From positions 68,325 to 132,324 of the forward strand of contig JBDRRS010000013.1 in NCBI GenBank assembly GCA_043825615.1: a stretch of DNA of 64,000 nt, in the 5' to 3' direction. Shown here in pieces: positions 1 to 64,000 of this stretch; positions within the stretch are counted from its first letter, which is position 1, and each line of letters begins with the position of its first letter. The translations under genes were made by a program, and so were the position numbers. Origin of the DNA: a bacterium (GTDB lineage Bacteria; CG03). The notes under the pieces were generated by a model that worked only from the letters and a program-made list of their open reading frames with translations, did not search any database and had not been told where the DNA came from.

Positions 1-280
1 CCATTAATTCTTCAGGAGTACAAATTTCAATATTTTTATATTTTAACTTTTGATTTACCTGACGCAATTTTATTCTTACGTGTGCGTTCGTATTACATCC
101 TTTGCCAACTTAGCAGTTAAATAGCTTACCATTGTAGTTTCAATGTATACCTTTTCTTTCATAATTGTAAATATTATACTATTTCCCTAACTTAATTCAA
201 AGCAACACAAGCAGATGTCTTGGTGACGTTACGAGGGAGAGTGTTAAGTTTGTAAAATGTAAAAGTGTAAAAGGGGGCGC

Positions 281-410
281 CTGCTCTTTCTCCATAAGAT
301 ATATCCGGCACTCCTGAAATTGTGGCACGTGCCACAATTTGCCTTTTTTCCGACAAGGCCGTTTTAAGGTGTCCCCTTTTTCGGCTGTTATTCCGGGCAA
401 GATAGCACTC
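281..410. promoter_or_regulatory. conserved ~130-nt non-coding element, copy A (20-nt palindrome ATTGTGGCACGTGCCACAAT at 319..338)
   Basis: ~85% identical to 38582..38710. The palindrome arms differ at 4+4 positions but stay perfectly symmetric around CACGTG. The overlapping 85-aa ORF (197..454) is judged non-coding. Confidence 0.5.
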
Positions 411-571
411 ACTTCGTTCGTCCTTATTTTTCTCAAATATTCAAGACGTCCCATTTTTCCCAGAATTGTCCCCGCTTTTTACAACTCCTCCTTTATTAAC
501 AGCTAACATAAAAAATCAACTGCCCGAACCCGCAGGGTGAGGAACATCTGGATTGCTTTGTTGAAAAGCCG

Positions 572-1444
572 TTATTCTTCCATGTATTTTTTAAAATATT
601 TTAGATCTACTTCAAAAACAGTTTTTGGTTTTAAACCAAGTTCAACTTTTTCAAACATTTTAATTAGTTTTTCTCCGTCAACTAGCTCAATTTGGGGCGC
701 CCCTTCCCGATTTGCTTCTTTTATTGCCTCATTTGTGAATGAACCAGTTGTTAAAATAATACCTTTTTCTGCTCTGCCTATCATTGCATTACGGAAATCC
801 CCAACTTGTGACCTAGAAACAGAGCCTTTATATTTCTTGCATTGAAATAAAACTTTAAAACTAACAAAAGGATTAATCTCTAAAGTTCCATAACCATCAA
901 TACCGCCATCGTGAGATGAGCCTGTTACAACAACATTGTCAAAGCCATGTTCCCTCAGCAGTTCTTTACATATTCTTTCAAAATCAGAAGAAGATAGATT
1001 TTGTAGTACATAAAGTAAATTGGTTGGTATTTCCTTTTGAAATTCATCTGGCGACTTTTCTTCTTGCTCTTCTATAACTTCATCTATCTTTTTTTCTTTT
1101 CTTGCCTTTTGATGAATTCCTATCCATTTTAGAAATATTTCTCCTGCTTCCCTTACATCTATTTTTCTCTTTTTTCCTAATTCTGTTAATTTCCATGTAC
1201 CATGTTTTGAAGAATCTAATAAACCTTCCCAAACGAGATATTGTCTTGCCCATGCAACCTGATTATGGAATTTGTTTGCTCCTGATTTTAATGTATCATT
1301 TAAAATATCATCAGACAATTTTAAATTTTCTGCAATTTTTGTAGAAACTTCTCTTGGTTTTCCAGAATCACCTAAATCCCTTAATGCATCTAATAGCGGA
1401 CCAAACCATTTTACAAATTCTGCATTACTTTGCTTTTTTGTCAT
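572..1444 (-). CDS. mrr: Mrr-family type IV restriction endonuclease (Mrr_N winged helix + Mrr catalytic domain)
   Basis: 290-aa ORF. C-terminal block 'VVVTGSSHDGGIDGYG...QCKKY...ILTTGSFT' fits the Mrr catalytic core; the N-terminal region looks like Mrr_N. The gene is markedly AT-rich relative to its neighbours. Confidence 0.75.
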   Translation of the reverse strand: MTKKQSNAEFVKWFGPLLDALRDLGDSGKPREVSTKIAENLKLSDDILNDTLKSGANKFHNQVAWARQYLVWEGLLDSSKHGTWKLTELGKKRKIDVREAGEIFLKWIGIHQKARKEKKIDEVIEEQEEKSPDEFQKEIPTNLLYVLQNLSSSDFERICKELLREHGFDNVVVTGSSHDGGIDGYGTLEINPFVSFKVLFQCKKYKGSVSRSQVGDFRNAMIGRAEKGIILTTGSFTNEAIKEANREGAPQIELVDGEKLIKMFEKVELGLKPKTVFEVDLKYFKKYMEE

Positions 1445-1540
1445 TTGTTTTTCCTTTTATTTATTAATTCCAACGTCCTCACCTAACGCGCAAGTGCAAG
1501 GCAAGCGAAGCGCGGCCTTTCACTTGTCGCGTTCAGGTGA

Positions 1541-2440
1541 TTATTCTGCCTTCTCGATTCTCTCGATCAACTCGAACATTGCATCGATAGGGGTCACAAC
1601 CGAGTACCCGGAGTTGGATATTTCACTGTTGGTGTAATGATGGGTTTTGTTCTCCCATTGCTCAACGAAGGGGACGAATTGACTCACGATCCCAATGATC
1701 GTGTACTTCGTTGTGAGTCCTTCCTGTTCGACTTGACACACTGGACCTCCGCTGTTTCCGTAATAGGCCGGGCAATCAACGACGATAGTCTGCGTGGCCT
1801 CGTTCTTGCCGGCAACGATGCCGCGACGGAGGAGAGGCATGTCGTAGTCGATTTGAGGAATCTGCTTCAGCCCTATTGATCTGGGGTAGCCGAAGAGGTA
1901 AACCTCATTCGATATCCCAACGTCATCGTATCGAAGGGTATTTGGTTCCATGACGCACATCAGCGGAGACTCGCCCTCGACGTTCTTGAACATACGATTC
2001 TCGAAAACAATCTGTGCGGGCGAGTCCTTTAGAACATCCCCGAATCTGACTACTACCAAGTCGTGTTTGGGATGGAAAAGAATACGTCCGTCCTTTTCAA
2101 GTTCCCCCAGGAAGATACGGCGAACGATCTTCTTCGGGTTGGTTGCCACGTCGACATAGGACACGAGGTCAGCCTCTGACTGTTGGAGTGTCATGCTCTG
2201 TAAGTCATAGAGCACGTGCTTCGCCGTAACGAGGTACGCATTGGATTCGGTCTTGAAGTAGAGTGCGGAGGCAGACGATGTCTCCGAAAACTTGATCAAG
2301 ACAGGAAACGAGAGGTATTCAGGGATCACTGCTATACGCGCGATCGCCAGAGAACTGGCAGCAATCAGGAACAGTGCAACAAGAGATGCAGTTCGTCTCA
2401 TCGTGTTTTTTCTCTCGGGCAGAACAATGTTATTAACCAT
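1541..2440 (-). CDS. secreted trypsin-like (S1) serine protease
   Basis: 299-aa ORF with an N-terminal signal-like segment 'RRTASLVALFLIAASSLA'. Catalytic-triad context: 'TAKHVL' (His), and 'GNSGGPV' (Ser). GC content is higher than the flanks. The true start may be the second Met. Confidence 0.65.
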   Translation of the reverse strand: MVNNIVLPERKNTMRRTASLVALFLIAASSLAIARIAVIPEYLSFPVLIKFSETSSASALYFKTESNAYLVTAKHVLYDLQSMTLQQSEADLVSYVDVATNPKKIVRRIFLGELEKDGRILFHPKHDLVVVRFGDVLKDSPAQIVFENRMFKNVEGESPLMCVMEPNTLRYDDVGISNEVYLFGYPRSIGLKQIPQIDYDMPLLRRGIVAGKNEATQTIVVDCPAYYGNSGGPVCQVEQEGLTTKYTIIGIVSQFVPFVEQWENKTHHYTNSEISNSGYSVVTPIDAMFELIERIEKAE

Positions 2441-2656
2441 ATGTTATATTTTTATCATATTTTTGCACAGAAAACAATATATATCCGCTGAAACCTACAA
2501 GGAGAATTATGGTCGTTTGAACCACTCATTCTTCACTTATTTTGAATTTTGAACACGGGAAGATTATATTACAAATATTTTTTTCGAAAGGGGCGAGATA
2601 AGCAGGCATGGTTAAGTTTTATATTTTGGTTTTTTTTACTACAATTAAAAAATTCC

Positions 2657-2730
2657 GGGCAATTAGCTCAGCTGGTGAGAGCGCTGCCCTTACAAGGCAG
2701 AGGTCGCAGGTTCGACTCCTGCATTGCCCA
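2657..2730 (+). tRNA. tRNA-Val (anticodon TAC)
   Basis: 74-nt cloverleaf folded by hand. Acceptor GGGCAAT/ATTGCCC, D-stem GCTC/GAGC, anticodon stem CTGCC/GGCAG with loop CTTACAA (anticodon TAC), T-arm GCAGG-TTCGACT-CCTGC, discriminator A; CCA is not encoded. Confidence 0.85.
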
Positions 2731-2738
2731 AAAAAGAA

Positions 2739-3089
2739 ATGAGAATAAAGGCAGCGGACATTGTTCTTGTAACCGCGGTTGTTTTCTCCTCCGTCTTCCT
2801 GTGGGCGCGCCGGATGGCGGGGAATGCCGAATTTATCAGCGTGTCCGTCAACAACCGCCCGGTTATGAAAGTATCCGTCGAAAAAAGCGGCGCATATCCG
2901 ATTAAAACGCAGGAAGGCAATGTCTTTATGGAAGTAAAAGCGGGAAAATACCGTTTGAAAAAGCACAGCCGTTGCCCGAACGGATACTGCTGGAAAACGG
3001 GCTGGGTCAGGAACAAACCGATAATTTGCGTGCCCCTAAAACTATCCATAGAACCCGAAAACCGGATTACCGATGCAATAAGCGAATGA
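2739..3089 (+). CDS. hypothetical membrane-anchored protein
   Basis: ORF from the ATG at 2739. The ORF-track start at 2724 is a TTG that lies inside the tRNA. N-terminal TM segment 'IVLVTAVVFSSVFLW'. No recognisable catalytic motif. Confidence 0.4.
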   Translation: MRIKAADIVLVTAVVFSSVFLWARRMAGNAEFISVSVNNRPVMKVSVEKSGAYPIKTQEGNVFMEVKAGKYRLKKHSRCPNGYCWKTGWVRNKPIICVPLKLSIEPENRITDAISE

Positions 3090-3101
3090 ACTGGAGGAAC
3101 A

Positions 3102-3461
3102 GTGATTAACTTTATGTTGTACATTCTGCTGGGGTTGTCTGTGGGAACAGTGAGCGGATTAATGGGTATCGGCGGAGCAGTGCTTATTGTACCTGCGCTA
3201 ATTTATTTCTTCCGCCTAACGCAGCATCAGGCGCAGGGAACAACTCTCGCCCTGATGATTCCGCCGATAGGTCTTTTGGCCGCCCTCACTTATTACAAAC
3301 AGGGTTTTGTAAAAATCAACATAGCGCTGGGAGTATGCATCGGTTTTATTCTCGGAGGTTTGATAGGAGCAAAAATTGCCTGCGCGCTCCCCGGAGAAAT
3401 GCTTAGAAAAACGTTCGGGGTTGTCATGTTTTTAATATCGCTTCATATGATATTCAGGTAA
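3102..3461 (+). CDS. TSUP/TauE-SafE (DUF81) family membrane protein, half-size (single 4-TM repeat)
   Basis: 119-aa ORF. The opening 'LGLSVGTVSGLMGIGGAVLIVPALIYF' matches the start of TauE/SafE-family permeases. It is only half the usual ~250 aa. Confidence 0.55.
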   Translation: MINFMLYILLGLSVGTVSGLMGIGGAVLIVPALIYFFRLTQHQAQGTTLALMIPPIGLLAALTYYKQGFVKINIALGVCIGFILGGLIGAKIACALPGEMLRKTFGVVMFLISLHMIFR

Positions 3462-3466
3462 GCGCA

Positions 3467-3871
3467 ATGGTAACGGATAAAAAAATAAAAGACCTCGACG
3501 GCAGAATGAAAAAACTGAACATCCGGGAAGACGATATCGTTGAAAAATTTACGCGCGGCTCGGGAAAAGGCGGACAGAAAATAAACAAAACCTCATCCTG
3601 CGTTTATATCAAACACATCCCGACGGGAATTTCGGTTAAATGCAGCAGCGACAGGGCGCAGTCGGTAAACCGGTTCCTCGCGAGAAGAATCCTGACCGAT
3701 AAGATAGATTCGCTGCGGAATAAAGCGGTAAGCGACCTGCAGAAAAAAATCTACAAGATGCGGAAACAAAAGCGCAAAAGGTCAAAGAAGGCGAAAGAAA
3801 AAATTTTACGGTTAAAGAGAATCGTTTCCGAAAAGAAAGCCCTGCGGGTGAAACCAAAATTAGATGATTGA
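3467..3871 (+). CDS. arfB: alternative ribosome-rescue factor / peptidyl-tRNA hydrolase ArfB (class-I RF domain with GGQ)
   Basis: 134 aa. 'SGKGGQKINKTSS' GGQ motif, followed by a basic K/R-rich C-terminal tail as in ArfB/YaeJ. Confidence 0.75.
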   Translation: MVTDKKIKDLDGRMKKLNIREDDIVEKFTRGSGKGGQKINKTSSCVYIKHIPTGISVKCSSDRAQSVNRFLARRILTDKIDSLRNKAVSDLQKKIYKMRKQKRKRSKKAKEKILRLKRIVSEKKALRVKPKLDD

Positions 3872-4496
3872 GTTCTGGAAAGAAAAACTGCCTGAAAAAG
3901 TTTTCATCACCCCGATAGACGCCGTTCTTAAAGGCATAAAAAAAGAAATCCTGAACTGCCGTCAAATCGGTAATAACAACTGGTGGCCCGGGTTTACCGG
4001 CTCCTATAACAGTAAAAAAACGTGCATAATCAATTGCGGGCGGGGGGAATCCGCGGGGGACTGTGTGCTGTTTCTGAAAGACATGGGCTGCAGGGAAATT
4101 ATTTTTTTCGGTTTCGCCGGAAGCATAAACAAAGAATTCCGTCCGGGCGATGTCTGCGCTCTCGGCGGCTCGGCGGGCGGAATGAGTTTCGCCGATTTCC
4201 TGAAGGACGATATAAAAGACAGGGTCAGCAGAGAAAAAATCCGTAATTTCCCCGGCGGAGAAGGCGCTAAAAGCGCCGTTGTTTATACCGTGCCCTCAAT
4301 TTTCAGGGAAAACGAGATATACGGCTGTCTGGCGGAAAGAGGGTTCGACCTCGTTGACATGGAAACCGCAAACATCCTGCAGGCGGGAAGCGGCATGCGT
4401 CTGCGGTTTTTTTATTATGTTACCGATTATAAACTGAAATTTGACGGCAGAATAGATTTTGAAAAAATTAAAACATTATGCCTGAAGTCAGTGTAA
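3864..4496 (+). CDS. PNP/UDP-family nucleosidase-like protein (MTA/SAH nucleosidase or futalosine hydrolase-like)
   Basis: 210 aa with 'FFGFAGSI' and 'DMETANI' blocks typical of the PNP_UDP_1 nucleosidase fold. Overlaps the next gene by 19 nt. Confidence 0.55.
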   Translation: MIEFWKEKLPEKVFITPIDAVLKGIKKEILNCRQIGNNNWWPGFTGSYNSKKTCIINCGRGESAGDCVLFLKDMGCREIIFFGFAGSINKEFRPGDVCALGGSAGGMSFADFLKDDIKDRVSREKIRNFPGGEGAKSAVVYTVPSIFRENEIYGCLAERGFDLVDMETANILQAGSGMRLRFFYYVTDYKLKFDGRIDFEKIKTLCLKSV

Positions 4497-5278
4497 TAAT
4501 AACGACTTACAACAGGGCGCATCTTGCGGAAGAAGCGGTGAAAAGCGTTCTGGCGCAGAGTTTCAGGGATTACGAAATAATCCTTGTGGACGACGGCTCG
4601 ACGGATGAAACGGAAAATACGCTGAAAAAATACCCTTTAAAATATGTGCGCCGGAAGCGCTCCGGAATAAGCAGCGCGAGGAATAGGGGAATAGCGGAAA
4701 GCCGCGGAAAGTTTGTCTGTTTTCTTGACTCCGACGACCTGTGGCTCAAAGATAAACTGAAAATCCAGCGCGATTTTATGGAGAAGAACAGCGGCTCCCC
4801 TCTCTGTTATACGGACGAAATATGGAAACGGAACGGAAAAAACCTGAACCAGAAAAAAATCCACGAAAAATGCGGCGGGGATATTTTCCGGCAATGCCTT
4901 CTCCTTTGTATTATCTCTCCTTCCTCGGCAATGCTCCGGCGGGAAATTCTCGGGGATGAGGCGTTCGACGAAAAAATGCCCGTCTGCGAGGACTACGACC
5001 TGTGGCTCAGGATTTCAAGCGCTTATGAAATCGGCTACATTCCCGAAAAACTTATCATAAAAAGAGGCGGGCATTCCGACCAGCTTTCAAGAAAATACCC
5101 CGTCATGGACAGGTTCCGGATTTACTCAATAAGAAAACTGCTGAAAAACGGCCTGAAGCCGCATCTCAGGGAACCGGCGCGGCGGGAACTGGAAAGAAAA
5201 TGCAGAATCGTCTCTTCCGGCGCGCTGAAAAGAGGCAGAATACTTACGGCTCTCACGTACTGGGCGGCGCAATTATGA
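4478..5278 (+). CDS. family-2 glycosyltransferase
   Basis: 'VSVIITTYNRAHLAEEAVKSVLAQSF..YEIILVDDGSTDET' and 'DSDD' DxD region. Overlaps both neighbours. Confidence 0.75.
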   Translation: MPEVSVIITTYNRAHLAEEAVKSVLAQSFRDYEIILVDDGSTDETENTLKKYPLKYVRRKRSGISSARNRGIAESRGKFVCFLDSDDLWLKDKLKIQRDFMEKNSGSPLCYTDEIWKRNGKNLNQKKIHEKCGGDIFRQCLLLCIISPSSAMLRREILGDEAFDEKMPVCEDYDLWLRISSAYEIGYIPEKLIIKRGGHSDQLSRKYPVMDRFRIYSIRKLLKNGLKPHLREPARRELERKCRIVSSGALKRGRILTALTYWAAQL

Positions 5279-5790
5279 ATTTTCCTCCCGACCTGCAAAA
5301 AAATCTGGAGGCGGGAGAAATTTCCTACGGGTCCTGTCTGGTAATTAAGTCCCTTGTAAAAAACGACAGAGCCGCTCTCTGCGGATTTCTGAAAACACTG
5401 CGTCCGGGCGCCAACAGGATGAAGGAGATTGCGGAGAACCTTCTTGAAATCTCAAAAAGGGACGGCATTTCTGTTAAATCCGTCCTTGAGAGAAAAGAAA
5501 TAAGGAAAATCATTCTGTCCGAAGCGGGCAGAAAACAAAAGACGGAGCAAGTCCGGAAATTCATAAAACACCTGAGATACCCGCAGCTGACAGAAAAAGA
5601 ACGGCAGATAAACTCAAAAATTTTTTCGCTGAACCTTCCGAAGAATGTAAAACTGAAATATCCCGAAAATTTTGAAGGAGACCATCTCTGCCTTGAAATT
5701 AAATTCAGAAAATCAGCGGAACTGAAAACCCTGATAAACGAAATAGCCGGCAGGAAAAAGACGCTCGATGAACTTCTCGAACTTCTCTAA
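5275..5790 (+). CDS. hypothetical protein (operonic with GT2 and radical-SAM genes)
   Basis: ORF from the ATG at 5275, overlapping the GT2 stop (ATGA). The ORF-track start at 5200 lies inside GT2. No motif recognised. Confidence 0.4.
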   Translation: MNFPPDLQKNLEAGEISYGSCLVIKSLVKNDRAALCGFLKTLRPGANRMKEIAENLLEISKRDGISVKSVLERKEIRKIILSEAGRKQKTEQVRKFIKHLRYPQLTEKERQINSKIFSLNLPKNVKLKYPENFEGDHLCLEIKFRKSAELKTLINEIAGRKKTLDELLELL

Positions 5791-6841
5791 AATCTACCTG
5801 ACAGAAGATGCAATTTCCTATCCGCTCGCCGGAAAAATCATCGGAAAGTGTAAAAATGCTAAAATATCTTATGTGAAATCCCCGCGCGAACTCTATTTCA
5901 AACCGGCACTGAACCCTGAATTTATAGACGAAAGCAAACATTCGCTGTTCCTGACGGCGCGGCATGAAAATTTCCTCGAAAAATGTCCGGGAACGAAAGA
6001 AAACCTATGCTGCAATTACTTCGTCACAAAAAATGTTCTCGGATGCCCAGCGGACTGCTCCTACTGCTATCTTCAGGCGTATCTCAACAAAAAAGCAATC
6101 ACGATTTTCGTCAACACGCCGGACTTTTTTGCCGACTTTGAAGAAAAAGCGAACTCCGGTCATTTCAGAATCGGTACGGGGGAATTTTCGGACAGTTTGT
6201 TTTTAGACGGCCTCATCGACGTGAACAAAACACTGGTGGAAATCTGCTCAAAATCAAAATCGCTTTTAGAACTCAAGACAAAATCAAACAGCGTCGAGAA
6301 ACTTCTGGGCCTGAACCACCGCGGGAAAACCGTCATTGCCTGGTCGGTAAACCCGCGGAAAACAGCGGACTCCGAGGAAAAGGGCTCCTCAAATTTAGAG
6401 GAGAGAATCGCCGCCGCGAAAAAATGCGCCGACGACGGATACCACATAGCCCTCCATTTTGACCCGCTGATTTATTCGCCCGGCTGGGAAAAGGACTATG
6501 AGGAAACGATCGAAAAAATCTTCGCGGTAATTCCCGCGCGCAAAATTATCTGGGTGAGTATCGGAGCGTTCAGGTTCTACCCGCAGATGAAACCCGTAAT
6601 GCGGGCGAGGTTTCCCGCCTCAAAAATCCTGTGCGGGGAATTCACGGCATGCAGCGACGGAAAATTCCGCTATCTGAAGTTCATCCGTCTGAAAATGTTC
6701 GGGACGATAACCGCGCTCCTGCAGAAATTCGACAGAAATATGCGGATTTATTTCTGTATGGAAAGCGGCGAAATCTGGAGAAGAACTTTCTCGCACCTGC
6801 CTTCCGAAATAAAAAACCTTGACCTGATTTTTAAGAACTGA
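5768..6841 (+). CDS. radical SAM protein, spore-photoproduct-lyase (SplB)-like family
   Basis: 'GCPADCSYCYLQ' is the CxxxCxxC cluster in the context typical of the SPL family. 357 aa. Overlaps the upstream gene. Confidence 0.6.
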   Translation: MNFSNFSKIYLTEDAISYPLAGKIIGKCKNAKISYVKSPRELYFKPALNPEFIDESKHSLFLTARHENFLEKCPGTKENLCCNYFVTKNVLGCPADCSYCYLQAYLNKKAITIFVNTPDFFADFEEKANSGHFRIGTGEFSDSLFLDGLIDVNKTLVEICSKSKSLLELKTKSNSVEKLLGLNHRGKTVIAWSVNPRKTADSEEKGSSNLEERIAAAKKCADDGYHIALHFDPLIYSPGWEKDYEETIEKIFAVIPARKIIWVSIGAFRFYPQMKPVMRARFPASKILCGEFTACSDGKFRYLKFIRLKMFGTITALLQKFDRNMRIYFCMESGEIWRRTFSHLPSEIKNLDLIFKN

Positions 6842-6974
6842 CACACCAACTGCGCAGCAGGCGGCGTTGCCTGACAAGCCCGCTCATCCGCTGTGGCGAA
6901 CGAGTGCGGCGGCGGATGGTGCCCCGCCAGGGCGGACGGGACACTGCCGGAGCCGGACAGGGCGAGGAAATTAC

Positions 6975-7089
6975 AGCGAGCGGTTTTTGGCAAGCGGGGC
7001 TGTGTGAGCGAGGGATTTGCAGAATACCCGTAGCGAACCCAGAGCGAGCTGTTCTCACGTGAGCGTCCCCGCTGTCAAAACCGCGAGCA
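6975..7089. repeat. GC-rich ~115-nt intergenic repeat with imperfect terminal inverted repeats (copy 1 of 2; REP/MITE-like)
   Basis: 'agcgagcggtttttggcaagcgggg ... ccccgctgtcaaaaccgcgagca' is near-identical to 52005..52114. Lies between the 3' ends of convergent genes. Confidence 0.6.
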
Positions 7090-7124
7090 ATAAGGTAATA
7101 GTTCTTGAAGAGAACCGGGAAAAA

Positions 7125-10100
7125 CTAACCGAAAATTTTTTTGTAAAAAGGTTTTTTAACTTCCTTCAACTGTTTTTCGAGATTTTCAACTTCCTTCGTT
7201 AATTCCTTTCTCGTCGCATCCGTTATATAAAACTTGTCAAGAAGTTCGCGCCATTCACCGTCCCATTTGTCCTTCCTGCGGTCAAAGTCGTTCATTCTCC
7301 GTTCCAGTTCGGCGGCAGTTCTCAGACGTTCATTGTCCCACCTGTTTCTTTCTTTCTCAAAGATGACCCTTATATTCGCCAGTTCGTTTGCAAGCGCCTC
7401 CTTTTCGACGGCGGCGCGGGAGACCTTCAATCTGAAATCGTTGAGGCCCGATTCCTCTCTGGCGCGGGCCTCCGCCTCAACCGCTTTTTTCTCCTGTATG
7501 AAAAGGGTCTCTCTGTCTTTCAAAACATTTTTCAAATTAAGGATTTCGCCCTGAGAGTTCTTTACGTCCGCTTCCGCCTGCAGGATTCTTTCTCTCGATG
7601 CCGCCTGCGCCTCCTGCATATTTCTGATTTTATCCTCCACGGCAATCTTTTCATTGCGGAGGTTCCGAAGGTCATCATCTTTCTGCGCAGCAGCTTTTTT
7701 CAGGTCATCTATTGCGTTCTTCAGGTTTTCCTTTTCAATCGAATACGCATCTTTAATTCTGGAGAGCCCCTCCGCAAATTCCCGCTCTGTGACAAGCAGC
7801 CGCTTCTCGCGCTCGGAGAGTTCCGCTTCTTTTATTTCCAGTTTCTCTCCCCTGTTGGCTTCGGACAAAAGTTGTTTTTCAAGTGAAGTTATTTTTTCTT
7901 TGTCTCCTAAAATTTCCTTCTCCCGGTCCGCCAGGCGTTTCCTCCATTCGAAAACGATTTCTTCCTTTTCCCTCTTGAACTTTTCGCAGGCCGAACGGAG
8001 GTCAGACCCCTGCCGGTTCGCTTCCAGGAATTTGTTATAGTGCACGCTTACTTCGTCCCGCAGGCGGTTCCTTTCTCTTATAAAATCAAGCGTCTTCGTT
8101 TCAATTTCATTTTTTTTGCGGCGATCTATATCCTGTATCTGTATTTTTAAATTCCTGACTTCCTCTTCCGCCGTTTCTTTCTTGCTCACAAGCGCAATTT
8201 TTTCCGTTTCAAAAAGTTCCCTGAGATGTTTCCCCTTCTCCGAGCCGACTTCCTTCAAATTCTTTATTAAGTCCTCTCTGTTCGCCACCTGCAGTTCAAG
8301 GGCTTTCTTTTCGCTTTCAAAAGAGAAAATCTTCTTTTTAAAACCCTCAATTTCGTCGCTGCTCCTCTGCGTAATTGAGGCAATTTCGTAATCCTTTGAC
8401 TTTCTGATATCCGCTATATTTTTGTCTTTTAAAGTTATTGTCTCCGCGAGTTCCTTAATTTTCGTTTCACTTTCCACCCTTAAATTCTGCAGGGCCATTT
8501 CCCGCTCTTCCATCTCCTGAAAAAGTTTCATTCTATCGCGGCTGTCGCCGAGGCCCTTCGCCCTCAACTGTTCAACGTACATCTGCGACTGTCTCTCGGT
8601 TTCCTTTGAAAAACTTTCCAACTGCAGACGCAGTTTCTCCTGAATTTTCGATATTTCAAGTTTCAAACCTGAAATCTCCGATTCCCTTACATTAATCTGG
8701 ACGGAGAGGTTTGCCTCCGTTTCTTTTAATCTGGAATCCGCAAAATTAAGTTCCGCTTCTTTCGCCTTGAGAGAGGCGTCAATCACGGCGACTTCCTTCT
8801 CTGCCCGGGTGGCAATCCGGTTTTTCTCTTCTTCCTTCCTGTTGAGTTCTTCCCGGAATCTCTGCCTTTCCGCCTCAAACTGGCGGGTGGCGCTGGAAAT
8901 CTCGTCCTCAAACCTGTGTCTGGCGGAGGCGATTTCCATTTCCTTTTCCTTGTAAGAGTTCTGGATGAGCCCCTCTTTTTCAGCGAGGATATTTTTCAAT
9001 TTTTCCGTTTCGTCAACCTTCTCTAAAATCGTTTTGTGGAGTTCCTGCGCACGCATTTCAAACGACGATTTAAGAGCGGTCAGCTCGTTTATTTTTTCGT
9101 TAAACTGACTGACAAGTTCCGTCTCATGCTGCTGATGCTGTGATTTCAGTTCCACGATTTTATCGAACTTGTCTCTCTGGTTTGCGAAAATTTCCTCTTC
9201 CGCAAACTTCAGCCGGCGGGTCCAGTCGGCGTTTACTTCATTGATTTTTGCGGACAGGTTTTTTATTTCATCTTCCTTCGATGCGATTCCCCTGACGTAT
9301 TCCTCTTCCCTTTTCGCAAGCAGAACCCTGCCGCGCTCGAGCTGAACTCTCAGGTCTTCTATTCTGCTGTTAAAATTACTTCTGTTAGAGGCGCGCTCTC
9401 TTTTTAATTCCTCGATTTCCCTTTCCTTGATGAGGAGCGTTTCCGACAGGCGCTCTTTTTCGTCCAGAACTCTCTTAAGGCGGTGTTCTTCCTCCGCAAA
9501 ACGTTTTTCAAACGCCTCTTTCTCTTCCTGGATGCGGCTTTTTAAAAATTTAATTTCCTCCGCATCCTGCGCCTGAACCGCGTCAATTTCTTTTTCTTTT
9601 GAGTTAATCGCAATGCGGAATTCGGAATTCTGCCGCTCAATCTGCTGCTGGAACCCGAAGAGTTCGGCGTCTTTCTTTTTGTTCTGCTCGGCGAAACCGC
9701 GCCTTTCCTCTTCCAGCGTCTCATTCATCCGGGCAATCTGCTGCTCAAGGTCTTTTTTGGCGTTTTCAACTTTCTCAAGCCGCTCGGACCAGCCCCGTCG
9801 GGTCGAGTCCTCCCTTAAAACCGACTCCGCCCGCACCACATTGCTTGACTCTTCAAGTTCCTGTATTCTTCTTAAACTTTCAGCGCGCTCCCTCTCAATC
9901 TGACTCCGGAGTTCGGAAAGCAACCTCTCCTTCTCCGAAACATACTCCGCCAGTTTCTTTTCCGTTTCAAAGATTCTCGCCTTTGCTTCCTTTATATCCC
10001 TGTCCTTCAACTGCAGCTGAACGCCCGACTGGGAACGCTCCGACTCAACCGTTGTGTTTAACTTGACAATCTCATCCTTCAAGTCGAGAATTTTCTGATT

Positions 10101-10733
10101 CAGTTCATTTTCCCTGAGGATGTTCTCGCCCCGGATGAGACCTGTGTCTTCCTGTGATTTGTCAATCTCCGCATTCATTGCCTTGAGTTCTTCCGATTTT
10201 GCCGAAAGTTCCTTGCGGAGGTCTGAAATTTTCTCCTCGATTTTCGATGATATTTCTTCTTTCTCTTTTGCCGAGGCTGTGAGTTTGTCTTCGTAACCCT
10301 TTTTCAGAAAAGAAATGTTTTTTTCAAGATTTTCTACCTGGTCTAAAAGATTTTTCTCTCTCTCAAAAAACCGGCGGCGTTCCTGTTCCTGGACGGAAAC
10401 CGATTCGGATTCCTTTACGGCGATTTCCGCATACAGGGAATTTTTTTCTTCTTCCCGGTTTTTCAGAAGCTGTTCCCAAGTTCTTCTCTCGTCCCTGTAT
10501 TCCTCGTCCGTTTTCTGCAGCCGGTTCTGCAGGTCTTTTAATCCGGAAAGAAGAGAACTTTCTCTCTCTTTGAATTCCGTCCTGAGAGCAATGTTTTCCG
10601 ACTGGATTTTAAGAATTTTTTCGGAATACTCGCCCCTCTCTCTTTCAAGACGGGCTTTCAGAAACTCGATTTCCGAAAGCATGTCCTCTTTCAGTTTTGA
10701 AATATCCTCGGTATCTAACTTGCGTTTCTCCAT
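7125..10733 (-). CDS. giant coiled-coil protein (1202 aa; E/K/R/L-rich heptad-like sequence throughout)
   Basis: Continuous 3.6-kb ORF with no enzymatic motifs; the composition is typical of a long alpha-helical coiled coil. The opposite strand shows only low-complexity S/F-rich shadow ORFs. Confidence 0.7.
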   Translation of the reverse strand: MEKRKLDTEDISKLKEDMLSEIEFLKARLERERGEYSEKILKIQSENIALRTEFKERESSLLSGLKDLQNRLQKTDEEYRDERRTWEQLLKNREEEKNSLYAEIAVKESESVSVQEQERRRFFEREKNLLDQVENLEKNISFLKKGYEDKLTASAKEKEEISSKIEEKISDLRKELSAKSEELKAMNAEIDKSQEDTGLIRGENILRENELNQKILDLKDEIVKLNTTVESERSQSGVQLQLKDRDIKEAKARIFETEKKLAEYVSEKERLLSELRSQIERERAESLRRIQELEESSNVVRAESVLREDSTRRGWSERLEKVENAKKDLEQQIARMNETLEEERRGFAEQNKKKDAELFGFQQQIERQNSEFRIAINSKEKEIDAVQAQDAEEIKFLKSRIQEEKEAFEKRFAEEEHRLKRVLDEKERLSETLLIKEREIEELKRERASNRSNFNSRIEDLRVQLERGRVLLAKREEEYVRGIASKEDEIKNLSAKINEVNADWTRRLKFAEEEIFANQRDKFDKIVELKSQHQQHETELVSQFNEKINELTALKSSFEMRAQELHKTILEKVDETEKLKNILAEKEGLIQNSYKEKEMEIASARHRFEDEISSATRQFEAERQRFREELNRKEEEKNRIATRAEKEVAVIDASLKAKEAELNFADSRLKETEANLSVQINVRESEISGLKLEISKIQEKLRLQLESFSKETERQSQMYVEQLRAKGLGDSRDRMKLFQEMEEREMALQNLRVESETKIKELAETITLKDKNIADIRKSKDYEIASITQRSSDEIEGFKKKIFSFESEKKALELQVANREDLIKNLKEVGSEKGKHLRELFETEKIALVSKKETAEEEVRNLKIQIQDIDRRKKNEIETKTLDFIRERNRLRDEVSVHYNKFLEANRQGSDLRSACEKFKREKEEIVFEWRKRLADREKEILGDKEKITSLEKQLLSEANRGEKLEIKEAELSEREKRLLVTEREFAEGLSRIKDAYSIEKENLKNAIDDLKKAAAQKDDDLRNLRNEKIAVEDKIRNMQEAQAASRERILQAEADVKNSQGEILNLKNVLKDRETLFIQEKKAVEAEARAREESGLNDFRLKVSRAAVEKEALANELANIRVIFEKERNRWDNERLRTAAELERRMNDFDRRKDKWDGEWRELLDKFYITDATRKELTKEVENLEKQLKEVKKPFYKKIFG

Positions 10734-10899
10734 TCTTTCTCCGATTGATCCTTTCTGCTCATTGTCCTGTTATTTGACAAATTTTTATTCCACTTGTAAA
10801 GAGGGAAATTTCAGAACCGGCGACTGCAAGGCCTGCAACACCCCCCGCATCAACAATCTGACAGCAAAAATTAACCCGTCAGCTCCGCCTTTTTCCTTC

Positions 10900-10928
10900 T
10901 TGACAGGTGGACAATACGGTATTATAAT
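10900..10928 (+). promoter_or_regulatory. consensus sigma-70-type promoter (TTGACA-17 nt-TATAAT)
   Basis: TTGACA at 10900..10905 and TATAAT at 10923..10928, exact 17-nt spacer. About 28 nt upstream of the TTG start of the HTH gene; an AAGGGAG SD precedes the start. Confidence 0.55.
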
Positions 10929-10956
10929 AGACAACAATGGAAATTAAGGGAGTATT

Positions 10957-11187
10957 TTGACGCAGGATATATTGACAATCAGACAGGTCGCCGGTTACCT
11001 GCAGTTGAATGAAAAGACAATTTACAGGATGATTAAGTCCGGAAAGATACCTTGCTTCAGAATCAGCGGTTCATGGAGATTCAAAAAGTCCGCTGTGGAA
11101 ACGTGGATTGACTCTCTTAATACTTTTACCGGAACCCCTGGCGCAGCGCCCGCCCGGCGGCGTACAGTAAAAATGAGGAAGACATAA
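10957..11187 (+). CDS. small HTH DNA-binding protein (excisionase/MerR-like HTH_17 family), TTG start
   Basis: 76 aa. 'LTIRQVAGYLQLNEKTIYRMIKSGKIPCFRISGSWRF' is the excisionase-family HTH. First gene of a + strand cluster. Confidence 0.6.
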   Translation: MTQDILTIRQVAGYLQLNEKTIYRMIKSGKIPCFRISGSWRFKKSAVETWIDSLNTFTGTPGAAPARRRTVKMRKT

Positions 11188-11188
11188 A

Positions 11189-14100
11189 ATGCCGTATTTC
11201 CTTTTAGTTTTAGCGGCATCTTTTATCGGGTATAAAGTAATCCCCAGGCCTCCCGTATATCAGAAATCAGCGATTGTAATTACCGAAGACAAAAAAGATT
11301 ACGGGCAAAACATTGCAGCCGAAAAAGTAAAAGAGTCCGACGGCACAAACAGGGAACCGCCGCCGGACAAACATCCTGCAACACTTACCGAATACATGGA
11401 AGAAAATATAAAAGACGGTGCGGATAAGAATTTTATCAAAGAAACCATTCCGCCGGGAACGAAAACGACTGCTATTGACCTGCTCAGAGCGCCCGGCGAA
11501 AAACCGCCGGGGCCTCGGGCCGAGGACTGGATTGATGCGGAAATAAAAACTCTCGTTTTTACGGGGTTTGACGAACCGTCAAAGAGCATTACGGATTTCT
11601 TTAAGCGTCGGGAATATGCGCGGCTTGAAAAACTAATTTTAAAAGATACCACCGTAAATAAAATGTACGGACATTATATACTCGGGGAAATTAAATTTAA
11701 GAACGGGAAATACGGCGAGGCAATAAAACATTATGATATGGCGGCAAGTTCGCCCGCAGAGCAGGGGCTGGCGGAATTTGCGTCATTCAGAAAAGCGGAA
11801 TCCCTTTATAATATGGGGAAATTTGAACAGGCGGGGGAAGTTTTCAGCGCAATCCCGTGCGGGAGTAAATTTCTCATACCTGAAACAGAGTTCTCAAAGG
11901 CGCAGTGTTATCTGAAAACAGGAAAAACAAAAACAGCAGCCGGCATAATGGAACAACTGATGTCAAAATATGAAGGGTATACTGCAAGCGACAAAGCCAA
12001 TTACTGCACAGGCCTTATCCTCTACTATCAGGGTCGGGGCAGCGAGGCGAAAAACTTTTTTGAAAGGGCTGCAAACGCTAACTTCGAAGAGCAGACCTTG
12101 AGTGAATTTTATCTGGCCAAATGTCTTGAGGCGGAGGGCCGGCTTCTGCAGGCAAGCGCGCTCTTTAAAAAAATCCATGACGAGAACAAAAAAAGCGCGG
12201 TAGCCGGCGATGCAATGTTCTGCCGGGGAATGATTTTTTACAGAATGAAGGAATACGACTCCGCCGCAGAGATTTTCCTGAACGTTCTCAGAAAATATCC
12301 CGCAGGCGCATACGCTCCTTACGCACGGTTTATGACGGGTTGCTGCCGGTTTGAGACCGGACAGTACAGAACCGCAATTGCAAACTGCGAACATTTTATG
12401 CGGGATTCCAGAGGCAGGGAACCGGAGTCGCGCATACATCATCTCTCCGCAAGGTCCTACGCCAAACTCGGGCAATACAAAACTGCCTGCGAGAAATACC
12501 GGAAAATAATTGCGGACAATCCCGACGCCGCATGCGATCTTGCCCTGCTTCATTACAGCGCCGGAAAGTATGACGAGTCGCTTCATGTCTGCAGGAACTT
12601 ATTAAAAAATAAAAAAAATCTTTGTTTTGACATTGAAAAAAACATTCTGTTTTTAAAAGCAATGAATCATTACATGAAAGGCGACGCTAAAGAAGCAGCC
12701 GCACAGTTCCAGGGAATAATCAACAGCGTCCCTGATAAAGAGGTAAGAGGAAAAGCATTATTTATGCTCGGCATGCAGTACATGAATACAGGGAGAGAAG
12801 ACCTGCTTACAACCGGTTATCTTGACTTGGCCGACAGGGAAGAAATTTTTTCAAACAACTGGAGAGCATGGGCGTATTATCTCGTAGGAAACGCATATTA
12901 CAGCGCCGGACAAATGGAGTCGGCCGAAAAAACATTTGAATTTATTATAGAAAATTACCCTGAGGCGCCGGCAGCGAAGTTCGCAGAAAGCGCAAATGTC
13001 GCCTGCAAGGTTGCGAAAGGCGATTACGCTGCGGCGGAGTTGAAGAACAGGGAATTTCTCGCGAATTTCGGAGACGATGAAACTGTCAGGAAAACATCTC
13101 TGCTCGCCGCAGCCGGCCTTCTTTTTAACAGGGAGAACTACCGTGAAGCAATCGCCGCCTGTAAGGATTTTATAAAAAATTATCCGCGCGACGAAACCGT
13201 TTGCGAGGCGCTGTTCCTGGAAGGCGAGTGCCTTTATAATCTCGGACATTTTAATGATGCCTGTGAACGCTGGAAAAAAATTATCGCCGGAAATTTTGAT
13301 TCCCTGTACATTCTTAAGTCGTACAACCGCCTCGCCGGCACGAATTTCGGTCTCGGAAAATATGATACGGCTGTATTCTATTACCGCGGGATAAGAAAAT
13401 ATTTTCCGGAAAGCGATTTGTCCACAGACGCGCAGCTACGCATAGCGCAGAGCCTTTACAACCGCGGCAAATTCGGGGCCGCAATCGACGAATACAAAAA
13501 ATTTCTCCGCCTCTACCCTGATGATGCGAGAAAAAAAGAAGTTCTTGAAAGCATCAGGATGGCTTATTATGAAAAGGGGATGAAAGAGCCGGGCGGGCGG
13601 GGCCTGGCGGAATTCATAACACTTTACCCGGGGGGAGAACTTTCCGGAGAAGCATACTGGCAGCTCGGCATAAGGGCTTTTGAAAAGAAACAATACCGCC
13701 AGGCAGCAAAGCTCTTCCGCAAAATCATCATTGAATACCCGCAGATACAATCGTCGAAACTGTCTCTTTATTACCTGGCGGAAAGTTATTATATGACGGG
13801 GAAGTATGAAGACGCGGTCAACGCATTTGAAAATTTTATCGGAAGTTTCCCCGAAGATACTCTGCGGCCTGTTTCGGAATTTCATATGGCTAACGCTCTT
13901 TTCAAAATGGGAAAAATAGAGGAAAGTCAAAACCATTACAGTAATTTACTGAACAGTTCTCCGGAGAATGCCTTTGCCGGCGATGCGGCGCTCAATAAAG
14001 CGCTCTGCTTCAAAAAATTAAAAAAATGGAAGGATGCCGTAAGCGAATACAAACTCTTCATCAGAAAATACCCGGAACACAGAAAGAAGGAATATGCAAT

Positions 14101-14485
14101 GTTTCAGGTCGCCGAAATAAACAGGAACAGCGGGAATTATAAAGAAGCGGCGGACTACTACGCAGAAATACGGGAAAGCGGAGAGACATCCGAATCCGAA
14201 TTACTGTATCAGGCGGCGGAGTGTTACAGGGCATCCGGAGACATTGCAAAGGCAAAGCAGTATTATGTGAACCTCTCCGACTTGAAAAAATACGAAAAAA
14301 CATTCTACCTGCCGGGCCTTGTGCAGCTTGCGGAGATTTTTCTGAAGGAGGGTTCCGGCAGCGAAGCGGTCCGCGTTTATAAAAAAATCATGGCGAACAC
14401 CGAAAACGAGGAATGGCTGGCTGCAGCGGAAGCAAAAATAATCGAAATTGAAGAAAAAAATAAGCGTAATGAAAAACAGCCCTAA
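11189..14485 (+). CDS. large tetratricopeptide-repeat protein with N-terminal TM anchor
   Basis: 1098 aa. Repeated 34-residue units with the A/G/Y/F TPR signature throughout (many 'YYxxGxYxxAxxxF' units). N-terminus 'MPYFLLVLAASFIGY' is hydrophobic. Confidence 0.8.
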   Translation: MPYFLLVLAASFIGYKVIPRPPVYQKSAIVITEDKKDYGQNIAAEKVKESDGTNREPPPDKHPATLTEYMEENIKDGADKNFIKETIPPGTKTTAIDLLRAPGEKPPGPRAEDWIDAEIKTLVFTGFDEPSKSITDFFKRREYARLEKLILKDTTVNKMYGHYILGEIKFKNGKYGEAIKHYDMAASSPAEQGLAEFASFRKAESLYNMGKFEQAGEVFSAIPCGSKFLIPETEFSKAQCYLKTGKTKTAAGIMEQLMSKYEGYTASDKANYCTGLILYYQGRGSEAKNFFERAANANFEEQTLSEFYLAKCLEAEGRLLQASALFKKIHDENKKSAVAGDAMFCRGMIFYRMKEYDSAAEIFLNVLRKYPAGAYAPYARFMTGCCRFETGQYRTAIANCEHFMRDSRGREPESRIHHLSARSYAKLGQYKTACEKYRKIIADNPDAACDLALLHYSAGKYDESLHVCRNLLKNKKNLCFDIEKNILFLKAMNHYMKGDAKEAAAQFQGIINSVPDKEVRGKALFMLGMQYMNTGREDLLTTGYLDLADREEIFSNNWRAWAYYLVGNAYYSAGQMESAEKTFEFIIENYPEAPAAKFAESANVACKVAKGDYAAAELKNREFLANFGDDETVRKTSLLAAAGLLFNRENYREAIAACKDFIKNYPRDETVCEALFLEGECLYNLGHFNDACERWKKIIAGNFDSLYILKSYNRLAGTNFGLGKYDTAVFYYRGIRKYFPESDLSTDAQLRIAQSLYNRGKFGAAIDEYKKFLRLYPDDARKKEVLESIRMAYYEKGMKEPGGRGLAEFITLYPGGELSGEAYWQLGIRAFEKKQYRQAAKLFRKIIIEYPQIQSSKLSLYYLAESYYMTGKYEDAVNAFENFIGSFPEDTLRPVSEFHMANALFKMGKIEESQNHYSNLLNSSPENAFAGDAALNKALCFKKLKKWKDAVSEYKLFIRKYPEHRKKEYAMFQVAEINRNSGNYKEAADYYAEIRESGETSESELLYQAAECYRASGDIAKAKQYYVNLSDLKKYEKTFYLPGLVQLAEIFLKEGSGSEAVRVYKKIMANTENEEWLAAAEAKIIEIEEKNKRNEKQP

Positions 14486-14500
14486 ATAAAGGAGGCGGAT

Positions 14501-15136
14501 GTGTTGCAGGATTTATCTCTCGTGCAGGTTTTTGTAAAGAGCTTTGCGATGTGGATTCTTCTGATAATTTCCATTGCGGGTCTGACATATTCCATAGAGC
14601 GAATCATCTACTTCGTCAGAAACAGAAAGGATATCAGGGATTTCTGCGACAGAATAAAAAAGATGATTGCAAATGCCCGGTTTCCTGAAATTATTGCCGT
14701 TTGCCGCCGGGAACCTTCCCCTGTATCCAGAATGGTGGAAAACGGACTGAAAGAACCGGAGAGAGATACCTCAATCATATACGAACTGATGACGAATATA
14801 ATAAACCGCGAGAAGGTTCACATGGAAAACAATGTCGGGGTGCTCGGCACGGTCAGCCACATTTCCCCGCTCGTGGGTCTTCTCGGAACGGTCGTGGGAA
14901 TAATCAAGTCCTTTCACAGCATTGCGTTAACGGGTTCCGGCGGAGCGGAAGTCGTCGCGATGGGCGTTGCGGAAGCGCTCATAACAACGGCGGCAGGAAT
15001 ATGCATAGCGGTTCCCGCTGTCATCCTTTACAATTACTTCGTCAGAAAGATATCCGTAACCGTTCAGGCGCTTTCAATAGCAAGGGACGAGATAATAACG
15101 GAACTGAAAATAAAAAGGCTGGAAGAAAATGTATGA
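14501..15136 (+). CDS. exbB: MotA/TolQ/ExbB proton-channel protein
   Basis: 211 aa with three TM segments. The C-terminal 'GLLGTVVGIIKSF...AEALITTAAGICIAVPAV' is the ExbB/TolQ signature region. Confidence 0.85.
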   Translation: MLQDLSLVQVFVKSFAMWILLIISIAGLTYSIERIIYFVRNRKDIRDFCDRIKKMIANARFPEIIAVCRREPSPVSRMVENGLKEPERDTSIIYELMTNIINREKVHMENNVGVLGTVSHISPLVGLLGTVVGIIKSFHSIALTGSGGAEVVAMGVAEALITTAAGICIAVPAVILYNYFVRKISVTVQALSIARDEIITELKIKRLEENV

Positions 15137-15524
15137 AGCAAAAATAAGCCCTAACGTTCTTTCCCTCACGGATTCGGCGCTGACTCTTATCGTGGTTTTT
15201 CTGGTAACGCTCCCTGCGATGTTCTGGAGCGGGATAAATGTTGACACCGCAAAAGCTGCGGCAGGAGCGGGAGACGGTGTCTCCGGGACCCTGATTGTAA
15301 ATGTATCAAGAAGGTCCCTTTATGTAAACGGAAAACCGACGGCATTTTTCCGACTGAAGAAAGTTCTTTACGATGAACTTGGCGGCAGAAAGCCGGGGGA
15401 AGTTGTGATTGCGCCCGACGGGGACGTGACTCTCAATCGGCTGGTTACGGTTTTTGACGCTGTGCGCAGGGCCGGGGCGGAAAAACTGGTTCTGCTTGAC
15501 GACATGGAAGGGGACGGTTCTTGA
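15129..15524 (+). CDS. exbD: ExbD/TolR biopolymer transport protein
   Basis: 131 aa. Single N-terminal TM plus periplasmic domain, ExbD-like. Overlaps exbB. Confidence 0.8.
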   Translation: MYEAKISPNVLSLTDSALTLIVVFLVTLPAMFWSGINVDTAKAAAGAGDGVSGTLIVNVSRRSLYVNGKPTAFFRLKKVLYDELGGRKPGEVVIAPDGDVTLNRLVTVFDAVRRAGAEKLVLLDDMEGDGS

Positions 15525-15546
15525 AAAGACCCGTCCCCAACAAAAT

Positions 15547-15930
15547 ATGGAACAGCAGATTAATATAGACCTGATGCCGCTGACGAGCATGGCGCTGATA
15601 ATTCTGCTGATTCTTATGATAATGTCGCCGGGCATCGCAAACAGGGGGATTGCCGTAAACCTCCCCGCCTCAGAAACGGCTGAAGATGAAAAACCGGCCA
15701 ATGTTGTGGTGGCGCTGGCGGAGGACGGAAGAATTGAGGTCAACGGCATTGAGACAGATATCTCCGGGCTGAGACCTTTATTGGGCGGGGAATTGAAAAC
15801 ATCCCCGGAAAGAGTTGTTCTGATTCGCGCAGACAAAAACCTCTTGTACTCCGATATTGAATTTGTTCTGCGGCTCTGCCGGGAATGCGGCGCTGAAAAA
15901 ATCGCTCTCGGGGCGGAAAGGAAAAAATGA
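15547..15930 (+). CDS. exbD: second ExbD/TolR paralogue
   Basis: Starts at 'MEQQINIDLMPLTSMALIILLILMIMSP', the ExbD N-terminal pattern. The ORF-track start at 15454 is probably upstream read-through. Confidence 0.7.
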   Translation: MEQQINIDLMPLTSMALIILLILMIMSPGIANRGIAVNLPASETAEDEKPANVVVALAEDGRIEVNGIETDISGLRPLLGGELKTSPERVVLIRADKNLLYSDIEFVLRLCRECGAEKIALGAERKK

Positions 15931-17018
15931 GCCGCGATATTTTATATTCTTTTATGGGTTCCTGCGCCATTCATCTGACAATGGCTGCGGCGGTGTTATC
16001 CTTAACCAACAATGCCCGCAAAACAAAGCCCGACAAAATTTATTTTACAGAAGTTTCTTTTGCGCGGATAGATGATAAAAAAATAGACGCCATAATAAAG
16101 AAAATCCAAAAAACAAAGAAACGGACATCCTCTCTTTTTACGCTTCCTTCCAAAATAAAAACCAAATCCGTGGACGGCCTGGCGGAAACTCATATACCCG
16201 GCAGAAAATTTAAAAACCGCGGAAATAAAACTTCGGAAAGGACGCAGGAGTTGAGAAATAACAAAGCGGATATCTCATCCTTACCTTTCCCCTCCTTAAA
16301 AATCGGCTCTGACGATAAAGCCCTTCTCTTTGAAGGTCAAGAAACTCCCCTCGCCGGAAGCGCTATGCCGGGTCACATAGAAAAAGGCGGCTCCTTAAAA
16401 AACCGGAAGCCGGAAAGTATCGGGAAAGAGTTTGAAGCGAAACCCGTAAACCGGAGGACAGGAGACATCCTTTCGGATATAAGAACAGAAACGACCGGCG
16501 AAAACCGGACTGAAATTCCCGTAGAACCCGCCGACATATCAGGATACGGCCTCATCGGGGCGGCCGGCGGGAATGAAAAAGGAAAAGCATTCCCGCAGGC
16601 ATTGACAAATCCTCCGGAAGAAAAGCCACTCAAAGATACGGCTCCGTCCTTTAACGCCGGAAAAATCCGGGGCGGCCAATCGTCGCGCAGCAAAGAAAAA
16701 TCCGTTCTTGACACAGGCGGCAGCGGAATAACAATCTCCGGAGAAATAAGAAACAGGGAAATACTGAAGTCATACATACCGGAATACCCGCCGTGGCTGA
16801 AAGAAGAAGGAGTGGAACCTGTAGTGGTCTTGAGATTTACGGTGCTTCCCGGCGGGCACGTGAAAGACAGAATCTTTGTCAAGAGAACTTCCGGCTATAA
16901 AAAACTGGACGACCTCGCAATAAAAGAAATGCTAAAATGGATTTTTGCCCCTGCGCGAGGAGGAAATGCAGGAAGAGAAGAAACGGGAGAAATAATTTTC
17001 AAGTTTTCATTAAAATGA
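15927..17018 (+). CDS. tonB: TonB-like energy transducer (TM anchor, low-complexity linker, C-terminal TonB domain)
   Basis: The C-terminal ~80 aa 'PEYPPWLKEEGVEPVVVLRFTVLPGGHVKDRIFVKRTSGYKKLDDLAIKEMLKWIFAP' matches the TonB_C fold pattern. Confidence 0.7.
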   Translation: MSRDILYSFMGSCAIHLTMAAAVLSLTNNARKTKPDKIYFTEVSFARIDDKKIDAIIKKIQKTKKRTSSLFTLPSKIKTKSVDGLAETHIPGRKFKNRGNKTSERTQELRNNKADISSLPFPSLKIGSDDKALLFEGQETPLAGSAMPGHIEKGGSLKNRKPESIGKEFEAKPVNRRTGDILSDIRTETTGENRTEIPVEPADISGYGLIGAAGGNEKGKAFPQALTNPPEEKPLKDTAPSFNAGKIRGGQSSRSKEKSVLDTGGSGITISGEIRNREILKSYIPEYPPWLKEEGVEPVVVLRFTVLPGGHVKDRIFVKRTSGYKKLDDLAIKEMLKWIFAPARGGNAGREETGEIIFKFSLK

Positions 17019-17914
17019 GAAAAATGATATATCGCGGCATTTGTTCTGTTTTTCTGTGCTTCTGCGCAATTGCTTATTCCTTCGAGGAGAAACCGGATAA
17101 CATTATTCCTCTGACCGGAGGAACAACGCGCGAAATGAAAGTCGTCGTTAAAAGTTCCGGCAGAAAACCCGTCGTGAAAATTTTAAAACCCGACTACGGA
17201 AAAATCTGCGGGTCAATCATGAACGAGGACTCTTTTTCATTCCTCCGCCGGGAGGCCGCGCCCGACGTTCATTCGCTTGCTTCGGATACCTCCGGGCTGC
17301 TGCGCAGTCATAGAATCCCGCTTGTGTGGAAAAAAACAGGGGAGCCGTTTTATTACGGGCGTTTCGTGACAAAATGCAAAGCGGAGACAAAAAAGTGGGA
17401 GGTCATGGTTGTTGATTCCCGCGGGCGAAAGACAATAAAATACAAGGGGGATGGGAAAGTTCCCGGGCAAATCGACCTGAAAGAGGAAGACATAACGAAA
17501 TTTCACGCGGGGGAACCCTATTCTCCCGTGCTGATTCTGACAGTTGAAAGCGGGAAAAAATACAGGTTTAACGGGGACGTGTTTTATTTCGATGTGCTGA
17601 TAAAAAAAGAAAAATACGGAACGCTCGTGGAACTAAACAGCGCGAAACTGTTTGACGATAACAATCTTCTAACCGAAAAAGGCATTTCCGCTCTCGGGCA
17701 GGTCTTAACCGAAATACCTGAGCCGACGCTTGAGATAAGAACCCGCACCTCTGATAAAAGTTTATCTACTATAAGAACCCTTAATTTTGTTGAGGCGCTC
17801 AGAAAAGAATTCCTCGTCCCCGCAAAAAACATCAAAGCAGCTCTTTATATTTATTCAAAAATTGATTTCCCTTCAATCGAACTTATCGTCAAAGAGTCAA
17901 AAGCAGAAAACTAA
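17015..17914 (+). CDS. hypothetical secreted protein
   Basis: ATG overlaps the tonB stop (ATGA). Signal-like N-terminus 'IYRGICSVFLCFCAIAYS'. No motif recognised. Confidence 0.45.
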   Translation: MRKMIYRGICSVFLCFCAIAYSFEEKPDNIIPLTGGTTREMKVVVKSSGRKPVVKILKPDYGKICGSIMNEDSFSFLRREAAPDVHSLASDTSGLLRSHRIPLVWKKTGEPFYYGRFVTKCKAETKKWEVMVVDSRGRKTIKYKGDGKVPGQIDLKEEDITKFHAGEPYSPVLILTVESGKKYRFNGDVFYFDVLIKKEKYGTLVELNSAKLFDDNNLLTEKGISALGQVLTEIPEPTLEIRTRTSDKSLSTIRTLNFVEALRKEFLVPAKNIKAALYIYSKIDFPSIELIVKESKAEN

Positions 17915-17997
17915 AACCCTTAATCGCCAACCGGCAGAATGTAATTTTATCCTGCGATGAAAAGTTTACATAATCTAAATTATCAGTCAGGGGGTTT

Positions 17998-18423
17998 TTA
18001 ATGAAGAAGAAGATTCTCGAATTTACTTTTTCCTTTGATTCTGTAAATAGAGAAATCATTATCTAAACTAATTACTTTTTTAATATTAACCTCTTCAGCA
18101 ATTATTATCAAAGTCGCATCTGCGAAATCCATCGGTCTATCCGAATATTTTGTCATTAAGTCAATTATTCTATCAAATTGTAATTCAGTTATCTCATAAA
18201 CGCTTATTGCCCCCGCATGAATCCACTTTAAAAAATCAACCTGCGCTTCTATATTAAAATCAAGTAAATGAGTAACTTCTGTTATTATAGATAACGAAGT
18301 AATCAATTTACCGGAGTAATCTTTTAAAAAAGTTTTTACTTTCTGATGATGCCTGTCAGAGCGATCAAACAGGGCAACCAGGGGGCCTGTATCAATTACG
18401 GCTGTCGCGAATGTGTTTCTCAC
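17998..18423 (-). CDS. vapC: PIN-domain ribonuclease toxin (VapC family)
   Basis: 141 aa. 'VIDTGPLVALFDRSD' (first acidic residue) and 'MDFADATLI' are PIN motifs. Overlaps the upstream RHH gene. Confidence 0.8.
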   Translation of the reverse strand: MRNTFATAVIDTGPLVALFDRSDRHHQKVKTFLKDYSGKLITSLSIITEVTHLLDFNIEAQVDFLKWIHAGAISVYEITELQFDRIIDLMTKYSDRPMDFADATLIIIAEEVNIKKVISLDNDFSIYRIKGKSKFENLLLH

Positions 18424-18661
18424 GTAATTTTTTCTTTAGATATTTTTTCCCATTTATAGACAAGTTACCTTTGCTGCTTGCGAAGCGCCCGAATAAATTT
18501 TTCCCCATTTCATAAGGAGCAATACCGGGAACATGTCTATTAAAATACTCCTCTATACTTTCTTTGATGATCTCTGTCCTAGAAACTCCTTCAAGGTTGC
18601 AGAGCAAACGAAGTTTTTTATCGGTAACTTCTTTTAATCTTGCAGTTATTGTCATAATCAC
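18392..18661 (-). CDS. vapB: ribbon-helix-helix (CopG-like) antitoxin partner of VapC
   Basis: 89 aa. 'ITARLKEVTDKKLRLLCNLEGVSRTEIIKESIEEY' is an RHH pattern. Overlaps vapC by 32 nt. Confidence 0.6.
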   Translation of the reverse strand: MIMTITARLKEVTDKKLRLLCNLEGVSRTEIIKESIEEYFNRHVPGIAPYEMGKNLFGRFASSKGNLSINGKKYLKKKLREKHIRDSRN

Positions 18662-18847
18662 CTCCCCGTATTACAAATGTAATAAAAAGCGTCGAGATTT
18701 GTCAAGAGTTGATTTCTCAAAATTCCAGTTTCCCGCCTGCCGACAGAGCCCCTGTTTTTATTTTTATCCGGGATGTCCCCGTTTTCTCCGTTTTCTCCAC
18801 CACACAAAGCCGGAATGTTGCTCAGGCTCCAAGGGAGATAGCTTTTT

Positions 18848-18874
18848 CCGCAGAATAAACTTTCTGCGGTTTTG
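18848..18874 (+). terminator. hairpin followed by a T-run (weak intrinsic-terminator-like structure)
   Basis: CCGCAGA-ataaactt-TCTGCGG followed by TTTTG, located just beyond the 3' end of the surface-protein gene. Orientation and strength are uncertain. Confidence 0.3.
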
Positions 18875-18899
18875 AACGAAAAGACTGATTAAGAAAAAG

Positions 18900-21800
18900 T
18901 CAGCGTATTATCGCTAATTTTCCTTTTTTCTTTTCACCTGAATCCTTAGATATTATGTAAAAATACACTCCGCTGGCTACATCCCTTCGACTGTTGTTGC
19001 GGAGGTCCCATACGGCGTCGGTATTCGAATTGTCCTTATTTATCGTCCGCACTAACTCCCCAGTTATCGTATAAATTTTTATTTTTAACGTGTTCGGTAA
19101 GTTTGTAAACGTCACTCCGGTATATCCCATTCCACTCCTCCACGGGTTCGGATAGACGTAAACGTCGTCCGGCGATAAATACGAAAGCTCAATCAAGCTG
19201 TATACCGAGAGGCTCGAAAGTTGGGCTTCTATCCATTTTGCGGAAGTGTTGATATAAAAATCTTCCTGGATAACCCATTCACCTTTATCCTCGTCCAGTT
19301 TTACAATCCTCAGTTTGTTTTCCTGCGCGCGGGTGAGGTCGGCAGGATAATAGAACCTTATGGTAATCGCTCCTGACGGCACATCGGCAAAATCAGTTAT
19401 TTTATTATCAAGCTCGTCCATAATAACATAATTTCTGGACGGCGCCATGACGGGTATTGTCCCGGCCGGGAGTTTGTTTTCCGCCGCTGTTTCCTTATCC
19501 TTCTGTTCCTGCGTCAGTTCCTGAATTTCCATGCGGGTCGGAAAATTAAATGCATCTGCCGAAACTTTAACTACTGAAATTGTATTGCCTGTCGTCCCGT
19601 CTTTAAATTCTTCTTCGTAATCTTCGCCGAGATAGAGTTGATGAAATGTCACGGTTGCAACGGTGCGGTCAAAGTCCGAAGCAATTCCGCCTCCATTGAA
19701 CGCCTGGACTTTATAATAATATGTCGTCGTGGTTTTTATATCTGCGGTATCTGTGTAAGATGTATCCGTATACCCGGAATTAAAATTAGTGATTACATTT
19801 GTTGAAGTTGCAAAATCGTCGGTTGACCTTAAAATTCCCCACCGTGTATATGAAGGATTACCGTTCGGCTCCCAGGTAATTTCTACGGACCACGAACTTC
19901 GAGACAGGATATACGAATTTGCCGGTGGATTTGCAAGCGTCCATCCTGTTGCCGTATTTGACGGATCAGAAAGAATTCCCGACGCTCCCGTTTTTACATA
20001 TCTGTAATATGATGTGTTTGCGGAGAGGTCTGTTTCAATCCAGGTAGTTGTCCCATTCCCTTCCAGCTTTTCAAGAAATTTATTATCGGGAAAACTGTAG
20101 ACCTGGTAAAATGTCGCACCCTGCATTAAATCCCACTCCCATTTGATTGAGCCGGTTGATAGCGCATCACCATAAAGACCCGCCGGCGTATTATACCACT
20201 GCCCGCAATCTCCGCCGTCGGCAATTGTCCAGTTGAATGTATCCTTGATATACTGTCTTTTTTCCGCTGGAAGGCCTAAACTATATTTTGAATTTCCACC
20301 ATTAAAACTTATTCCGCTCTGCAACGGTAATTCCGACCATTTGATTAGAAGCTGATTATAATTTGCAGAAGACAGTTGGACACCATAAAGAAAATCACAA
20401 AAATTTACGACAGATGATACATCCCAACTGCTTATATCCTGATTAAATGAAGTTGCGCCATAGAACACACTATCCATATATCTAACAGATGAAACATCCC
20501 ATCCGCCTATATTCTGATTAAATGAAGTTGCGCCATAGAACATAAAAAACATAGCGGTAACAGAGGACACATCCCAGCTGCTTATATCCTGATTAAATGA
20601 AGTTGCACCAGAGAACACACTATTCATACAACTAACAGATGACACATCCCAATTACCTATATCCTGATTGAATGATGCTGCCCCATAGAACATCTGATAC
20701 ATATTTGTAACAGAGGACACATTCCAGTTGCCTATATCCTGATTGAATGAAGCGGCACCGGAGAACATCTCAGACATATCTGTAACAGACGATACATCCC
20801 AATTCCCTATCGGTCGATTAAATGAAGATGCTTTATAAAACATCCTATCCATATTTGTAACAGACGACACATCCCAATTACCTATATCCTGATTAAATGA
20901 TGTTGCACCCTGAAACATTAGATACATATTTGTAACAGACGATACATCCCAATTCCCTATCGGTTGATTAAATGAATTTGCACCAGAGAACATCCAAGAC
21001 ATATCTGTAACGGATGAAACATCCCAGCCGCCTATATCCTGATTAAATGAAGTTGCAATCTGAAACATTACCTGCATATTTGTAACAGACGATACATCCC
21101 AATTGCCTATAGGTTGATTGAATGAAGGTGCTTTAGAGAACATCCCATACATATCTGTAACAGAGGACACATCCCAGTTGCCTATCGGTTGATTAAACGA
21201 AGTTGCATCATAAAACATATAAGACATATCTCTAACAGACGATACATCCCAGTTGCCTATAGGTTGATTAAATGAAGTTGCGTTAGAGAACATCCAAGAC
21301 ATATCTGTAACAGAGGACACATCCCAGTTGCCTATATCCTGATTAAATGAAGATTCGTTATAGTTATAAAACATACAAGACATATCTGTAACAGATGATA
21401 CATCCCAATTGCCTATAGGTTGATTAAATGAAGTTGCGCGAGAGAACATCCAAGACATATCTGTAACAGATGATACATCCCAATTACTTATATCCTGATT
21501 AAATGAAGTACCAAACATACTAAACATATCCGTAACGGATGACACATCCCAATTACCTATCGGCTGATTAAATGCTGATGAGAACATATTAGACATATCT
21601 ATAACAGACGATACATCCCATCTGCTTATATCCTGATTAAATGAAGCGGCGCCAGGGAACATCAAAGACATATCTGTAACACTGCTGGAAACGGCATCAA
21701 AGAAATCTGCCGCAGTGAATGTTGAGATAGTTGTCGCTCCACAAAACATCTCATGAGCGCTTGTAATCCCTGAAACACCATCTGAAACAGGTGTTAATAT

Positions 21801-22187
21801 GTCAATCAATCGCGAAGGAGTTCCGCTTCCTCCACCATAAAATGAGATCCTGCTTGTCTGCCCTCTGACCTTTATTACATAATCGCTGGCATCCGCATAA
21901 GTGTATGAGAGCAGTTGGCTTGCGCCCGTAACGGGCGAAGAACTTGTTCCCGTTCCCCAGTCAAGAACTTCAAAATTGACAGGGTTGTCAACCCAAAAAG
22001 CAAAATTCTGATTTGCGTCCGTGGTTTTTATCTTGAAATCGAAAGATGACGCAAAGGCGGAAACTGTTGATAAAATCATAGTAGTGCTAAAAATGAAAAA
22101 TATAAGAAAGAGCAATTTTACTTTTATTATAAATTTCTTTTGCTCTAAAATCTTCAAATTCTGCCTCCTTCCAAAATAATATTGCAT
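18900..22187 (-). CDS. giant secreted surface protein: ~20 tandem DUF285-type repeats, FN3-like region, T9SS C-terminal sorting domain
   Basis: 1095 aa with an N-terminal signal peptide. The repeats carry the 'FNQ(D/P)[16 protein letters not shown]' motif. The C-terminal ~80 aa '...VYVYPNPW...[23 protein letters not shown]' resembles a T9SS type-A CTD. The gene is AT-rich. Confidence 0.75.
20330..21710. repeat. ~20 tandem ~69-nt coding repeats (23-aa units) inside the surface-protein gene
   Basis: Near-identical units, e.g. 'gatacatcccaattgcctataggttgattaaatgaag...', are visible at nucleotide level. Confidence 0.8.
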
Positions 22188-22591
22188 ACTTCCTTAATAT
22201 TATTACCGTACAAATTAAAAAAAACAGGGCTACCAAAAATTCAGAGAAGAATATCCCCTTATCTTCGGTAGCCCGGCTAGCGGGTCAGTCAGTTTAATTT
22301 TTGTGCAACTTTACCTTCGGTGTCCTGGCTGGCTTACCCTGCACATATATTGCAGGGGGTAGCCCCGTGGCTTTGCGTCCCCGCCTTTCAGCGGGTTTGC
22401 CTTTATCGGATAAAGCCCAATGTATTCTTTACAATATAAGTATAGTGTGAAAAGCCTTAAATGTCAATTTATCACACATAATTCAAAGTAGGAATGTAAA
22501 TATTTCTGTTGGAACCTGTAAGAAGAATTGTGACTTTGACAAACTTTCTACCTTACAAGTAGACAGGTTTTTTTATTTTTCGGTTTTGTCC

Positions 22592-25500
22592 TTACACGCC
22601 TTTTTTGGCGGATTCGAGACGGGAGCGGATTCCGGAGAGTTCCTCTTCAAGAGCCCTGTTTATGTCGCGGAGGTCGCGCAGTTCGTTCATCAATTGCATT
22701 CTTTCGGTGTTAAATTTATTATCCTGTTCTCTCATCCTGTTCGCAAAATCTTCGCCCGAGGCCTGTTTATCGTCGGCGCCTGATTTGTAAATCCGGCTTA
22801 TTTCGTCTTTCATTTTACCGGCCTGTTCCTGCATGGCCGCAATTTCGCGCTTGTGCGTCTCGTCCTGCGCTATGTTTTTCCTCTTCCATTCCGCATCCGT
22901 TTTCTGGAGCTGCTCATTCAATGCGGCAATGGCTGACTCAGCGGAAGTTATACTTTTACCGGACCTTTTTATTTCTTCCTTGCGACGCATATCCTGTATT
23001 TTCAACTGGTTTTCAAGTTCACGGCGCTGCTCGTTCCATTTGCCGAATTCCGTTTCCCTTGAAACCCTCCATTCGGAAAGCTGCCGCCTCAACTGTTCGG
23101 TTTCCACACTGACGGCTTCCTGTTTTGCCGACGCCTCATTCTGCCGGGCGTCAATTTTTTCCTGCAGCTGTGAAACCGCCTGCATTAACTCCTCTTCGCG
23201 TTTCTCCGCCTGCGTTTTGACGGCGTTTACGGCTTTGACCGTGCCCTGTTCCAGTTTTGTTCTTTCCTTTTCAAAATTTACGAGAACTTCGCGAAAGCGT
23301 TCGTTCATCTTTTCCGTTTCAGCCGACAGTTTTGAAATTGTGCCGTTCAGTTCCCCTATTTTCACTTCGTAAGAATCAACTTCCCGCGTAAAAGCGCTGT
23401 CCTTTTCGGCAATCATTTCAAGATAATGTTTCTTTAAATTCTCACTCGTAAGGCGGTTTCCCGACTGGAGCTGCTGCATCTCCTGCTTCAGCGTAGAAAT
23501 AATGGTTTTCAGATTGTCCATTCCGGATGCTTTTTCAATCACCAGAACTTCAACTTTTTTCTCAAATTCCGCTTTCTGCGCGGCAGACCGGTTCTTCAAA
23601 TTACTGATTTCTTCACCGAGCGCCTTGTTTTCCTGCTCAAATGCAGCCCTGATGTTTTTCAATTTTTCCTCATCGACGGTCTTAACCTCTTTCAGCCCGT
23701 TTATCTCTTCCGTCAGACGGCGGTTTTCCGCTTCCTTGTGTTTCAGCGTGTCAAAAAAGTTGCTTTTTAACGTATCAATCTGCGCAGTCAGTTTTTCCAT
23801 CGCATCCTGTTTCTCGGAAAGCAGCGCGTTGAGCGATTGCGAAATGTTTATTTTTTCTCCGGCAAGCGCCTCAATTCTGCCTTTGTCAGCTGCGGCTGAG
23901 GCGGTGAGCGCGCTTATTTCCTTTTTCCCTTTTTCCAGTTCTTCCTTAAGGCGGGCAATTTCCCCGTTCAACTGCGCAGCAGTATTACGCAGGGAATCTT
24001 TCTCCGAAACCCGCAGAGCGTTTAACCCCGTTATCTCCTTCTTGTGAACGTTTTCCTCTTCGTTTATTCTGCTCTGCAATTCCCTGATTTTTCCGTTCAA
24101 CCCCTCTTTTTCTTTCTGGTATTCTCCGGAATTCTGTAGAATTGTTCTGCGCAGGTTGTCGATTTCAACGGAATACTTCTGGTCCTTTTCAAGAAGTTTT
24201 CTCCGGTTTTCGTCGTGAGACCGGAAGAGCAAATCGTCACGGGATGCAATTTCTTTCTGCGCCTCGCTTCTGTCCGCCTCATACTGCCTTTCCTTATCTT
24301 TCAGCAGGAGAAGATGTTTTTCTCTTTCCTCCTGCATGTTTTCCATTGTGTTCTTTAAATTTTCTTCAAGAACCTCTATTCTGCTCCGGAGCGCGGCGGC
24401 CTGCTGTTCCTTTTCCTTTTCCGCCGAAGACAGCGCTATACTGCCGTTAAGTTTTACGGTTTCAATTTCCTGCAGGACCCGCGAAAGTTTTTCTTCTTTC
24501 TCTCCGAGCTCTTTTTCATAATTTTCTATGCCGTTCTGCCGTTCGAGAGCAAGAATTTTATATTTTTCGGAAATTTCCGAAAACCTGTCCGACGCCTCCT
24601 TCTCGCGCTCTTTTATGAGAAGATCCAAAGAGTGAATCCTGCCATCTTTCTCTTTGGAAATTTCGTCGCTTTCCTTACGCAAATCCTGCGTCTGTTCCTT
24701 CAATACTGCGATGTCATCCAGCAGACCCGATATTTTTATTTTTAAATTCGTCTTCTCGCGGCTGAAGGCGCCCTCAAGCGTTGACATTGCGGTCGCCCGT
24801 GTAAGAATTCTTTCTTTAAGGGAGACAATTTCTTTTTCGTATATTTCCTGCAGATGCTTTTTCTCGGACGTCTGGGCGAGGTATTCCGCCGCGTGTTTGT
24901 TCTCAAGTTCTCTTTTCTTATTCCTTTCCTCTTCAAGCTCTTTCTGCAAAGAGAGGTTTTCCTTCCCAGCCTCGGAGAGTTTAACGGAAAACTTTTCCTC
25001 AAGAACTTTCTGCGCTTTTTCAAGACGCTCTATATCCGACTCCTTTTCCATAATGCGGTTTCTCAATTCAATTTCAACCGCGCGGGATGTTTCCTCAATG
25101 TCCGAAATTTTCTGATTGTAGTTATCTTTCGCCGTTTCATTTATACTACGCAGTTCCTTGCTTCCCTTTTCTAAAAGCGCAATTTCCTGTCTGCCCGACT
25201 GGACCTCGGATGTAAGATTCTGAATTTGCTTCTGATCTTTCTTTTCCGTTTCCTGAAGCTGAAGCCCCATCCTCAAGCGGACGTCCTCAAAATTTTTCTG
25301 CAGAGAATCCTTTTCCAGTTCCAACTCGGAAATGCGGTTCTGAAGATTGGACATTTCTTCCGCATCGGTAAGCGTCTTCGCCTTGAAACGGTCTTCGTAT
25401 TCAGCCGACGATTTTCTCTGACTTTCCTTGATAGCGGTTATCGTGTTTTTCAGCGCCTTTATATTCTGCTGAAGAGTGAATCTCTCCCTTTCGAATTCGC

Positions 25501-26053
25501 CCCTTTCAACGGCAAACTGCGACGAAAGAGAAAGTATTTCTTTTTTTCCCGTTTCCCTTGACTGACGGATTTCGCCGGTCAGAGCGTCCGCTTTCGACTG
25601 ACTCTCCTTATCCTTGTCTTTCAGAATCCTGTTGAGCGCTTTTATTTCATCGGACAGCCGGAGAATCTCCCATTCCTTCGTCCTCAGTTTCTGGTTGAAC
25701 TCCGACGTAAGATTCGTTTCGGTTTCCATCGCCTGAACGTTCAGCGTCCTGATGATGCCGTCTTTTTCTTCCAGCTGTTTGTTTAACTTCTGCTCCCGCA
25801 CATCCAAAACATACTGTTTCTGTACAATTTCTTTTTCCCTGTGGTCGAGTTCAAGGAGACGAGACCGGTATTCCCTGTTGATTTTCGCCGTCGCAATCGA
25901 TGATTTCGCCTGAAGGTACGCCCTGTCTTTTTCAATCTGCTGTATTTTGTCTTTCAGCCGGGAAATATCCTCTTCGTACTTTTTGTGTATTGAAGTAACC
26001 TGTTGACCAAGGGCAATTTTCAAACCCCTCAAATTATCGTTCTCTGCCGGCAT
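22592..26053 (-). CDS. second giant coiled-coil protein (1153 aa)
   Basis: Continuous E/K/L/R/Q-rich heptad-like ORF with no catalytic motifs. Similar in character to 7125..10733. Confidence 0.7.
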   Translation of the reverse strand: MPAENDNLRGLKIALGQQVTSIHKKYEEDISRLKDKIQQIEKDRAYLQAKSSIATAKINREYRSRLLELDHREKEIVQKQYVLDVREQKLNKQLEEKDGIIRTLNVQAMETETNLTSEFNQKLRTKEWEILRLSDEIKALNRILKDKDKESQSKADALTGEIRQSRETGKKEILSLSSQFAVERGEFERERFTLQQNIKALKNTITAIKESQRKSSAEYEDRFKAKTLTDAEEMSNLQNRISELELEKDSLQKNFEDVRLRMGLQLQETEKKDQKQIQNLTSEVQSGRQEIALLEKGSKELRSINETAKDNYNQKISDIEETSRAVEIELRNRIMEKESDIERLEKAQKVLEEKFSVKLSEAGKENLSLQKELEEERNKKRELENKHAAEYLAQTSEKKHLQEIYEKEIVSLKERILTRATAMSTLEGAFSREKTNLKIKISGLLDDIAVLKEQTQDLRKESDEISKEKDGRIHSLDLLIKEREKEASDRFSEISEKYKILALERQNGIENYEKELGEKEEKLSRVLQEIETVKLNGSIALSSAEKEKEQQAAALRSRIEVLEENLKNTMENMQEEREKHLLLLKDKERQYEADRSEAQKEIASRDDLLFRSHDENRRKLLEKDQKYSVEIDNLRRTILQNSGEYQKEKEGLNGKIRELQSRINEEENVHKKEITGLNALRVSEKDSLRNTAAQLNGEIARLKEELEKGKKEISALTASAAADKGRIEALAGEKINISQSLNALLSEKQDAMEKLTAQIDTLKSNFFDTLKHKEAENRRLTEEINGLKEVKTVDEEKLKNIRAAFEQENKALGEEISNLKNRSAAQKAEFEKKVEVLVIEKASGMDNLKTIISTLKQEMQQLQSGNRLTSENLKKHYLEMIAEKDSAFTREVDSYEVKIGELNGTISKLSAETEKMNERFREVLVNFEKERTKLEQGTVKAVNAVKTQAEKREEELMQAVSQLQEKIDARQNEASAKQEAVSVETEQLRRQLSEWRVSRETEFGKWNEQRRELENQLKIQDMRRKEEIKRSGKSITSAESAIAALNEQLQKTDAEWKRKNIAQDETHKREIAAMQEQAGKMKDEISRIYKSGADDKQASGEDFANRMREQDNKFNTERMQLMNELRDLRDINRALEEELSGIRSRLESAKKGV

Positions 26054-26161
26054 TATTTAGGTTTCCAATTTACAAAATACTTATACATTAAAATCAAACG
26101 GTTGTCAATTTCCGGAGCATTTGTTATCATTGCTGAAAATAAGAAAGGATGGTGTTGCACT

Positions 26162-26914
26162 ATGACTGGAAAAGAATATCATGTTGCGCTCGGAAAAGGC
26201 GATGTCGGAAGATACGTTCTGCTTCCCGGCGACCCCGCCAGAACTGAAAAAATCGCAAAACACTTTGACAATGCGAAAGAACTTGCCTTTAACAGGGAAT
26301 ACAGAACGTTTACGGGCGAGATCGACGGGATAAAAATTTCCACAACGTCAACGGGAATCGGCTGCCCCTCCACCGCCATCTGCGTGGAAGAACTAATAAA
26401 ATGCGGGGCTGACACATTTATAAGAGTGGGAACGGCGGGTTCCCTGCAAAAAGAAGTCGCTCTGGGCGATACGGTAATTTCCACCGCCGCCGTCAGAGAA
26501 GAAGGAACCACCCGGCAGTATATTCCGCTAAGTTTTCCGGCGGTCGCCGATTTTGAAGTGACAACTGCTCTGGTGGAAGCCGCCAAAAAACTGAACATAA
26601 AATACCATACCGGAATTGTTCACTGCAAAGACGCATTTTACACGGAAGGGACGGATGGAGAAAATCTCCCGCTTGCAAATCACACAAAAGATTTATGGAC
26701 GGCATGGTATCGGGGAAATGTTCTGGCAACTTCAATGGAATCCGCCGCGCTTTTTGTAATTTCCTCAATTAAGAGAGTTTCCGCGGGCGAGGTTCTGGCG
26801 ATAATAGGTCTGACCTACGACGACAAACCGATAGTGCAAAAAGTCGGGATTGACGAAGCCATCGCCGTTGCGATAGAAGGAGTCAGGATCCTTGAAAGAA
26901 AAAGAAATTCTTGA
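26162..26914 (+). CDS. PNP/UDP-family nucleoside phosphorylase (purine nucleoside or uridine phosphorylase type)
   Basis: From the ATG at 26162: 'YVLLPGDPARTEKIAKHF...GIGCPSTAICVEELIKCGADTFIRVGTAGSL'. The ORF-track start at 26003 runs through the promoter region. Confidence 0.7.
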   Translation: MTGKEYHVALGKGDVGRYVLLPGDPARTEKIAKHFDNAKELAFNREYRTFTGEIDGIKISTTSTGIGCPSTAICVEELIKCGADTFIRVGTAGSLQKEVALGDTVISTAAVREEGTTRQYIPLSFPAVADFEVTTALVEAAKKLNIKYHTGIVHCKDAFYTEGTDGENLPLANHTKDLWTAWYRGNVLATSMESAALFVISSIKRVSAGEVLAIIGLTYDDKPIVQKVGIDEAIAVAIEGVRILERKRNS

Positions 26915-27272
26915 TGTTTTAAGACAACTGCTGAAGAATTCCTATTCTCCCTATTCGAAATTCCGGGTTGCCGCCGTTATCGTAACGGACTCCGGAAACA
27001 TTTACAAAGGATGCAATGTAGAAAACGCATCTTACGGCATGACCCTGTGCGCGGAAAGGGTTGCCGCAACGGCAGCCGTGTCCGCAGGCGAAAAAAAGTT
27101 CAGGCAAATTTTTCTGATAACCGACTCCGCAAAACCGGAATTTCCCTGCGGAGCATGCCTGCAGTTTCTTGCGGAATTTAACCCCAAACTGAAAATCACC
27201 ACATACGCAGGAGACGGCCGGAAAAAATCGGCGAAACTGTCCGATATCCTGAAAAGTAAATTCAAATTTTAA
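26892..27272 (+). CDS. cdd: cytidine deaminase
   Basis: 126 aa. The 'CAERVA' and 'PCGACLQFLAEF' zinc-ligand motifs match the CDA family. Overlaps the upstream gene. Confidence 0.8.
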   Translation: MKEKEILDVLRQLLKNSYSPYSKFRVAAVIVTDSGNIYKGCNVENASYGMTLCAERVAATAAVSAGEKKFRQIFLITDSAKPEFPCGACLQFLAEFNPKLKITTYAGDGRKKSAKLSDILKSKFKF

Positions 27273-27274
27273 TA

Positions 27275-29161
27275 ATGCCACGGAAAAATATCGTTTACGG
27301 CTTCATTGCGCTCGGTTTCGTTTTTTCAATGCTGACTCTTTCAAAAAAAATCTCGCTCGAGAACACGCTGAAAAGCGTTGAAGTCGCCTGCGACTTCGGC
27401 GATGTGCAGCAGCTTGCCGACATGTCCGGAAAAAGCCCCGAAACCGTCCTCGGCGAACTGAAAGACGCGGGAATCACAACAATCGGCATATCGGAGCAGA
27501 CGATTAAAAACTTTGAGGACGCCGGTCTCCTGACGGTTACCGGCGGGCAGGAAATTGAAAAGAACGAATACCTTTTCAACAGACAGCCTGGGTTTCTTGA
27601 ATCCAGCCAGATAAAAAACAGGCCCGAGTTCATTTACGCGTTCACTAAAAATCCATCGCTCGGGGCATTCATCAAAAAAGCGCTCTTACAGAAACTGCCC
27701 GCCAAAGCCGTGAGCGGAATATATACCGGCAGACATTACCTTGTCATCGCAACCGCCAAAATAAAAACAGCCGCGCTCATTTATCTCGGTTTCTGGGGAG
27801 AAGAAATAGAAACCGTGAAAAGAGCGGGCCTCCGCTACATCCTCCGGCCGGTTGACGACCCGTTCGTAAACGACGAGTGGCTGAAGAACCTGTTTACGGA
27901 ATGGAAAGATGACGGGCAGCTCTCGGGAGTTATAGTAAACGGCACAAAAATCCCGGGTCTCCCCGAAACGATGGCGGAAGTTCTGAAAGAACTTGAAATT
28001 CCGTTCGGTAAAGTAGAATTCGCAAAAGTAACCGGGGCAGACGAAATTATCAGGGCCGGCGGAAAAATATTTCTCTGCTTTTCGCCGAAAGGAGCGAACG
28101 ATAATACCAAAATAAACGCAATTCTCCGCAGCGCAAAAGAAAGAAATATACAACTCGTGTATCTCCATCCGAACGACGAGAGCTACGCCGCGTTTCTCTC
28201 TTTTGCGGGAAGCGTGAAAAGGACTCTGTCTGAAAATTCCTTCAAAGCCGAAAAATTCACGCCGCTGCCGGAATGGAAGGGAAATTACTATGCCTTTATT
28301 TTTATAGGTCTCGCAATTTTTATGACAACTCTGTTCCTTCTTTCGATAATCTACGAACTAAGCAGCCAGTTTAAAATCGCTTACGTCATTATTGCCGTTT
28401 TCAGCACAATCTTCTTTGTGAAACTGACTTTCTTCAGGATTTTCCTCGCCTTTCTCGCCACGATAACTTTTCCCGTGCTCGCAATTTCAAAAACGTGGAA
28501 AAGACACGCCCTGCCGCCGATGCTCCAGGCAATCCGGTTGTTCATAAATGTATCTCTCATAACATGCATCGGGGCGCTTTTTGTAACGGGCATTCTCTCT
28601 TCAACAAACTTCATGCTGAAAATAGATATCTTCCGCGGGGTAAAACTTTCGCTGGTGCTCCCGATAATTATTGCGTTCGTCCTTCTTTACGGTCGGGAAA
28701 GAAGCTATTTTTCCACAAGTCTGAACCGCCTGTGGCATAAACGGCTTGAACTGAGTCACCTTTTTGCGGGAATTACGATAGGGGTTCTCTTTATCATGAT
28801 TATTTTAAGAAGTTCAAACCAAATAAGTTTCATGCTGCCTTTCGAGCAGAGCGTAAGAAACCTGCTTGAGAAACTGTTTTTCGCAAGGCCGCGATTCAAG
28901 GAATTTCTGCTCGGGCACCCCCTGATGCTTCTTGGCCTTTACCTTTATCCGCTTGCCTCACAGGCAAAAAAAATAAAGTTCAGGCCTTTTATCATCCTCG
29001 GACTGGTCGGGCAGGTCTCTATCATAAACACATTCGCCCACATCCATTCTCCCATAACAATATGCCTTTTCAGAACTTTCAACGGTCTGATTCTTGGAAT
29101 ACTTTCCGGAATTATATTGATTTCCCTGGTAAAAGCATTTCATCTAATCAGCGCAGAGTGA
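27275..29161 (+). CDS. large polytopic membrane protein with N-terminal extracytoplasmic domain (DUF5693-like; often adjacent to csaB)
   Basis: 628 aa. Single N-terminal TM, a ~300-aa soluble domain, then ~9 TM segments. The family assignment is from memory only. Confidence 0.45.
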   Translation: MPRKNIVYGFIALGFVFSMLTLSKKISLENTLKSVEVACDFGDVQQLADMSGKSPETVLGELKDAGITTIGISEQTIKNFEDAGLLTVTGGQEIEKNEYLFNRQPGFLESSQIKNRPEFIYAFTKNPSLGAFIKKALLQKLPAKAVSGIYTGRHYLVIATAKIKTAALIYLGFWGEEIETVKRAGLRYILRPVDDPFVNDEWLKNLFTEWKDDGQLSGVIVNGTKIPGLPETMAEVLKELEIPFGKVEFAKVTGADEIIRAGGKIFLCFSPKGANDNTKINAILRSAKERNIQLVYLHPNDESYAAFLSFAGSVKRTLSENSFKAEKFTPLPEWKGNYYAFIFIGLAIFMTTLFLLSIIYELSSQFKIAYVIIAVFSTIFFVKLTFFRIFLAFLATITFPVLAISKTWKRHALPPMLQAIRLFINVSLITCIGALFVTGILSSTNFMLKIDIFRGVKLSLVLPIIIAFVLLYGRERSYFSTSLNRLWHKRLELSHLFAGITIGVLFIMIILRSSNQISFMLPFEQSVRNLLEKLFFARPRFKEFLLGHPLMLLGLYLYPLASQAKKIKFRPFIILGLVGQVSIINTFAHIHSPITICLFRTFNGLILGILSGIILISLVKAFHLISAE

Positions 29162-29210
29162 CCGGGGAAAAAACGAAAAGCGGCAAACCTCTTCTGCCCA
29201 TATTCCGCAG

Positions 29211-30173
29211 ATGGTAAAAATTTTTGCCGCCGGCTACTTCGGTTACGGAAATTTCGGCGACGAACTCATTCTAAAAATATTCAAAAAAAGAATCCCGCCT
29301 GAATTCACCGTTTCATACGTGCGAAAAATGGCCCGGCGGCCGGTTCAAACGTTTCTTTGCGTTCTGCGCGCGGACTGCCTCGTTTTTCCGGGCGGGAGCG
29401 TATTTCAGGACGAAACCTCGCTGGGCTCGGCGCTCTTTTACTGCTGCCTCGTACTGACCGCGCTGATTTTTAAAAAAAAGTTTTTCCTTCTGGACCAGGG
29501 TTTTGAAATAAAGAACCCCTTTTTGAAATATCTTTTAAGAGGCATTCTGAAAAACGCTTCAATGATAAGCGCCCGCGATGAGGCGTCCTTCCGGGCTCTG
29601 AAAAAACTCGGGCTTCACCCGCTGAGAAGCGCTGATTCCGTTTTTCAGGTTCAAGCAGGCAAAAGAAAAGTGCGGTTCCCGCCCGAAAAAATAGGAATAA
29701 TACCCCGGGGCGCTTATGAAATCTGGGAAAAAATCATTCGTCAAACAAAAGAAAGATGGCCGCGTGCTTCTTATGAAATTGCGGTAATGAGCCCCGCAGA
29801 CCTTGTTCTCGCCCGCAAAATCTCGGAGAGAAACCACATCAGGCAAACAGAAATTTTACGCATTACCGGTATAAATGAAATCACGGAAACCGCGGATTTG
29901 CTCGTCCTGGCCCCGTATCATTCGGTGGTATGCGCCGTTACGGTGGGTATTCCATTCATAGCTGTCCCTTATTCGGCGAAGATAAAAAACTTTCTGCTTG
30001 AAAATAACTTCAGGGAAAACATTTTTGCATCGGAAATCAACGATACTATTTTCAAAAAGGCGAGGGCTGCGGGGAACTCTTGCAAAATAGCCGAAGAGTC
30101 CTCTTTTCAAATCTTCCTGAATTTATTAAAACCTCTTGGAGGTTGCCGCAAACCCAAACCCTTAGCGCGATGA
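29211..30173 (+). CDS. csaB: polysaccharide pyruvyl transferase (CsaB-like)
   Basis: N-terminal 'KIFAAGYFGYGNFGDELILKIF' is the hallmark of the PS_pyruv_trans family. Confidence 0.7.
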   Translation: MVKIFAAGYFGYGNFGDELILKIFKKRIPPEFTVSYVRKMARRPVQTFLCVLRADCLVFPGGSVFQDETSLGSALFYCCLVLTALIFKKKFFLLDQGFEIKNPFLKYLLRGILKNASMISARDEASFRALKKLGLHPLRSADSVFQVQAGKRKVRFPPEKIGIIPRGAYEIWEKIIRQTKERWPRASYEIAVMSPADLVLARKISERNHIRQTEILRITGINEITETADLLVLAPYHSVVCAVTVGIPFIAVPYSAKIKNFLLENNFRENIFASEINDTIFKKARAAGNSCKIAEESSFQIFLNLLKPLGGCRKPKPLAR

Positions 30174-30769
30174 AATTACTCTTAAAAGCCCGTGATGTCT
30201 GGATAGAAGCAGAAGATAAAATCATTCTCAAGGAAGTGAACCTTGAGATTTCCGAAGGTGAGTTTTTGTGGCTTGAGGGAAAAACCGGCGCCGGAAAAAG
30301 CCGGCTTCTAAAAGTTCTGTCATTCGGGGAAAACTCTTCAAACGGCGACATCGTTTCCGTTAAAAAATTCCCCCTGTTCACAGAAAACGCAACACTCCTG
30401 CAAAATGACTCCGTAAAGGAAAACCTGAAATCAGCCGCGCCGCTGGCCGGCACTTTGGACACTTCCGAACTTCTTAATGCTCTCGGCCTTTTTGAAAAAA
30501 GAAATCAAAAAACATGCTCGCTTTCGGCAGGCGAAAAAATGCTCCTGAAACTGGCGACTTTTCTTATTCTAGAAACCGAACTGGTTTTTTTAGACGAACC
30601 CTTCGGGCGCATGGACGCGGAAACGAAACTTCAGGCGTTCAAAACAATCCTTGAAAAAAACAGAAAAAATACGGCGGTCCTCATCGCAAGCACCTTTCCC
30701 TGCCCGGAGGACTCCCCCGTAAAGACAAGGAAACTTACCCTGAAAGATGGAAAACTATACGAAAAATAA
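30170..30769 (+). CDS. ftsE: FtsE-like ABC ATPase with degenerate signature motif
   Basis: From the ATG at 30170 (ATGA overlap with csaB). Walker A 'GKTGAGKS', signature 'LSAGE' rather than LSGGQ, Walker B 'LVFLDEP'. Confidence 0.65.
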   Translation: MKLLLKARDVWIEAEDKIILKEVNLEISEGEFLWLEGKTGAGKSRLLKVLSFGENSSNGDIVSVKKFPLFTENATLLQNDSVKENLKSAAPLAGTLDTSELLNALGLFEKRNQKTCSLSAGEKMLLKLATFLILETELVFLDEPFGRMDAETKLQAFKTILEKNRKNTAVLIASTFPCPEDSPVKTRKLTLKDGKLYEK

Positions 30770-31538
30770 TTTCGGGATTCTTATCCTGAATTTTATTTTC
30801 TCCTTTTCAATTGTCTGCGCGTTTTTTCTGGACGTCAACTTAACGGCGTATAAAAAAAATCTCGCGGAAAAAATTTTCATCGCGGCTTTCGCCGAAAATA
30901 CGAAGGACTCTGCTACAGCCGCCGGACAAATCCGGAAAATAAAAGGCGTGCGCAACGTTCAGGTTGAGGCCCCCGAAGAAACAATGGCAAAACTCTACAA
31001 TGTCCTTAAGAAAAAGGAACTCCTGCCGGAACTCCCCTTAATGTCCGTTCCTGTTGTAATCAGAGTGCATCCGGAAAAAGCGGATTTCGGTCTGTTCAAA
31101 AAAATTGCCGCCGAAATCGCGCAAATTCGCGAAGTGAAACATTCGGACGACGGCGGAACCAGCGTCAAAAACATTTTCATTTTCATCGGGAAAATCAAAA
31201 AATTAAACCGGCTAATCAACATTATGCTCCTGTTTATTTGTCTGACTTCGGGTATATTTGTGAGATTCGGGCTTAAAAAAAATGACGAGAGATTTCTCTT
31301 TTTAACCGAACGAAATCTGGGTAAAAAGGAAATTTACCGGCGGCACATTTCAACGCTTGTCCTGATTCCTCTCATTGCGGCGGCGCTGGCAGTTCTGCTG
31401 TTCGTTTTACTCTGGCAGACGGCCGGAAACGGAGAATTCTTGTTTCCCGAACCCGTCCAAATTTTTTTCGTGTATCTTCTTTCAAATATCCCTGTTCTTT
31501 CTCTGCTCATCCCGCAAGGGGATGCTTCGCTATGGTGA
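30747..31538 (+). CDS. ftsX: FtsX-like permease
   Basis: 263 aa. N-terminal TM, an extracellular domain 'KIKGVRNVQVEAPEETMAKLYNV', then three C-terminal TMs, downstream of ftsE. Confidence 0.6.
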   Translation: MENYTKNNFGILILNFIFSFSIVCAFFLDVNLTAYKKNLAEKIFIAAFAENTKDSATAAGQIRKIKGVRNVQVEAPEETMAKLYNVLKKKELLPELPLMSVPVVIRVHPEKADFGLFKKIAAEIAQIREVKHSDDGGTSVKNIFIFIGKIKKLNRLINIMLLFICLTSGIFVRFGLKKNDERFLFLTERNLGKKEIYRRHISTLVLIPLIAAALAVLLFVLLWQTAGNGEFLFPEPVQIFFVYLLSNIPVLSLLIPQGDASLW

Positions 31539-31539
31539 A

Positions 31540-32712
31540 ATGAAAGGCGCCTGCGGGTTCCTTGCAGCAATTTTTCTTCTCCATTGCCCGCATCTCTACG
31601 CCTCAAAGATTGATGCGGAAATACAGAAAATCGATGCGGACATTGAAGAAAGCAACAGGACATTTTACAACCTGAAAGAGGAAATTGAAAAAATCTCGGA
31701 AAAACTTGACGCGCTCTCAAAAAAAAAGGAATTGACTTCCTCAAAAATCAACTCCATTTCAAACCAGATGAGCAAACTCACACAAAAGATTCGTTCCCTC
31801 GACGCCGAATATAAAAACCACAAAAAAAAACTCCAGGACATTACGAATGCCCGCTTAAAAACGGAAAAGCAGCATTTGAACGCCCTGACATTTCTGACGG
31901 AAAACAGAAAACAATCCGTCCTCCTGAAAGCGCGCGAAAAAAAATATATGGAACTTTTTCTGGTTGACTACAAAAGCTCGTTCAGGTTTCGCATAAACGA
32001 GTTCCTCTTGGAGGATCTGCTTGAAAAGGTCTCTGTTTTTTCGGACGGCTGCAGGCAAAAAATACTGGGTCTTGAAGAGAAATTATCCGCTGTTGAAAAA
32101 ACATTAGCCGATCTCGAAATAATGCTTGAAGACATATCTTATAAAGTTTCCACAAACAAGAAACTGCGGAAAAACTACGCAAAAACACTGGAAGAAATGC
32201 AAAGTGAAGAGGGTAAACTGCAGAAAGACCTCCAGATAAAAGAAAAAGATAAAGATAAAATGGACCGTATGATAGAAAAATTTATGAAGAAAAAAAAGGA
32301 TCTTCTCGCCGAAAAGGAAAAGCAGAAGGAATTTTCCGAAATCAAGGGTTTGCTGCCCTATCCCGTAAAAGGACACATTATCAGCCATTTCGGAAAAAAG
32401 AAACATCCTGCTCTCCAGACATACATAATAAACAGGGGGATAAAAATAGAAAGTTCTACAGACACGGTCAGAGCCGTCAAGGAAGGAACAACTTCATTCG
32501 CCGGGCCCTTCAAGGGTTACGGAAAAACTGTTATCATAGACCATGGCGGGGGCTTTTACACAGTGACAGCAGGGTTGTCCGAACTCCTCATAAATGAAGA
32601 GGTTGCTGTTCGCCAGGGAGAGCCCGTGGGGAAATGCCGCATCGGAAACGAAATTTATTTTGAAATAAGAGAGGACGGCATTCCCGTCGACCCCGTGCTG
32701 TGGCTGGAATAG
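31540..32712 (+). CDS. envC: EnvC-like murein hydrolase activator (coiled coil + M23/LytM domain)
   Basis: Signal peptide from the ATG at 31540, a long coiled coil, and a C-terminal LytM-like block 'VIIDHGGGFYTVTAGLSEL...GEPVG'. Confidence 0.7.
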   Translation: MKGACGFLAAIFLLHCPHLYASKIDAEIQKIDADIEESNRTFYNLKEEIEKISEKLDALSKKKELTSSKINSISNQMSKLTQKIRSLDAEYKNHKKKLQDITNARLKTEKQHLNALTFLTENRKQSVLLKAREKKYMELFLVDYKSSFRFRINEFLLEDLLEKVSVFSDGCRQKILGLEEKLSAVEKTLADLEIMLEDISYKVSTNKKLRKNYAKTLEEMQSEEGKLQKDLQIKEKDKDKMDRMIEKFMKKKKDLLAEKEKQKEFSEIKGLLPYPVKGHIISHFGKKKHPALQTYIINRGIKIESSTDTVRAVKEGTTSFAGPFKGYGKTVIIDHGGGFYTVTAGLSELLINEEVAVRQGEPVGKCRIGNEIYFEIREDGIPVDPVLWLE

Positions 32713-32741
32713 AACTTAATGAATTTAGAAGAGGGGGAAAA

Positions 32742-33965
32742 ATGAAAAAAATTCTGTTAATTTTAGGCATTGCGTTTATGCTGAATCCCGCGCGCGGGGC
32801 GGCAAGAACCGAATACGAGGAAATGAAACTCTTTAACGATGTTCTCTCGCAGATAGAAGCAAATTATGTTGAAGAGAAAAAAATTCCGGAACTGGTTGAA
32901 GGCGCCATTATCGGGATGGTAAAAACACTGGACCCGTATTCGCAGTATCTGACACCCGAGGCGGCGCAGCTTATGAAAAGCGAAACAAAAGGAGAATTCG
33001 GCGGTCTGGGCATCAAAATTACAGTCAGGGATAAATACCTCACGATAATTACGCCGATGCCGGGAACGCCGGCTTTCAGAGCAGGTCTTCTGCCCGAAGA
33101 TAAAATAATAAAAATTGAGGGGGAAAGCACGGAAAGTATCACTGTCATGGACGCCGTAAAAAAACTGAGAGGCAAGCCCGGAACAAAGGTTACAATTACA
33201 ATTGCAAGGGATGACGAAACAAAAGACGTAACAATTGTGCGGGCAAATATAAAAATTGAAAGCGTGCCGAAAAAACAGTCAAAAATGCTTGAATACAGCA
33301 TCGGATACATCAGAGTCACCGAATTCAACGAAAAAACACCCAATGATTTTCTGAAAGAGTACGCGGAACTGGAAAACGGCGGAATGATGGCGCTGATTAT
33401 CGATTTAAGAAATAACCCGGGAGGTCTTTTAAAATCCGCGGTCGCGGTTGCCGAACATTTTCTTGAAAAAGACCAGCTCATCGTTTACACCAAGGGAAGG
33501 CAGAAGGATACTAATTTCAAATTCCTCGCCAAAAAAAATCTCCACAAAAAAATCCCTCTCGTAATATTGATTAACAACGGCTCCGCTTCCGGAAGCGAGA
33601 TTGTTGCCGGAGCCATAAAGGACCTGGGGAAAGGCATACTCCTCGGAGAAAAAACATTCGGGAAAGGTTCCGTCCAGAGCCTCATAGACATTTCCGGCGG
33701 GTCGCAGCTGCGCCTTACAACGGCAAAATATTACACGCCGAACGGAATCTGTATTCATGAAGAAGGAATTGTGCCCGATATAGAGGTAAAAATTTCACGC
33801 GAAGACAAGATAAAACTGATGCAGCAGGAAGAGGAGATTTACGGGCTGTCGCCCGAGGAAAAGGAAAAGAAGGAAAAAGAAAAAATAAAGGACGCTCAGC
33901 TTGAAAGAGCGCGTGAAATACTGTTTGCAGAACTGAAGTTTTCCGGGAAACTGTCCGCAAAATAA
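32742..33965 (+). CDS. ctpA: carboxy-terminal processing protease (S41)
   Basis: Signal peptide, a PDZ region 'GGLGIKITVRD..TPMPGTPAFRAGLLPEDKIIKIEG', and the S41 core 'RNNPGGLL...GSASGSEIVAGA'. Confidence 0.85.
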   Translation: MKKILLILGIAFMLNPARGAARTEYEEMKLFNDVLSQIEANYVEEKKIPELVEGAIIGMVKTLDPYSQYLTPEAAQLMKSETKGEFGGLGIKITVRDKYLTIITPMPGTPAFRAGLLPEDKIIKIEGESTESITVMDAVKKLRGKPGTKVTITIARDDETKDVTIVRANIKIESVPKKQSKMLEYSIGYIRVTEFNEKTPNDFLKEYAELENGGMMALIIDLRNNPGGLLKSAVAVAEHFLEKDQLIVYTKGRQKDTNFKFLAKKNLHKKIPLVILINNGSASGSEIVAGAIKDLGKGILLGEKTFGKGSVQSLIDISGGSQLRLTTAKYYTPNGICIHEEGIVPDIEVKISREDKIKLMQQEEEIYGLSPEEKEKKEKEKIKDAQLERAREILFAELKFSGKLSAK

Positions 33966-33983
33966 AGTGCCTCCCGCCTCTGC

Positions 33984-35084
33984 ATGAGAAAAATTTGTGC
34001 CCGTAAGGGTAAAAGAACAAAGAAAAAAAAACAGCCGGCCGTCTGGCTTATAATTTTTGCCGTGCTGGCGGCAGCATTTATTTACCACCTCCGAAAAAGA
34101 GCCGTGGATTACACCCGGGAATGCCTTCGGGCCGAACAGGATATCGGGCTTGTCCTGCTCAATCTTAAAGTCCCCGAAAAAAGCATTTCAACATGGCGAA
34201 TTGAAAAAAGGAAAAACGGGAAGAAATGGATTGAAATAAACAAGAAAATCAAAATGCCGGGTGATAAGTGGGAAACTTTCTTCTCCCGTCTGGAAAATTT
34301 ATCTGCGGGGCTTCTAAAAAAAACCGGAGACAACACAATTTACCTTGTAAAAAACGGAATTGTCCTGTGCAGAATTACCCTTGAGGACCTGAAGCGCAAG
34401 CCGCGCCTCACCTTCGTAATCGACGACTGCGGAAGGAGCAAAAAGGAAATCGCGCTCTTCACCGAACTCGGAATTCCGCTCACTTTTTCCATACTGCCCT
34501 ACCAGAGGCACACAGCCATGCTTGCCGAATCGCTCGCAAGAGCCGGGTTTGAAACCCTCCTTCACCTCCCGATGGAACCCCGTGAACCCGACCGGCTTTC
34601 GCTCGGGAAAGACGCCCTGTTCGTAAAAATGAATAAAAATGAAATTGAAAAAGTCCTGGAAAAAAATATTGAGAAGGTTCCCTTCATCAAGGGAGTAAAC
34701 AATCACATGGGCTCTCTTTTTACCGAAAATGCGGAAAAAATGGAAATTGTTCTGCGGTTTCTCAAAGGGAGAGGCCTCTTTTTTCTTGATTCCGCCACTT
34801 CTTCAAAAAGCGCGTGTCTCAAAACAGCAGAAAAAGCGGGAATCTACTGCCTGAGAAATAACATATTCCTGGACAACACCGACGACCTGAAAAAAATAAA
34901 AAAGCAAATAGCGCAGGCAATTAAAATCGCCGAAAAAAAAGGCTACGCCATAGCCATCGGACACGCCACGAGAAAATACACCGCGCGGGCTATCGGGGAA
35001 ATGGGGCATGAACTTTCGGGCGTTGAGATTGTTTCGCTGGACTCCGAGTCAAAGGAAATTAAAAATGCTCGTAATGGGAATTGA
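33984..35084 (+). CDS. yibQ: divergent polysaccharide deacetylase (YibQ family)
   Basis: 'LTFVIDDCGRS', 'GIPLTFSILP' and 'NNHMGS' motifs of the YibQ/DUF610 family. N-terminal TM. Confidence 0.7.
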   Translation: MRKICARKGKRTKKKKQPAVWLIIFAVLAAAFIYHLRKRAVDYTRECLRAEQDIGLVLLNLKVPEKSISTWRIEKRKNGKKWIEINKKIKMPGDKWETFFSRLENLSAGLLKKTGDNTIYLVKNGIVLCRITLEDLKRKPRLTFVIDDCGRSKKEIALFTELGIPLTFSILPYQRHTAMLAESLARAGFETLLHLPMEPREPDRLSLGKDALFVKMNKNEIEKVLEKNIEKVPFIKGVNNHMGSLFTENAEKMEIVLRFLKGRGLFFLDSATSSKSACLKTAEKAGIYCLRNNIFLDNTDDLKKIKKQIAQAIKIAEKKGYAIAIGHATRKYTARAIGEMGHELSGVEIVSLDSESKEIKNARNGN

Positions 35085-36036
35085 AACATCCTGCGACGAG
35101 ACGGCGGTCGCAGTGGTAAAAGACGGGAAAAAAATATTTTCCAATGTCGTCCTTACGCAGATTCCGTATCACAGGAAGTTCGGCGGTGTCGTTCCGGAAA
35201 TCGCATCCAGAAAACACCTGGAGGCGATAAATTCCGTGATTGAGGAAGCAAGTTTCCGGTCGGGGATTGAAATGCCGCACATTGACAGATTCGCCGTGAC
35301 GGTGGGCCCGGGTCTTGCGGGTTCTTTGATTGTCGGAATTGTCGCCGCGCGCACGCTCGGTAAAATTTTCAAAAAACCCGTCTTCGGGGTTAATCACATC
35401 CTCGCCCACCTTTCTGTGAATTTTCTCTTTCATGAAACCGGGCCGCCTTATATCGGCCTCGTGGCGTCTGGAGGTCACTGCGATTTAATCCATTCAAAAT
35501 CGCACAACGAATTTGAGCGGCTTTCCCGCACGAGAGACGACGCGCCCGGAGAAACATTTGATAAAATAGCAAAAATGCTTAAACTCCCCTATCCCGGCGG
35601 GGCGGAAGTGGAAAAAGTTGCGCGGGACGGGGACCCGGATTCTTTTGTGTTTCCGACGCCAAAATTTAAAGACGGGTCAAATGACTTTTCCTTTTCGGGC
35701 ATAAAGACCTTTGTGAAAAACCAGATAGCCAAAACACCCGACAACAGAATACCCGACCTGCTTGCCTCATTTCAGAAAAGCGTCGCCGGCATCTTTGCGG
35801 ACAAAATTGAGTCGGCTGCAAAAGAGAAAAACTGTCTGAGGATTTTACTGGCGGGCGGCGTTATGGCGAACGGTTATATCGTTTCTTTCCTTGAGGAGGA
35901 ATGCGCCAGACATTCCCTGCAGCTTTTCTGCGCAGCGCCGGAATTCTGCACGGACAACGCCTGTATGGTCGCGGGCAGAGGATATTTTCAGGAAGAATCG
36001 CTTCCTCTCACACCGAGGCCCGACTTAACAATATGA
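35065..36036 (+). CDS. tsaD: tRNA N6-adenosine threonylcarbamoyltransferase TsaD (Kae1/Gcp)
   Basis: 'MLVMGIETSCDETAVAVV' plus 'HILAH', 'VASGGHC' and 'DNACMV' motifs. Starts inside the yibQ 3' end. Confidence 0.85.
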   Translation: MLVMGIETSCDETAVAVVKDGKKIFSNVVLTQIPYHRKFGGVVPEIASRKHLEAINSVIEEASFRSGIEMPHIDRFAVTVGPGLAGSLIVGIVAARTLGKIFKKPVFGVNHILAHLSVNFLFHETGPPYIGLVASGGHCDLIHSKSHNEFERLSRTRDDAPGETFDKIAKMLKLPYPGGAEVEKVARDGDPDSFVFPTPKFKDGSNDFSFSGIKTFVKNQIAKTPDNRIPDLLASFQKSVAGIFADKIESAAKEKNCLRILLAGGVMANGYIVSFLEEECARHSLQLFCAAPEFCTDNACMVAGRGYFQEESLPLTPRPDLTI

Positions 36037-36749
36037 CCACGACCGTAATCCTCGCCGCCGGGCGTAGCGTCAGGATGAAATCGCCCACTCCGAAGGTTTT
36101 GCACAAGGTTTGCGGAACGCCTATCATAGACAGAATAGTAAACGCGGTGTCGCCTTTTTCAAAAAAACTGATTTTTGTCGTCAACAGCAAAAAAGTAATA
36201 CAATATCTTAAAAAATACAAAACCGGCAAACTTGTTTTTCAGAAAAATCTCCTCGGCACCGCAAATGCTCTCCTTCAAACGGAAAAACAGCTCGGTAAAA
36301 GAAAATGCAGAATTCTCGTTCTGCCGGGCGACGTGCCGTTACTGTCAAAAGCTGTCGTCGAGAAATTTATTCTTTTCCATGAAAAGACCGGGAATGACAT
36401 AAGTATCCTGACGGCAAACCTGCGGAACCCGACCGGATACGGAAGGATTATAAAAAAAGACGGCTTTGTCTCGGAAATACGCGAAGAACTTGACGCGACG
36501 GAAAAGGAAAAAAGAATAAGAACCGTAAACGGAGGAATTTATATTTTCCCCGTCCCTGAAATCTTCGCCCTGCTTAAAAAAGTAAAACTGAACCCGCGTA
36601 AGAAGGAATATTATCTGACCGACGTCATAAAAATCGCAGACGGCATCGGGATGAAAACAGGGGCTATGACTCTGCGGGACGGAACATTTCTGCTCGGCGT
36701 GAACACGGCGGAAGACCTGAAAAGAATAAACCTGAAAGTTAAATCTTGA
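36033..36749 (+). CDS. sugar-phosphate nucleotidyltransferase (GlmU N-terminal-domain-like, no acetyltransferase domain)
   Basis: 'VILAAGRSVRMKSPTPKVLHKVCGTPII' is the G-rich NTP_transferase motif. 238 aa. ATGA overlap with tsaD. Confidence 0.6.
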   Translation: MTTTVILAAGRSVRMKSPTPKVLHKVCGTPIIDRIVNAVSPFSKKLIFVVNSKKVIQYLKKYKTGKLVFQKNLLGTANALLQTEKQLGKRKCRILVLPGDVPLLSKAVVEKFILFHEKTGNDISILTANLRNPTGYGRIIKKDGFVSEIREELDATEKEKRIRTVNGGIYIFPVPEIFALLKKVKLNPRKKEYYLTDVIKIADGIGMKTGAMTLRDGTFLLGVNTAEDLKRINLKVKS

Positions 36750-36765
36750 ATACGGAGGAAGTAAA

Positions 36766-37701
36766 ATGAAAAATCTTTGCGTTTTTTCGGGAGGTTCTAA
36801 TCCCCTCCTGACGAAGGAAATCTGCAGAACTCTAAAAACCAGGGCGGGGCAGATTTCAATCTCGACTTTCGCGGACGGGGAATGCAACATAAAAATTTCT
36901 ACAAACGTCCGCGGGAAGGACGTCTTTGTCGTTCAGGGGACCTGCCCGCCGGTAAACGAGAATTTGATGGAACTGCTGACCATCGTTGACGCCCTGAAAC
37001 GGGCTTCCGCCAGAAGAATCACGGCCGTGATGCCTTATTACGGTTATGCAAGACAGGACAGAAAAACGGAGGCGCGCGTTCCCATAACCGCGAAACTGGT
37101 CGCGAATCTTCTCGCGGCCGCAGGCGTAAACAGAGTTCTCACCCTTGAACTGCACGCAGGTCAGATTCAGGGCTTCTTTGACATTCCTGTTGATAACCTC
37201 TCCCCGACAGGCGTTTTCGTCGAAAAACTGAAAAAAATGAATCTGGGAAAAACCGTTGTCGTTTCACCGGATGCCGGAGGAGTGGACAGGGCAAGGTCTC
37301 TCGCGAAATACATCGGCTCAAGTCTGGCAATGGTCGATAAAAGACGCTCCACTCCCAACAAAGCCAAAATTCTCAACATCATCGGGAATGTGAAAAACAA
37401 AACCTGCCTCATATTTGACGACCTTATAGACACCGCCGGAACAGCGGCAGGCGTAGCGGTGGCTCTGAAAAAACACGGGGCAAAAAAAATCTATCTCCTC
37501 GGATGCCACCCCGTCCTGTCAGGCCCGGCGGCGGGCATTCTGCAAAAAGCCCCCCTGGAAAAAGTTATTGTTACAAATTCAATCCCGCTCAAGAGGAAAT
37601 CAAAAAAGTTTCTCGTTCTTTCCATCGGGAAGCTGTTCGCTCAGGCAATATATAGAATCCACAATGAAACCTCAATCTCCGGTTTATTTAAACTGAAATA
37701 G
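36766..37701 (+). CDS. prs: ribose-phosphate pyrophosphokinase
   Basis: 311 aa. 'RQDRK' and the PRPP-binding motif 'LIFDDLIDTAGT'. Confidence 0.9.
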   Translation: MKNLCVFSGGSNPLLTKEICRTLKTRAGQISISTFADGECNIKISTNVRGKDVFVVQGTCPPVNENLMELLTIVDALKRASARRITAVMPYYGYARQDRKTEARVPITAKLVANLLAAAGVNRVLTLELHAGQIQGFFDIPVDNLSPTGVFVEKLKKMNLGKTVVVSPDAGGVDRARSLAKYIGSSLAMVDKRRSTPNKAKILNIIGNVKNKTCLIFDDLIDTAGTAAGVAVALKKHGAKKIYLLGCHPVLSGPAAGILQKAPLEKVIVTNSIPLKRKSKKFLVLSIGKLFAQAIYRIHNETSISGLFKLK

Positions 37702-37886
37702 TTTTTTTGATTCTCAGCGGGACAGAATAGCCCTCATTTTGTTCGTCTTTATTTTTCCCTGTAATGGGCCATAAAAACCGCCGCGAAAATTGGTATAAAG
37801 ATTCTCAGGCAGCAAATTATATCTACACAAAATCACCTGCCTGGCGAAGCGGCGACACCGCGTGGAAGGTCAGTCGGATTGGCTTG

Positions 37887-38336
37887 TTAAACTTTATTAT
37901 TTTTTAAATAATCAGCGTCCAATTTATCTTTTTTTCTACCAGTGGATTGTTTATTTTTTATGAGGTTTTCTTTTGAAATAAATGGTATAGATAGGTTTTC
38001 AATTTCTATATTTTCTCTGGATTTGTACGCGTCTTGGAAATTTACTCCGTCAATATGTGTGATAATATCAATGCGCCGGGGTGCTACGCCAATTTGAAAA
38101 ATAATGCCTTTTTTGGTAAATGTATCTTTGGTTATCTCGGAAAGAGGAGCGCCAAATTCAGAAAGAGAGAGATATATTTTTTGGGAATTATTAGCAGATG
38201 CCTCTACCCATATATCAAAATCACCAGTTGCACGCGGATAACCGTATGCACCCATGGCATAAGCACCAACGGTGAGAAATTTCACTTCATTGTTCAATAA
38301 GATTTGTAACATTTCTTTGTAATCTTCGTTCAACAT
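37887..38336 (-). CDS. nucleotidyltransferase-fold protein (minimal NTase; TA/defence-like)
   Basis: 149 aa. 'VGAYAMGAYGYPRATGDFDIWV' is the G[SA]..G..-D.D pol-beta NTase motif. Overlaps the upstream small ORF by 50 nt. Confidence 0.5.
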   Translation of the reverse strand: MLNEDYKEMLQILLNNEVKFLTVGAYAMGAYGYPRATGDFDIWVEASANNSQKIYLSLSEFGAPLSEITKDTFTKKGIIFQIGVAPRRIDIITHIDGVNFQDAYKSRENIEIENLSIPFISKENLIKNKQSTGRKKDKLDADYLKNNKV

Positions 38337-38475
38337 AATTCACTCCTCTGAGCGACCAAATTTCCGCTGTAAGTTCCCACATAAAGGAGACAAGCTCCTT
38401 TGGGGACGCTTCTACAAAGGAATCGTCTTTTTTGGTAAGTTTCTTAAGATTTGCGATTTTTCTTCTTACTTTCAT
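38287..38475 (-). CDS. small ORF co-transcribed with the NTase (putative partner protein)
   Basis: 62 aa. Starts at 'ATGAAAG' 6 nt after a TATAAT, so likely leaderless. No family recognised. Confidence 0.35.
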   Translation of the reverse strand: MKVRRKIANLKKLTKKDDSFVEASPKELVSFMWELTAEIWSLRGVNYVERRLQRNVTNLIEQ

Positions 38476-38581
38476 ATTGATATTATACCATATTTTATCA
38501 ATTTTTCATTTATGTCTAACATTTTTATCATAATTTTCACACAGAAAGCCATAGTTTCAGAATTTTCAGGAATAAATCCAT

Positions 38582-38710
38582 CTGCTTCTTCTCCATAAGA
38601 CATATCTGGCCCTCCTGAAATTATTCCACGTGGAATAATTTGCCTTTTTTCCGACGACGCCGTTTTAAGGGGTACCCTTTTTGGCTGTTATTCCATGTAA
38701 GATTGCCCTC
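38582..38710. promoter_or_regulatory. conserved ~130-nt non-coding element, copy B (20-nt palindrome ATTATTCCACGTGGAATAAT at 38630..38649)
   Basis: ~85% identical to 281..410; the palindrome arms covary around a fixed CACGTG core. Lies upstream of the NTase cassette on the minus strand. Confidence 0.5.
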
Positions 38711-38835
38711 GAAAAAAGTACCTGTCCCCTCTTTATATTTTTATAAGACCATTCCGCAGTATAGTGCGGAATGGTCCGCACTATTCCGCATAGACGCGCG
38801 CAATTGTGCCAAAGACAACCGCACCCGGCCCCTTT

Positions 38836-39102
38836 TTACGAATAGTGCATAGCGTACTTGCTCAACAATTCGCGTATCATTTTTTGATACTTGGTATGAT
38901 ATTGCCTTGCCACACGCTTGAAAAAATTTACATCTGTTTCCTTCAGGTGGATGGTAACCTTCACGGTTTCTTCCGGCGCAACCAATTCATTAGGCGGGGG
39001 CAGAAAATCTTTAATCCTGGTTAGTTTTCCAAAAGCCCTATCCTTATCAACCGCTTTCTTTTTCATAGTACTCCGCCTCCTTTCTCCAATATCCGGCGCC
39101 AA
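38836..39102 (-). CDS. brnA: BrnA antitoxin (RHH/CopG-like)
   Basis: 88 aa. The C-terminal 'KVTIHLKETDVNFFKRVARQYHTKYQKMIRELLSKY' resembles BrnA. Overlaps brnT. Confidence 0.65.
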   Translation of the reverse strand: MAPDIGERRRSTMKKKAVDKDRAFGKLTRIKDFLPPPNELVAPEETVKVTIHLKETDVNFFKRVARQYHTKYQKMIRELLSKYAMHYS

Positions 39103-39358
39103 ATATCCTGATTTTACCGCGCCGGCAAGTAAATCTAACTGTTAAAATTTTACCTTGGACTTTACCAATGCAGAAAAACCTTTTCTCTTTTTTGCTGTGC
39201 TTTTCATCTATGTAAATCTTCCTTTCTGTATCCTTAAATACCCTGGTGGCCATAGAAAAATCAACGCCGTGCTTGCGAACATTGCTTATCTCTTTTTCAT
39301 TATTCCATATAAAACTGCCAAATTTTTTATCCATACTTTTGTCAGTATAATTATACAT
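39047..39358 (-). CDS. brnT: BrnT toxin (DUF497 ribonuclease)
   Basis: 103 aa. 'FIWNNEKEISNVRKHGVDFSMATRVFKD' is the BrnT N-terminal signature. Confidence 0.7.
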   Translation of the reverse strand: MYNYTDKSMDKKFGSFIWNNEKEISNVRKHGVDFSMATRVFKDTERKIYIDEKHSKKEKRFFCIGKVQGKILTVRFTCRRGKIRIFGAGYWRKEAEYYEKESG

Positions 39359-39586
39359 AAATAATTTGAAATATCAAGGGTTTCTCCCTCCAAGGTATAA
39401 AGCTTTTTGGCAGTTAAAATATTGTTACAGGTTTCAACAAAAAGAGTAAAATACCTTTCCCAAAAAATATGTCACGAAAGCATTCTGTCCGCCGTAGCTT
39501 CAGCGAAGGAGGGTCATCCCCTGGCACCATCACTGCCAATAAATATAAAAACAGGCTAAAATATATAATGCAGACAGAACTTACCT

Positions 39587-40453
39587 GTGAATTGTATACA
39601 GGAGGTATTAAAAATGAATGTAAAAGAAACGGTAGAGAAATTTCTGAACTATGAAAGGGAGCAATCGGTAGCACACACAGTAGCAAATTACAAAAGTATT
39701 CTTTTTCCTTTCTTGAATTTTTTTGAGGAAAAAGACGTTGAGAACCTTACTCCTGAAGATGTCTTCTCTTTTCTAAGCCAACGCACGGATAAGTGCAATA
39801 AGACAACTAAGCATGTAAGATTTACTCAACTTAAAGCGTTCTTCAACTTTTGTAAAGGTGGTCTTGGGTTGAGTATTGTGAATCCCTGTAGCAGTTCACT
39901 TTTTGCTATGGCGTATAGATCACCCAAACTAACTCTGTGCGAGACTATTGCAAAAGAAGTGATTGATGAGCTTATCTTCAGAACTGTGAAATTGAGGAAC
40001 AGACTTCTTTTAGAAATCCAGGCAAGAAGTGGATTGCGGGTTGGTGAAGTTTTAAAACTTAGACCAAGAGACATTGAGGGGAGGAAAATCACTCTGATTT
40101 CACCAAAAAGTGGGCGTGAATTTGAGACTGCATTCTTGCCCAAAGGTGTTAGTGAAAGATTGAATACATATGTTGAGGAAGAAAAGATACAACCAGATGT
40201 GAGAATCTTTCCTTTTACTTATTCCTGCGCAAGGAGTATTGTGCGAAAGGCCGGGGAACTTGTTGGGATTCACCTAAGACCACACGATTTAAGAAGACAC
40301 TCCGCAACTTATGCGAGTAGGAATGGAGTCCCTCTCGAAGTTGTCTCAAAAGTAATCCTCCGTCATCAAGATTTAAGAACCAGTCAGCTTTATCTTGGTA
40401 AAGTCAGTGATGATGAAGCACTCCATTGGATTGATACTTTACATAGTGTCTAA
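39587..40453 (+). CDS. tyrosine site-specific recombinase / integrase (XerD-like)
   Basis: N-terminal SAM-like domain, then the catalytic residues R ('LRVGEV'), H-x-x-R ('HDLRRH') and Y ('SQLYLG'). An alternative start is at 39614. Confidence 0.8.
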   Translation: MNCIQEVLKMNVKETVEKFLNYEREQSVAHTVANYKSILFPFLNFFEEKDVENLTPEDVFSFLSQRTDKCNKTTKHVRFTQLKAFFNFCKGGLGLSIVNPCSSSLFAMAYRSPKLTLCETIAKEVIDELIFRTVKLRNRLLLEIQARSGLRVGEVLKLRPRDIEGRKITLISPKSGREFETAFLPKGVSERLNTYVEEEKIQPDVRIFPFTYSCARSIVRKAGELVGIHLRPHDLRRHSATYASRNGVPLEVVSKVILRHQDLRTSQLYLGKVSDDEALHWIDTLHSV

Positions 40454-40566
40454 TTCTCGGTAACAAATAGCACAATATCTATTATGATCCGGGCACCGCC
40501 TATCTATATCTATTGGCCTGTATTCTCCAAGTTAACGGGTAATGAAAAATCAAGGACGTCATGTTT

Positions 40567-40941
40567 TTACATTTGTGTTAGTTTATCAAGAACAGTTATA
40601 AGTTCGCTGAGTTCAAAAGGTTTGTGCAGATAATCAACAGCGCCTAATTTCATAGCAGTTTCTCTTTTATCTTCATCAATAAGTCCTGTCATCATTATTG
40701 CTACGATGTCCGGCTTGATTTCTTTGAGAGCTTTCAATGTGTCAAGGCCATCCATTTCAGGCATCAAAATATCAGTAAAAACAACATCAAAATTTTCTTC
40801 CTTTAGTTTTTTGATTGCTTCTTTACCACTTTTGACAATACTAACCTGATATTTTCCCTTATACATTCGTTCAAATATTGTCTTGAATAACGACCTTATT
40901 GTTTCTTCGTCGTCAACTACTAATATTTTTTTAATTTCCAT
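40567..40941 (-). CDS. stand-alone response-regulator receiver domain (CheY-like)
   Basis: 124 aa. 'ILVVDDEE' with the phospho-acceptor Asp in 'DVVFTDILMPEMDG'; conserved K in 'KPF'. Confidence 0.8.
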   Translation of the reverse strand: MEIKKILVVDDEETIRSLFKTIFERMYKGKYQVSIVKSGKEAIKKLKEENFDVVFTDILMPEMDGLDTLKALKEIKPDIVAIMMTGLIDEDKRETAMKLGAVDYLHKPFELSELITVLDKLTQM

Positions 40942-43030
40942 TGTCTTTTGCAGGTAATATTATAGTGAAAGTTGTGCCTTTTCCTTCTTCACTCTGGACA
41001 TCAATTGTACCCTTATGTTTTTCTATAATTCCATAACTCACTGACAAACCTAATCCGGTGCCTTTGCCTACAGGCTTTGTGGTTACAAAAGGATCAAATA
41101 TCTTGGCAATCATCTCTTTGGGGATACCACTGCCGGTATCTTTAAATTGAACCTCAACCACTTTGTCTCCTTTACAAAATGGATCAGTTCTTCGCTTTAA
41201 TTCTTCTTTTACTGTATAAGAAGTGGTACTGATAAATAATCTACCTCCATCTGACATAGCATCACAAGCATTGTTTAAGATATTGATAAACACTTGCTGT
41301 AACTGTGGAGCATTTGCCATTGTGGAAGGGATATCCGGAGCAAGATTTTTTATGATTTTAATATTTGCAAGTTCCACCTGGTGACTAATCAGAATTAAGG
41401 TGTCTTCAACTACCTTATTTATATTCGCAGGGTGAAAAGCAAACGCTTCCTGCCGCGAAAATTTTAGAAGATTTGCCACAATTGCCTTACATCTTCTTGC
41501 TGCCTGAAGAATTGACTCTATGTTTTCTCGGTTGGGATCATCTTCAGGCAGGATAGTTGACAATAATGAGGATACCCCAAGAATTCCTCCCAGAGGATTA
41601 TTCAGTTCATGAGCAACGCCGCCGGCCATTATTCCGAGTGAGGACATCTTCTCTGCCTGTACCAATTGCGCCTGAGTGGTTTTTAAGTCATCATATGCAT
41701 TTCTTAACTCTGTGGTTCGCTCCTCAACTCTTTTCTCAAGTTCGGCTCTCGCCTCTTCTAAGGCCATGGTTCTAGCCTCACCTGCTGCTGCTGCTGCTGC
41801 TGCTGCTGCAAATTCCTTTTCCTTTTGCTGTAATTTCAGTATTTCCCGCATATCTTTGGCTACACCAACAATACCTACTAAATTGCCCTCTTTATCTTTC
41901 ATCACCGACCCGGAAAAACTCACCGGGATATTTTCTCCATTTTTTGTCCTGTATGCCATATCATAATCACGCACCGAACCTTCCTTTAATAACTTTTCCC
42001 ACCTCGTGCCTTTGAACAGCGTATCTTCTTCTTCTTCTTCTTCTTCTTCTTCTTCTGCAAAAAGTATTCCCACAGGCTGACCGATTAGTTCTTTTTCCTC
42101 ATATCCTAAAAGTTCACCCGTTACTCTGTTAATTGTTCTTATGGTCGCATCAGGGTTTACAACAATTAAGGTATCAATCATTGATTTGATTATATTATCC
42201 GTATAATCTCTGGCTCCGATTAATTCATTTTTGGACTTACTTAAATCTTCAATCATTTGTCTGAAACTTGCTGCCAGGTCACCAATCTCATCATTTGACT
42301 TAATATCTGTTTTGATATCTAATTTGCCCTTTCCTACTTCTATTGCTGCAATCTGTAATCTCAAGATTGGGTACACTATTGCCCGGGAGACTACAAATAA
42401 TACAATTGCACTTACCAAGATAGAGAATACGAATAAAATCCAGAGAAAAGTTATGGTTACATCATAGTTTCTATCGCTGTCCTTTTTTGCTTTGGTCAGT
42501 TCGCTATCATTTCTGACGACTATCTTAGTCATTTCAGCATATAATTTCTCAAAGGAAACCCTTCCCTGTCCTTTAGAAAGTTCACTTGCCTTGATATAAC
42601 TGCCCTCACGGCTAAGTCTTTGCACTTCTATATCGATTTTCTTCCAGTAATCATAAAGTTCTCTAAAGTTAGCGATACCCTCTTTCCCTTCAGGAGTAAT
42701 GATCTTTTCTAACTTACTAAGTTTCTTATTCATCTCGGATTCGTATTCTTTGATGTTCGCCGTGAATTGATCCATTTCTTCGACTTTATGTTCCAATATT
42801 AATTGTTTCTCTGCGCGGTGTATCTTTATGATATCCTGCTGAATCTGGGCACTCAATAACTGCCTGGGGGAGACAATATCCACAATATTATTCAACTTCG
42901 TATTTATCATACCCATGCGCTGAATCCCTACTGAAGTATCTATAAGCAGAATCAGAATTACTATACTAAAGGCAAGTCCTAACTTTGATTTTATACTGAA
43001 CCTATTTTTTCTTAAGCTTTGAGATTTCAT
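40931..43030 (-). CDS. sensor histidine kinase (TM-sensor, HAMP, PAS, HisKA, HATPase_c) with poly-Glu and poly-Ala tracts
   Basis: 699 aa. H-box 'GGVAHELNNPL'; N/G1/G2 boxes 'NILNNACDAM', 'DTGSGI', 'GKGTGLGL'. Contains E10 and A9 tracts. Confidence 0.85.
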   Translation of the reverse strand: MKSQSLRKNRFSIKSKLGLAFSIVILILLIDTSVGIQRMGMINTKLNNIVDIVSPRQLLSAQIQQDIIKIHRAEKQLILEHKVEEMDQFTANIKEYESEMNKKLSKLEKIITPEGKEGIANFRELYDYWKKIDIEVQRLSREGSYIKASELSKGQGRVSFEKLYAEMTKIVVRNDSELTKAKKDSDRNYDVTITFLWILFVFSILVSAIVLFVVSRAIVYPILRLQIAAIEVGKGKLDIKTDIKSNDEIGDLAASFRQMIEDLSKSKNELIGARDYTDNIIKSMIDTLIVVNPDATIRTINRVTGELLGYEEKELIGQPVGILFAEEEEEEEEEEDTLFKGTRWEKLLKEGSVRDYDMAYRTKNGENIPVSFSGSVMKDKEGNLVGIVGVAKDMREILKLQQKEKEFAAAAAAAAAGEARTMALEEARAELEKRVEERTTELRNAYDDLKTTQAQLVQAEKMSSLGIMAGGVAHELNNPLGGILGVSSLLSTILPEDDPNRENIESILQAARRCKAIVANLLKFSRQEAFAFHPANINKVVEDTLILISHQVELANIKIIKNLAPDIPSTMANAPQLQQVFINILNNACDAMSDGGRLFISTTSYTVKEELKRRTDPFCKGDKVVEVQFKDTGSGIPKEMIAKIFDPFVTTKPVGKGTGLGLSVSYGIIEKHKGTIDVQSEEGKGTTFTIILPAKDNGN
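41783..41809. repeat. (TGC)9 in-frame trinucleotide repeat (poly-Ala in the kinase)
   Basis: Perfect triplet repeat inside the kinase CDS. Confidence 0.9.
42024..42053. repeat. (CTT)10 in-frame trinucleotide repeat (poly-Glu in the kinase)
   Basis: Perfect triplet repeat inside the kinase CDS. Confidence 0.9.
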
Positions 43031-43201
43031 CTCTTATTCCCCATTTAAGAGAAGGTTCTGCCAAGAATGTTTTAATCTATTCCTGATCTCTTTAAATGGA
43101 CATCTATCAAAAAACGATGGAGAATAACTTCTAAAAAGCATCATCATCTCAACATATGAGACGATAGCTTTGTAGAATACTGCGAAATAAATATGAACTA
43201 G

Positions 43202-43234
<33 letters not shown>

Positions 43235-43289
43235 CAAAATTATTTCCATATCAGTGTTATTTTACAAAAAATGAATGATTTATCAAACT

Positions 43290-44537
43290 TCATGGGCTTA
43301 CCTTGTTGCATTTTGGCGGGGCGCCAAAAGTTGAGCAGAATAATTTATATAATCTTTTTTCTTCTTTCTTCCAATCTTTATGAAAAACAATATATCTGAA
43401 AAGACATCTGTTATCTTTGAGAATTTCCCTTATCTTTCCATTTTTGCCTTTTGCTCTTGAATGTTCTTTTAATCTTTTTCTTAAATTCTGGGCGCTGCCA
43501 ATATAGAAAACTCCTGTTTTGTCATTCTCATATTCTATTTCCTTATTTGCCGAATGGAGCTCATAAACTCCCGAATTTTCTACCGCATTACTATCAATTG
43601 AGGAAAATGTAAGCGGATATGGGCAAGAGAAATTTTCTCCAAATGGTGGATAGGTGTAGTTATGTACTCTTTTCCGGGAAGATGGAATCCCTAATTCTTT
43701 CCTGTAAAAACCTATTGAACGTTTAGAAACCGAAATACCGTAAGCAACTTTTAATTTGTCTTTTAACTCTCCATCGCTATAAGTTTTTAATATTTTTCCC
43801 GATTTTAAATCCTGTCTCTCTCCATTAAGAATCTCTTTAACAAATCTTTTCACTGTCTCTTTTCTTTTATGAAAGAAAAATTTTAGAGGGAGTTCTTTAC
43901 CCTGAGGAGTAATAAGCGATTTACCTTTAGCAATCCTTGAAATCCAGCCCTCACTAATTTTTAATGGAGCAGACCCTGTTAGAATCGAGAAGTTGTTCGC
44001 CTTTAACGGGGTAAATGAACTAATCTGTATAGATAAATCTCTCAGGGTCAAGGGTTTTAACTCAAAATCATCTGCTGTGAGAAAGTAATCCTTTTGTAAT
44101 GCTGTTATTCCATTGAGTATCCGGTGCGTAAACTCATTTCTGGTATTAATATGTCTCAGTTTCCAAAGCAGGAGGTGAATTTGGTAATTTTCCTGGTCGG
44201 TTGATCTGTTATCTAAGATAAATAATCTTTCGCTATCTATCATGTATTTCTTAGCAAACCCGGCCCGGGGATATCTGATAGAAAAAGAACCCTGGTCATT
44301 AGTTATTTCAGCTAAAACATTGTTAGATCTAACTTCTGCCGTCTTTTTTGACTCTAAAGCAGCTACTTCTTTTACAGTTATAATATTATTTTCCATAAGT
44401 CTACAAAAAAGAGGGCAACTTTCTACTGTTTCAATATACTTCTCAAATCTATCAAGCGATAGTTCCAAGAAATTGGAAAGAATGATTTTTCCAATAAGCT
44501 TTGCCTGTTTAGGGGACCATCTTTTTCCAATTCGCAC
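43290..44537 (-). CDS. sigma-54 (RpoN) DNA-binding-domain-like module fused to a C-terminal GIY-YIG nuclease domain
   Basis: 415 aa. Residues ~150-312 carry 'LKPLTLRDLS', 'LPLKFFFH' and an RpoN-box-like 'ISVSKRSIGFYRKELGIPSSRKR'. Residues ~318-415 carry 'GVYEL' and 'VFYIGSAQNLRKRLKEH'. No region I and no core-binding domain. AT-rich. Confidence 0.6.
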   Translation of the reverse strand: MRIGKRWSPKQAKLIGKIILSNFLELSLDRFEKYIETVESCPLFCRLMENNIITVKEVAALESKKTAEVRSNNVLAEITNDQGSFSIRYPRAGFAKKYMIDSERLFILDNRSTDQENYQIHLLLWKLRHINTRNEFTHRILNGITALQKDYFLTADDFELKPLTLRDLSIQISSFTPLKANNFSILTGSAPLKISEGWISRIAKGKSLITPQGKELPLKFFFHKRKETVKRFVKEILNGERQDLKSGKILKTYSDGELKDKLKVAYGISVSKRSIGFYRKELGIPSSRKRVHNYTYPPFGENFSCPYPLTFSSIDSNAVENSGVYELHSANKEIEYENDKTGVFYIGSAQNLRKRLKEHSRAKGKNGKIREILKDNRCLFRYIVFHKDWKKEEKRLYKLFCSTFGAPPKCNKVSP

Positions 44538-44671
44538 ATTGTCTTAGTTTCTTAATTCAACAAAATATGGCCTGGTTCCAACAGACACTCTTTAACATAC
44601 CATATTTCTGTTGAAAGCTGTAAGTATAATTTGGTTTTTTGGGACACTCTACTTACAATTAGATGGTTTTT

Positions 44672-45037
44672 TTATTTTTGGTCGGAGGGTTTTTGGTCTT
44701 CCTGTTTGGTGTCTTCTTTTTTCTCTTCTGCGGGAGATTCTTTTTTTTCGGAGGCGGGTTTTTCAGCGGGTTTGTCTTTTTTCTCCGTTTCTTCTTTTTC
44801 CTGTTCGGAAACGTAGTTGAGCTGCGCCTCGGCGAGCATATTGCCGAGCAGTTTTTCCTCTTCCTTATCCAGATTTCCCTCCGTTTTTCTTTTGAGCATT
44901 TCCAGAATGTCAATTGCCGCCTTCGCCTGCGGGAGATTTCTCTCTACCTTACCGGCGGCGGGGTTTGAGACCTTGCCGAGATTAATCATCACGGAACTCT
45001 GCATCATCAGAACAATCGTAAAAAATTCAGTATCCAT
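44672..45037 (-). CDS. DUF1844-like small protein with K/E-rich acidic tail
   Basis: 121 aa. The 'NLGKVSNPAAGKVERNLPQAKAAIDILEMLKRKTEGNL' core is as recalled for DUF1844. Family name from memory only. Confidence 0.45.
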   Translation of the reverse strand: MDTEFFTIVLMMQSSVMINLGKVSNPAAGKVERNLPQAKAAIDILEMLKRKTEGNLDKEEEKLLGNMLAEAQLNYVSEQEKEETEKKDKPAEKPASEKKESPAEEKKEDTKQEDQKPSDQK

Positions 45038-45174
45038 TTAATCCTCCGTTTTCAAAAATCTTTCCTTGCTTTCATTTGCGAGCAAGCTCGCACGCTACAA
45101 GTGTTTTCGTCGGATAAATCCGACCGCTACAAATCCCCCTCTGGCCCCCTTTTTCAAAGGGGGTTAAGGAAATT

Positions 45175-46650
45175 TTATTCCCCGAATTTTTCCACATAGC
45201 TGTCAATGCGTTTCAGGATTGTTTCCTGCCCGAGGAACTCGCACATTTCAAAAAGGGAAGGCCCGCGGCTGCGGCCGGAGACGGCCCAGCGAAGAGGATG
45301 AAAAACGTCTCTGGTTTTCAGACCTTCCTCTTTCGCAAACTGCCTAACGCGCTGCTCGATTCCGGACGCTTTAAAATCTTTGATTTCTACGAGGGCCCCG
45401 CGGAGTTTCGCAAGAACCGGACAGGTTCCGGGCGCTTTTTCCGCAACTTCTTCTTCATATTCAAACTCATCCCTGACCAGGAAACCTATTAACCCCGGTA
45501 TATCCGTCAGTTTTTTTATTTTCTCCTTTTCAAGCGAGATTGCAGACGTGATTTTTTCCTCCGGGTAAACATCAAGACCCGCTTCCTTCAGGAACCTGAA
45601 ACTTCTCCTGTAAATGTCCTGCGGAGCAAGATTTTTTATGTGCTGCGCATTCAGCCAGAACAATTTATTGTTGTCAAAAATCGCTGAAGAGGAAGTGCAT
45701 CTTGAAAGGGAGAATTTTGAAATAAGTTCTTCTCTCGTAAAAATGTTCTGGCTTTCAGCCGTTCCCCATCCAAGGAGCGCAAGGTAATTCACCATTGCCT
45801 CGCGGATAATACCCTCTTCCTCGTATTCAAGCAGTGAACGCGCCCCTGACCTTTTGGAAAGGCGGGACCCGTCGGTATCGAGAATCATCGTAAGATGCGC
45901 AAAATTCGGTTTCTCCCATCCCAGCGCCTCGTAAAGAAGAACCTGCTTCGGCGTGTTTGAAATGTGGTCTTCGCCTCTTATGACATCCGTTATTTTCATC
46001 AGGTGGTCGTCAGCGACGCAGGCAAAATTATATGTAGGCGTGCCGTTTGACCTCATAATAATAAAATCGGTGACGGCATCCGGCATAACCGAAATTTCAC
46101 CGCGGATTTTATCGTTAAATGTTATTTTTTTTTCGCCCGGCACCTTAAACCTTATAACCGGTTTGCGGCCTTTGGCTTGGAACTCTGCCCGCTCTTTTCG
46201 CGTGAGATTCCGGCAGAAACCGTCATAACCAAGCGGACCTCCGGACTCCTTTTTCTTTTTTCTTCTTTCTTCAAGTTCCTCCGGCGCGCAGAAGCAAAAA
46301 TATGCATTCTCTTCCTCAAGCATTCTGTCGGCAAATTTCTGGTAAAAATTTTTTCTGAGCGTTTGAAAATACGGACCGGCCGGACCCATTGACGTCATTT
46401 CCTCGACACCTTCGGCATTCCGGGCGATAAAAGGCCCCTCGTCCCAGGTAATTCCCATATATTTCAGGCCGTTTATTATTGATTTGATTGAAGAGAGCGT
46501 CGAACGGATTTCATCGGTGTCCTCGATTCTCAGGATAAATTTACCGTTGCTGCCTCTGGCGTAAAGCCAGTTGTAAAGCGCAGTTCTTGCGCTTCCTATA
46601 TGAAAATAACCCGTCGGGGACGGCGCAAAACGGACCCTGACTCCGCTCAC
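45175..46650 (-). CDS. gltX: glutamate--tRNA ligase
   Basis: 'VRFAPSPTGYFHIGSARTALYNWLYAR' (HIGH-class motif) and a 'LSKR' KMSKS-like motif. 491 aa. Confidence 0.9.
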   Translation of the reverse strand: MSGVRVRFAPSPTGYFHIGSARTALYNWLYARGSNGKFILRIEDTDEIRSTLSSIKSIINGLKYMGITWDEGPFIARNAEGVEEMTSMGPAGPYFQTLRKNFYQKFADRMLEEENAYFCFCAPEELEERRKKKKESGGPLGYDGFCRNLTRKERAEFQAKGRKPVIRFKVPGEKKITFNDKIRGEISVMPDAVTDFIIMRSNGTPTYNFACVADDHLMKITDVIRGEDHISNTPKQVLLYEALGWEKPNFAHLTMILDTDGSRLSKRSGARSLLEYEEEGIIREAMVNYLALLGWGTAESQNIFTREELISKFSLSRCTSSSAIFDNNKLFWLNAQHIKNLAPQDIYRRSFRFLKEAGLDVYPEEKITSAISLEKEKIKKLTDIPGLIGFLVRDEFEYEEEVAEKAPGTCPVLAKLRGALVEIKDFKASGIEQRVRQFAKEEGLKTRDVFHPLRWAVSGRSRGPSLFEMCEFLGQETILKRIDSYVEKFGE

Positions 46651-47522
46651 CTTATGACTTTTGTCAGCGGATACTCTATAATGTCCGTGGCTCCGGCTTT
46701 TTTAAGGCGGGGAATTATTTCCCTGACTTTTTTCTCAGGCAGAACAACTTCCATTGCCATCCAGCCGGTATCTGATAATTGTGAAATCGTCGGTTTCTTT
46801 CCTGCCGGAAGAATTTTTCTGAAATCATCAAGTTGCAAACTTTTAAGATTCCATTTAAGACCCACAACTCCCTCTGCCGTCAATGCCCCCTGTAACAGCA
46901 TTGCTATGTCTTCCATCTTCTGCCTCTTCCACTTATCCGCGTAAGCGCGGGGACTGCAGATAAATCTCGTCGTGGAAGTCAGAACCTCGGCAATTACCCG
47001 CAAGCGGTTCTGCCTCAGCGATTCCCCCGTTTCCGTTAATTCAAAAATCGCATCGGCGAGCGTCCCGGCTTTTGTTTCGGTGGCGCCCCACGAAAAATCA
47101 ATCTTCGCCTTTATGCCTTTCTTTAAAAGCCACTTTTTCAGGACATCCATCAGTTCCGTTGATATTCTTTTGCCGTTAAGCTGCTCTACGCGTTTTATTT
47201 TTGAGTCATCCGGCACGGCAAGCACCCATTTTGCAGGCAAACAAGAATTCTTTGAATAGTTGAGTTCGCAGATTTCCTTAACTTTCAGACCGCTTTCGCA
47301 AATCCAGTCAAAACCGGTCACACCGCAGTCAACGACTCCGTCCGTCACGTATTTCGCCATTTCCTGCGGCCTGATTAAAAGAACGTCCAGTTCTTCGTCG
47401 TCGCAGGACGGCTTGTACGAGCGCGACACCCGTGATATTTCAAATCCGGCTGACCTGAAAAGCGAAACCGTCGCTTCTTCCAAAGAACCCTTCGGGATTC
47501 CGATTTTTAAAATTTTTTTCAT
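46647..47522 (-). CDS. hisG: ATP phosphoribosyltransferase, long form
   Basis: 291 aa. 'LKIGIPKGSLEE' N-terminus, 'DCGVTGFDWI' and a C-terminal regulatory domain. Overlaps the gltX start. Confidence 0.8.
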   Translation of the reverse strand: MKKILKIGIPKGSLEEATVSLFRSAGFEISRVSRSYKPSCDDEELDVLLIRPQEMAKYVTDGVVDCGVTGFDWICESGLKVKEICELNYSKNSCLPAKWVLAVPDDSKIKRVEQLNGKRISTELMDVLKKWLLKKGIKAKIDFSWGATETKAGTLADAIFELTETGESLRQNRLRVIAEVLTSTTRFICSPRAYADKWKRQKMEDIAMLLQGALTAEGVVGLKWNLKSLQLDDFRKILPAGKKPTISQLSDTGWMAMEVVLPEKKVREIIPRLKKAGATDIIEYPLTKVIR

Positions 47523-47537
47523 TTTGTTTTCTCCCCG

Positions 47538-49436
47538 CTATATCCTCATTTCATAAATAATAGCATCTTCCCTGGGATAACCGAAATAGTCCTTTCTCAA
47601 ACCGACCTTTTTGAAGCCGGCGCCAGCAACCAACCGCTGCATAAATGTTGCCGAAACCCTCACTTCAAGATACGCCGTTTTGCACTCAAAGGTCTTTGCC
47701 TTTTTTAGAATTTCACAGAGAAGAATTTTTCCGACGCCTTTGCGGCGTTCCTCCGGCGCGACGGCAAAGTTGATTATATGCGCTTTCCCGGCGACTGTCC
47801 AGAAGACGGCGTAACCAAACAATTTAAAAGGGTCATGCTCACCCCATTTCCCAAAAATGCAGAAGAGTTTTGAAACCGATATCGACAGTTCTTCTTTAAA
47901 CATCTGCCTGCCCCACGGCCTTTGAAACGACGCTTCTTCAACAGACATAACCTCCGGAATATTATCCTCTTTAAACGGCCTTATCTCATATCTGAAATTT
48001 TCAATCTTTATTTCCCTGATTTCCGGAGGAGCGGACGCCTCCGGCGGTGAAGACGCTTCGGCGCGCAACGCCTCAATCCTCCTCTCCAGACGGTCTATTT
48101 CCTCTACCCCCTGTAACTTCTGGTGGTTCATTTCCCTGATCTCAAACTCAACATGCTTCAGTTCGTCCTCTTTTTTCCTCCGCATTTCCGAGAGGTGTCC
48201 CAGCATCCCTTCTTCTTTCCGGATTCCTGAAAAGACCTTCTCAAAACGGGCGGATGCAATCTCGTCAAGTTCTTTTGAATATTTTGAGACCTCTTCCCTT
48301 AAATTTTCAACCTCGCTCCGCAGAGAATCTCTCTGTTTAACGTAAAGCGCAATTTCATCCGAAATCTCCGGCGGCAATTCCTTCAGCTTTTCAAGGTTCC
48401 CGCGTTTTTCTTTTATCTTATCCTCAAAGAAAGCGACCCTTTGTTTTAAATTGTTTATAATCTCGTTAAGATTAGACATTATATTTCTCTGCTGTTTGAC
48501 CGATTCGGAGTAAGCAGTTCTTTTCGCGCTCAAAACCGAAATTTCCTCATTCAAACGGTCTGTTTCACCTTTAACGGCATTCTTCTTTCTCAGCAGAGCG
48601 TCGGCGCCGATGCTGATATCGTTAAGCCGGCGTTCCTGCTTTTCCGCAGACCTGTTTAACCTTTCAACCTCTGTCAGAAGACGCTGCTTTTCTTCCTGAA
48701 TCTCTGCCAGAATACTCCGCTTTTTTTCTTTTATTTCTTTTATGCCGGCGAACTCTCTTTCCATTTTTTCTCTCCATTTTTCCGCCCCTAAATAACACGG
48801 CAGAATGTCATTAAACTGATATGCCTTGACAAAACCTTCCCCTGAAAACGCAATCATTTTCTCCACGACTTTTTCTATGCCGGCCGCTTCAAAAATAAAA
48901 TTCCTCTCTTTAATTTGCGCCGTGTCATTTTCGGACAGGTCTCCGCAAAAATGTATTTCATCCTTTGAGTCATTAAGAAAATCCAGCCACTCCGACAGCG
49001 CCACGATATAATCATCCTCTTTCTTCCTCCCGTCCTCAAAAAGCGTGGCGTAAACAAGCCCGTTGCCGGCGTCAATAAGCGGCGAAAACAAACGCCGTGA
49101 TGCGCCGGTGTTTTCCTGCACGGAAAGAATATCCAATGACTTGACGGGAACAACCGGAATTTTCAACTGCTGTGAAATCACCCTGGCGAACGTTACGCCG
49201 ACTCTCACCCCCGTAAACGACCCTGGCCCGACATCAACAAAAATTCTTCTTATCCCTTCCGCAGGAAACTCGGCGGTCAATTCGTCGTAACTGTCAAAAA
49301 AATTCTCGATTCGAGCTCCGGTGCGGGGTATTTTTATCTTGCGGCGGAGACCGTCGGCGGCGGCAAAACCGAAATTCCTGTATGATGTCGTAACAAAAAA
49401 ATCACTCATTCTGTCCCTTTTTTCTCCTGCAGTCAA
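47538..49436 (-). CDS. tsaB-rimI: TsaB (YeaZ) - ~270-aa coiled coil - RimI (GNAT) tripartite fusion
   Basis: N-terminus 'IFVDVGPGSFTGVRVGVTFARVISQQLKIPVVPV' is TsaB. The middle is an E/K/R/L-rich coiled coil. The C-terminus 'RRKGVGKILLCEILKKAK' is the GNAT motif A of RimI. Confidence 0.75.
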   Translation of the reverse strand: MTAGEKRDRMSDFFVTTSYRNFGFAAADGLRRKIKIPRTGARIENFFDSYDELTAEFPAEGIRRIFVDVGPGSFTGVRVGVTFARVISQQLKIPVVPVKSLDILSVQENTGASRRLFSPLIDAGNGLVYATLFEDGRKKEDDYIVALSEWLDFLNDSKDEIHFCGDLSENDTAQIKERNFIFEAAGIEKVVEKMIAFSGEGFVKAYQFNDILPCYLGAEKWREKMEREFAGIKEIKEKKRSILAEIQEEKQRLLTEVERLNRSAEKQERRLNDISIGADALLRKKNAVKGETDRLNEEISVLSAKRTAYSESVKQQRNIMSNLNEIINNLKQRVAFFEDKIKEKRGNLEKLKELPPEISDEIALYVKQRDSLRSEVENLREEVSKYSKELDEIASARFEKVFSGIRKEEGMLGHLSEMRRKKEDELKHVEFEIREMNHQKLQGVEEIDRLERRIEALRAEASSPPEASAPPEIREIKIENFRYEIRPFKEDNIPEVMSVEEASFQRPWGRQMFKEELSISVSKLFCIFGKWGEHDPFKLFGYAVFWTVAGKAHIINFAVAPEERRKGVGKILLCEILKKAKTFECKTAYLEVRVSATFMQRLVAGAGFKKVGLRKDYFGYPREDAIIYEMRI

Positions 49437-49887
49437 ATATCTTTATCCGCCTTTTCCCCTCGCCGTTGTATTCCATATCAACGAGGAAAAATTTCCTGAA
49501 ATAACCGATAAATATCTCGGGCCACTCAATTGCAAAAACCGCATTCTCCCTGAAAATATCTTCTATGCCCGTCCCTATCACTTCCTCATACTTTTTCAGC
49601 CGGTAAAAATCAATATGGAAAATTATGCTCTTCCCCGCATACCTGTTTATTATCTTGTAACTCGGGCTGTGGACTTCCCCGGCGCATTCCAGACGCTCCG
49701 CAATGCCCCTGACAAAAGTCGTTTTCCCGCTCCCCAGTTCCCCTGTTAAAAGCACAAAGACACCCGGTTCCAGGGTTTCCGAAAAACTCCGTGCCGTTTT
49801 AAGAGTTTCTTCGGTTGACGAACTCTCCGAATTCAATATCTCATTTATTGAAATGCCTGAATTCTTTAAAAACTGCTCTATCTCCAT
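49402..49887 (-). CDS. tsaE: tRNA threonylcarbamoyladenosine biosynthesis ATPase TsaE (YjeE)
   Basis: 161 aa. 'LTGELGSGKTTFVRG' P-loop and the 'HSPSY' motif. Confidence 0.8.
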   Translation of the reverse strand: MEIEQFLKNSGISINEILNSESSSTEETLKTARSFSETLEPGVFVLLTGELGSGKTTFVRGIAERLECAGEVHSPSYKIINRYAGKSIIFHIDFYRLKKYEEVIGTGIEDIFRENAVFAIEWPEIFIGYFRKFFLVDMEYNGEGKRRIKIFDCRRKKGQNE

Positions 49888-50593
49888 CTACAAAAACACC
49901 TCTCCCTTTTGTAACGCTTCCTATCTTGAAGACCTTCGGTTTTATTTTAGCAAATTTTGCAGGCGAGGCCGTCCCGAGAAGATAATAATCCTCGCCCCCC
50001 GTCAAAGCAAACTTCAATGCGGTTTTCCTGTGGCGGCAAAATTTCAGGAGAGAGCCCTTGAGCGGCACTTTTCCGCTTTCTATGTTTATTCCCGCATTGC
50101 TTGCGGCGGCGATCATCCGGCAGGATGCAATCAAACCGTCGCTTGAGTCAATGAGGGAATTCGCAAACGAAGCAATACCGGCAGCCATTTCCGGATGAAT
50201 CTGCGGGTAAAGAAAACTTCTCGTCAGTTCATTGCCTTTTTTCCCGGCGGTGAGTGACTTCAGACCCGCAGAACTCAGACCGGGATATCCGGTGATGAAA
50301 ACAATGTCCCCCGGCTTTGCGCCGCGTCTTCTGATAACTTTTTTCCCGAAACCCAGCGCGCACACCGAAACAAAGAGCCTGCGGCTTTTTACAATGTCGC
50401 CGCCGGCCACTTTCAGACCCCACTTTTTACATGCCTTTTTTATTCCTGTGTAAATTCCGAGAGCGGTTTCTTCCGGAACCTTCCCCGTTAAACCAAGAGA
50501 AACAAGAATGTATCCCGGTTTAACCCCCATCGCAACAATGTCCGAGGCGGCGCCGGCCACCGACCTGAACCCGACCGCATCCAGAGGCACCAA
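49841..50593 (-). CDS. thiL: thiamine-monophosphate kinase; C-terminal ~250 aa from the first ATG, with N-terminal homology continuing upstream without a canonical start
   Basis: The AIR-synthase-related fold 'SDIVAMGVKPGY' is present. Upstream, in frame to ~50832, translation gives 'EFQIIDRIFGYL..GDDATVFDL..VVSVDSFVDGTHF' (the ThiL N-terminus). There is no ATG/GTG/TTG between that block and an in-frame TGA. Confidence 0.65.
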   Translation of the reverse strand: MVPLDAVGFRSVAGAASDIVAMGVKPGYILVSLGLTGKVPEETALGIYTGIKKACKKWGLKVAGGDIVKSRRLFVSVCALGFGKKVIRRRGAKPGDIVFITGYPGLSSAGLKSLTAGKKGNELTRSFLYPQIHPEMAAGIASFANSLIDSSDGLIASCRMIAAASNAGINIESGKVPLKGSLLKFCRHRKTALKFALTGGEDYYLLGTASPAKFAKIKPKVFKIGSVTKGRGVFVDGDRAVFKEFRHFNK

Positions 50594-50804
50594 GCTGTTA
50601 AAATGAGTTCCGTCAACGAATGAATCAACCGAAACGACCGCCTTGACGGTTCCTAAATCAAAAACAGTCGCATCGTCGCCGACATCGTGTAAAAAGCCGC
50701 CCTTTTTTAGATAACCGAAGATCCGGTCTATTATCTGAAATTCTTTGTTATGCGCAGAAATATCCTGATATTCCGCCTTTTTCTTTTTTAACTTGTTTTT
50801 TTGT

Positions 50805-51065
50805 TTACGAAGCGGGCGCCTCCGGCGTTGCCTCTTCTTTCTTCATTTCTTCTTTTTCTTTCTTTTCCGCCGCATTCTCTTTTATTGCGCTGATCCCCGC
50901 CGCAATTGCAATGATGCCTCCAAAAACCAAACCGAGAGAAACGCTGCCTTTAAGAACAATAAGGACATCATTTCCCGCAAAACCGAGAATACCCGGGATA
51001 ATCCACAACACACCGACCGCGGCAGCAATCAACCCGCCGATAATACTAAGCATTTTGCCTCCCAT
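50805..51065 (-). CDS. small hydrophobic membrane protein with K/E-rich tail
   Basis: 86 aa with two predicted TM segments. Confidence 0.35.
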   Translation of the reverse strand: MGGKMLSIIGGLIAAAVGVLWIIPGILGFAGNDVLIVLKGSVSLGLVFGGIIAIAAGISAIKENAAEKKEKEEMKKEEATPEAPAS

Positions 51066-51154
51066 CCGCTTTATGCGGTATAAAGCGCTTTTGCACTTAT
51101 TACGCTTAAAATCATTTTATAACTATTATATTTTCTTGTCAAGAACCCCGTTTT

Positions 51155-51988
51155 TTGCTAACCTTTTCTATGAGTAAAATTCTGTTTATCGGATGCGGAA
51201 ATATGGGCGAAGCAATACTGAGTTCAATGCTAAACTCCAAAATCTACGAGCCGGCTGAAATACTCGTAAGCGAGAAAGACACATCAAAAATAAAATCCGT
51301 TTCGGAAACATACGGAATTAGATGCATCCGTCCCGATGAAATAAAAACCTGCGGGAAAACATTTGAAACCGTGATTCTTGCCGTAAAGCCCCAGAATTCA
51401 AAAGAACTTCCGGAGATTTTAAGGTCTCTGAACTTCGACCTGCTCATAACGATTCTTGCAGGAATAAAATGCGATTTTTTCACGCGCAATCTCGGGGAAA
51501 TCCCTGTTTTGCGGGTTATGCCGAACATCTGTATAAAGGTCTCAAAATCCGTAAGCGGCCTTTTTGCAAATAAAGCGTTTCTGCAAAGTCCTGAAAAAAA
51601 CCGGTTCAGAGAAACCGCCGACAAAATTTTCACATCCTGCGGACAAGTGCTCTGGGTGGAGAACGAAGAAGTTCTTGACAAGATTACCGCCGTTTCGGGT
51701 TCTGGACCCGCTTATGTATGCTATTTTATCGAGGCGCTGAAGGAAGCGGCCGAAGATGCGGGTTTTACGGAAGAGGAGTCCGAAAAACTGGCTTTTTCCA
51801 CATTTGAAGGAACCGTTGAATTCCTCAACCGGACGGGAACAGCACCACGCGAACTGCGGAAGAAAGTGTCTTCGCCGGGAGGCACGACGGAGAAAGCGGT
51901 AGATTATTTTGAAAGCCGTGGACTAAAAAAAATCATACGGGATGCAGTACAAAACGCCTTCAAAAAGGCGCAGGAATTAGGAAAATAA
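51155..51988 (+). CDS. proC: pyrroline-5-carboxylate reductase
   Basis: 'ILFIGCGNMGEAI' Rossmann N-terminus and the C-terminal 'SPGGTTEKAV' dimerisation-domain motif. Confidence 0.85.
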   Translation: MLTFSMSKILFIGCGNMGEAILSSMLNSKIYEPAEILVSEKDTSKIKSVSETYGIRCIRPDEIKTCGKTFETVILAVKPQNSKELPEILRSLNFDLLITILAGIKCDFFTRNLGEIPVLRVMPNICIKVSKSVSGLFANKAFLQSPEKNRFRETADKIFTSCGQVLWVENEEVLDKITAVSGSGPAYVCYFIEALKEAAEDAGFTEEESEKLAFSTFEGTVEFLNRTGTAPRELRKKVSSPGGTTEKAVDYFESRGLKKIIRDAVQNAFKKAQELGK

Positions 51989-52004
51989 AATAAGCGCTTA
52001 TAAA

Positions 52005-52114
52005 AGCGAGCGGTTTTTGGCAAGCGGGGGCTGTGTGAGCGAGGGATTTGCAGAATGCCCGTAGCGAACCCAGAGCGAACTTTAAAAGCGTCCCCGCTGG
52101 CAAAACCGCGAGCA
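52005..52114. repeat. GC-rich intergenic repeat, copy 2 (see 6975..7089)
   Basis: Near-identical to copy 1, minus a 15-nt internal segment. Lies between proC and the yggT-like gene. Confidence 0.6.
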
Positions 52115-52167
52115 GTTGGTTACAGCAAAATGCTGTATTAGGAACCGTCCCTAATTTAGGAGGAAAA

Positions 52168-52440
52168 ATGTTAAATTTTATCGGACATCTGATAAACAGT
52201 CTGCTTCTTCTGATTCTGCTTATTATGGTCGCTGACCTGATTATCCGCCGCACTCTCATAAAATCAGGGAAAGACATTGAGAGCATTCCGGCCGGGCCGC
52301 TACTTCGGGACATAACAGCGGTGGCGCTGGCCCTGCTGCGAAAAGTTATCCCGATTGAGGAAACCAAGATACTGCAGAGTGTTGCAATTGCCGCGATTCT
52401 TGTCCTGATGTTTCTGATAAAAATAATTGTAATTCACTGA
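52168..52440 (+). CDS. yggT: YggT-family small membrane protein (classic proC neighbour)
   Basis: 90 aa. Two TM segments flanking 'LRDITAVALALLRKVIPIEE'. AGGAGG SD 4 nt upstream of the ATG. Confidence 0.5.
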   Translation: MLNFIGHLINSLLLLILLIMVADLIIRRTLIKSGKDIESIPAGPLLRDITAVALALLRKVIPIEETKILQSVAIAAILVLMFLIKIIVIH

Positions 52441-53420
52441 TGCTCGAACCCGTTGTCTTCAGGGGCAAAACGGTTATTCTTCTCGACCAGAGAAAACTGC
52501 CCGGAAAAATATGCTATGTCCGCGTAAAAACCGCGGCATCGCTGGCAAAAGCAATAAAAGATATGGCCGTCAGGGGAGCGCCGGCAATCGGCGTCGCCGC
52601 CGCCTACGGAATGGTTCTCGGCAGAAAAAACATAAAAAAATCGGCGCAAATTCTGCTGAAATCCAGGCCGACGGCGGTAAACCTGAAATGGGCGGTGGAA
52701 AGAATGCTTACGGCAGGAGCTAGAGCTTTTGAACCTCTTCTGAAAGAGGCGAAAAAAATAGACAGCGAAAACAAAAACCTCTGCGAAAAAATTTCAACTT
52801 ACGGAGCGGCGCTCATCGGAAAGAATGCGAAAGTCATGACGCACTGCAACGCCGGACCGCTGGCGACGGGCGGGATAGGAACCGCTCTCGGGATAATTTA
52901 TAAAGCGCGTCGCAAAATCAAAATGGTTTACGTCGGGGAAACGAGACCGCGGCTCCAGGGAGCGCGCCTTACGGCTCTCGAACTGCGCAGGTGGAAAATT
53001 CCCTGCACGCTTATTACCGACAGTTCCGCCGCGTTCATTATGAAAAAATCCGCAATTGATTCGGTTATCATCGGGGCGGACAGAATCGCCGCAAACGGCG
53101 ATGTGGCAAATAAAATCGGGTCATATTCTCTCGCGGTTTGCGCAAAATACCACAACGTCCCGTTTTATGTGGCGGCTCCTTATTCTACGATTGATTTTAA
53201 TTCAAAAGACGGAGGTAAAATTGCGATAGAGGAACGGGACAGCGGCGAAATCCTTAAAATCAACGGCAAAAACATCGCTGCCGCCGGCATAAAAGCCGCA
53301 AATCCCGCTTTTGACGTAACCCCCGCCTCTCTTGTGACGGCAATCATCACGGAAAAAGGAATAATAAAAAGCCCTGACAGAAAAAAAATGAGTAAATTTT
53401 ATGGGAAAACCCGAGTTTAA
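52440..53420 (+). CDS. mtnA: methylthioribose-1-phosphate isomerase (eIF-2B alpha/beta/delta-like)
   Basis: 'RGAPAIGVAAAYGM', 'HCNAGPLATGGIGTALGII' and 'GADRIAANGDVANKIGSY' motifs. Confidence 0.8.
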   Translation: MLEPVVFRGKTVILLDQRKLPGKICYVRVKTAASLAKAIKDMAVRGAPAIGVAAAYGMVLGRKNIKKSAQILLKSRPTAVNLKWAVERMLTAGARAFEPLLKEAKKIDSENKNLCEKISTYGAALIGKNAKVMTHCNAGPLATGGIGTALGIIYKARRKIKMVYVGETRPRLQGARLTALELRRWKIPCTLITDSSAAFIMKKSAIDSVIIGADRIAANGDVANKIGSYSLAVCAKYHNVPFYVAAPYSTIDFNSKDGGKIAIEERDSGEILKINGKNIAAAGIKAANPAFDVTPASLVTAIITEKGIIKSPDRKKMSKFYGKTRV

Positions 53421-56139
53421 GATTCTTCTGCCGAAAACGTCCTTTTCAATGAAGGCGAACCTCAAAGAAAAGGAACCGGAAATCCAGAAATTCTGGCGGA
53501 AAATCGACATTTACAATTTAATTCTTGAAAAAAACTCGCAGAAGCCCGCTTTTATCCTGCACGACGGCCCGCCTTACGCAAACGGGCACATACACATGGG
53601 CCACGCCCTGAACAAAATTCTGAAGGACATCCTCGTAAAATACAAAAATATTTCCGGCTGGGCCGCGCCGTTTGTTCCCGGCTGGGACTGTCACGGTCTG
53701 CCGATAGAATACCAGCTGTTCAAGGAACTTGGGGTTAAAAAATCCGAAATCCCGCAAATTGAATTCAGAGAAAAAGCCGTGGCATTCGTAAAAAATTATC
53801 TCAATATACAAATGAGGGAATTCATCCGTCTCGGCATATTCGCCGATTGGAAAAGACCGTACCTGACGATGCAGAAAAGTTACGAGGCGGCAATTCTTGA
53901 GACCTTCGCGGAACTTGTTGAAAAGAAATTCATCTACCGCGGGGAAAAACCGATTCACTGGTGCCCTTCCTGCGAAACCGCCCTTGCCGAAGCCGAGGTG
54001 GAATACAAAGATATAACATCCCCCTCAATATATGTCCTTTTCGAGTGTCGCGACATGAAAGGCGTCAGCGCCCTCGTCTGGACGACAACGCCGTGGACTC
54101 TTCCCGCAAATGCCGCTCTGGCTTTCAACGATAATTTTCTCTATTCGGTGATTTCGGCGAATGTAAACGGCCGGCAGCTGCGGCTGCTGACGGTTGATGA
54201 AAAAGCCGGCGAAGTTCTTGAGAAAATCGGAGCCGCGGATTACAAAATAATTTCGCAAAACAAAGGAAGTCATTTCGCGGGGATGAAATTCAAACACCCG
54301 TTCCTTGAAAAGAAAAGCGTCGGAATCACGGCGGACTTCGTAGAAAAACAGGAAGGAACGGGAATCGTCCACATTGCGCCCGGGCACGGTGAAGACGATT
54401 ACCGCGCAGGGCTCAAATACGGCCTGCCCATCTTCTCGCCGGTTGACGAAAAAGGGGTGTTTACCGGAGATGCCGGATTGCTGAAAGATGAATTTGTTTT
54501 TAAGGCGGACGAAAAAATAATAGAACTCCTTGAAAAAAAAGGAACTCTCCTGAAATCAGAGAAAATAACGCACTCCTACCCGCACTGCTGGAGATGCAAG
54601 AAGCCGATAATTTTCCGGGCGACGCCGCAGTGGTTTATTTCGATCGACCGCAACGGTTTGAGAAAAAAACTTTTGGATGAAATCGCCCGCGTGGAATGGG
54701 TGCCGGAGGATGGGCTCAAAAGAATAACGTCGATGGTCGAATACAGGCCGGATTGGTGCATTTCAAGACAGCGCCTCTGGGGCGTTCCGATTCCTGTTTT
54801 CTACTGTAAAAAATGCGGGAAACCGTTGCTCGACGCAAAGATTATCCGGCGGCTGGCAACGCTGGTGCGGGCGGCGGGAAGTGAAATTCTGCTGAAAGAT
54901 AAACTTCCCCTTGAACTGAAATGCTCCTGCGAAAGCAGTGATTTCAGAAGAGAAAACGATATCCTTGACGTGTGGTTTGATTCCGGAGTAAGTCATCACA
55001 TCTTGCGGGAACGAGAGGGGCATAAATACCCCGCAGATGCGTATCTTGAAGGAAGCGACCAGCACAGGGGATGGTTCCAGACGTCTTTGATTCTCGCCTG
55101 CATTACGACGGGGGATGCCCCTTACAGAACCGTTCTTACCCACGGTTTTGTCGTTGACGGGACGGGGCAGAAAATGTCGAAGTCGGTCGGAAACGTCATA
55201 ACGCCTCAGGAGATAATTGACAAATCCGGCGCCGACATTCTGCGGCTGTGGGTCGCCTCGCAGGACTACTCCGCCGACATGCGGATTTCGGACGAAATAA
55301 TAAAGTCATGCGTTGAAAGTTACAGGAAAATCAGAAACACCTTCAGATTCCTGCTCGGCAACCTCCGCGGCTGGAACCCTCAAATGGAAATAGAATTTGA
55401 AAAAATGAAAGAAGTTGACAGATGGATTCTCATACGGCTGGAGGAAACAAAGAAAAAAGTAACCGCCGATTACGAGGCGTATAATTTTTCATCGGCCTTC
55501 CACCGTATATTTCTTTTTATGAATTCCGAACTCTCCTCTTTTTATCTTGACATTCTGAAGGACCGTCTTTATACGCTCGGGGAATCCTGGAGAGAAAGAA
55601 AGAGCGCGCAGACGGCTTTGTGGCATCTTCTGAAAAATCTTGTCATTCTGCTCGGACCCATCCTTTCTCACACCGCCGAAGAAATATGGGCGACGGTAAA
55701 CCGTGAAATTATAACTCTGAGCAAAAGCGTTTTCCCGGAGGAAATCCCCTGCGAAAAATTTTTTGAAACCGCCGAATGGAAAAACAAATGGGCATTCCTG
55801 ATGAAGGTGCGTGAAATTGCCTTAAAAGCGATTGAAATTGCCAGAGAAAAGGGAGAAATCGGCAACCCTCTCGAAGCGGGCGTCTGGGTAAAAACCTCTT
55901 CCGCGGAGGAGCAAAATATCCTGGCCGAATTTAATAAAGAAGACCTGAAAGAAATGCTTCTTGTTTCGGAAATCCGGATGCCCGAAGAAAACGAAATTAT
56001 TTCAAGCCACCGGCAGAATGACATTGAGGTTTCGGTCTTTGCGGCGGGAGGAGAAAAATGCAAGAGATGCTGGCGGAAAACGAAAGACACAAAAGACGGG
56101 CTCTGCAAAAGATGCAGGGATGTGCTGGGAATTTCGTAG
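53401..56139 (+). CDS. ileS: isoleucine--tRNA ligase (type 1, C-terminal zinc finger)
   Basis: 912 aa. HIGH 'HMGHALNK', KMSKS 'KMSKSVGN', C-terminal 'CKRCWRK...CKRCRD'. Confidence 0.9.
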   Translation: MGKPEFKILLPKTSFSMKANLKEKEPEIQKFWRKIDIYNLILEKNSQKPAFILHDGPPYANGHIHMGHALNKILKDILVKYKNISGWAAPFVPGWDCHGLPIEYQLFKELGVKKSEIPQIEFREKAVAFVKNYLNIQMREFIRLGIFADWKRPYLTMQKSYEAAILETFAELVEKKFIYRGEKPIHWCPSCETALAEAEVEYKDITSPSIYVLFECRDMKGVSALVWTTTPWTLPANAALAFNDNFLYSVISANVNGRQLRLLTVDEKAGEVLEKIGAADYKIISQNKGSHFAGMKFKHPFLEKKSVGITADFVEKQEGTGIVHIAPGHGEDDYRAGLKYGLPIFSPVDEKGVFTGDAGLLKDEFVFKADEKIIELLEKKGTLLKSEKITHSYPHCWRCKKPIIFRATPQWFISIDRNGLRKKLLDEIARVEWVPEDGLKRITSMVEYRPDWCISRQRLWGVPIPVFYCKKCGKPLLDAKIIRRLATLVRAAGSEILLKDKLPLELKCSCESSDFRRENDILDVWFDSGVSHHILREREGHKYPADAYLEGSDQHRGWFQTSLILACITTGDAPYRTVLTHGFVVDGTGQKMSKSVGNVITPQEIIDKSGADILRLWVASQDYSADMRISDEIIKSCVESYRKIRNTFRFLLGNLRGWNPQMEIEFEKMKEVDRWILIRLEETKKKVTADYEAYNFSSAFHRIFLFMNSELSSFYLDILKDRLYTLGESWRERKSAQTALWHLLKNLVILLGPILSHTAEEIWATVNREIITLSKSVFPEEIPCEKFFETAEWKNKWAFLMKVREIALKAIEIAREKGEIGNPLEAGVWVKTSSAEEQNILAEFNKEDLKEMLLVSEIRMPEENEIISSHRQNDIEVSVFAAGGEKCKRCWRKTKDTKDGLCKRCRDVLGIS

Positions 56140-56303
56140 TGGCTGGCGGAGCCGCTCGCGGTTTTGCCGGCGGCGGAGCTGCCTTCCGGAGACACTCACG
56201 TCTGCGGCTCGCTCCGCAATCCTGCGGGCATACTGTCAAACTCCTCGGATTGACGGCTCCGTCAGACACCATCCGCCGCCTTATTTTTGACGGTAGAATA
56301 TAA

Positions 56304-56771
56304 ATGCTGAACAATAAGTTGAAAAATAAAAAGAAATTTCTGTTTTTGATTCTGGTTCTTTTTTTGCTGGACCGCCTTACGAAAGAAATTGTAAGAGCCG
56401 CTATACCCCTCAATTTTTCCATCCCCGTACTCAAGAATTCTTTCCACATCACACACATCACGAACACGGGAATCGCCTTCGGCCTTGCGCGCAATAACAA
56501 TCAGCTTTTTTTAATTTTAAGCGGCGCAATCCTTCTGCTTCTGATTTTATTCTTTGTTAAATCAGAAAAAAGAAGCGAACTTGTGCCGGTCTCACTGATA
56601 ATAGCGGGCGCTGCGGGAAATATCCTTGACAGAATCGTTTACGGAAGCGTCTGCGATTTTCTGGATTTCAGAATCTGGCCCGTTTTCAATCTCGCCGATT
56701 CCTTCATAACAATAGGCGGAGTCGTCCTGTTTTACCTGGAATTTCTAAAGAAACCCCGGACAGACATTTAG
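56304..56771 (+). CDS. lspA: lipoprotein signal peptidase II
   Basis: 'NTGIAFGL' and 'VFNLADSFITIGGVVL' catalytic-Asp motifs. Four TM segments. Confidence 0.85.
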   Translation: MLNNKLKNKKKFLFLILVLFLLDRLTKEIVRAAIPLNFSIPVLKNSFHITHITNTGIAFGLARNNNQLFLILSGAILLLLILFFVKSEKRSELVPVSLIIAGAAGNILDRIVYGSVCDFLDFRIWPVFNLADSFITIGGVVLFYLEFLKKPRTDI

Positions 56772-56777
56772 ACGCTG

Positions 56778-57062
56778 TCATTCATAATGTGTCCACATTC
56801 GAATGACTTTCACTGCTTTATAACGTTTCAGCACTTGATAAACAAGCCGATGTTGAATGTTTATCCTACGGGAATAAGCGCCTTCAATGTCCCCTATAAG
56901 TTTTTCAAATGTAGGCGGCGACTGAAATGGATTTTTCTTCAAGATTTTGAGAAGTGTTTCCGCTTTCGGGCGTAAACCCGCGGCAGCAAGTTTTTTTGCA
57001 TCTTTCCGAGCCTGTTTTGTGTAGAAGAGCCGCCAACTTACCACTTCAGTTTTTTTCCGCAT
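56778..57062 (-). CDS. yoeB: YoeB/Txe-family toxin
   Basis: 94 aa. The C-terminal 'YSRRINIQHRLVYQV...IRMWTHYE' matches YoeB. Confidence 0.8.
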   Translation of the reverse strand: MRKKTEVVSWRLFYTKQARKDAKKLAAAGLRPKAETLLKILKKNPFQSPPTFEKLIGDIEGAYSRRINIQHRLVYQVLKRYKAVKVIRMWTHYE

Positions 57063-57289
57063 TTTTTCAGGGGCGTTTTCAGACCTTTTCTAATAGATTC
57101 TCTCATCCCCTGAATGGAAAGCAAATATAACGTTTCTTTAATGGCGCGCCAATCATCTTCTGCAATCAAAACGGCATTATTCCGCTTTCCTGTAATCTGA
57201 ATCGGCTCATGAAGCTGAGCGGTCCTGTCAAGTAACTTATATATGTTGCCCCTTACTTGGCTGGCTGTCAGAGTAATCATAATTATCAC
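57038..57289 (-). CDS. yefM: YefM/Phd-family antitoxin
   Basis: 83 aa. 'ITLTASQVRGNIYKLLDRTAQLHEPIQITGKRNNAVLIAEDDWRAIKETLYLLS' is the Phd/YefM pattern. Overlaps yoeB by 25 nt. Confidence 0.7.
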   Translation of the reverse strand: MIIMITLTASQVRGNIYKLLDRTAQLHEPIQITGKRNNAVLIAEDDWRAIKETLYLLSIQGMRESIRKGLKTPLKKCGKKLKW

Positions 57290-57544
57290 CTCCGTTACAA
57301 GCGTACCATATGACGTACGTTACGTCAAGAACAAATCTTTAGATATGGTCGGAACCCACCACTGGATCGCTCAGTGCGGCGGAACCAATCCTGTGCGGAT
57401 CGGATACAGTCCAGCGGGTTGAGTGGGTTGTAGCCCTTCAATTCATATCTCCTTTCTCATCTGATCCAACGTCGTGCATGACCGTCTTTGGAAAGACGTG
57501 CGAAGCGCGGCTTTTCAAAGTACGTGTCAATGCATCTTGTTGGG

Positions 57545-58261
57545 CTATTTCAGTTTTCGTATTTCCTTCACATTCTGGTTGAACCAGTCTCCCCACGAGT
57601 CCATCAGTTTCTGGCCTGCGAGGGAGATGGTTGCGTCCGCCTTGTCGTTGCCCTCAACGACAAGGCGAAGCCCTGCAAGAAACTCTCTCTCAAAATGGCT
57701 TCCCCATCCCTCGTACTTCTCATTCAGAAAGTCGGTATCGACTTTCTCTGCATATGCAAGAGCGGCACGATAGTGCCGCATCATCTCGTCAGCGTCCGCC
57801 TGACTCATGACGGAAAAGGCGGTTCCTCGGTTGACAACCCGGGAAGCAAGGTTGGCTGATTCCATGGTTGCGGTAAATGCAACAACAGTTTCCTTTTTGT
57901 GTGATTGAGCTGTGACATCTGGAACGGACGCAAACATCAAGAACGCACAGACAGGCCAGCCAATGAATCCCAGCAAGCTGAGGGCAAAGGCTCCGATCAG
58001 ATTTTCAATAGTATTGCTGATGAATTGGAAGGCTAGGCCAAGGCCGAAGAGAGCAAGGGGTGCCCACCACACAACCTTGAATCCGTAGTACACGAGGAAG
58101 ACGAGGCCGGTGCTAGTGCCGATGAACCCGGTGAAGACTAAGAAGGAAAGGAATCCTTGGCTGGCGCCACGGAAATGTTTGGCGTGAAGTTGCTGGTAGA
58201 ATATGAACATAGAAAAGAAGCAATAAGGTATGACTACGCCCCATGGAAGTGTATCACTCAT
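57545..58261 (-). CDS. hypothetical polytopic membrane protein with C-terminal soluble domain (GC-rich, atypical codon usage)
   Basis: 238 aa with 4-5 TM segments. Third-position GC is clearly higher than in the housekeeping genes. No motif recognised. Confidence 0.4.
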   Translation of the reverse strand: MSDTLPWGVVIPYCFFSMFIFYQQLHAKHFRGASQGFLSFLVFTGFIGTSTGLVFLVYYGFKVVWWAPLALFGLGLAFQFISNTIENLIGAFALSLLGFIGWPVCAFLMFASVPDVTAQSHKKETVVAFTATMESANLASRVVNRGTAFSVMSQADADEMMRHYRAALAYAEKVDTDFLNEKYEGWGSHFEREFLAGLRLVVEGNDKADATISLAGQKLMDSWGDWFNQNVKEIRKLK

Positions 58262-58432
58262 TCTTTATCTCCAAGCCCAACAATGTTATTGACATTTATT
58301 ATGTTTTTAGCAAATATTCGCGGTCCTACCAAGCGGGCAACAGGGGGCATTTTAAATATTTACAGATAATTTGTAGAATATGAAAATGAAGAATATGAAA
58401 ATGAAGGACGTCCCCATTTCGCTTACCATGCT

Positions 58433-59308
58433 GTGAATAAAAATATAACTCTTAAACGTTTTATCAACCCGAAGAAGGGGATGCGGATTGACACGTTCCT
58501 CCATTCAAAACTGAGAGATACCTCCAGAAGTTTTATCCAGTACCTGATAGGGTCCGAAAATATCCGTGTGAACGGGAAAGGAGTAAAGAAAAATTACATC
58601 CTGAAGGGCGACGAAGAAATTACGGTAAACCTGATTGCGGACCCCGCCACTTACATCGAAGCGGAGGAAGTCCCTTTTGATGTCCTGTATGAAGACCCGG
58701 AATTTCTCATTATTTTAAAGCCCTCCGGAATTATCACGCATCCCGTCGGGAGACAGCGCAGGAAAACTCTGCTCCAGGGTCTCCTCTTTAAATATCCCGA
58801 ACTCAAACACTGGCCGGGGCTTGGAAAACCCGGTCTCGTCCACCGTCTTGACAGAGAAACGTCCGGCATAATGATTGTCGCAAGAAACGCGGCTGCACAG
58901 AAAAACATAATGAAACAGTTTGAAAAAAGAACGGTTTCAAAAACATATCTTGCCGTCGTTTCCGGCACCGTAAAAAATTCCGGCACCGTCGAAGCGCCCA
59001 TAAAAAGGAATGAAATCCGCAGGACAAACTTTTCCGTTTCCCCCGGCGGAAGATACGCAAAAACACATTTCAGAGCGGTAAAAAATTTCAAAAATTATTC
59101 CCTTCTGCTCATCCGCCCTTATACCGGCAGAACGCACCAGATAAGGGTTCATCTTTCGCACATCGGCTTCCCTGTCGCGGGCGATAAAAAATACGGCGGT
59201 GATGATGCCCCGAGAATTATGCTTCACGCATATTCAATATCATTCAGCCATCCCGCATCAGGAAAAAGAGTTTACTTCAAAACAAAATTCCCGAAGGACT
59301 TTAAGTAG
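58433..59308 (+). CDS. rluD: RluA-family 23S rRNA pseudouridine synthase (RluD-like, with S4 domain)
   Basis: N-terminal S4-like 'RIDTFLHSKL' and the catalytic 'HRLDRETSGIMIVARN' motif. Confidence 0.8.
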   Translation: MNKNITLKRFINPKKGMRIDTFLHSKLRDTSRSFIQYLIGSENIRVNGKGVKKNYILKGDEEITVNLIADPATYIEAEEVPFDVLYEDPEFLIILKPSGIITHPVGRQRRKTLLQGLLFKYPELKHWPGLGKPGLVHRLDRETSGIMIVARNAAAQKNIMKQFEKRTVSKTYLAVVSGTVKNSGTVEAPIKRNEIRRTNFSVSPGGRYAKTHFRAVKNFKNYSLLLIRPYTGRTHQIRVHLSHIGFPVAGDKKYGGDDAPRIMLHAYSISFSHPASGKRVYFKTKFPKDFK

Positions 59309-59451
59309 GGGCAATTCATGCCTGCCCACAGGGCGGTCTGTGACCTGCCCGCCTCAGGAGGGAATTGCCCCTCTTGCGCAAAATAGTGATAAAAAAGGGC
59401 ATATAAAATGCCTGCCTGTTGACTTGCACTGGTAATTTGCTAAAATAAACC

Positions 59452-60126
59452 ATGCAAAAATTAGATTATTTGAGAAAAATTTTTGTTTTAAGTTCGCTTT
59501 CGGATGAGGAACTTAGCGATATTGTACGTGTCGTTTCGGTTGTAAAATTCAGAAACAGAGATATTGTTATTGCGGAAAACTCTCCGGGGGATTCTGTTTT
59601 TTTTATTTTGAAGGGCAAAATTCAAATTTACAGGGAATCCACCGACGGCAAAATCAAAACACTTTCTCTCTTGTCGGAAGGCGACTTTTTCGGTGAAATG
59701 TCGATTCTGTCGCCGGCGCTGCGCTGCGCATCCGCCAAAGCGCTTGGCAGCGTAAGATTGCTGAAGTTGAAAGCGCGGGACTTCCAGAAGGTCATAAAAG
59801 AGAAGCAGGCGATTGCCCTTGCCGTTCTTGAGGTGCTCTGCAGGCGTCTGAGGACGGCGGACAGGCACATAGAAATTCTGTCATATCAGAGTGTTCCCAG
59901 GAGAATAGTTCAGATACTTCTGAATCTTGTGAGTTCGGCGAGTGTCGCAAAAAGGAAAGCGGCGGTACAGATTACCCAGAAAGAGCTTGCTGAAATGGTC
60001 GCCTCCGCGCGCGAAGTTGTCAACAGGGTGCTGCAGCAGTTGAGAAAACGGCATCTTGTGAGGTTAAAGAAAGGTCTGATAGAAATTCCGAACATCAAAA
60101 AACTCAGGGACTTTAAAGTCAGATAA
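59452..60126 (+). CDS. Crp/Fnr-family transcriptional regulator
   Basis: A cNMP-binding beta-roll 'GDSVFFILKGKIQIY...GDFFGEMSIL' and a C-terminal HTH 'ITQKELAEMVASAREVVNRVL'. Confidence 0.8.
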   Translation: MQKLDYLRKIFVLSSLSDEELSDIVRVVSVVKFRNRDIVIAENSPGDSVFFILKGKIQIYRESTDGKIKTLSLLSEGDFFGEMSILSPALRCASAKALGSVRLLKLKARDFQKVIKEKQAIALAVLEVLCRRLRTADRHIEILSYQSVPRRIVQILLNLVSSASVAKRKAAVQITQKELAEMVASAREVVNRVLQQLRKRHLVRLKKGLIEIPNIKKLRDFKVR

Positions 60127-60130
60127 GCCA

Positions 60131-61102
60131 ATGCCCGGCAAACATTTTTTGATTACAGGTTTTGCTTTTTTCATAATTACCTGGCAGGCATCAGGCGGTA
60201 CGCCGGCGCCGTACGATGTTTATGACGGGATTAATCCGGACATAAGGTCGGCGTCAATGGGCGGGGCTGGCGTGTGTTCAAAAAGAGGCGCGCCGGTTAT
60301 GTATTTTAATCCGGCAGGTCTTTGCGGTATCGCGAATTTTATGACGTTTTCATTCAAAGTAAAACAATCGCCGAAGGAACTGGAGAGTTCGGATATTTTA
60401 GGCGGCAGAAGTCTTATTTTCCTCGGGTTCTCGGGCGGTGACATGGGTCTTGCATGGTCACCTCTGTCAAATATCAAAAAGTGCCTGCTGCCAGGAACAA
60501 CCGTTGAGGTTAAAGTAAACAAATTTACGATGGGTTTTTCGAACCGCCTCAGCGGTAATCTTGACTTCGGGATGAACATAAATTTTTTCAACGGTTTTAT
60601 GGGCACCACCGGCACCTCGGCGGATATTTCTGACGCCAACGGTTATGGAATTGACTGGGGAATCATCTACAGGATGCATCCCAACATAACCCTCGGCTCG
60701 TCCTTCTTTAATGCGCCTTCTTCAATCAGATGGAGCGGTTACGGTCAGGAAAATCCGCCTCTGGTAATCCGGAACGGCGGAACCGTGAAACTGCCGGGGC
60801 TGTTTGAGGTGTCTTCCGAGGTCGAGACACGGAGGTACCGAAAAGAGAGGCCGCTTGACGGAAAAAAGAGTGTGGATATTTATCACTTCGGAATTGAGCA
60901 GAACTTTTTTAATATTATTTCTTTTAGAGCAGGAATGTTCGGCGAGGACCTGAACGACGAAAAAAAATCAGGATATTCCGCCGGCATCGGCTGGTCGAAA
61001 GACCTCGCTGTCTGCGACATTGCCTGGCAGAGACAGTATCTGACCCCGGCGGATAAGGATTATCTGCAGACATATTTTATTTCCGTAACCGTACCTTTTT
61101 AG
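60131..61102 (+). CDS. putative outer-membrane beta-barrel protein (possibly T9SS PorP/SprF- or PorV-like)
   Basis: 323 aa. Signal peptide, alternating amphipathic beta-strand pattern, and a C-terminal aromatic 'VTVPF'. The family call is from memory only. Confidence 0.4.
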   Translation: MPGKHFLITGFAFFIITWQASGGTPAPYDVYDGINPDIRSASMGGAGVCSKRGAPVMYFNPAGLCGIANFMTFSFKVKQSPKELESSDILGGRSLIFLGFSGGDMGLAWSPLSNIKKCLLPGTTVEVKVNKFTMGFSNRLSGNLDFGMNINFFNGFMGTTGTSADISDANGYGIDWGIIYRMHPNITLGSSFFNAPSSIRWSGYGQENPPLVIRNGGTVKLPGLFEVSSEVETRRYRKERPLDGKKSVDIYHFGIEQNFFNIISFRAGMFGEDLNDEKKSGYSAGIGWSKDLAVCDIAWQRQYLTPADKDYLQTYFISVTVPF

Positions 61103-61111
61103 GGTATTTCT

Positions 61112-62554
61112 ATGACCAATTCAAAAACATGGCTTGAACGATTGTTGACGTCTGTTGAAAATAAAATTCTGTTAAGGCAGGCATTTGATTTTGCCGATTT
61201 GCATCACAGAGGACAGAAGAGGAAAGACGGCTCGCCGTATATTCTGCATCCTCTCAGAGTAGCGTGCGAACTTGCAGAATGGAACATGGACGAGACGACC
61301 GTAATTTCAGGGCTCCTGCACGATTTAATAGAAGATACGGATGTGTCGCCGGATGTTCTCGAAAATCAGTTCGGCGGGGACATTGCCCTGATTGTCAAAG
61401 CCCTTACAAAAATAAAGGAAATCCCGGCTGTTTCAAAAGACGTGGAAAATCTGAGGCAGCTGATTATCGCCATGAGCAGGGATGTGAGAGTTATAATTGT
61501 CCGCCTTGCAGACAAACTTGATAACATCAGAACCATTGAGTGGCTGGACGCCGCCCAGCAAAAAAAATTTGCCCGAGGGATTATTGATATTTACGCTCCG
61601 CTGGCACACCGCATCGGTATGAACATTGTGAAAAACGAGATGGAGGACATAGCTTTTAAAATAGAAAAGCCGGAGGAATATAAAAAGATAAAAGAAATTC
61701 TGGATAAGATGCATCCCCGGGCGTTGCAGACGATGGAAACCGCGGAGAAAGAACTTGCCTCAAAATTGAAAGGCCTCGGGGTTTCTTTGGTGAAAATTGC
61801 CTCAAGAATAAAAAGCCCACTCAGTATTTACAGAAAAGAAATCATGCAAAACAAAAACCTGGACGAACTGGAAGACATCTTCGCCATGAGGATAATTACC
61901 GCGGATTTAGAGGGATGCTATAAAACGCTTGCTATTCTTCACAATTTTTACAAACCGGCAGAGGGGTCTTTTACCGATTACATCACGTATCCGAAAATCA
62001 ATATGTATCAGTCAATACACACAACGTGCAGAACGCCCGCCGGAGAGTTTATTGAATTTCAGATAAGAACGCAGGATATGGACAGAACCGCCGAATTCGG
62101 TATCGCCGCTCACTGGAAATATAAAAACATCGACGGCCGAGCGGCAAAAGGGCTGAAGGAATGGCTCCTGTCCTTTTATGAATGGCAGATGGAGAACATT
62201 TCAAAAGAGGAGTTTCTTCGCAACCTCCGGACCCAGCTGAGTTACGACGAGATTTTTGTATTGACGCCGAAATCCGACGTGAAGCGCTTGATAAAAGGAG
62301 CGACCCCGCTGGATTTTGCGTATTCGATACACTCGGATATAGGCGATCACTTCAGGGGCTGTCTCGTCAACGGCAAAATGGTGGCGAAAGACCATGTTTT
62401 GCAAAGCGGCGATAAGGTACGGATTCTTACTCTGCCGGGTTCTCATCCGACGCGTGACTGGCTGAAATTTGCGCGGTCGCCCAGAGCGAGATATAAAATA
62501 AGACACGGTCTGAAAGAAAATTCGCGGAAACAGCCGCATCCGAAAAAGAAATGA
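61112..62554 (+). CDS. rel: bifunctional (p)ppGpp synthetase/hydrolase, short Rel/SpoT type (HD + synthetase + TGS, no ACT)
   Basis: HD motif 'HPLRVACELAEW..ISGLLHDLIEDT', synthetase motif 'RIKSPLSIYRK', and a TGS domain 'IFVLTPKSDVKRL'. Confidence 0.85.
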   Translation: MTNSKTWLERLLTSVENKILLRQAFDFADLHHRGQKRKDGSPYILHPLRVACELAEWNMDETTVISGLLHDLIEDTDVSPDVLENQFGGDIALIVKALTKIKEIPAVSKDVENLRQLIIAMSRDVRVIIVRLADKLDNIRTIEWLDAAQQKKFARGIIDIYAPLAHRIGMNIVKNEMEDIAFKIEKPEEYKKIKEILDKMHPRALQTMETAEKELASKLKGLGVSLVKIASRIKSPLSIYRKEIMQNKNLDELEDIFAMRIITADLEGCYKTLAILHNFYKPAEGSFTDYITYPKINMYQSIHTTCRTPAGEFIEFQIRTQDMDRTAEFGIAAHWKYKNIDGRAAKGLKEWLLSFYEWQMENISKEEFLRNLRTQLSYDEIFVLTPKSDVKRLIKGATPLDFAYSIHSDIGDHFRGCLVNGKMVAKDHVLQSGDKVRILTLPGSHPTRDWLKFARSPRARYKIRHGLKENSRKQPHPKKK

Positions 62555-62583
62555 AAAGAAATAATGGGGGCCGTCCCCTTTCT

Positions 62584-62769
62584 TTATACTATTTTTTCTA
62601 CTTTTTTAAGACAGGATGTGCAGACATATCCAGAGCGGTTTTTCTCATTCTGCACAAAACGGATTTTTTGAAGATTTACTTTCCACTTTCTTTTTGTGGC
62701 GCGGTTTGACTTGCTTCTGCTGTTGCCCGACAGCGATTTCTTCCCGCAGACACTGCAAATTCTTGACAC
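62584..62769 (-). CDS. rpmB: 50S ribosomal protein L28
   Basis: 61 aa. 'MSRICSVCGKKSLSGNSRSKSNRATKRKWKVNLQ' matches the L28 N-terminus, with the Cys-x2-Cys...Cys-x2-Cys zinc ribbon. Confidence 0.8.
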   Translation of the reverse strand: MSRICSVCGKKSLSGNSRSKSNRATKRKWKVNLQKIRFVQNEKNRSGYVCTSCLKKVEKIV

Positions 62770-62848
62770 TTTTTTCTCCTTTGAAGGATGTTATATAATT
62801 CTTAAAAATTACGCAAGGTGCTGTCCTGGTTCAATACATGGTAAAACA

Positions 62849-63060
62849 CTAACCATACAAAGCAACCTGCTGAGCAGGCAATACAGCCATCCTGAAAGAC
62901 CTTGAAAAAGAGTGGTCTTCTTTCCACTTTTTATAATACTCATTAGGTGTCAGATAATCAAGAGATTGATGAGGCCTTACATCATTGTAAATCTCATTCC
63001 ATCGGCTTAATTTTTCGTTCTGTTTTTTGACCCCTGATACCAGATTACCCTGCCGGTCAT
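62849..63060 (-). pseudogene. C-terminal remnant of an rve/DDE-family (IS3-like) transposase, with a frameshift
   Basis: Minus-strand translation gives 'SRWNEIYNDVRPHQSLDYLTPNEYYKKW', the conserved 'YNxxRPHxxLxYxTPxE' end of the integrase core. The upstream 'MTGRVIWYQGSKNRTKN*' is in another frame. No N-terminal portion is present. Confidence 0.5.
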
Positions 63061-63294
63061 GTCAAATCATATAACCGTAAAATTCATAAACATCCGTTTG
63101 TATTGACCTCTCAACGCGCCGGCATGCAGGTTTATTTCGTGTTGCTTTTTATTTGATGCAACATGCAGGGTTATTATAATGGCGGCGGGGTGAACTTCCT
63201 AATTTCTCACTGCGAAAAATATTAGGAACCGTCCCCAATAAACACATCAGCATTAGTTATTGACATGAAACTGTGGAATTGTTAATTTCCGGTT

Positions 63295-64000
63295 ATGAAA
63301 TACAGGTTTCCAATCACGATATTTGTTATTTTGCACTTTACCCTGAACAGTGTCTCGGCGGAGTCCATAACCAATTATACTAACGGGAATGATATTAACT
63401 GCGTAGCTGTTGAAGGAAATTATATATGGTGCGGCACTTCAGGCGGTGTTGTCAGATGGAACGCAAACGACGGAACCTATGTTAAGTATACCAGACTTGC
63501 TGACGGACTCTCTGATAACGATGTCAGAGCAGCAGTTATAGATCAGAACGGAGACAAATGGTTCGGCACCTGGGGGGGAGGGGTAAACAAGTTTGATGGA
63601 ATAACCTGGACAAACTATACGGACAGCGACGGCCTGGCTGGTAATTATGTTAGTGCTGTGATGGTAGACGGAAGCGGAAATATCTGGTTTGGAACTTCCG
63701 AAGGATTAAGCAAATACGACAGAGTCATATGGAAAACTTATACTACCAGCGATGGTCTTGCTAATAATGAAGTAAGCGCAATAGCCGAAGATGCAAATGG
63801 AAATATATGGGTTAATGGCGGCGGGGTGAATATGTTTGACGGGACAAACTGGACAAACTATATCATATCAAACAGCGGCCTTACATCTAATTTAGTGTAT
63901 GCAATAGTCATCGATACCTATAATAACAAGTGGTTTGGTCTTGGCCATGATTTTGACGGCGGGGTAAATGTGTTGGATTCCTCAAACACAAACTGGACTC
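63295..64000 (+). CDS. secreted two-component-regulator-propeller (Reg_prop) repeat protein, 5' partial (runs off the window)
   Basis: Signal peptide 'MKYRFPITIFVILHFTLNSVSA', then repeated 'GNIWFGTxxGLSKYD / GDKWFGTWGGGVNKFDG' units typical of propeller repeats. A TTGACA-17-TAATTT promoter sits 6 nt upstream, so the mRNA may be leaderless. Confidence 0.6.
   Translation, partial: MKYRFPITIFVILHFTLNSVSAESITNYTNGNDINCVAVEGNYIWCGTSGGVVRWNANDGTYVKYTRLADGLSDNDVRAAVIDQNGDKWFGTWGGGVNKFDGITWTNYTDSDGLAGNYVSAVMVDGSGNIWFGTSEGLSKYDRVIWKTYTTSDGLANNEVSAIAEDANGNIWVNGGGVNMFDGTNWTNYIISNSGLTSNLVYAIVIDTYNNKWFGLGHDFDGGVNVLDSSNTNWT

What the first reader, a model, noticed from the sequence alone, without database searches (positions are those of the whole stretch)
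281..410. Duplicated ~130-nt non-coding element with a covarying palindrome around a CACGTG core
Positions 281..410 and 38582..38710 align at ~85% identity. The central 20-nt perfect palindrome differs at four positions per arm (ATTGTGGCACGTGCCACAAT versus ATTATTCCACGTGGAATAAT). It remains perfectly symmetric around the invariant CACGTG. Compensatory change of this kind marks a conserved hairpin or a dimeric-protein operator. Both copies lie upstream (minus-strand sense) of TA-like cassettes. The overlapping 85-aa ORF in copy A is not conserved at protein level, so the conservation is nucleotide-level.
Basis: seen in the sequence. Interest (0 to 1): 0.7.

Follow-up and report, generated by a model that had tools for sequence, protein, structure and literature searches.

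The report
Orphan parS-like ParB binding sites
The two repeats are copies of a dispersed DNA module built around a parS-like inverted repeat, the docking site for a family of stand-alone ParB-type DNA-clamp proteins in Elusimicrobiota-like bacteria, and the palindrome stays symmetric while changing because each site variant matches a protein variant with correspondingly changed DNA-reading residues.

Summary
Window 281-410 and 38582-38710 are 109/130 identical. Each holds a perfect 24-bp palindrome, and they differ at 3 (not 4) positions per arm, all compensated.

It is not an RNA hairpin, MITE or attC. The 16-bp centre is a parS-type site (TGTTNCACGTGNAACA) with one symmetric mismatch per half-site.

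I collected 26 distinct copies from metagenomes and from Elusimicrobia/Elusimicrobiota-named or unclassified MAGs. In 13 of them the same leader plus palindrome sits directly upstream of a 261-aa ParB-family gene with no ParA; a 14th ParB-linked site is cut by a contig end.

Eight site classes occur. Over 14 gene-site pairs, the residues equivalent to Caulobacter ParB R173, N178 and R204 track half-site positions 1, 3 and 4. The R-to-G and Q-to-A pairing at position 1 is the rule shown experimentally for ParB versus Noc. Five look-ups were predicted in advance: four fully correct, one half correct.

The window has no ParB gene, so its two copies are orphan sites. They lie about 120-130 bp upstream of sigma-70-like promoters of small gene cassettes. 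Two paralogues of the ParB-like family probably sit elsewhere in the same MAG.

Function (loading site and operator for a sliding-clamp regulator) is inferred, not shown.

Verdict: a new variant of a known kind, of moderate interest.

The parts
281..410 (-). Copy A of the dispersed module ('type-2' form, 130 nt). It reads on the minus strand as flank, then leader, then palindrome, then flank.
   Evidence: It is 87% identical over 184 nt to metagenome locus L010.
317..340 (.). Perfect 24-bp inverted repeat of class GTGG. The parS-like 16-mer TGTGGCACGTGCCACA lies at 321-336.
   Evidence: it matches TGTTNCACGTGNAACA with 2 symmetric mismatches, against a chance expectation of 0.14 per window. 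The identical 24-mer sits upstream of ParB-like genes in L021 and L039, and a 23-of-24 match (CAATT... arm) in L029.
341..369 (-). Conserved leader adjoining the palindrome. The plus strand reads GCCTTTTTTCCGACAAGGCCGTTTTAAGG; on the gene strand it is CCTTAAAACGGC..GTCGGAAAAAAGGC.
   Evidence: It is nearly invariant and at fixed spacing in 24 of 26 copies. This includes loci found through the protein rather than through the DNA seed.
411..460 (-). Extension of copy A's distal flank. It is shared with L010 but not with copy B.
   Evidence: A_ext 130-310 aligns with L010 2585-2768.
173..200 (-). Sigma-70-like promoter (TTGAAT-16-TATAAT) downstream of copy A. It precedes a 28-codon ORF that I read as a decayed gene remnant (ATG at 162).
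38582..38710 (-). Copy B of the module (129 nt).
   Evidence: A Logan assembly contig breaks inside it at window 38639.
38618..38641 (.). Perfect 24-bp inverted repeat of class ATTC. The parS-like 16-mer TATTCCACGTGGAATA lies at 38622-38637.
   Evidence: The same TTATTCCACGTGGAATAA core is the own-gene site of ParB-like protein P0022 in L038.
38642..38670 (-). Conserved leader of copy B.
38482..38509 (-). Sigma-70-like promoter with an extended -10 (TG-TATAAT). It precedes the overlapping 62-aa and 149-aa gene pair (38287-38475 and 37887-38336).
37724..37759 (-). Partial third copy of the distal flank only (about the same as window 399-434). It has no palindrome.

Best explanation
Each repeat is an 'orphan' copy of a portable regulatory module.

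**What the module is**
- Its core is a parS-type inverted repeat: two 8-12-bp half-sites around CACGTG.
- This is the nucleation site for a dimer of a stand-alone (ParA-less) ParB-family protein.
- The lineage is labelled Elusimicrobia/Elusimicrobiota or unclassified 'bacterium' in source names. It carries several paralogues of this 261-aa protein.
- Each paralogue gene is preceded by leader, palindrome, Shine-Dalgarno sequence and ATG. Further copies of leader plus palindrome are scattered upstream of unrelated genes.

**Why the palindrome changes symmetrically**
- Site variants are specificity classes.
- Half-site position 1 (G or A) is read by the residue equivalent to Caulobacter ParB R173 (R or Q).
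- Position 3 (T or G) goes with the N178 equivalent (N or H).
- Position 4 (T, C or G) goes with the R204 equivalent (M, K or R).
- A homodimer reads both arms, so any change must appear in both.

**Shown here**
- The parS similarity, the gene-site adjacency, the protein family and fold, and the protein-site covariation.

**Inferred by analogy with ParB, Noc and KorB**
- The protein loads at the site as an NTP-dependent clamp and spreads or slides.
- At its own gene it would autoregulate.
- At orphan sites such as the two in the window, it would modulate promoters 120-130 bp downstream on the minus strand.
- The cognate paralogue for copy B is probably encoded elsewhere in the same MAG (P0017, accession MFH1957536.1).
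For: **parS identity**
- The only two matches in 64 kb to TGTTNCACGTGNAACA at 2 or fewer mismatches are the two palindromes. Each has one mismatch per half-site, against a chance expectation of 0.14.

**Adjacency to ParB-like genes**
- A metagenome scan and protein look-ups gave 26 distinct copies.
- 13 of these, plus L037 whose upstream is cut by the contig end, lie 5-6 nt before the Shine-Dalgarno sequence of a 261-aa gene.
- That gene has PF02195 ParB_N (44.6 bits) and PF17762 HTH_ParB (96 bits).
- Every ParB-like gene with upstream sequence available has the site.

**Protein family**
- The best PDB sequence hits are Noc and ParB (E = 1e-30 to 1e-26).
- The AF2 model (pLDDT 77.7) matches Noc 7nfu and ParB-parS 6t1f (TM 0.81). 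Its DNA-binding domain matches Noc-NBS 6y93 (TM 0.88-0.90), and it also matches KorB 8qa9.
- No ParA gene is adjacent, and no ParA-binding motif is present.

**Protein-site covariation over 14 pairs**

| Half-site position | Base with residue | Count |
|---|---|---|
| 1 | G with R | 6/6 |
| 1 | A with Q | 7/8 |
| 3 | T with N | 4/4 |
| 3 | G with H | 9/10 |
| 4 | T with M | 4/4 |
| 4 | C with K | 6/6 |
| 4 | G with R | 4/4 |

- The site classes are scattered over a tree built with those columns masked, so shared ancestry does not explain the match.
- R173 contacting guanine 1 and Q contacting adenine 1 is the experimentally shown ParB/Noc rule (PMC7383237).

**Predictions written down before the look-ups**
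- P0012, P0006, P0016 and P0008 were fully confirmed. P0022 was confirmed at position 4 only.

**Signature of a double-stranded DNA site**
- The palindromy runs through the centre, and 24 of 26 sites are perfect.

**Same-MAG paralogues**
- Window proteins are MFH1957724, MFH1957756 and MFH1957757.
- ParB-like P0017 is MFH1957536 and P0010 is MFH1957225.
- P0017 shares its specificity residues (SR/AN/KV) with P0022, whose own site equals copy B.
Against: - No binding, transcription or CTP data exist. Function at the orphan sites is by analogy only.
- The window encodes no ParB-like protein.
- No paralogue of the class expected for copy A (R at 173, H at 178, R at 204) was found among the proteins that seem to belong to this MAG.
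- Assigning P0017 and P0010 to the same MAG rests only on neighbouring accession numbers.
- One of 14 pairs breaks the position-1 rule (L038) and one breaks the position-3 rule (L028).
- The promoter of the ParB-like genes was not identified; the two-hexamer scan found none.
- The strongly conserved 30-nt leader is unexplained by ParB binding alone.
- Part of the leader's apparent invariance is imposed by the 19-mer used to find loci L008-L027.
- The Glu of the GERR box is His (GHRR) in this family, so nucleotide hydrolysis may differ from canonical ParB.
Confidence: 0.78

Rival explanations
1. The identity is the same (parS-like ParB sites), but the two window copies are non-functional relics left when ParB-like cassettes decayed or moved. 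They regulate nothing today.
For: - No ParB-like gene is in the window.
- L016 shows a module followed by a ParB gene truncated to 31 codons, and truncated paralogues exist (P0021, P0024, P0025).
- Two orphan copies elsewhere have lost perfect symmetry (L031 4635 and L034 3532).
- A flank-only fragment lies at 37724-37759.
- The ORF downstream of copy A is a 28-codon stub.
Against: - Both window palindromes are perfect over 24 bp, while the surrounding 106 nt have diverged about 14%.
- The leader is intact in both copies.
- Copy B's class has a plausible cognate paralogue in what appears to be the same MAG.
- Orphan copies elsewhere sit at regular positions upstream of intact genes: Fic, an AAA_14/DUF4143 ATPase and a methyltransferase.
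Confidence: 0.25
2. The element acts as RNA. The palindrome would be a conserved hairpin in a 5' leader or small RNA on the minus strand, or an intrinsic terminator on the plus strand (hairpin followed by GCCTTTTTT).
For: - Compensatory changes keep the stem.
- The pattern scan calls a terminator-like site on the plus strand at 317-340 with its T-run, and likewise in L039 and L035.
- In ParB-linked copies the palindrome probably lies in the 5' UTR, next to the Shine-Dalgarno sequence.
Against: - The would-be loop (the centre of CACGTG) is itself always self-complementary, which an RNA hairpin does not require.
- G-U pairs are essentially absent.
- Whole-element folds are not better than shuffles (z = -0.3 to -1.8).
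- Only the palindrome shows covariation, and there is no Rfam match.
- The terminator pattern is not called in copy B, and it would point antisense to all associated genes.
- An RNA model does not predict that arm bases track the HTH residues of the neighbouring protein.
Confidence: 0.07
3. The two sites are ordinary chromosomal centromeres (parS) used by the organism's canonical ParABS system for chromosome segregation.
For: - Each 16-mer is within 2 mismatches of the canonical parS.
- Two sites 38 kb apart resemble an origin-proximal parS cluster.
- Canonical-length ParB homologues (313-316 aa, about 30% identity) exist in the database (P0026-P0028).
Against: - The two sites differ from each other at 3 positions per half-site. 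They belong to classes that, elsewhere, pair with distinct orphan paralogues.
- None of the 28 sites seen is of the GTTN class, which is the canonical parS half-site.
- No parA or parB gene is in the window.
- The sites are embedded in a conserved module that elsewhere precedes the orphan ParB-like gene.
Confidence: 0.08
4. The element is a recombination or mobility site: an integron attC, a Xer/dif-like core site for the nearby tyrosine recombinase (39587-40453), or the end of an IS or MITE.
For: - The layout of 9-bp arms around a 6-bp centre resembles a tyrosine-recombinase core site.
- A XerA-like recombinase lies 0.9 kb from copy B, next to small cassettes.
- The element is dispersed, and an assembly breaks inside it.
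- Sub-repeats AAGA.ATATC.GGC.CTC and AAGAT.GC.CTC occur in each copy.
Against: - The recombinase scores 37 bits against a cutoff of 265 for integron integrase.
- The element's ends do not pair and lack the R''/R' boxes (sequence).
- No recombinase is called near any of the loci for which gene calls with Pfam annotation were returned.
- There are no terminal inverted repeats or target-site duplications at the boundaries.
- There is no match in plasmid, phage or viral collections.
Confidence: 0.04

Closest known systems
Chromosomal ParB (Spo0J) and parS centromeres
   Same: - The site is a 16-bp inverted repeat with a CACGTG centre, and positions 2 and 5-7 are identical.
- The protein has the ParB N-terminal NTPase fold, the ParB HTH domain, and a C-terminal beta-beta-alpha segment that was modelled with low confidence.
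- G201 is kept, which fits adenine at position 6.
   Different: - There is no ParA partner and no ParA-binding peptide.
- Several paralogues occur, including two in tandem on one contig (L021).
- There are eight site classes, and none is the canonical GTTN.
- Residues that are invariant DNA contacts in ParB and Noc (N178, R204; PMC7383237) vary here together with the site.
- Each gene carries its site immediately upstream of its own start.
- The sites come packaged with a conserved leader.
Noc and its NBS sites (Firmicutes)
   Same: - It is an orphan ParB paralogue with switched DNA specificity.
- R173Q goes with G-to-A at half-site position 1, the same pairing seen here (PMC7383237).
- Noc is the best PDB match (34% identity).
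   Different: - The NBS centre is CCCGGG, whereas here it stays CACGTG.
- Noc has an N-terminal membrane-targeting helix, whereas these proteins start at the first strand of the ParB fold.
- Noc is a single paralogue with one site class.
KorB and its OB operators on plasmid RK2 (with KorA), and ParB-like regulators VirB and BisD
   Same: These are ParB-family CTP-dependent clamps that load at short palindromic operators placed upstream of promoters. They regulate transcription, some at a distance (PMC11790492, PMC10770331, PMC12409273). KorB appears among the structural matches.
   Different: - Those proteins are plasmid- or ICE-borne, each with a single specificity.
- The operator sequences are unrelated.
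- KorB works with a clamp-locking partner. No partner is identified here, although the invariant leader could be a partner's site (speculation).
Replicon-specific ParB/parS families in multi-replicon Burkholderiales (Bsr systems)
   Same: Closely related ParB proteins coexist in one genome, each discriminating its own parS variant by a few base positions (PMC5450999).
   Different: - Those are complete ParABS systems, one per replicon, used for segregation.
- Here the paralogues lack ParA and sit in chromosomal contexts (two in tandem in L021), and their sites are spread upstream of assorted genes.
'Orphan ParB' proteins from the survey of the ParB-CTPase fold
   Same: These are defined as ParB homologues outside a parAB operon that lack the (L/F/I)G(K/R)G(L/F/I) motif, and they are reported as widespread (PMC12704722). 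The proteins here fit that definition.
   Different: That survey's text mentions neither paralogues nor Elusimicrobia (zero occurrences of either term). I saw no description there of cognate sites or specificity classes for such orphans.

Membership tests
parS-type ParB binding site | A 16-bp inverted repeat matching TGTTNCACGTGNAACA | tested here: met
   both palindromes match with 2 symmetric mismatches. They are the only matches in the window, against a chance expectation of 0.14.
parS-type ParB binding site | Specifically bound by a ParB-family dimer | not testable with these tools
   The support is indirect. The site sits upstream of every ParB-like gene examined. The arm bases covary with the residues equivalent to 173, 178 and 204.
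parS-type ParB binding site | Association with a parAB operon or an origin-proximal location | tested here: not met
   There is no ParA or ParB gene in the window. No ParA gene lies next to any ParB-like gene in the loci. The position of the origin is unknown.
ParB-CTPase family (the cognate protein, encoded outside the window) | ParB N-terminal domain plus ParB HTH domain, with the ParB/Noc fold | tested here: met
   PF02195 scores 44.6 bits (cutoff 26.3) and PF17762 scores 96 bits (cutoff 22.6). PDB sequence hits reach E = 1e-30. Foldseek gives probability 1.00 to Noc, ParB and KorB.
ParB-CTPase family (the cognate protein, encoded outside the window) | Nucleotide-binding boxes (Q..R box I, GERR box II, EN box III) | tested here: inconclusive
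   Q17, R19, G57, R59, R60, E92 and N93 are conserved (invariant or >=90%) across the family and three canonical ParBs. However, box II reads GHRR rather than GERR. Nucleotide binding was not tested.
Canonical segregation ParB | N-terminal ParA-binding motif (L/F/I)G(K/R)G(L/F/I) and an adjacent parA gene | tested here: not met
   The motif is absent from all 14 proteins, and there is no ParA neighbour.
Known RNA family (Rfam 15) | Covariance-model match at or near the gathering score | tested here: not met
   There is no hit at the element at the gathering threshold or at E of 1-5 or below.
Integron attC site | R''/L''...L'/R' architecture with paired ends, GTTRRRY at the 3' end, and an IntI nearby | tested here: not met
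   The ends do not pair, and there is no GTTRRRY (sequence). The neighbouring recombinase scores 37 bits against a cutoff of 265 for TIGR02249.
MITE or IS terminus | Terminal inverted repeats, target-site duplication, and similarity to a transposase-bearing parent | tested here: not met
   There are no terminal inverted repeats or duplications at the aligned boundaries. There are no matches in plasmids, phages or viral contigs.
Rho-independent terminator | GC-rich stem-loop followed by a T-run, downstream of a gene on the same strand | tested here: inconclusive
   The pattern is called for copy A on the plus strand but not for copy B. No plus-strand gene ends upstream of either copy.

The most novel reading that the evidence does not exclude
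These bacteria run a network of mutually orthogonal ParB-type clamp regulators.

- There are at least eight site classes. They are generated by switching three DNA-reading residues, two of which (N178 and R204) are invariant in all studied ParB and Noc proteins.
- Each paralogue autoregulates through a parS-like operator at its own start.
- Each paralogue also controls further genes, many of them accessory, defence or toxin-like. It does so through portable copies of a leader-plus-operator module.
- The invariant 30-nt leader serves as the site of a shared partner (KorA-like) or as a dedicated promoter.
- The site classes avoid the canonical parS, which insulates the network from chromosome segregation.
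- The two window repeats would then be two nodes of this network, belonging to two different regulators.
Probability: 0.35. Interest if true: 0.75.

Novelty: new variant of a known kind. Interest (0 to 1): 0.55.

Why it matters
- **A natural test of specificity evolution.** ParB/parS is the textbook bacterial centromere, and ParB-versus-Noc is the best-studied case of how a DNA-binding specificity evolves. This family offers a natural series of closely related paralogues (62-96% identical). Their sites differ at three half-site positions and their recognition residues differ in step.
  - It reuses the known R173/Q rule.
  - It adds two positions thought to be fixed.
  - It gives directly testable protein-site pairs for specificity-switching experiments.
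  - It is a possible source of orthogonal ParB/parS pairs for DNA-labelling tools.
- **A possible chromosomal regulon.** Stand-alone ParB clamps may be used as a multi-member regulatory family on a chromosome, not only on plasmids and ICEs.
- **A lesson for scans of this kind.** Symmetric "covariation" in a perfect palindrome that runs through its centre points to a dimeric DNA-binding protein, not to RNA structure.

Tried and rejected
- **Genome-contig scan** with the 19-mer AATTTGCCTTTTTTCCGAC: only chance hits in Methanosarcina, Desulfobacteraceae and Lachnospiraceae.
- **Rfam** at gathering and permissive thresholds: nothing at the element.
- **Single-strand folding** of both strands as RNA and DNA: only the palindrome and a weak second stem, with z-scores not significant.
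- **RNAalifold** on 13 ParB-linked leaders: no covariation outside the palindrome.
- **attC / integron idea:** raised by the integrase-plus-cassette layout at copy B, and rejected. The integrase is XerA-like, not IntI, and the element's ends do not pair.
- **Sigma-54 promoter idea** (TGGCAC...TTGC inside copy A's palindrome): rejected on spacing, and because the other classes lack the GG (sequence).
- **Promoter of the ParB-like genes:** the two-hexamer scan found none. A TGCTAAAAT extended -10-like motif about 45 nt upstream of the leader occurs in roughly half of the copies, which is only suggestive.
- **Pfam and NCBIfam** on the cassettes downstream of both copies, and a BLASTP of the 149-aa protein against an L021 neighbour: no hits.
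- **Plasmid, phage and viral collections:** no match.
- **P0017 look-up:** this paralogue probably belongs to the window's MAG, but its contig is not on record, so its own upstream site could not be read.
- **Circular-cassette reading** of copy B plus the 37724-37759 fragment (an attL/attR-like split): considered, but a simple degenerate third copy explains it equally well. Left open.
Full report
**1. The observation**

Window 281-410 and 38582-38710 are direct repeats, 109/130 identical with one 1-nt indel. Within-window blastn gives E = 1e-33. Homology stops abruptly on both sides. Each copy holds a perfect 24-bp palindrome:
- AAATTGTGGCACGTGCCACAATTT at 317-340
- AAATTATTCCACGTGGAATAATTT at 38618-38641

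All six changes are complementary.

The 85-aa ORF over copy A has no counterpart in B. No gene is called there on an independent Logan assembly. In the one frame open in both copies, 10 nucleotide changes give 7 amino-acid changes.

**2. First hypotheses that failed**

- Rfam finds nothing at the element.
- Folding either strand as RNA or DNA gives only the palindrome and a weak second stem, with overall energies no better than shuffles.
- Copy B lies between a BrnT/BrnA-like pair with a tyrosine recombinase (38836-40453) and a small two-gene cassette. That layout suggested an integron.
- The recombinase is XerA-like, scoring 37 bits against a cutoff of 265 for integron integrase.
- The element's ends do not pair as an attC would.
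- There are no terminal inverted repeats or target-site duplications.

**3. More copies**

A scan of GTDB genomes with the longest invariant 19-mer gave only chance hits. The same 19-mer in JGI/NCBI metagenome contigs gave 13 true copies on 11 contigs. One of these (L013) is the same sequence as window copy B.

All 13 have a perfect palindrome of the form AAATT[G/A]T[G/T][G/C/T]CACGTG...AATTT, in six variants.

In five of these copies, plus one followed by a truncated remnant, the minus-strand side of the palindrome is followed after 5-6 nt by a Shine-Dalgarno sequence and the ATG of a conserved gene, MQLKKVRVNDIITAKYQMR....

**4. The gene is a stand-alone ParB**

- The 261-aa product has PF02195 (ParB_N) and PF17762 (HTH_ParB).
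- Its best PDB relatives by sequence are Noc and ParB/Spo0J (E = 1e-30 to 1e-26).
- An AF2 model (pLDDT 77.7) matches several solved structures:
  - Noc 7nfu
  - Myxococcus ParB
  - Caulobacter ParB-parS 6t1f (TM 0.81)
  - Noc-NBS 6y93, for the DNA-binding domain (TM 0.88-0.90)
  - KorB 8qa9
- The family is small and tight: about 25 database members at 62-100% identity, with the next relatives at about 30%.
- Some members are labelled "Elusimicrobia bacterium" or "Elusimicrobiota bacterium" by their source.
- None has a ParA neighbour or the ParA-binding motif.
- These are therefore "orphan ParBs" in the sense of PMC12704722.
- L021 carries two paralogues in tandem, each behind its own palindrome variant.

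**5. The palindrome is a parS-type site**

The canonical parS TGTTNCACGTGNAACA matches the window only at 321-336 and 38622-38637. Each match has one mismatch per half-site, against a chance expectation of 0.14.

I number the half-site as in PMC7383237, so that G1 T2 T3 T4 C5 A6 C7 is the canonical parS. In this family positions 2 and 5-7 are fixed, while positions 1 (G/A), 3 (T/G) and 4 (T/C/G) vary.

**6. Protein-site covariation**

For 14 gene-site pairs I tabulated the residues equivalent to Caulobacter ParB 173, 178 and 204. Equivalence was assigned through the GK/R-S-R...N...LRLL and GHAR motifs and through the alignment to Noc and ParB.

| Half-site position | Base with residue | Count |
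|---|---|---|
| 1 | G with R | 6/6 |
| 1 | A with Q | 7/8 |
| 3 | T with N | 4/4 |
| 3 | G with H | 9/10 |
| 4 | T with M | 4/4 |
| 4 | C with K | 6/6 |
| 4 | G with R | 4/4 |

- A neighbour-joining tree built with those columns masked scatters the classes: GTGG and ATGC each fall in three separate lineages. Shared ancestry therefore does not explain the match.
- The position-1 rule is the one established experimentally. R173 hydrogen-bonds guanine 1 of parS, and Q contacts adenine 1 of NBS (PMC7383237).
- N178 and R204 are described there as conserved contacts in both ParB and Noc. Here they vary with the site.
- I wrote down predictions for five further paralogues before fetching their DNA:

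| Paralogue | Predicted | Found | Outcome |
|---|---|---|---|
| P0012 | AT?C | ATTC | correct |
| P0006 | AT?G | ATGG | correct |
| P0016 | AT?C | ATGC | correct |
| P0008 | GTGG | GTGG | correct |
| P0022 | GT?C | ATTC | position 4 right, position 1 wrong |

**7. Symmetry statistics and DNA versus RNA**

- On 26 distinct copies, 98.7% of arm cells are complementary.
- Five of 12 pairs show double changes (37 cells), and 0 of 500 shuffles reach the observed score. Sliding the partner by one column drops pairing to 34-40%.
- The symmetry includes the central CACGTG, which would be the loop of a hairpin.
- G-T occurs internally only in two orphan copies that have lost one arm base.
- RNAalifold on 13 ParB-linked leaders finds compensatory change only in the palindrome.
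- This is the signature of a dyad-symmetric duplex site read by a homodimer.

**8. The module around the site**

Upstream of the palindrome on the gene strand lies CCTTAAAACGGCGTCGTCGG[A/G]AAAAAGGC, with no indel relative to the palindrome in 25 of 26 copies.

One caveat applies. Loci L008-L027 were found with a 19-mer inside this leader, so its invariance there is partly imposed. However, loci found through the protein (L028-L039) also carry it. It degrades only in the most divergent members, L032 and L038.

I could not assign the leader a function:
- No two-hexamer sigma-70 promoter is found there.
- The sigma-54 spacing does not fit.
- No RNA covariation is seen.

**9. Orphan copies**

Twelve of the 26 copies have no ParB gene behind them. 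They sit upstream of unrelated genes:
- Fic (L028)
- an AAA_14/DUF4143 ATPase (L037)
- a methyltransferase (L034)
- rpsO-pnp (L020)
- an ABC-F ATPase (L008)

An orphan's class can differ from that of the ParB gene next to it (L028, L037). Several classes must therefore coexist in one genome.

The window's two copies, together with L010 and partly L031, form a subtype with extra conserved flanks, which gives the 130-nt unit. A flank-only fragment lies at 37724-37759.

**10. The window copies in context**

- There is no ParB-like gene in the 64 kb.
- On the minus strand, copy A follows an Mrr-type endonuclease gene (572-1444).
- Copy A lies 128 nt upstream of a TTGAAT-16-TATAAT promoter (200-173). 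That promoter precedes a 28-codon ORF that I read as a decayed gene remnant.
- Copy B follows the BrnT/BrnA-like pair.
- Copy B lies 120 nt upstream of an extended -10 promoter (38509-38482). That promoter precedes an overlapping 62-aa and 149-aa gene pair with no family hits.
- The window comes from an NCBI MAG: proteins MFH1957724, MFH1957756 and MFH1957757 on a 266-kb contig.
- Two ParB-like paralogues have accessions in the same block: P0017 = MFH1957536 and P0010 = MFH1957225. They are probably from the same MAG, but this is an inference.
- P0017 has the same specificity residues (SR/AN/KV) as P0022, whose own site is TTATTCCACGTGGAATAA, the same as copy B.
- No paralogue of the class expected for copy A was seen among these.

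**11. Mechanism**

*Shown here:* site identity, adjacency to the gene, protein family and fold, and covariation at DNA-contact residues.

*Inferred from ParB, Noc and KorB biology* (PMC7383237, PMC11790492, PMC7053999):
- A dimer nucleates on the palindrome.
- Its N-terminal NTPase domain closes into a clamp that slides or spreads.
- It represses its own gene, because the site abuts the Shine-Dalgarno sequence.
- It influences promoters near orphan sites.

The box II Glu is His in this family (GHRR). From my own recollection, not a tool result, mutating this Glu in Myxococcus ParB abolishes CTP hydrolysis. Clamp lifetime may therefore differ here.

**12. Novelty and score**

Already known:
- parS sites
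- orphan ParBs
- the ParB/Noc specificity switch
- ParB-type regulators (KorB, VirB, BisD)
- coexisting discriminating ParB/parS families (PMC5450999)

Not found described:
- A radiation of ParA-less paralogues, two of them in tandem on one contig and several classes sharing contigs, with at least eight site classes.
- Switching at residues 178 and 204 as well as 173.
- Site copies dispersed as a leader-plus-operator module.
- No site of the canonical parS class among the 28 seen. About 3.5 would be expected from the position frequencies; this is suggestive only.

I rate it a new variant of a known kind, with interest 0.55.

Noticed in passing
window 6970-7092 and 52000-52116: A second dispersed repeat, unrelated to the finding, about 96% identical over the first 80 nt. 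It has a long closing stem (GCGAGCGGTTTTTGGCAAGCGGGG ... CCCCGCTGNCAAAACCGCGAGC). RNA folds give z = -3.5 and -2.7, and there is no Rfam hit at gathering. It could be a structured small RNA or a MITE-like element.
   Followed up: partly
window 22263-22410 (-) and 18900-22187 (-): A c-di-GMP-I-GGC riboswitch (67 bits, gathering score 59) lies about 75 nt upstream of a 1095-aa ORF. That ORF contains about 17 tandem 75-nt (25-aa) repeats at 20328-21681.
   Followed up: partly
window 37724-37759: A flank-only fragment of the type-2 module (AGAATAGCCCTCATTTTGTTCGTCTTTATTTTTCCC, about the same as window 399-434), with no palindrome. Together with the AAGAT.GC.CTC motif at the end of copy B, it brackets the 62-aa and 149-aa cassette. 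It is either a degenerate third copy or a trace of cassette insertion.
   Followed up: partly
window 296-313 / 399-410 and 38597-38614 / 38699-38710: Each copy contains two related motifs, AAGA.ATATC.GGC.CTC and AAGAT.GC.CTC. The same base differs between copies A and B in both motifs (GCACTC vs GCCCTC). This is unexplained.
   Followed up: no
all module copies; window 341-369 and 38642-38670: A 30-nt leader next to the palindrome (gene strand CCTTAAAACGGCGTCGTCGG[A/G]AAAAAGGC) appears more conserved than the rest of the module. It has fixed spacing and no assigned function: no promoter, no RNA covariation.
   Followed up: partly
L021 3008-5108: Two ParB-like paralogues (85% identical) lie in tandem, each with its own site class (ATTT and GTGG). 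They are flanked by Holliday-junction-resolvase-like endonucleases, a Schlafen/AlbA_2 protein and an HATPase-STAS protein.
   Followed up: yes
L009, about 100 nt upstream of its module: AATTGTGTCAC-CAGTG-GTGACACAATT has the same half-sites as the GTGT class but with 5 bp inserted at the centre.
   Followed up: no
L031 4635 and L034 3532: These orphan copies have lost one arm base (ACGTAAT instead of ACATAAT, and a GTGT/GCAC hybrid). This shows that the symmetry does decay in some copies.
   Followed up: yes
window 38639 (end of Logan contig SRR26275509_2617): An independent short-read assembly breaks in the middle of copy B, as expected for a multi-copy repeat in that genome.
   Followed up: no
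window 38836-40453 and 2657-2730: BrnT (PF04365) with a BrnA-like partner lies next to a XerA-like tyrosine recombinase (best NCBIfam match NF040815, 105 bits, below its cutoff). A tRNA-Val lies 1.2 kb from the Mrr gene near copy A. This looks like accessory-island context, and I found no link to the module.
   Followed up: partly

What the first reader, a model, noticed from the sequence alone, without database searches (positions are those of the whole stretch)
37887..38710. Shared cassette architecture downstream of both element copies
At both loci the element is followed on the minus strand by a near-identical 'GTATAATAT-(4-6 nt)-ATGAAAG' block about 100-130 nt downstream. At copy B this block starts a 62-aa ORF overlapping a minimal nucleotidyltransferase. 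At copy A (ATG at 162..160) it starts a PIN-like 'MKEKVYIETTMVSYL' reading frame that stops after 29 codons, a decayed remnant. The pattern looks like modular cassettes with a common upstream element and a leaderless first gene, loosely like integron attC-cassette units. This integrase is a generic XerD-like tyrosine recombinase, not a recognisable IntI. The NTase with its overlapping small partner is a candidate toxin-antitoxin or defence pair of unassigned family.
Basis: partly seen in the sequence, partly recalled or inferred. Interest (0 to 1): 0.55.

Follow-up and report, generated by a model that had tools for sequence, protein, structure and literature searches.

The report
Toxin-antitoxin modules beside parS-like repeats
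Two unrelated small toxin-antitoxin-type gene modules, each with its own promoter that starts the message at or near the start codon, lie downstream of two copies of a repeat whose core is most likely a binding site for ParB-type DNA clamps; the evidence does not support an integron-like cassette system.

Summary
The sequence blocks exist, but the spacing is 4 and 8 nt, not 4-6. Each block is the promoter and start codon of its own module, not part of the repeat.

- **NTase pair.** The 62-aa and 149-aa genes overlap by 50 nt. The pair recurs in four other contexts with the same TGGTATAAT-(6-9 nt)-ATG block and no repeat upstream.
- **PIN module.** It is a VapC-like gene with an internal deletion plus a 64-aa partner. 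It recurs with its own TTGAAT-16-TATAAT promoter in a close relative that lacks the repeat.
- **Copy A.** In that relative, a 2.3-kb segment is also missing. It holds a trypsin-like gene, an Mrr-like gene and repeat copy A.
- **Integrase.** It is XerA-like, not IntI, and is not found next to the module in the part of a variant strain's contig that was recovered.
- **NTase fold.** The model resembles TM1012 and the MenT1 toxin, whose antitoxin is a 68-aa protein. A MenAT1-like toxin-antitoxin pair is therefore the best reading.
- **Repeat.** Its core is a parS-like palindrome. Elsewhere it sits directly upstream of orphan ParB genes, and ParB residue R or Q tracks base G or A of the site in 8 of 8 cases.

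The integron analogy is not supported. A weak hint of cassette-like mosaicism remains.

The parts
37887..38336 (-). Minimal nucleotidyltransferase of 149 aa with a MenT1/TM1012-like fold; the putative toxin
   Evidence: ORF. No Pfam hit for this protein. More than 5000 close homologues and 7237 clusters at 50% identity. Invariant G24-A25, D39-x-D41, D90, K129, R134, K136-D137 and D140. AlphaFold2 model with mean pLDDT 88.9. Best Foldseek matches are 2ewr (TM1012) and 8an4/8an5 (MenT1, MenAT1). Relatives give weak hits to DUF2204, DUF6036 and AbiEii.
38287..38475 (-). Small partner protein of 62 aa, leaderless, overlapping the NTase gene by 50 nt; the putative antitoxin
   Evidence: ORF. The same ORF with the same overlap occurs in L076, L077, L078, L079 and L081. 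The protein is conserved at 55-82% identity, with an invariant WELT..W.LR core and RRLQRNVTNLI tail.
38469..38509 (-). The NTase module's own promoter and leaderless start: ATGAAA-16-TATAAT preceded by TG, then 6 nt, then ATG.
   Evidence: AAAATATGGTATAAT-(6-9 nt)-ATG is conserved in L076-L081, where the upstream sequence is otherwise unrelated.
38510..38553 (-). Weak copy of 'block J' (TTTCTGTGTGAAAATTATGATAAAAAT)
   Evidence: Local alignment to window 2425-2480. Not recovered by BLAST at E<=0.05, so this copy is only suggestive.
38582..38710 (-). Repeat element copy B. Its parS-like palindrome is AAATTATTCCACGTGGAATAATTT at 38618-38641.
   Evidence: 14 of 16 positions match TGTTNCACGTGNAACA; the two mismatches are symmetric. 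No Rfam match.
37703..37757 (-). Partial third copy of the element (the 5' part of the long form), abutting the prs stop codon
   Evidence: 31 nt at 87% identity to copy A, E=0.037. Gapped alignments to copy A and to L003.
38836..39334 (-). BrnT and BrnA toxin-antitoxin pair upstream of element B. Its own promoter, TTGATA-16-TATAAT, is at 39377..39350.
   Evidence: BrnT matches PF04365 at 1e-19; BrnA matches PF14384 only weakly. Promoter. In variant strain L004, BrnT is deleted and BrnA is 91% identical.
39587..40453 (+). XerA/XerD-like tyrosine recombinase, divergent from BrnTA
   Evidence: PF00589 and PF02899. NCBIfam XerA 105 bits (cutoff 220); integron integrase 37 bits (cutoff 265). Homology with L004 ends at window 39443, before the gene.
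281..457 (-). Repeat element copy A (long form, 177 nt). Its parS-like palindrome is AAATTGTGGCACGTGCCACAATTT at 317-340.
   Evidence: 174 nt at 88% identity to L003.
156..200 (-). The PIN module's own promoter (TTGAAT-16-TATAAT) and start codon.
   Evidence: The same block occurs in L086 and L083, which have no element.
76..162 (-). Remnant of a VapC-family PIN gene (first 28 codons). The C-terminal remnant and the 64-aa partner continue past the window's left end.
   Evidence: Full-length homologue with its downstream partner.
205..2479 (-). Segment of 2.3 kb absent from the close relative L086. It runs block J, trypsin-like gene (2440..1541), Mrr-like type IV restriction enzyme (1444..572), element A, then a 76-nt spacer.
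   Evidence: L086 1-210 matches window 2685-2480, and L086 226-430 matches window 204-1. Mrr identified. Block J matches L003 over 58 nt at 86%, E=9e-9.

Best explanation
The region holds two independent things side by side.

**1. A compact, horizontally mobile two-gene module (38509..37887, minus strand).**
- Its own extended -10 promoter (TGGTATAAT) lies 6 nt before the ATG, so the mRNA is leaderless or nearly so.
- The first product is a 62-aa helical protein.
- The second is a 149-aa minimal nucleotidyltransferase with its own Shine-Dalgarno sequence. Its gene begins 50 nt inside the first gene, in the +1 frame.
- Most likely mechanism, inferred by analogy with MenAT1: the NTase adds nucleotides to tRNA 3' ends and arrests translation. 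The small protein binds the NTase and blocks it.

**2. A separate 130-177-nt repeat, 93 nt upstream.** Its core is a parS-like palindrome, that is, a binding site for an accessory ParB paralogue.

**Why the two loci resemble each other.** Both downstream modules carry a near-consensus -10 box directly before an ATG-AAA start. These modules are the NTase pair and a decayed VapC-like PIN gene with its partner. The blocks belong to the modules, not to the repeat. Both loci are AT-rich islands of toxin-antitoxin and defence genes, and in this lineage the repeat is scattered through such islands.

**Shown:** the module boundaries, the conservation of the promoter blocks, that element and modules occur apart, the fold similarity, and the covariation between ParB and its site.

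**Inferred:** toxicity, antitoxin action, the transcription start site, and ParB binding in this genome.
For: **The blocks belong to the modules**
- NTase loci L076-L081 share the sequence from about 40 nt before the small ORF's ATG through to the NTase stop, and nothing beyond. The block reads AAAATATGGTATAAT-(6-9 nt)-ATG.
- A profile of the element finds nothing in those loci.
- The PIN module with GCTTTGAATTAAGTTGGGGAAATGGTATAATATTTAT..ATG occurs in L086 and L083, which have no element.
- L086 lacks window 205-2479, the segment holding the trypsin-like gene, Mrr and element A.
- Consensus promoter scans call both promoters.

**Toxin-antitoxin reading**
- The small ORF is conserved as a protein in four independent contexts.
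- The NTase motifs are invariant.
- The structural model is confident, with pLDDT 88.9.
- Foldseek: TM1012 at E=3.5e-4; MenT1 and MenAT1 at E=3.7e-4 to 1.7e-3, TM-score 0.58-0.69.
- MenA1 is a 68-aa antitoxin, and most menA1 homologues lie upstream of a menT-like gene (PMC10435456).
- Relatives touch DUF2204, DUF6036 and AbiEii.
- The PIN gene is VapC-like.

**Element is a ParB site**
- The palindrome matches parS at 14 of 16 positions.
- A scan built on the palindrome pattern returned canonical parS sites.
- The element lies 12-15 nt before true ParB genes carrying ParB_N and HTH_ParB domains.
- The residue equivalent to position 173 is R where half-site position 1 is G, and Q where it is A. 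This holds in 8 of 8 pairs, four of them predicted before the DNA was read.
- This is the published ParB/Noc specificity rule (PMC7383237).
- R and Q are scattered across the protein similarity matrix. L007b (Q) is 95% identical to L011 (R).
Against: - The layout 'element, then 95-135 nt, then an extended -10 directly before an ATG' recurs at four non-ParB copies: window A, window B, L003 and L088b. This is more than two coincidences, so functional or insertional coupling is not excluded.
- A partial element copy lies just after the NTase gene.
- The 2.3-kb indel at copy A is bounded by block J and the element. In L003, J and the element are adjacent. This looks like a circular permutation.
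- Relatives with the small domain apparently fused to the NTase (hhalign probability 45%) fit a regulatory domain as well as a labile antitoxin.
- No toxicity data exist for this family.
- No ParB gene is present in the window.
Confidence: 0.7

Rival explanations
1. This is a site-specific cassette system, integron-like in logic. Each cassette would be [block J promoter, gene(s), element, spacer]. Cassettes would be gained and lost as units by a tyrosine recombinase such as the XerA-like enzyme at 39587-40453, and neighbouring cassettes would meet at element-spacer|J junctions.
For: - Window 205-2479 is present here and absent in the close relative L086. Short GT-rich repeats (..TCTGTGC / ..TGTGTTGC) lie at its two junctions.
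- Block J is conserved over 58 nt at 86% before two unrelated genes. In L003 it lies about 60 nt after an element.
- The NTase module is bracketed by element B and the partial copy C.
- A divergent tyrosine recombinase lies next to the BrnTA-element-NTase run.
- Both islands are AT-rich, at 35-38% G+C against 48% for the neighbouring genes.
Against: - The recombinase lacks any IntI signature. It is not found next to the module in the recovered part of variant strain L004.
- No recombinase was found in the other element loci.
- The element is a conserved asymmetric sequence with one short palindrome, not an attC-type imperfect hairpin.
- The indel breakpoints lie about 135 nt from the palindrome.
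- Only one gain or loss event was seen, and a deletion through microhomology explains it equally well.
- Block J at copy B is weak.
- The NTase and PIN modules occur elsewhere with neither J nor the element.
Confidence: 0.12
2. The element is functionally coupled to the downstream modules. A ParB-paralogue CTP clamp would load at the parS-like site and slide or spread about 100-135 bp to silence or activate the strong leaderless promoters of toxin-antitoxin and defence modules. This is how KorB, VirB and BisD act on mobile-element promoters.
For: - A parS-like site lies 95-135 nt upstream of an extended -10 promoter at four non-ParB copies carrying different genes.
- The ParB paralogues keep the GHRRL box of the CTP-binding N-terminal domain.
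- ParB-like regulators that act from sites upstream of promoters are known (PMC10770331 and PMC12409273, listed).
- The element sits in toxin-antitoxin and defence islands next to AbiE, zeta-like, Fic, Mrr and BrnTA genes.
Against: - The same modules carry the same promoters in genomes without the element.
- The window holds no ParB gene.
- The distance and the intervening sequence are not conserved.
- One orphan copy has lost palindrome symmetry, which suggests decay.
- No expression data exist.
Confidence: 0.15
3. The element is a structured RNA, either a 5' leader or a small RNA. The palindrome would be an RNA hairpin, and the downstream genes would be controlled at the RNA level.
For: - The stem shows perfect compensatory changes in 4 of 10 pairs.
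- A Shine-Dalgarno-like sequence follows the hairpin directly in most copies.
- In ParB loci a TGCTAAAAT box lies upstream, so the element would be transcribed as the parB leader (read from the sequences).
- Two one-sided changes are wobble-compatible on the sense strand: L002 in a small hairpin and L088b in the palindrome.
Against: - No Rfam family matches, even at E<=10.
- Folding energies are not unusual, with z-scores of -1.2 to -1.4.
- There is no covariation outside the palindrome.
- The arms vary in step with the DNA-reading residues of the adjacent ParB. This points to a double-stranded protein site.
- No wobble pair is seen in the palindromes of the other 16 copies.
Confidence: 0.08

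Closest known systems
MenAT1 (Rv0078B-Rv0078A) and the wider MenT/AbiEii nucleotidyltransferase toxin-antitoxin systems
   Same: A minimal NTase-fold protein is preceded by a very small, helical partner gene: 62 aa here and 68 aa for MenA1. The model matches MenT1 and the MenAT1 complex at TM-score 0.58-0.69 (PMC10435456). The hG[GS], DxD, third-acidic and K..R..KD..D motifs are invariant.
   Different: - No significant sequence match to DUF1814/AbiEii for this protein.
- It is shorter, at 149 aa against about 190.
- It has a leaderless first gene and a conserved 50-nt dual-coding overlap.
- Some relatives appear to have the small domain fused to the NTase.
- Neither toxicity nor the substrate is known.
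TM1012 and the DUF2204/DUF6036 nucleotidyltransferases
   Same: TM1012 (2ewr) is the best structural match, at E=3.5e-4 and TM-score 0.68. One 80%-identical homologue passes the DUF2204 threshold.
   Different: These are families of unknown function, so the match names a fold and not a mechanism. The window protein itself scores below every Pfam threshold.
Integrons (IntI, attI, attC cassettes)
   Same: A tyrosine recombinase lies divergent from a run of small, same-strand accessory modules that include toxin-antitoxin pairs, with a repeated non-coding element between them.
   Different: - The recombinase is not IntI, and its position is not conserved in the recovered part of the variant-strain contig.
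- The repeat is conserved in sequence, whereas attC sites are conserved mainly in structure (established knowledge, from memory).
- It has no R''/L''-L'/R' organisation.
- The modules have their own promoters and occur without the repeat.
ParB-parS and Noc-NBS
   Same: The site is a 16-bp CACGTG-centred palindrome that matches parS at 14 of 16 positions. It lies next to true ParB genes. The pairing of R with G and Q with A at position 1 follows the published specificity rule (PMC7383237).
   Different: - No ParA domain was reported among the called genes of L088-L092.
- There are several paralogues per contig, with tandem units in L007.
- The site is embedded in a conserved stretch of about 85 nt, directly before the parB ribosome-binding site.
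- Orphan copies are scattered in toxin-antitoxin and defence islands.
KorB-OB, VirB-virS and BisD: ParB-like CTP-clamp regulators of mobile-element genes
   Same: A ParB-type site sits roughly 100-135 bp upstream of promoters of accessory genes (papers listed).
   Different: No evidence of regulation here. The proteins are close to chromosomal Spo0J-type ParB rather than to KorB or VirB.
VapC-family PIN toxin with a downstream small partner
   Same: The N-terminus MKEKVYIETTMVSYLTA and the C-terminus ICTPEEL match an annotated VapC-family toxin. In that record the gene is followed by an MND..V..R partner ORF, as here.
   Different: In the window about 118 internal codons are deleted, and only the partner is intact. 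The same deleted form is found in relatives.

Membership tests
Integron | An IntI-type integrase that matches the integron-integrase model, including the extra IntI domain | tested here: not met
   TIGR02249 scores 37 bits against a cutoff of 265 and covers only residues 28-199. The best model is archaeal XerA at 105 bits, below its cutoff of 220.
Integron | attC sites: imperfect inverted repeats spanning the whole site, with RYYYAAC and GTTRRRY cores | tested here: not met
   The element has 45 nearly invariant asymmetric bases and one 24-nt perfect palindrome. No terminal core sites were seen on reading.
Integron | Integrase and attI platform stably linked to the cassette array | tested here: not met
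   In variant strain L004, homology ends at window 39443, and a different large gene replaces the integrase side. No recombinase was found in the other element loci.
Integron | Cassettes are mostly promoterless and depend on the recombination site for mobility | tested here: not met
   The NTase, PIN and BrnTA modules all carry near-consensus promoters. The NTase and PIN modules occur without the element.
MenT/AbiEii-type NTase toxin-antitoxin | NTase fold with the catalytic motifs hG[GS], [DE]x[DE], a third acidic residue and a C-terminal K/R/D motif | tested here: met
   Invariant G24-A25, D39-F-D41, D90, K129, R134, K136-D137 and D140. Model pLDDT 88.9. Foldseek matches to MenT1 at probability 1.00.
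MenT/AbiEii-type NTase toxin-antitoxin | Sequence membership of Pfam AbiEii/DUF1814 (PF08843) | tested here: not met
   The window protein has no Pfam hit at E<=0.1. Most relatives score 12-19 bits against a cutoff of 22.5; only the fused relative P0225 reaches 23.1 bits.
MenT/AbiEii-type NTase toxin-antitoxin | A conserved adjacent partner gene (the antitoxin) | tested here: met
   A 62-aa ORF overlaps the NTase gene by 50 nt in every locus examined.
MenT/AbiEii-type NTase toxin-antitoxin | Growth inhibition by the NTase and its neutralisation by the partner; tRNA 3'-end nucleotidylation | not testable with these tools
   Needs expression and in vitro assays.
ParABS centromere (parS) | A 16-bp palindrome of consensus TGTTNCACGTGNAACA | tested here: inconclusive
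   14 of 16 positions match in both window copies, with symmetric mismatches. The variants seen across copies are GTGG, GTGT, GTGC, ATTC, ATTT, ATGC and ATGT.
ParABS centromere (parS) | A cognate ParB with ParB_N and HTH_ParB domains that reads the site | tested here: met
   This was tested in related loci, not in the window. Domains. R/Q tracks G/A in 8 of 8 pairs, and the residue after the FGHA motif (R, K or M) tracks the fourth arm base (G, C or T) in 8 of 8. The rule comes from PMC7383237. The window itself has no ParB.
ParABS centromere (parS) | A ParA ATPase partner | tested here: not met
   No ParA-type domain was reported among the called genes of L088-L092. For L002-L011 only ten ORFs next to elements were scanned against Pfam, and none was ParA-like.
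VapBC-type PIN toxin-antitoxin | An intact PIN domain | tested here: not met
   Only 28 N-terminal and 13 C-terminal codons remain. The full-length homologue has 159 aa.

The most novel reading that the evidence does not exclude
The 85-nt element and its orphan ParB paralogues form a previously undescribed accessory ParB system embedded in toxin-antitoxin and defence islands of an Elusimicrobia-like lineage. Several paralogues per genome would each read a private parS variant. Their specificity would have been switched repeatedly by the same R/Q-to-G/A rule that separates ParB from Noc. Copies of the site without a gene, such as the two in this window, would serve as loading sites. From these, ParB-CTP clamps would control the strong leaderless promoters of neighbouring modules, or would mark the ends of small gene cassettes that are gained and lost as units.
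Probability: 0.15. Interest if true: 0.75.

Novelty: new member of a known kind. Interest (0 to 1): 0.4.

Why it matters
**The finding as given.** The case is a caution. Two near-identical promoter and start blocks next to a repeat looked like a cassette signature, but each block is the built-in leaderless promoter of an independently mobile module.

**The NTase pair.**
- It belongs to a very large family, 7237 clusters at 50% identity.
- Members are about 80-90% identical across several phyla.
- No experimental data exist for it, and its closest characterised relative is the tRNA-modifying toxin MenT1.
- The leaderless small partner, the conserved 50-nt dual-coding overlap and the apparent fused relatives make it a tractable new toxin-antitoxin model.

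**The repeat.**
- It gives a natural series of ParB-site pairs.
- Specificity in these pairs has switched several times along the path worked out in the laboratory for ParB and Noc.
- If the gene-less sites regulate or delimit defence modules, that would be a new role for ParB clamps.

Tried and rejected
- **Known RNA family.** No Rfam match at gathering scores or at E<=10.
- **Riboswitch-like leader.** Fold z-scores are -1.2 to -1.4. RNAalifold finds covariation only in the palindrome.
- **Element as a coding remnant.** The 1-nt indel between copies breaks every frame.
- **Long-form 3' extension as a decayed parB 5' end.** Alignment scores are no better than shuffled controls, p=0.34-0.96.
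- **The 43-aa ORF over block B.** The sequence upstream of the block is unrelated in the other NTase loci, so the ORF is not conserved.
- **More element copies or a ParB gene in the window.** None found.
- **Element in public collections.** The first pattern gave 0 hits in genome contigs. The second pattern returned canonical parS sites there, not the element. The viral hits were non-palindromic and unrelated. There was no match in the plasmid or phage records.
- **att-type direct repeats around the prs island.** Nothing convincing.
- **Sequence match of the NTase to solved structures.** None.
- **BLASTP of the 62-aa protein against fused relatives.** Not significant. The profile comparison is only suggestive.
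- **Second overlapping gene pair in L079.** It is not an NTase module; its larger product looks methyltransferase-like on reading the translation.
- **A genome-wide habit of leaderless starts.** Not evident.
- **Contig for ParB P0282.** Not on record.
Full report
**1. What was claimed and what is there**

- The repeat is real: 281-410 and 38582-38710 are 85% identical.
- The blocks are real: 38488..38469 with a 4-nt spacer and 179..156 with an 8-nt spacer.
- TATAAT-N(4-12)-ATGAAA occurs only at these two places in 64 kb. About 0.14 matches are expected by chance.
- Block B opens a 62-aa ORF that overlaps a 149-aa ORF by 50 nt.
- Block A opens a frame that stops after 28 codons.
- Between element and block, the two loci do not align.

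**2. The blocks belong to the downstream modules**

*NTase module*
- The NTase has more than 5000 close homologues, 77-92% identical, in Omnitrophota, Elusimicrobia, Nitrospirota and other groups.
- I fetched the DNA around three of them, which gave five loci in three further genomic contexts. With the window that makes four contexts.
- In all of them the 62-aa ORF is present with the same 50-nt overlap.
- Nucleotide homology begins about 40 nt before its ATG and ends at the NTase stop codon.
- The shared upstream part is exactly the block: AAAATATGGTATAAT, then 6-9 nt without a Shine-Dalgarno sequence, then ATG.
- None of these loci contains the element.

*PIN module*
- The small gene just beyond the window's left end has two close homologues.
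- Their contigs show the same truncated PIN gene and partner behind GCTTTGAATTAAGTTGGGGAAATGGTATAATATTTAT..ATG, again without the element.
- One of them, L086, is a close relative, 94-96% identical in the flanks. Its module sits at the same tRNA-Val site.
- Relative to L086, the window has an extra 2275 nt (205-2479). This segment holds a trypsin-like gene, an Mrr-type restriction enzyme, element A and a 76-nt spacer (Mrr).
- The element at copy A therefore goes with the genes upstream of it, not with the PIN module.

*Conclusion.* The consensus scans call both promoters: ATGAAA-16-TATAAT with an upstream TG at 38509..38482, and TTGAAT-16-TATAAT at 200..173. The resemblance between the blocks is a resemblance between two strong promoters placed directly before Met-Lys starts.

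**3. What the modules are**

*NTase*
- The window protein has no Pfam, NCBIfam or PADLOC hit.
- The family has 7237 clusters at 50% identity. Relatives score near threshold on DUF2204, DUF6036 and AbiEii.
- The classical NTase motifs are invariant.
- An AlphaFold2 model has mean pLDDT 88.9. It matches TM1012 and then the MenT1 toxin and the MenAT1 complex, at TM-score 0.58-0.69.
- MenT1 adds CMP to tRNA 3' ends. It is blocked by MenA1, a 68-aa helical protein, and most menA1 homologues lie upstream of a menT-like gene (PMC10435456).

*Small partner*
- The 62-aa protein is conserved as a protein in all four contexts.
- The 50 overlapping nucleotides are almost invariant, as expected when both frames are read.
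- The NTase gene keeps its own ribosome-binding site.
- Some relatives are 185-225 aa long, with the NTase domain at the C-terminus. Their N-terminal extension aligns with the central helix of the small protein, but only weakly: hhalign probability 45%, E=2e-4, with BLASTP not significant.
- In those proteins the join falls at E-S/R-R-L followed by K/R-E. That is where a +1 shift in the window's overlap would join the two frames. This is my reading.

*Best reading.* A MenAT1-like toxin-antitoxin pair fits best. The fused relatives leave room for a regulatory-domain reading.

*PIN gene.* It is VapC-like. A plasmid homologue of 159 aa has the same N- and C-termini and the same downstream partner. 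The window copy has lost about 118 internal codons.

**4. The integron analogy**
- The recombinase scores best on the archaeal XerA model, below its cutoff. It scores 37 bits on the integron-integrase model, whose cutoff is 265.
- A variant strain (L004) is 98.4% identical over BrnA, element B and the NTase module. It has BrnT deleted, and a different gene stands where the integrase side would be.
- The element is not an attC-type hairpin.
- The defining features that I could test are not met.

**5. What the element is**

*Copies and the palindrome*
- An exact-pattern scan of metagenome contigs gave ten more copies.
- In five of them the element ends 12-15 nt before a 261-aa gene with ParB_N and HTH_ParB domains.
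- Across the first eleven copies a stretch of about 45 nt is almost invariant. Only the inner arms of the palindrome vary, and they always vary symmetrically.
- A scan of genomes with the palindrome pattern returned canonical chromosomal parS sites. That revealed what the palindrome resembles: TGTTNCACGTGNAACA, with two symmetric mismatches.

*The R/Q test*
- In ParB and Noc, residue 173 reads half-site position 1. R goes with G (parS) and Q goes with A (NBS) (PMC7383237).
- The four intact paralogues already in hand obeyed this rule.
- I then read the R or Q state of further paralogues from their protein sequences. After that I fetched four new loci, which carry three further R/Q pairs and one repeat of a known site type.
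- All obeyed the rule, making 8 of 8.
- The R and Q states are scattered across the similarity matrix. L007b (Q, site ATTT) is 95% identical to L011 (R, site GTGT). Linkage within two clades therefore does not explain the pattern.
- The residue after the FGHA motif (R, K or M) tracks the fourth arm base (G, C or T), also in 8 of 8 pairs.

*Conclusion.* The palindrome is most likely the cognate DNA site of these orphan ParB paralogues. The window's copies, GTGG and ATTC, are sites without a ParB gene in the window.

*Neighbours.* The elements lie next to AbiEi/AbiEii, a zeta-like gene, a DUF1016 nuclease, Fic, an NTase-like gene, BrnTA and Mrr. These are toxin-antitoxin and defence islands.

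*Still unexplained.* The role of the invariant 45 nt is unknown. In the ParB loci a TGCTAAAAT box lies just upstream. The element would then be the parB leader, with the site downstream of the promoter.

**6.
- At four non-ParB copies with different genes, an extended -10 directly before an ATG lies 95-135 nt after the palindrome.
- A 31-55-nt piece of the long-form element lies immediately after the NTase stop.
- A 58-nt block, 'J', holds a promoter and the first codons M-V/F-N-N-I-V. It is 86% identical before two unrelated genes.
- In L003, J follows an element by about 60 nt. At the tRNA-Val locus, J and the element lie at opposite ends of the 2.3-kb indel.
- That is what integration of a circle carrying an element-spacer-J junction would produce. 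It is a single event, however, and a deletion through the short GT-rich repeats explains it as well.
- I keep this as a rival at low probability.

**7. Verdict**
- The cassette or integron interpretation is not supported in the form given.
- The toxin-antitoxin reading of the NTase pair is supported by conserved gene pairing and by fold.
- The more interesting object is the neighbouring ParB-site element.

Noticed in passing
L007:3008-5115, L008:9184-10075, L011:1-785, L088:2777-3650, L090:3912-4786, L091:3912-4786, L092:3920-4786: Orphan ParB paralogues of 261 aa, 78-95% identical to one another, each lie directly behind an element copy. L007 holds two such units in tandem. Substitutions cluster in the HTH region. 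The R or Q residue tracks G or A at site position 1 in 8 of 8 pairs, and the residue after the FGHA motif tracks the fourth arm base.
   Followed up: yes
window 2425-2480 and L003:2490-2556: 'Block J' holds a TATGATAAAAAT promoter-like box and the first codons M-V/F-N-N-I-V. It is 86% identical over 58 nt in front of two unrelated genes. A weak copy lies at window 38510-38553.
   Followed up: partly
window 38705-38734; L092:2585-2604 and 1543-1560; L090:1287-1302; similar boxes in L088 and L091: The motif (A)GGGGACAGGTACTTTTTT recurs exactly, over 16-20 nt, in intergenic DNA of several loci, often 20-60 nt upstream of an element. Its function is unknown. It may be a lineage-specific terminator or a small repeat.
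   Followed up: no
window 317-340 (+ strand) and 38618-38641: Read on the strand opposite to the genes, the palindrome followed by GCCTTTTTTC scores as an intrinsic-terminator-like site. The run of A's beside the palindrome is conserved in all copies (six, or five in several ParB-linked copies).
   Followed up: no
L001:1-26 and L085:1: An independent short-read assembly of the same organism breaks inside the element's palindrome (L001). A second contig (L085) starts inside the PIN remnant. This fits a multi-copy repeat in the genome.
   Followed up: no
window 38747-38776: A nearly perfect 30-nt palindrome (GACCATTCCGCAGTA/TAGTGCGGAATGGTC) lies between the BrnA stop and element B. A second, overlapping inverted repeat is at 38756-38789.
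   Followed up: no
window 22263-22410 (-) and 20328-21681: A c-di-GMP-I-GGC riboswitch (67 bits) lies upstream, on the minus strand, of a stretch with about 17 tandem 75-nt repeats, equal to 25 codons each.
   Followed up: no
window 6970-7089, 52000-52114 and 56154-56180: A second repeat family: two direct copies of about 120 nt, 93-96% identical and 45 kb apart, plus an inverted 27-nt piece.
   Followed up: no
window 40931-43030 (-): The histidine-kinase-like ORF contains a run of 10 glutamates and a run of 9 alanines.
   Followed up: no
L083:708-795: In a third context the PIN gene is reduced to a 13-codon peptide (MIKICTPEELMEG) behind the same promoter, while the partner gene is intact. 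The toxin gene has decayed stepwise while the partner is kept.
   Followed up: partly
L088:990-2640 and L089:2131-3799: An AbiEi-like gene and an AbiEii (PF08843) pair lie immediately upstream of an element-ParB unit. This is another NTase toxin module next to the element.
   Followed up: no
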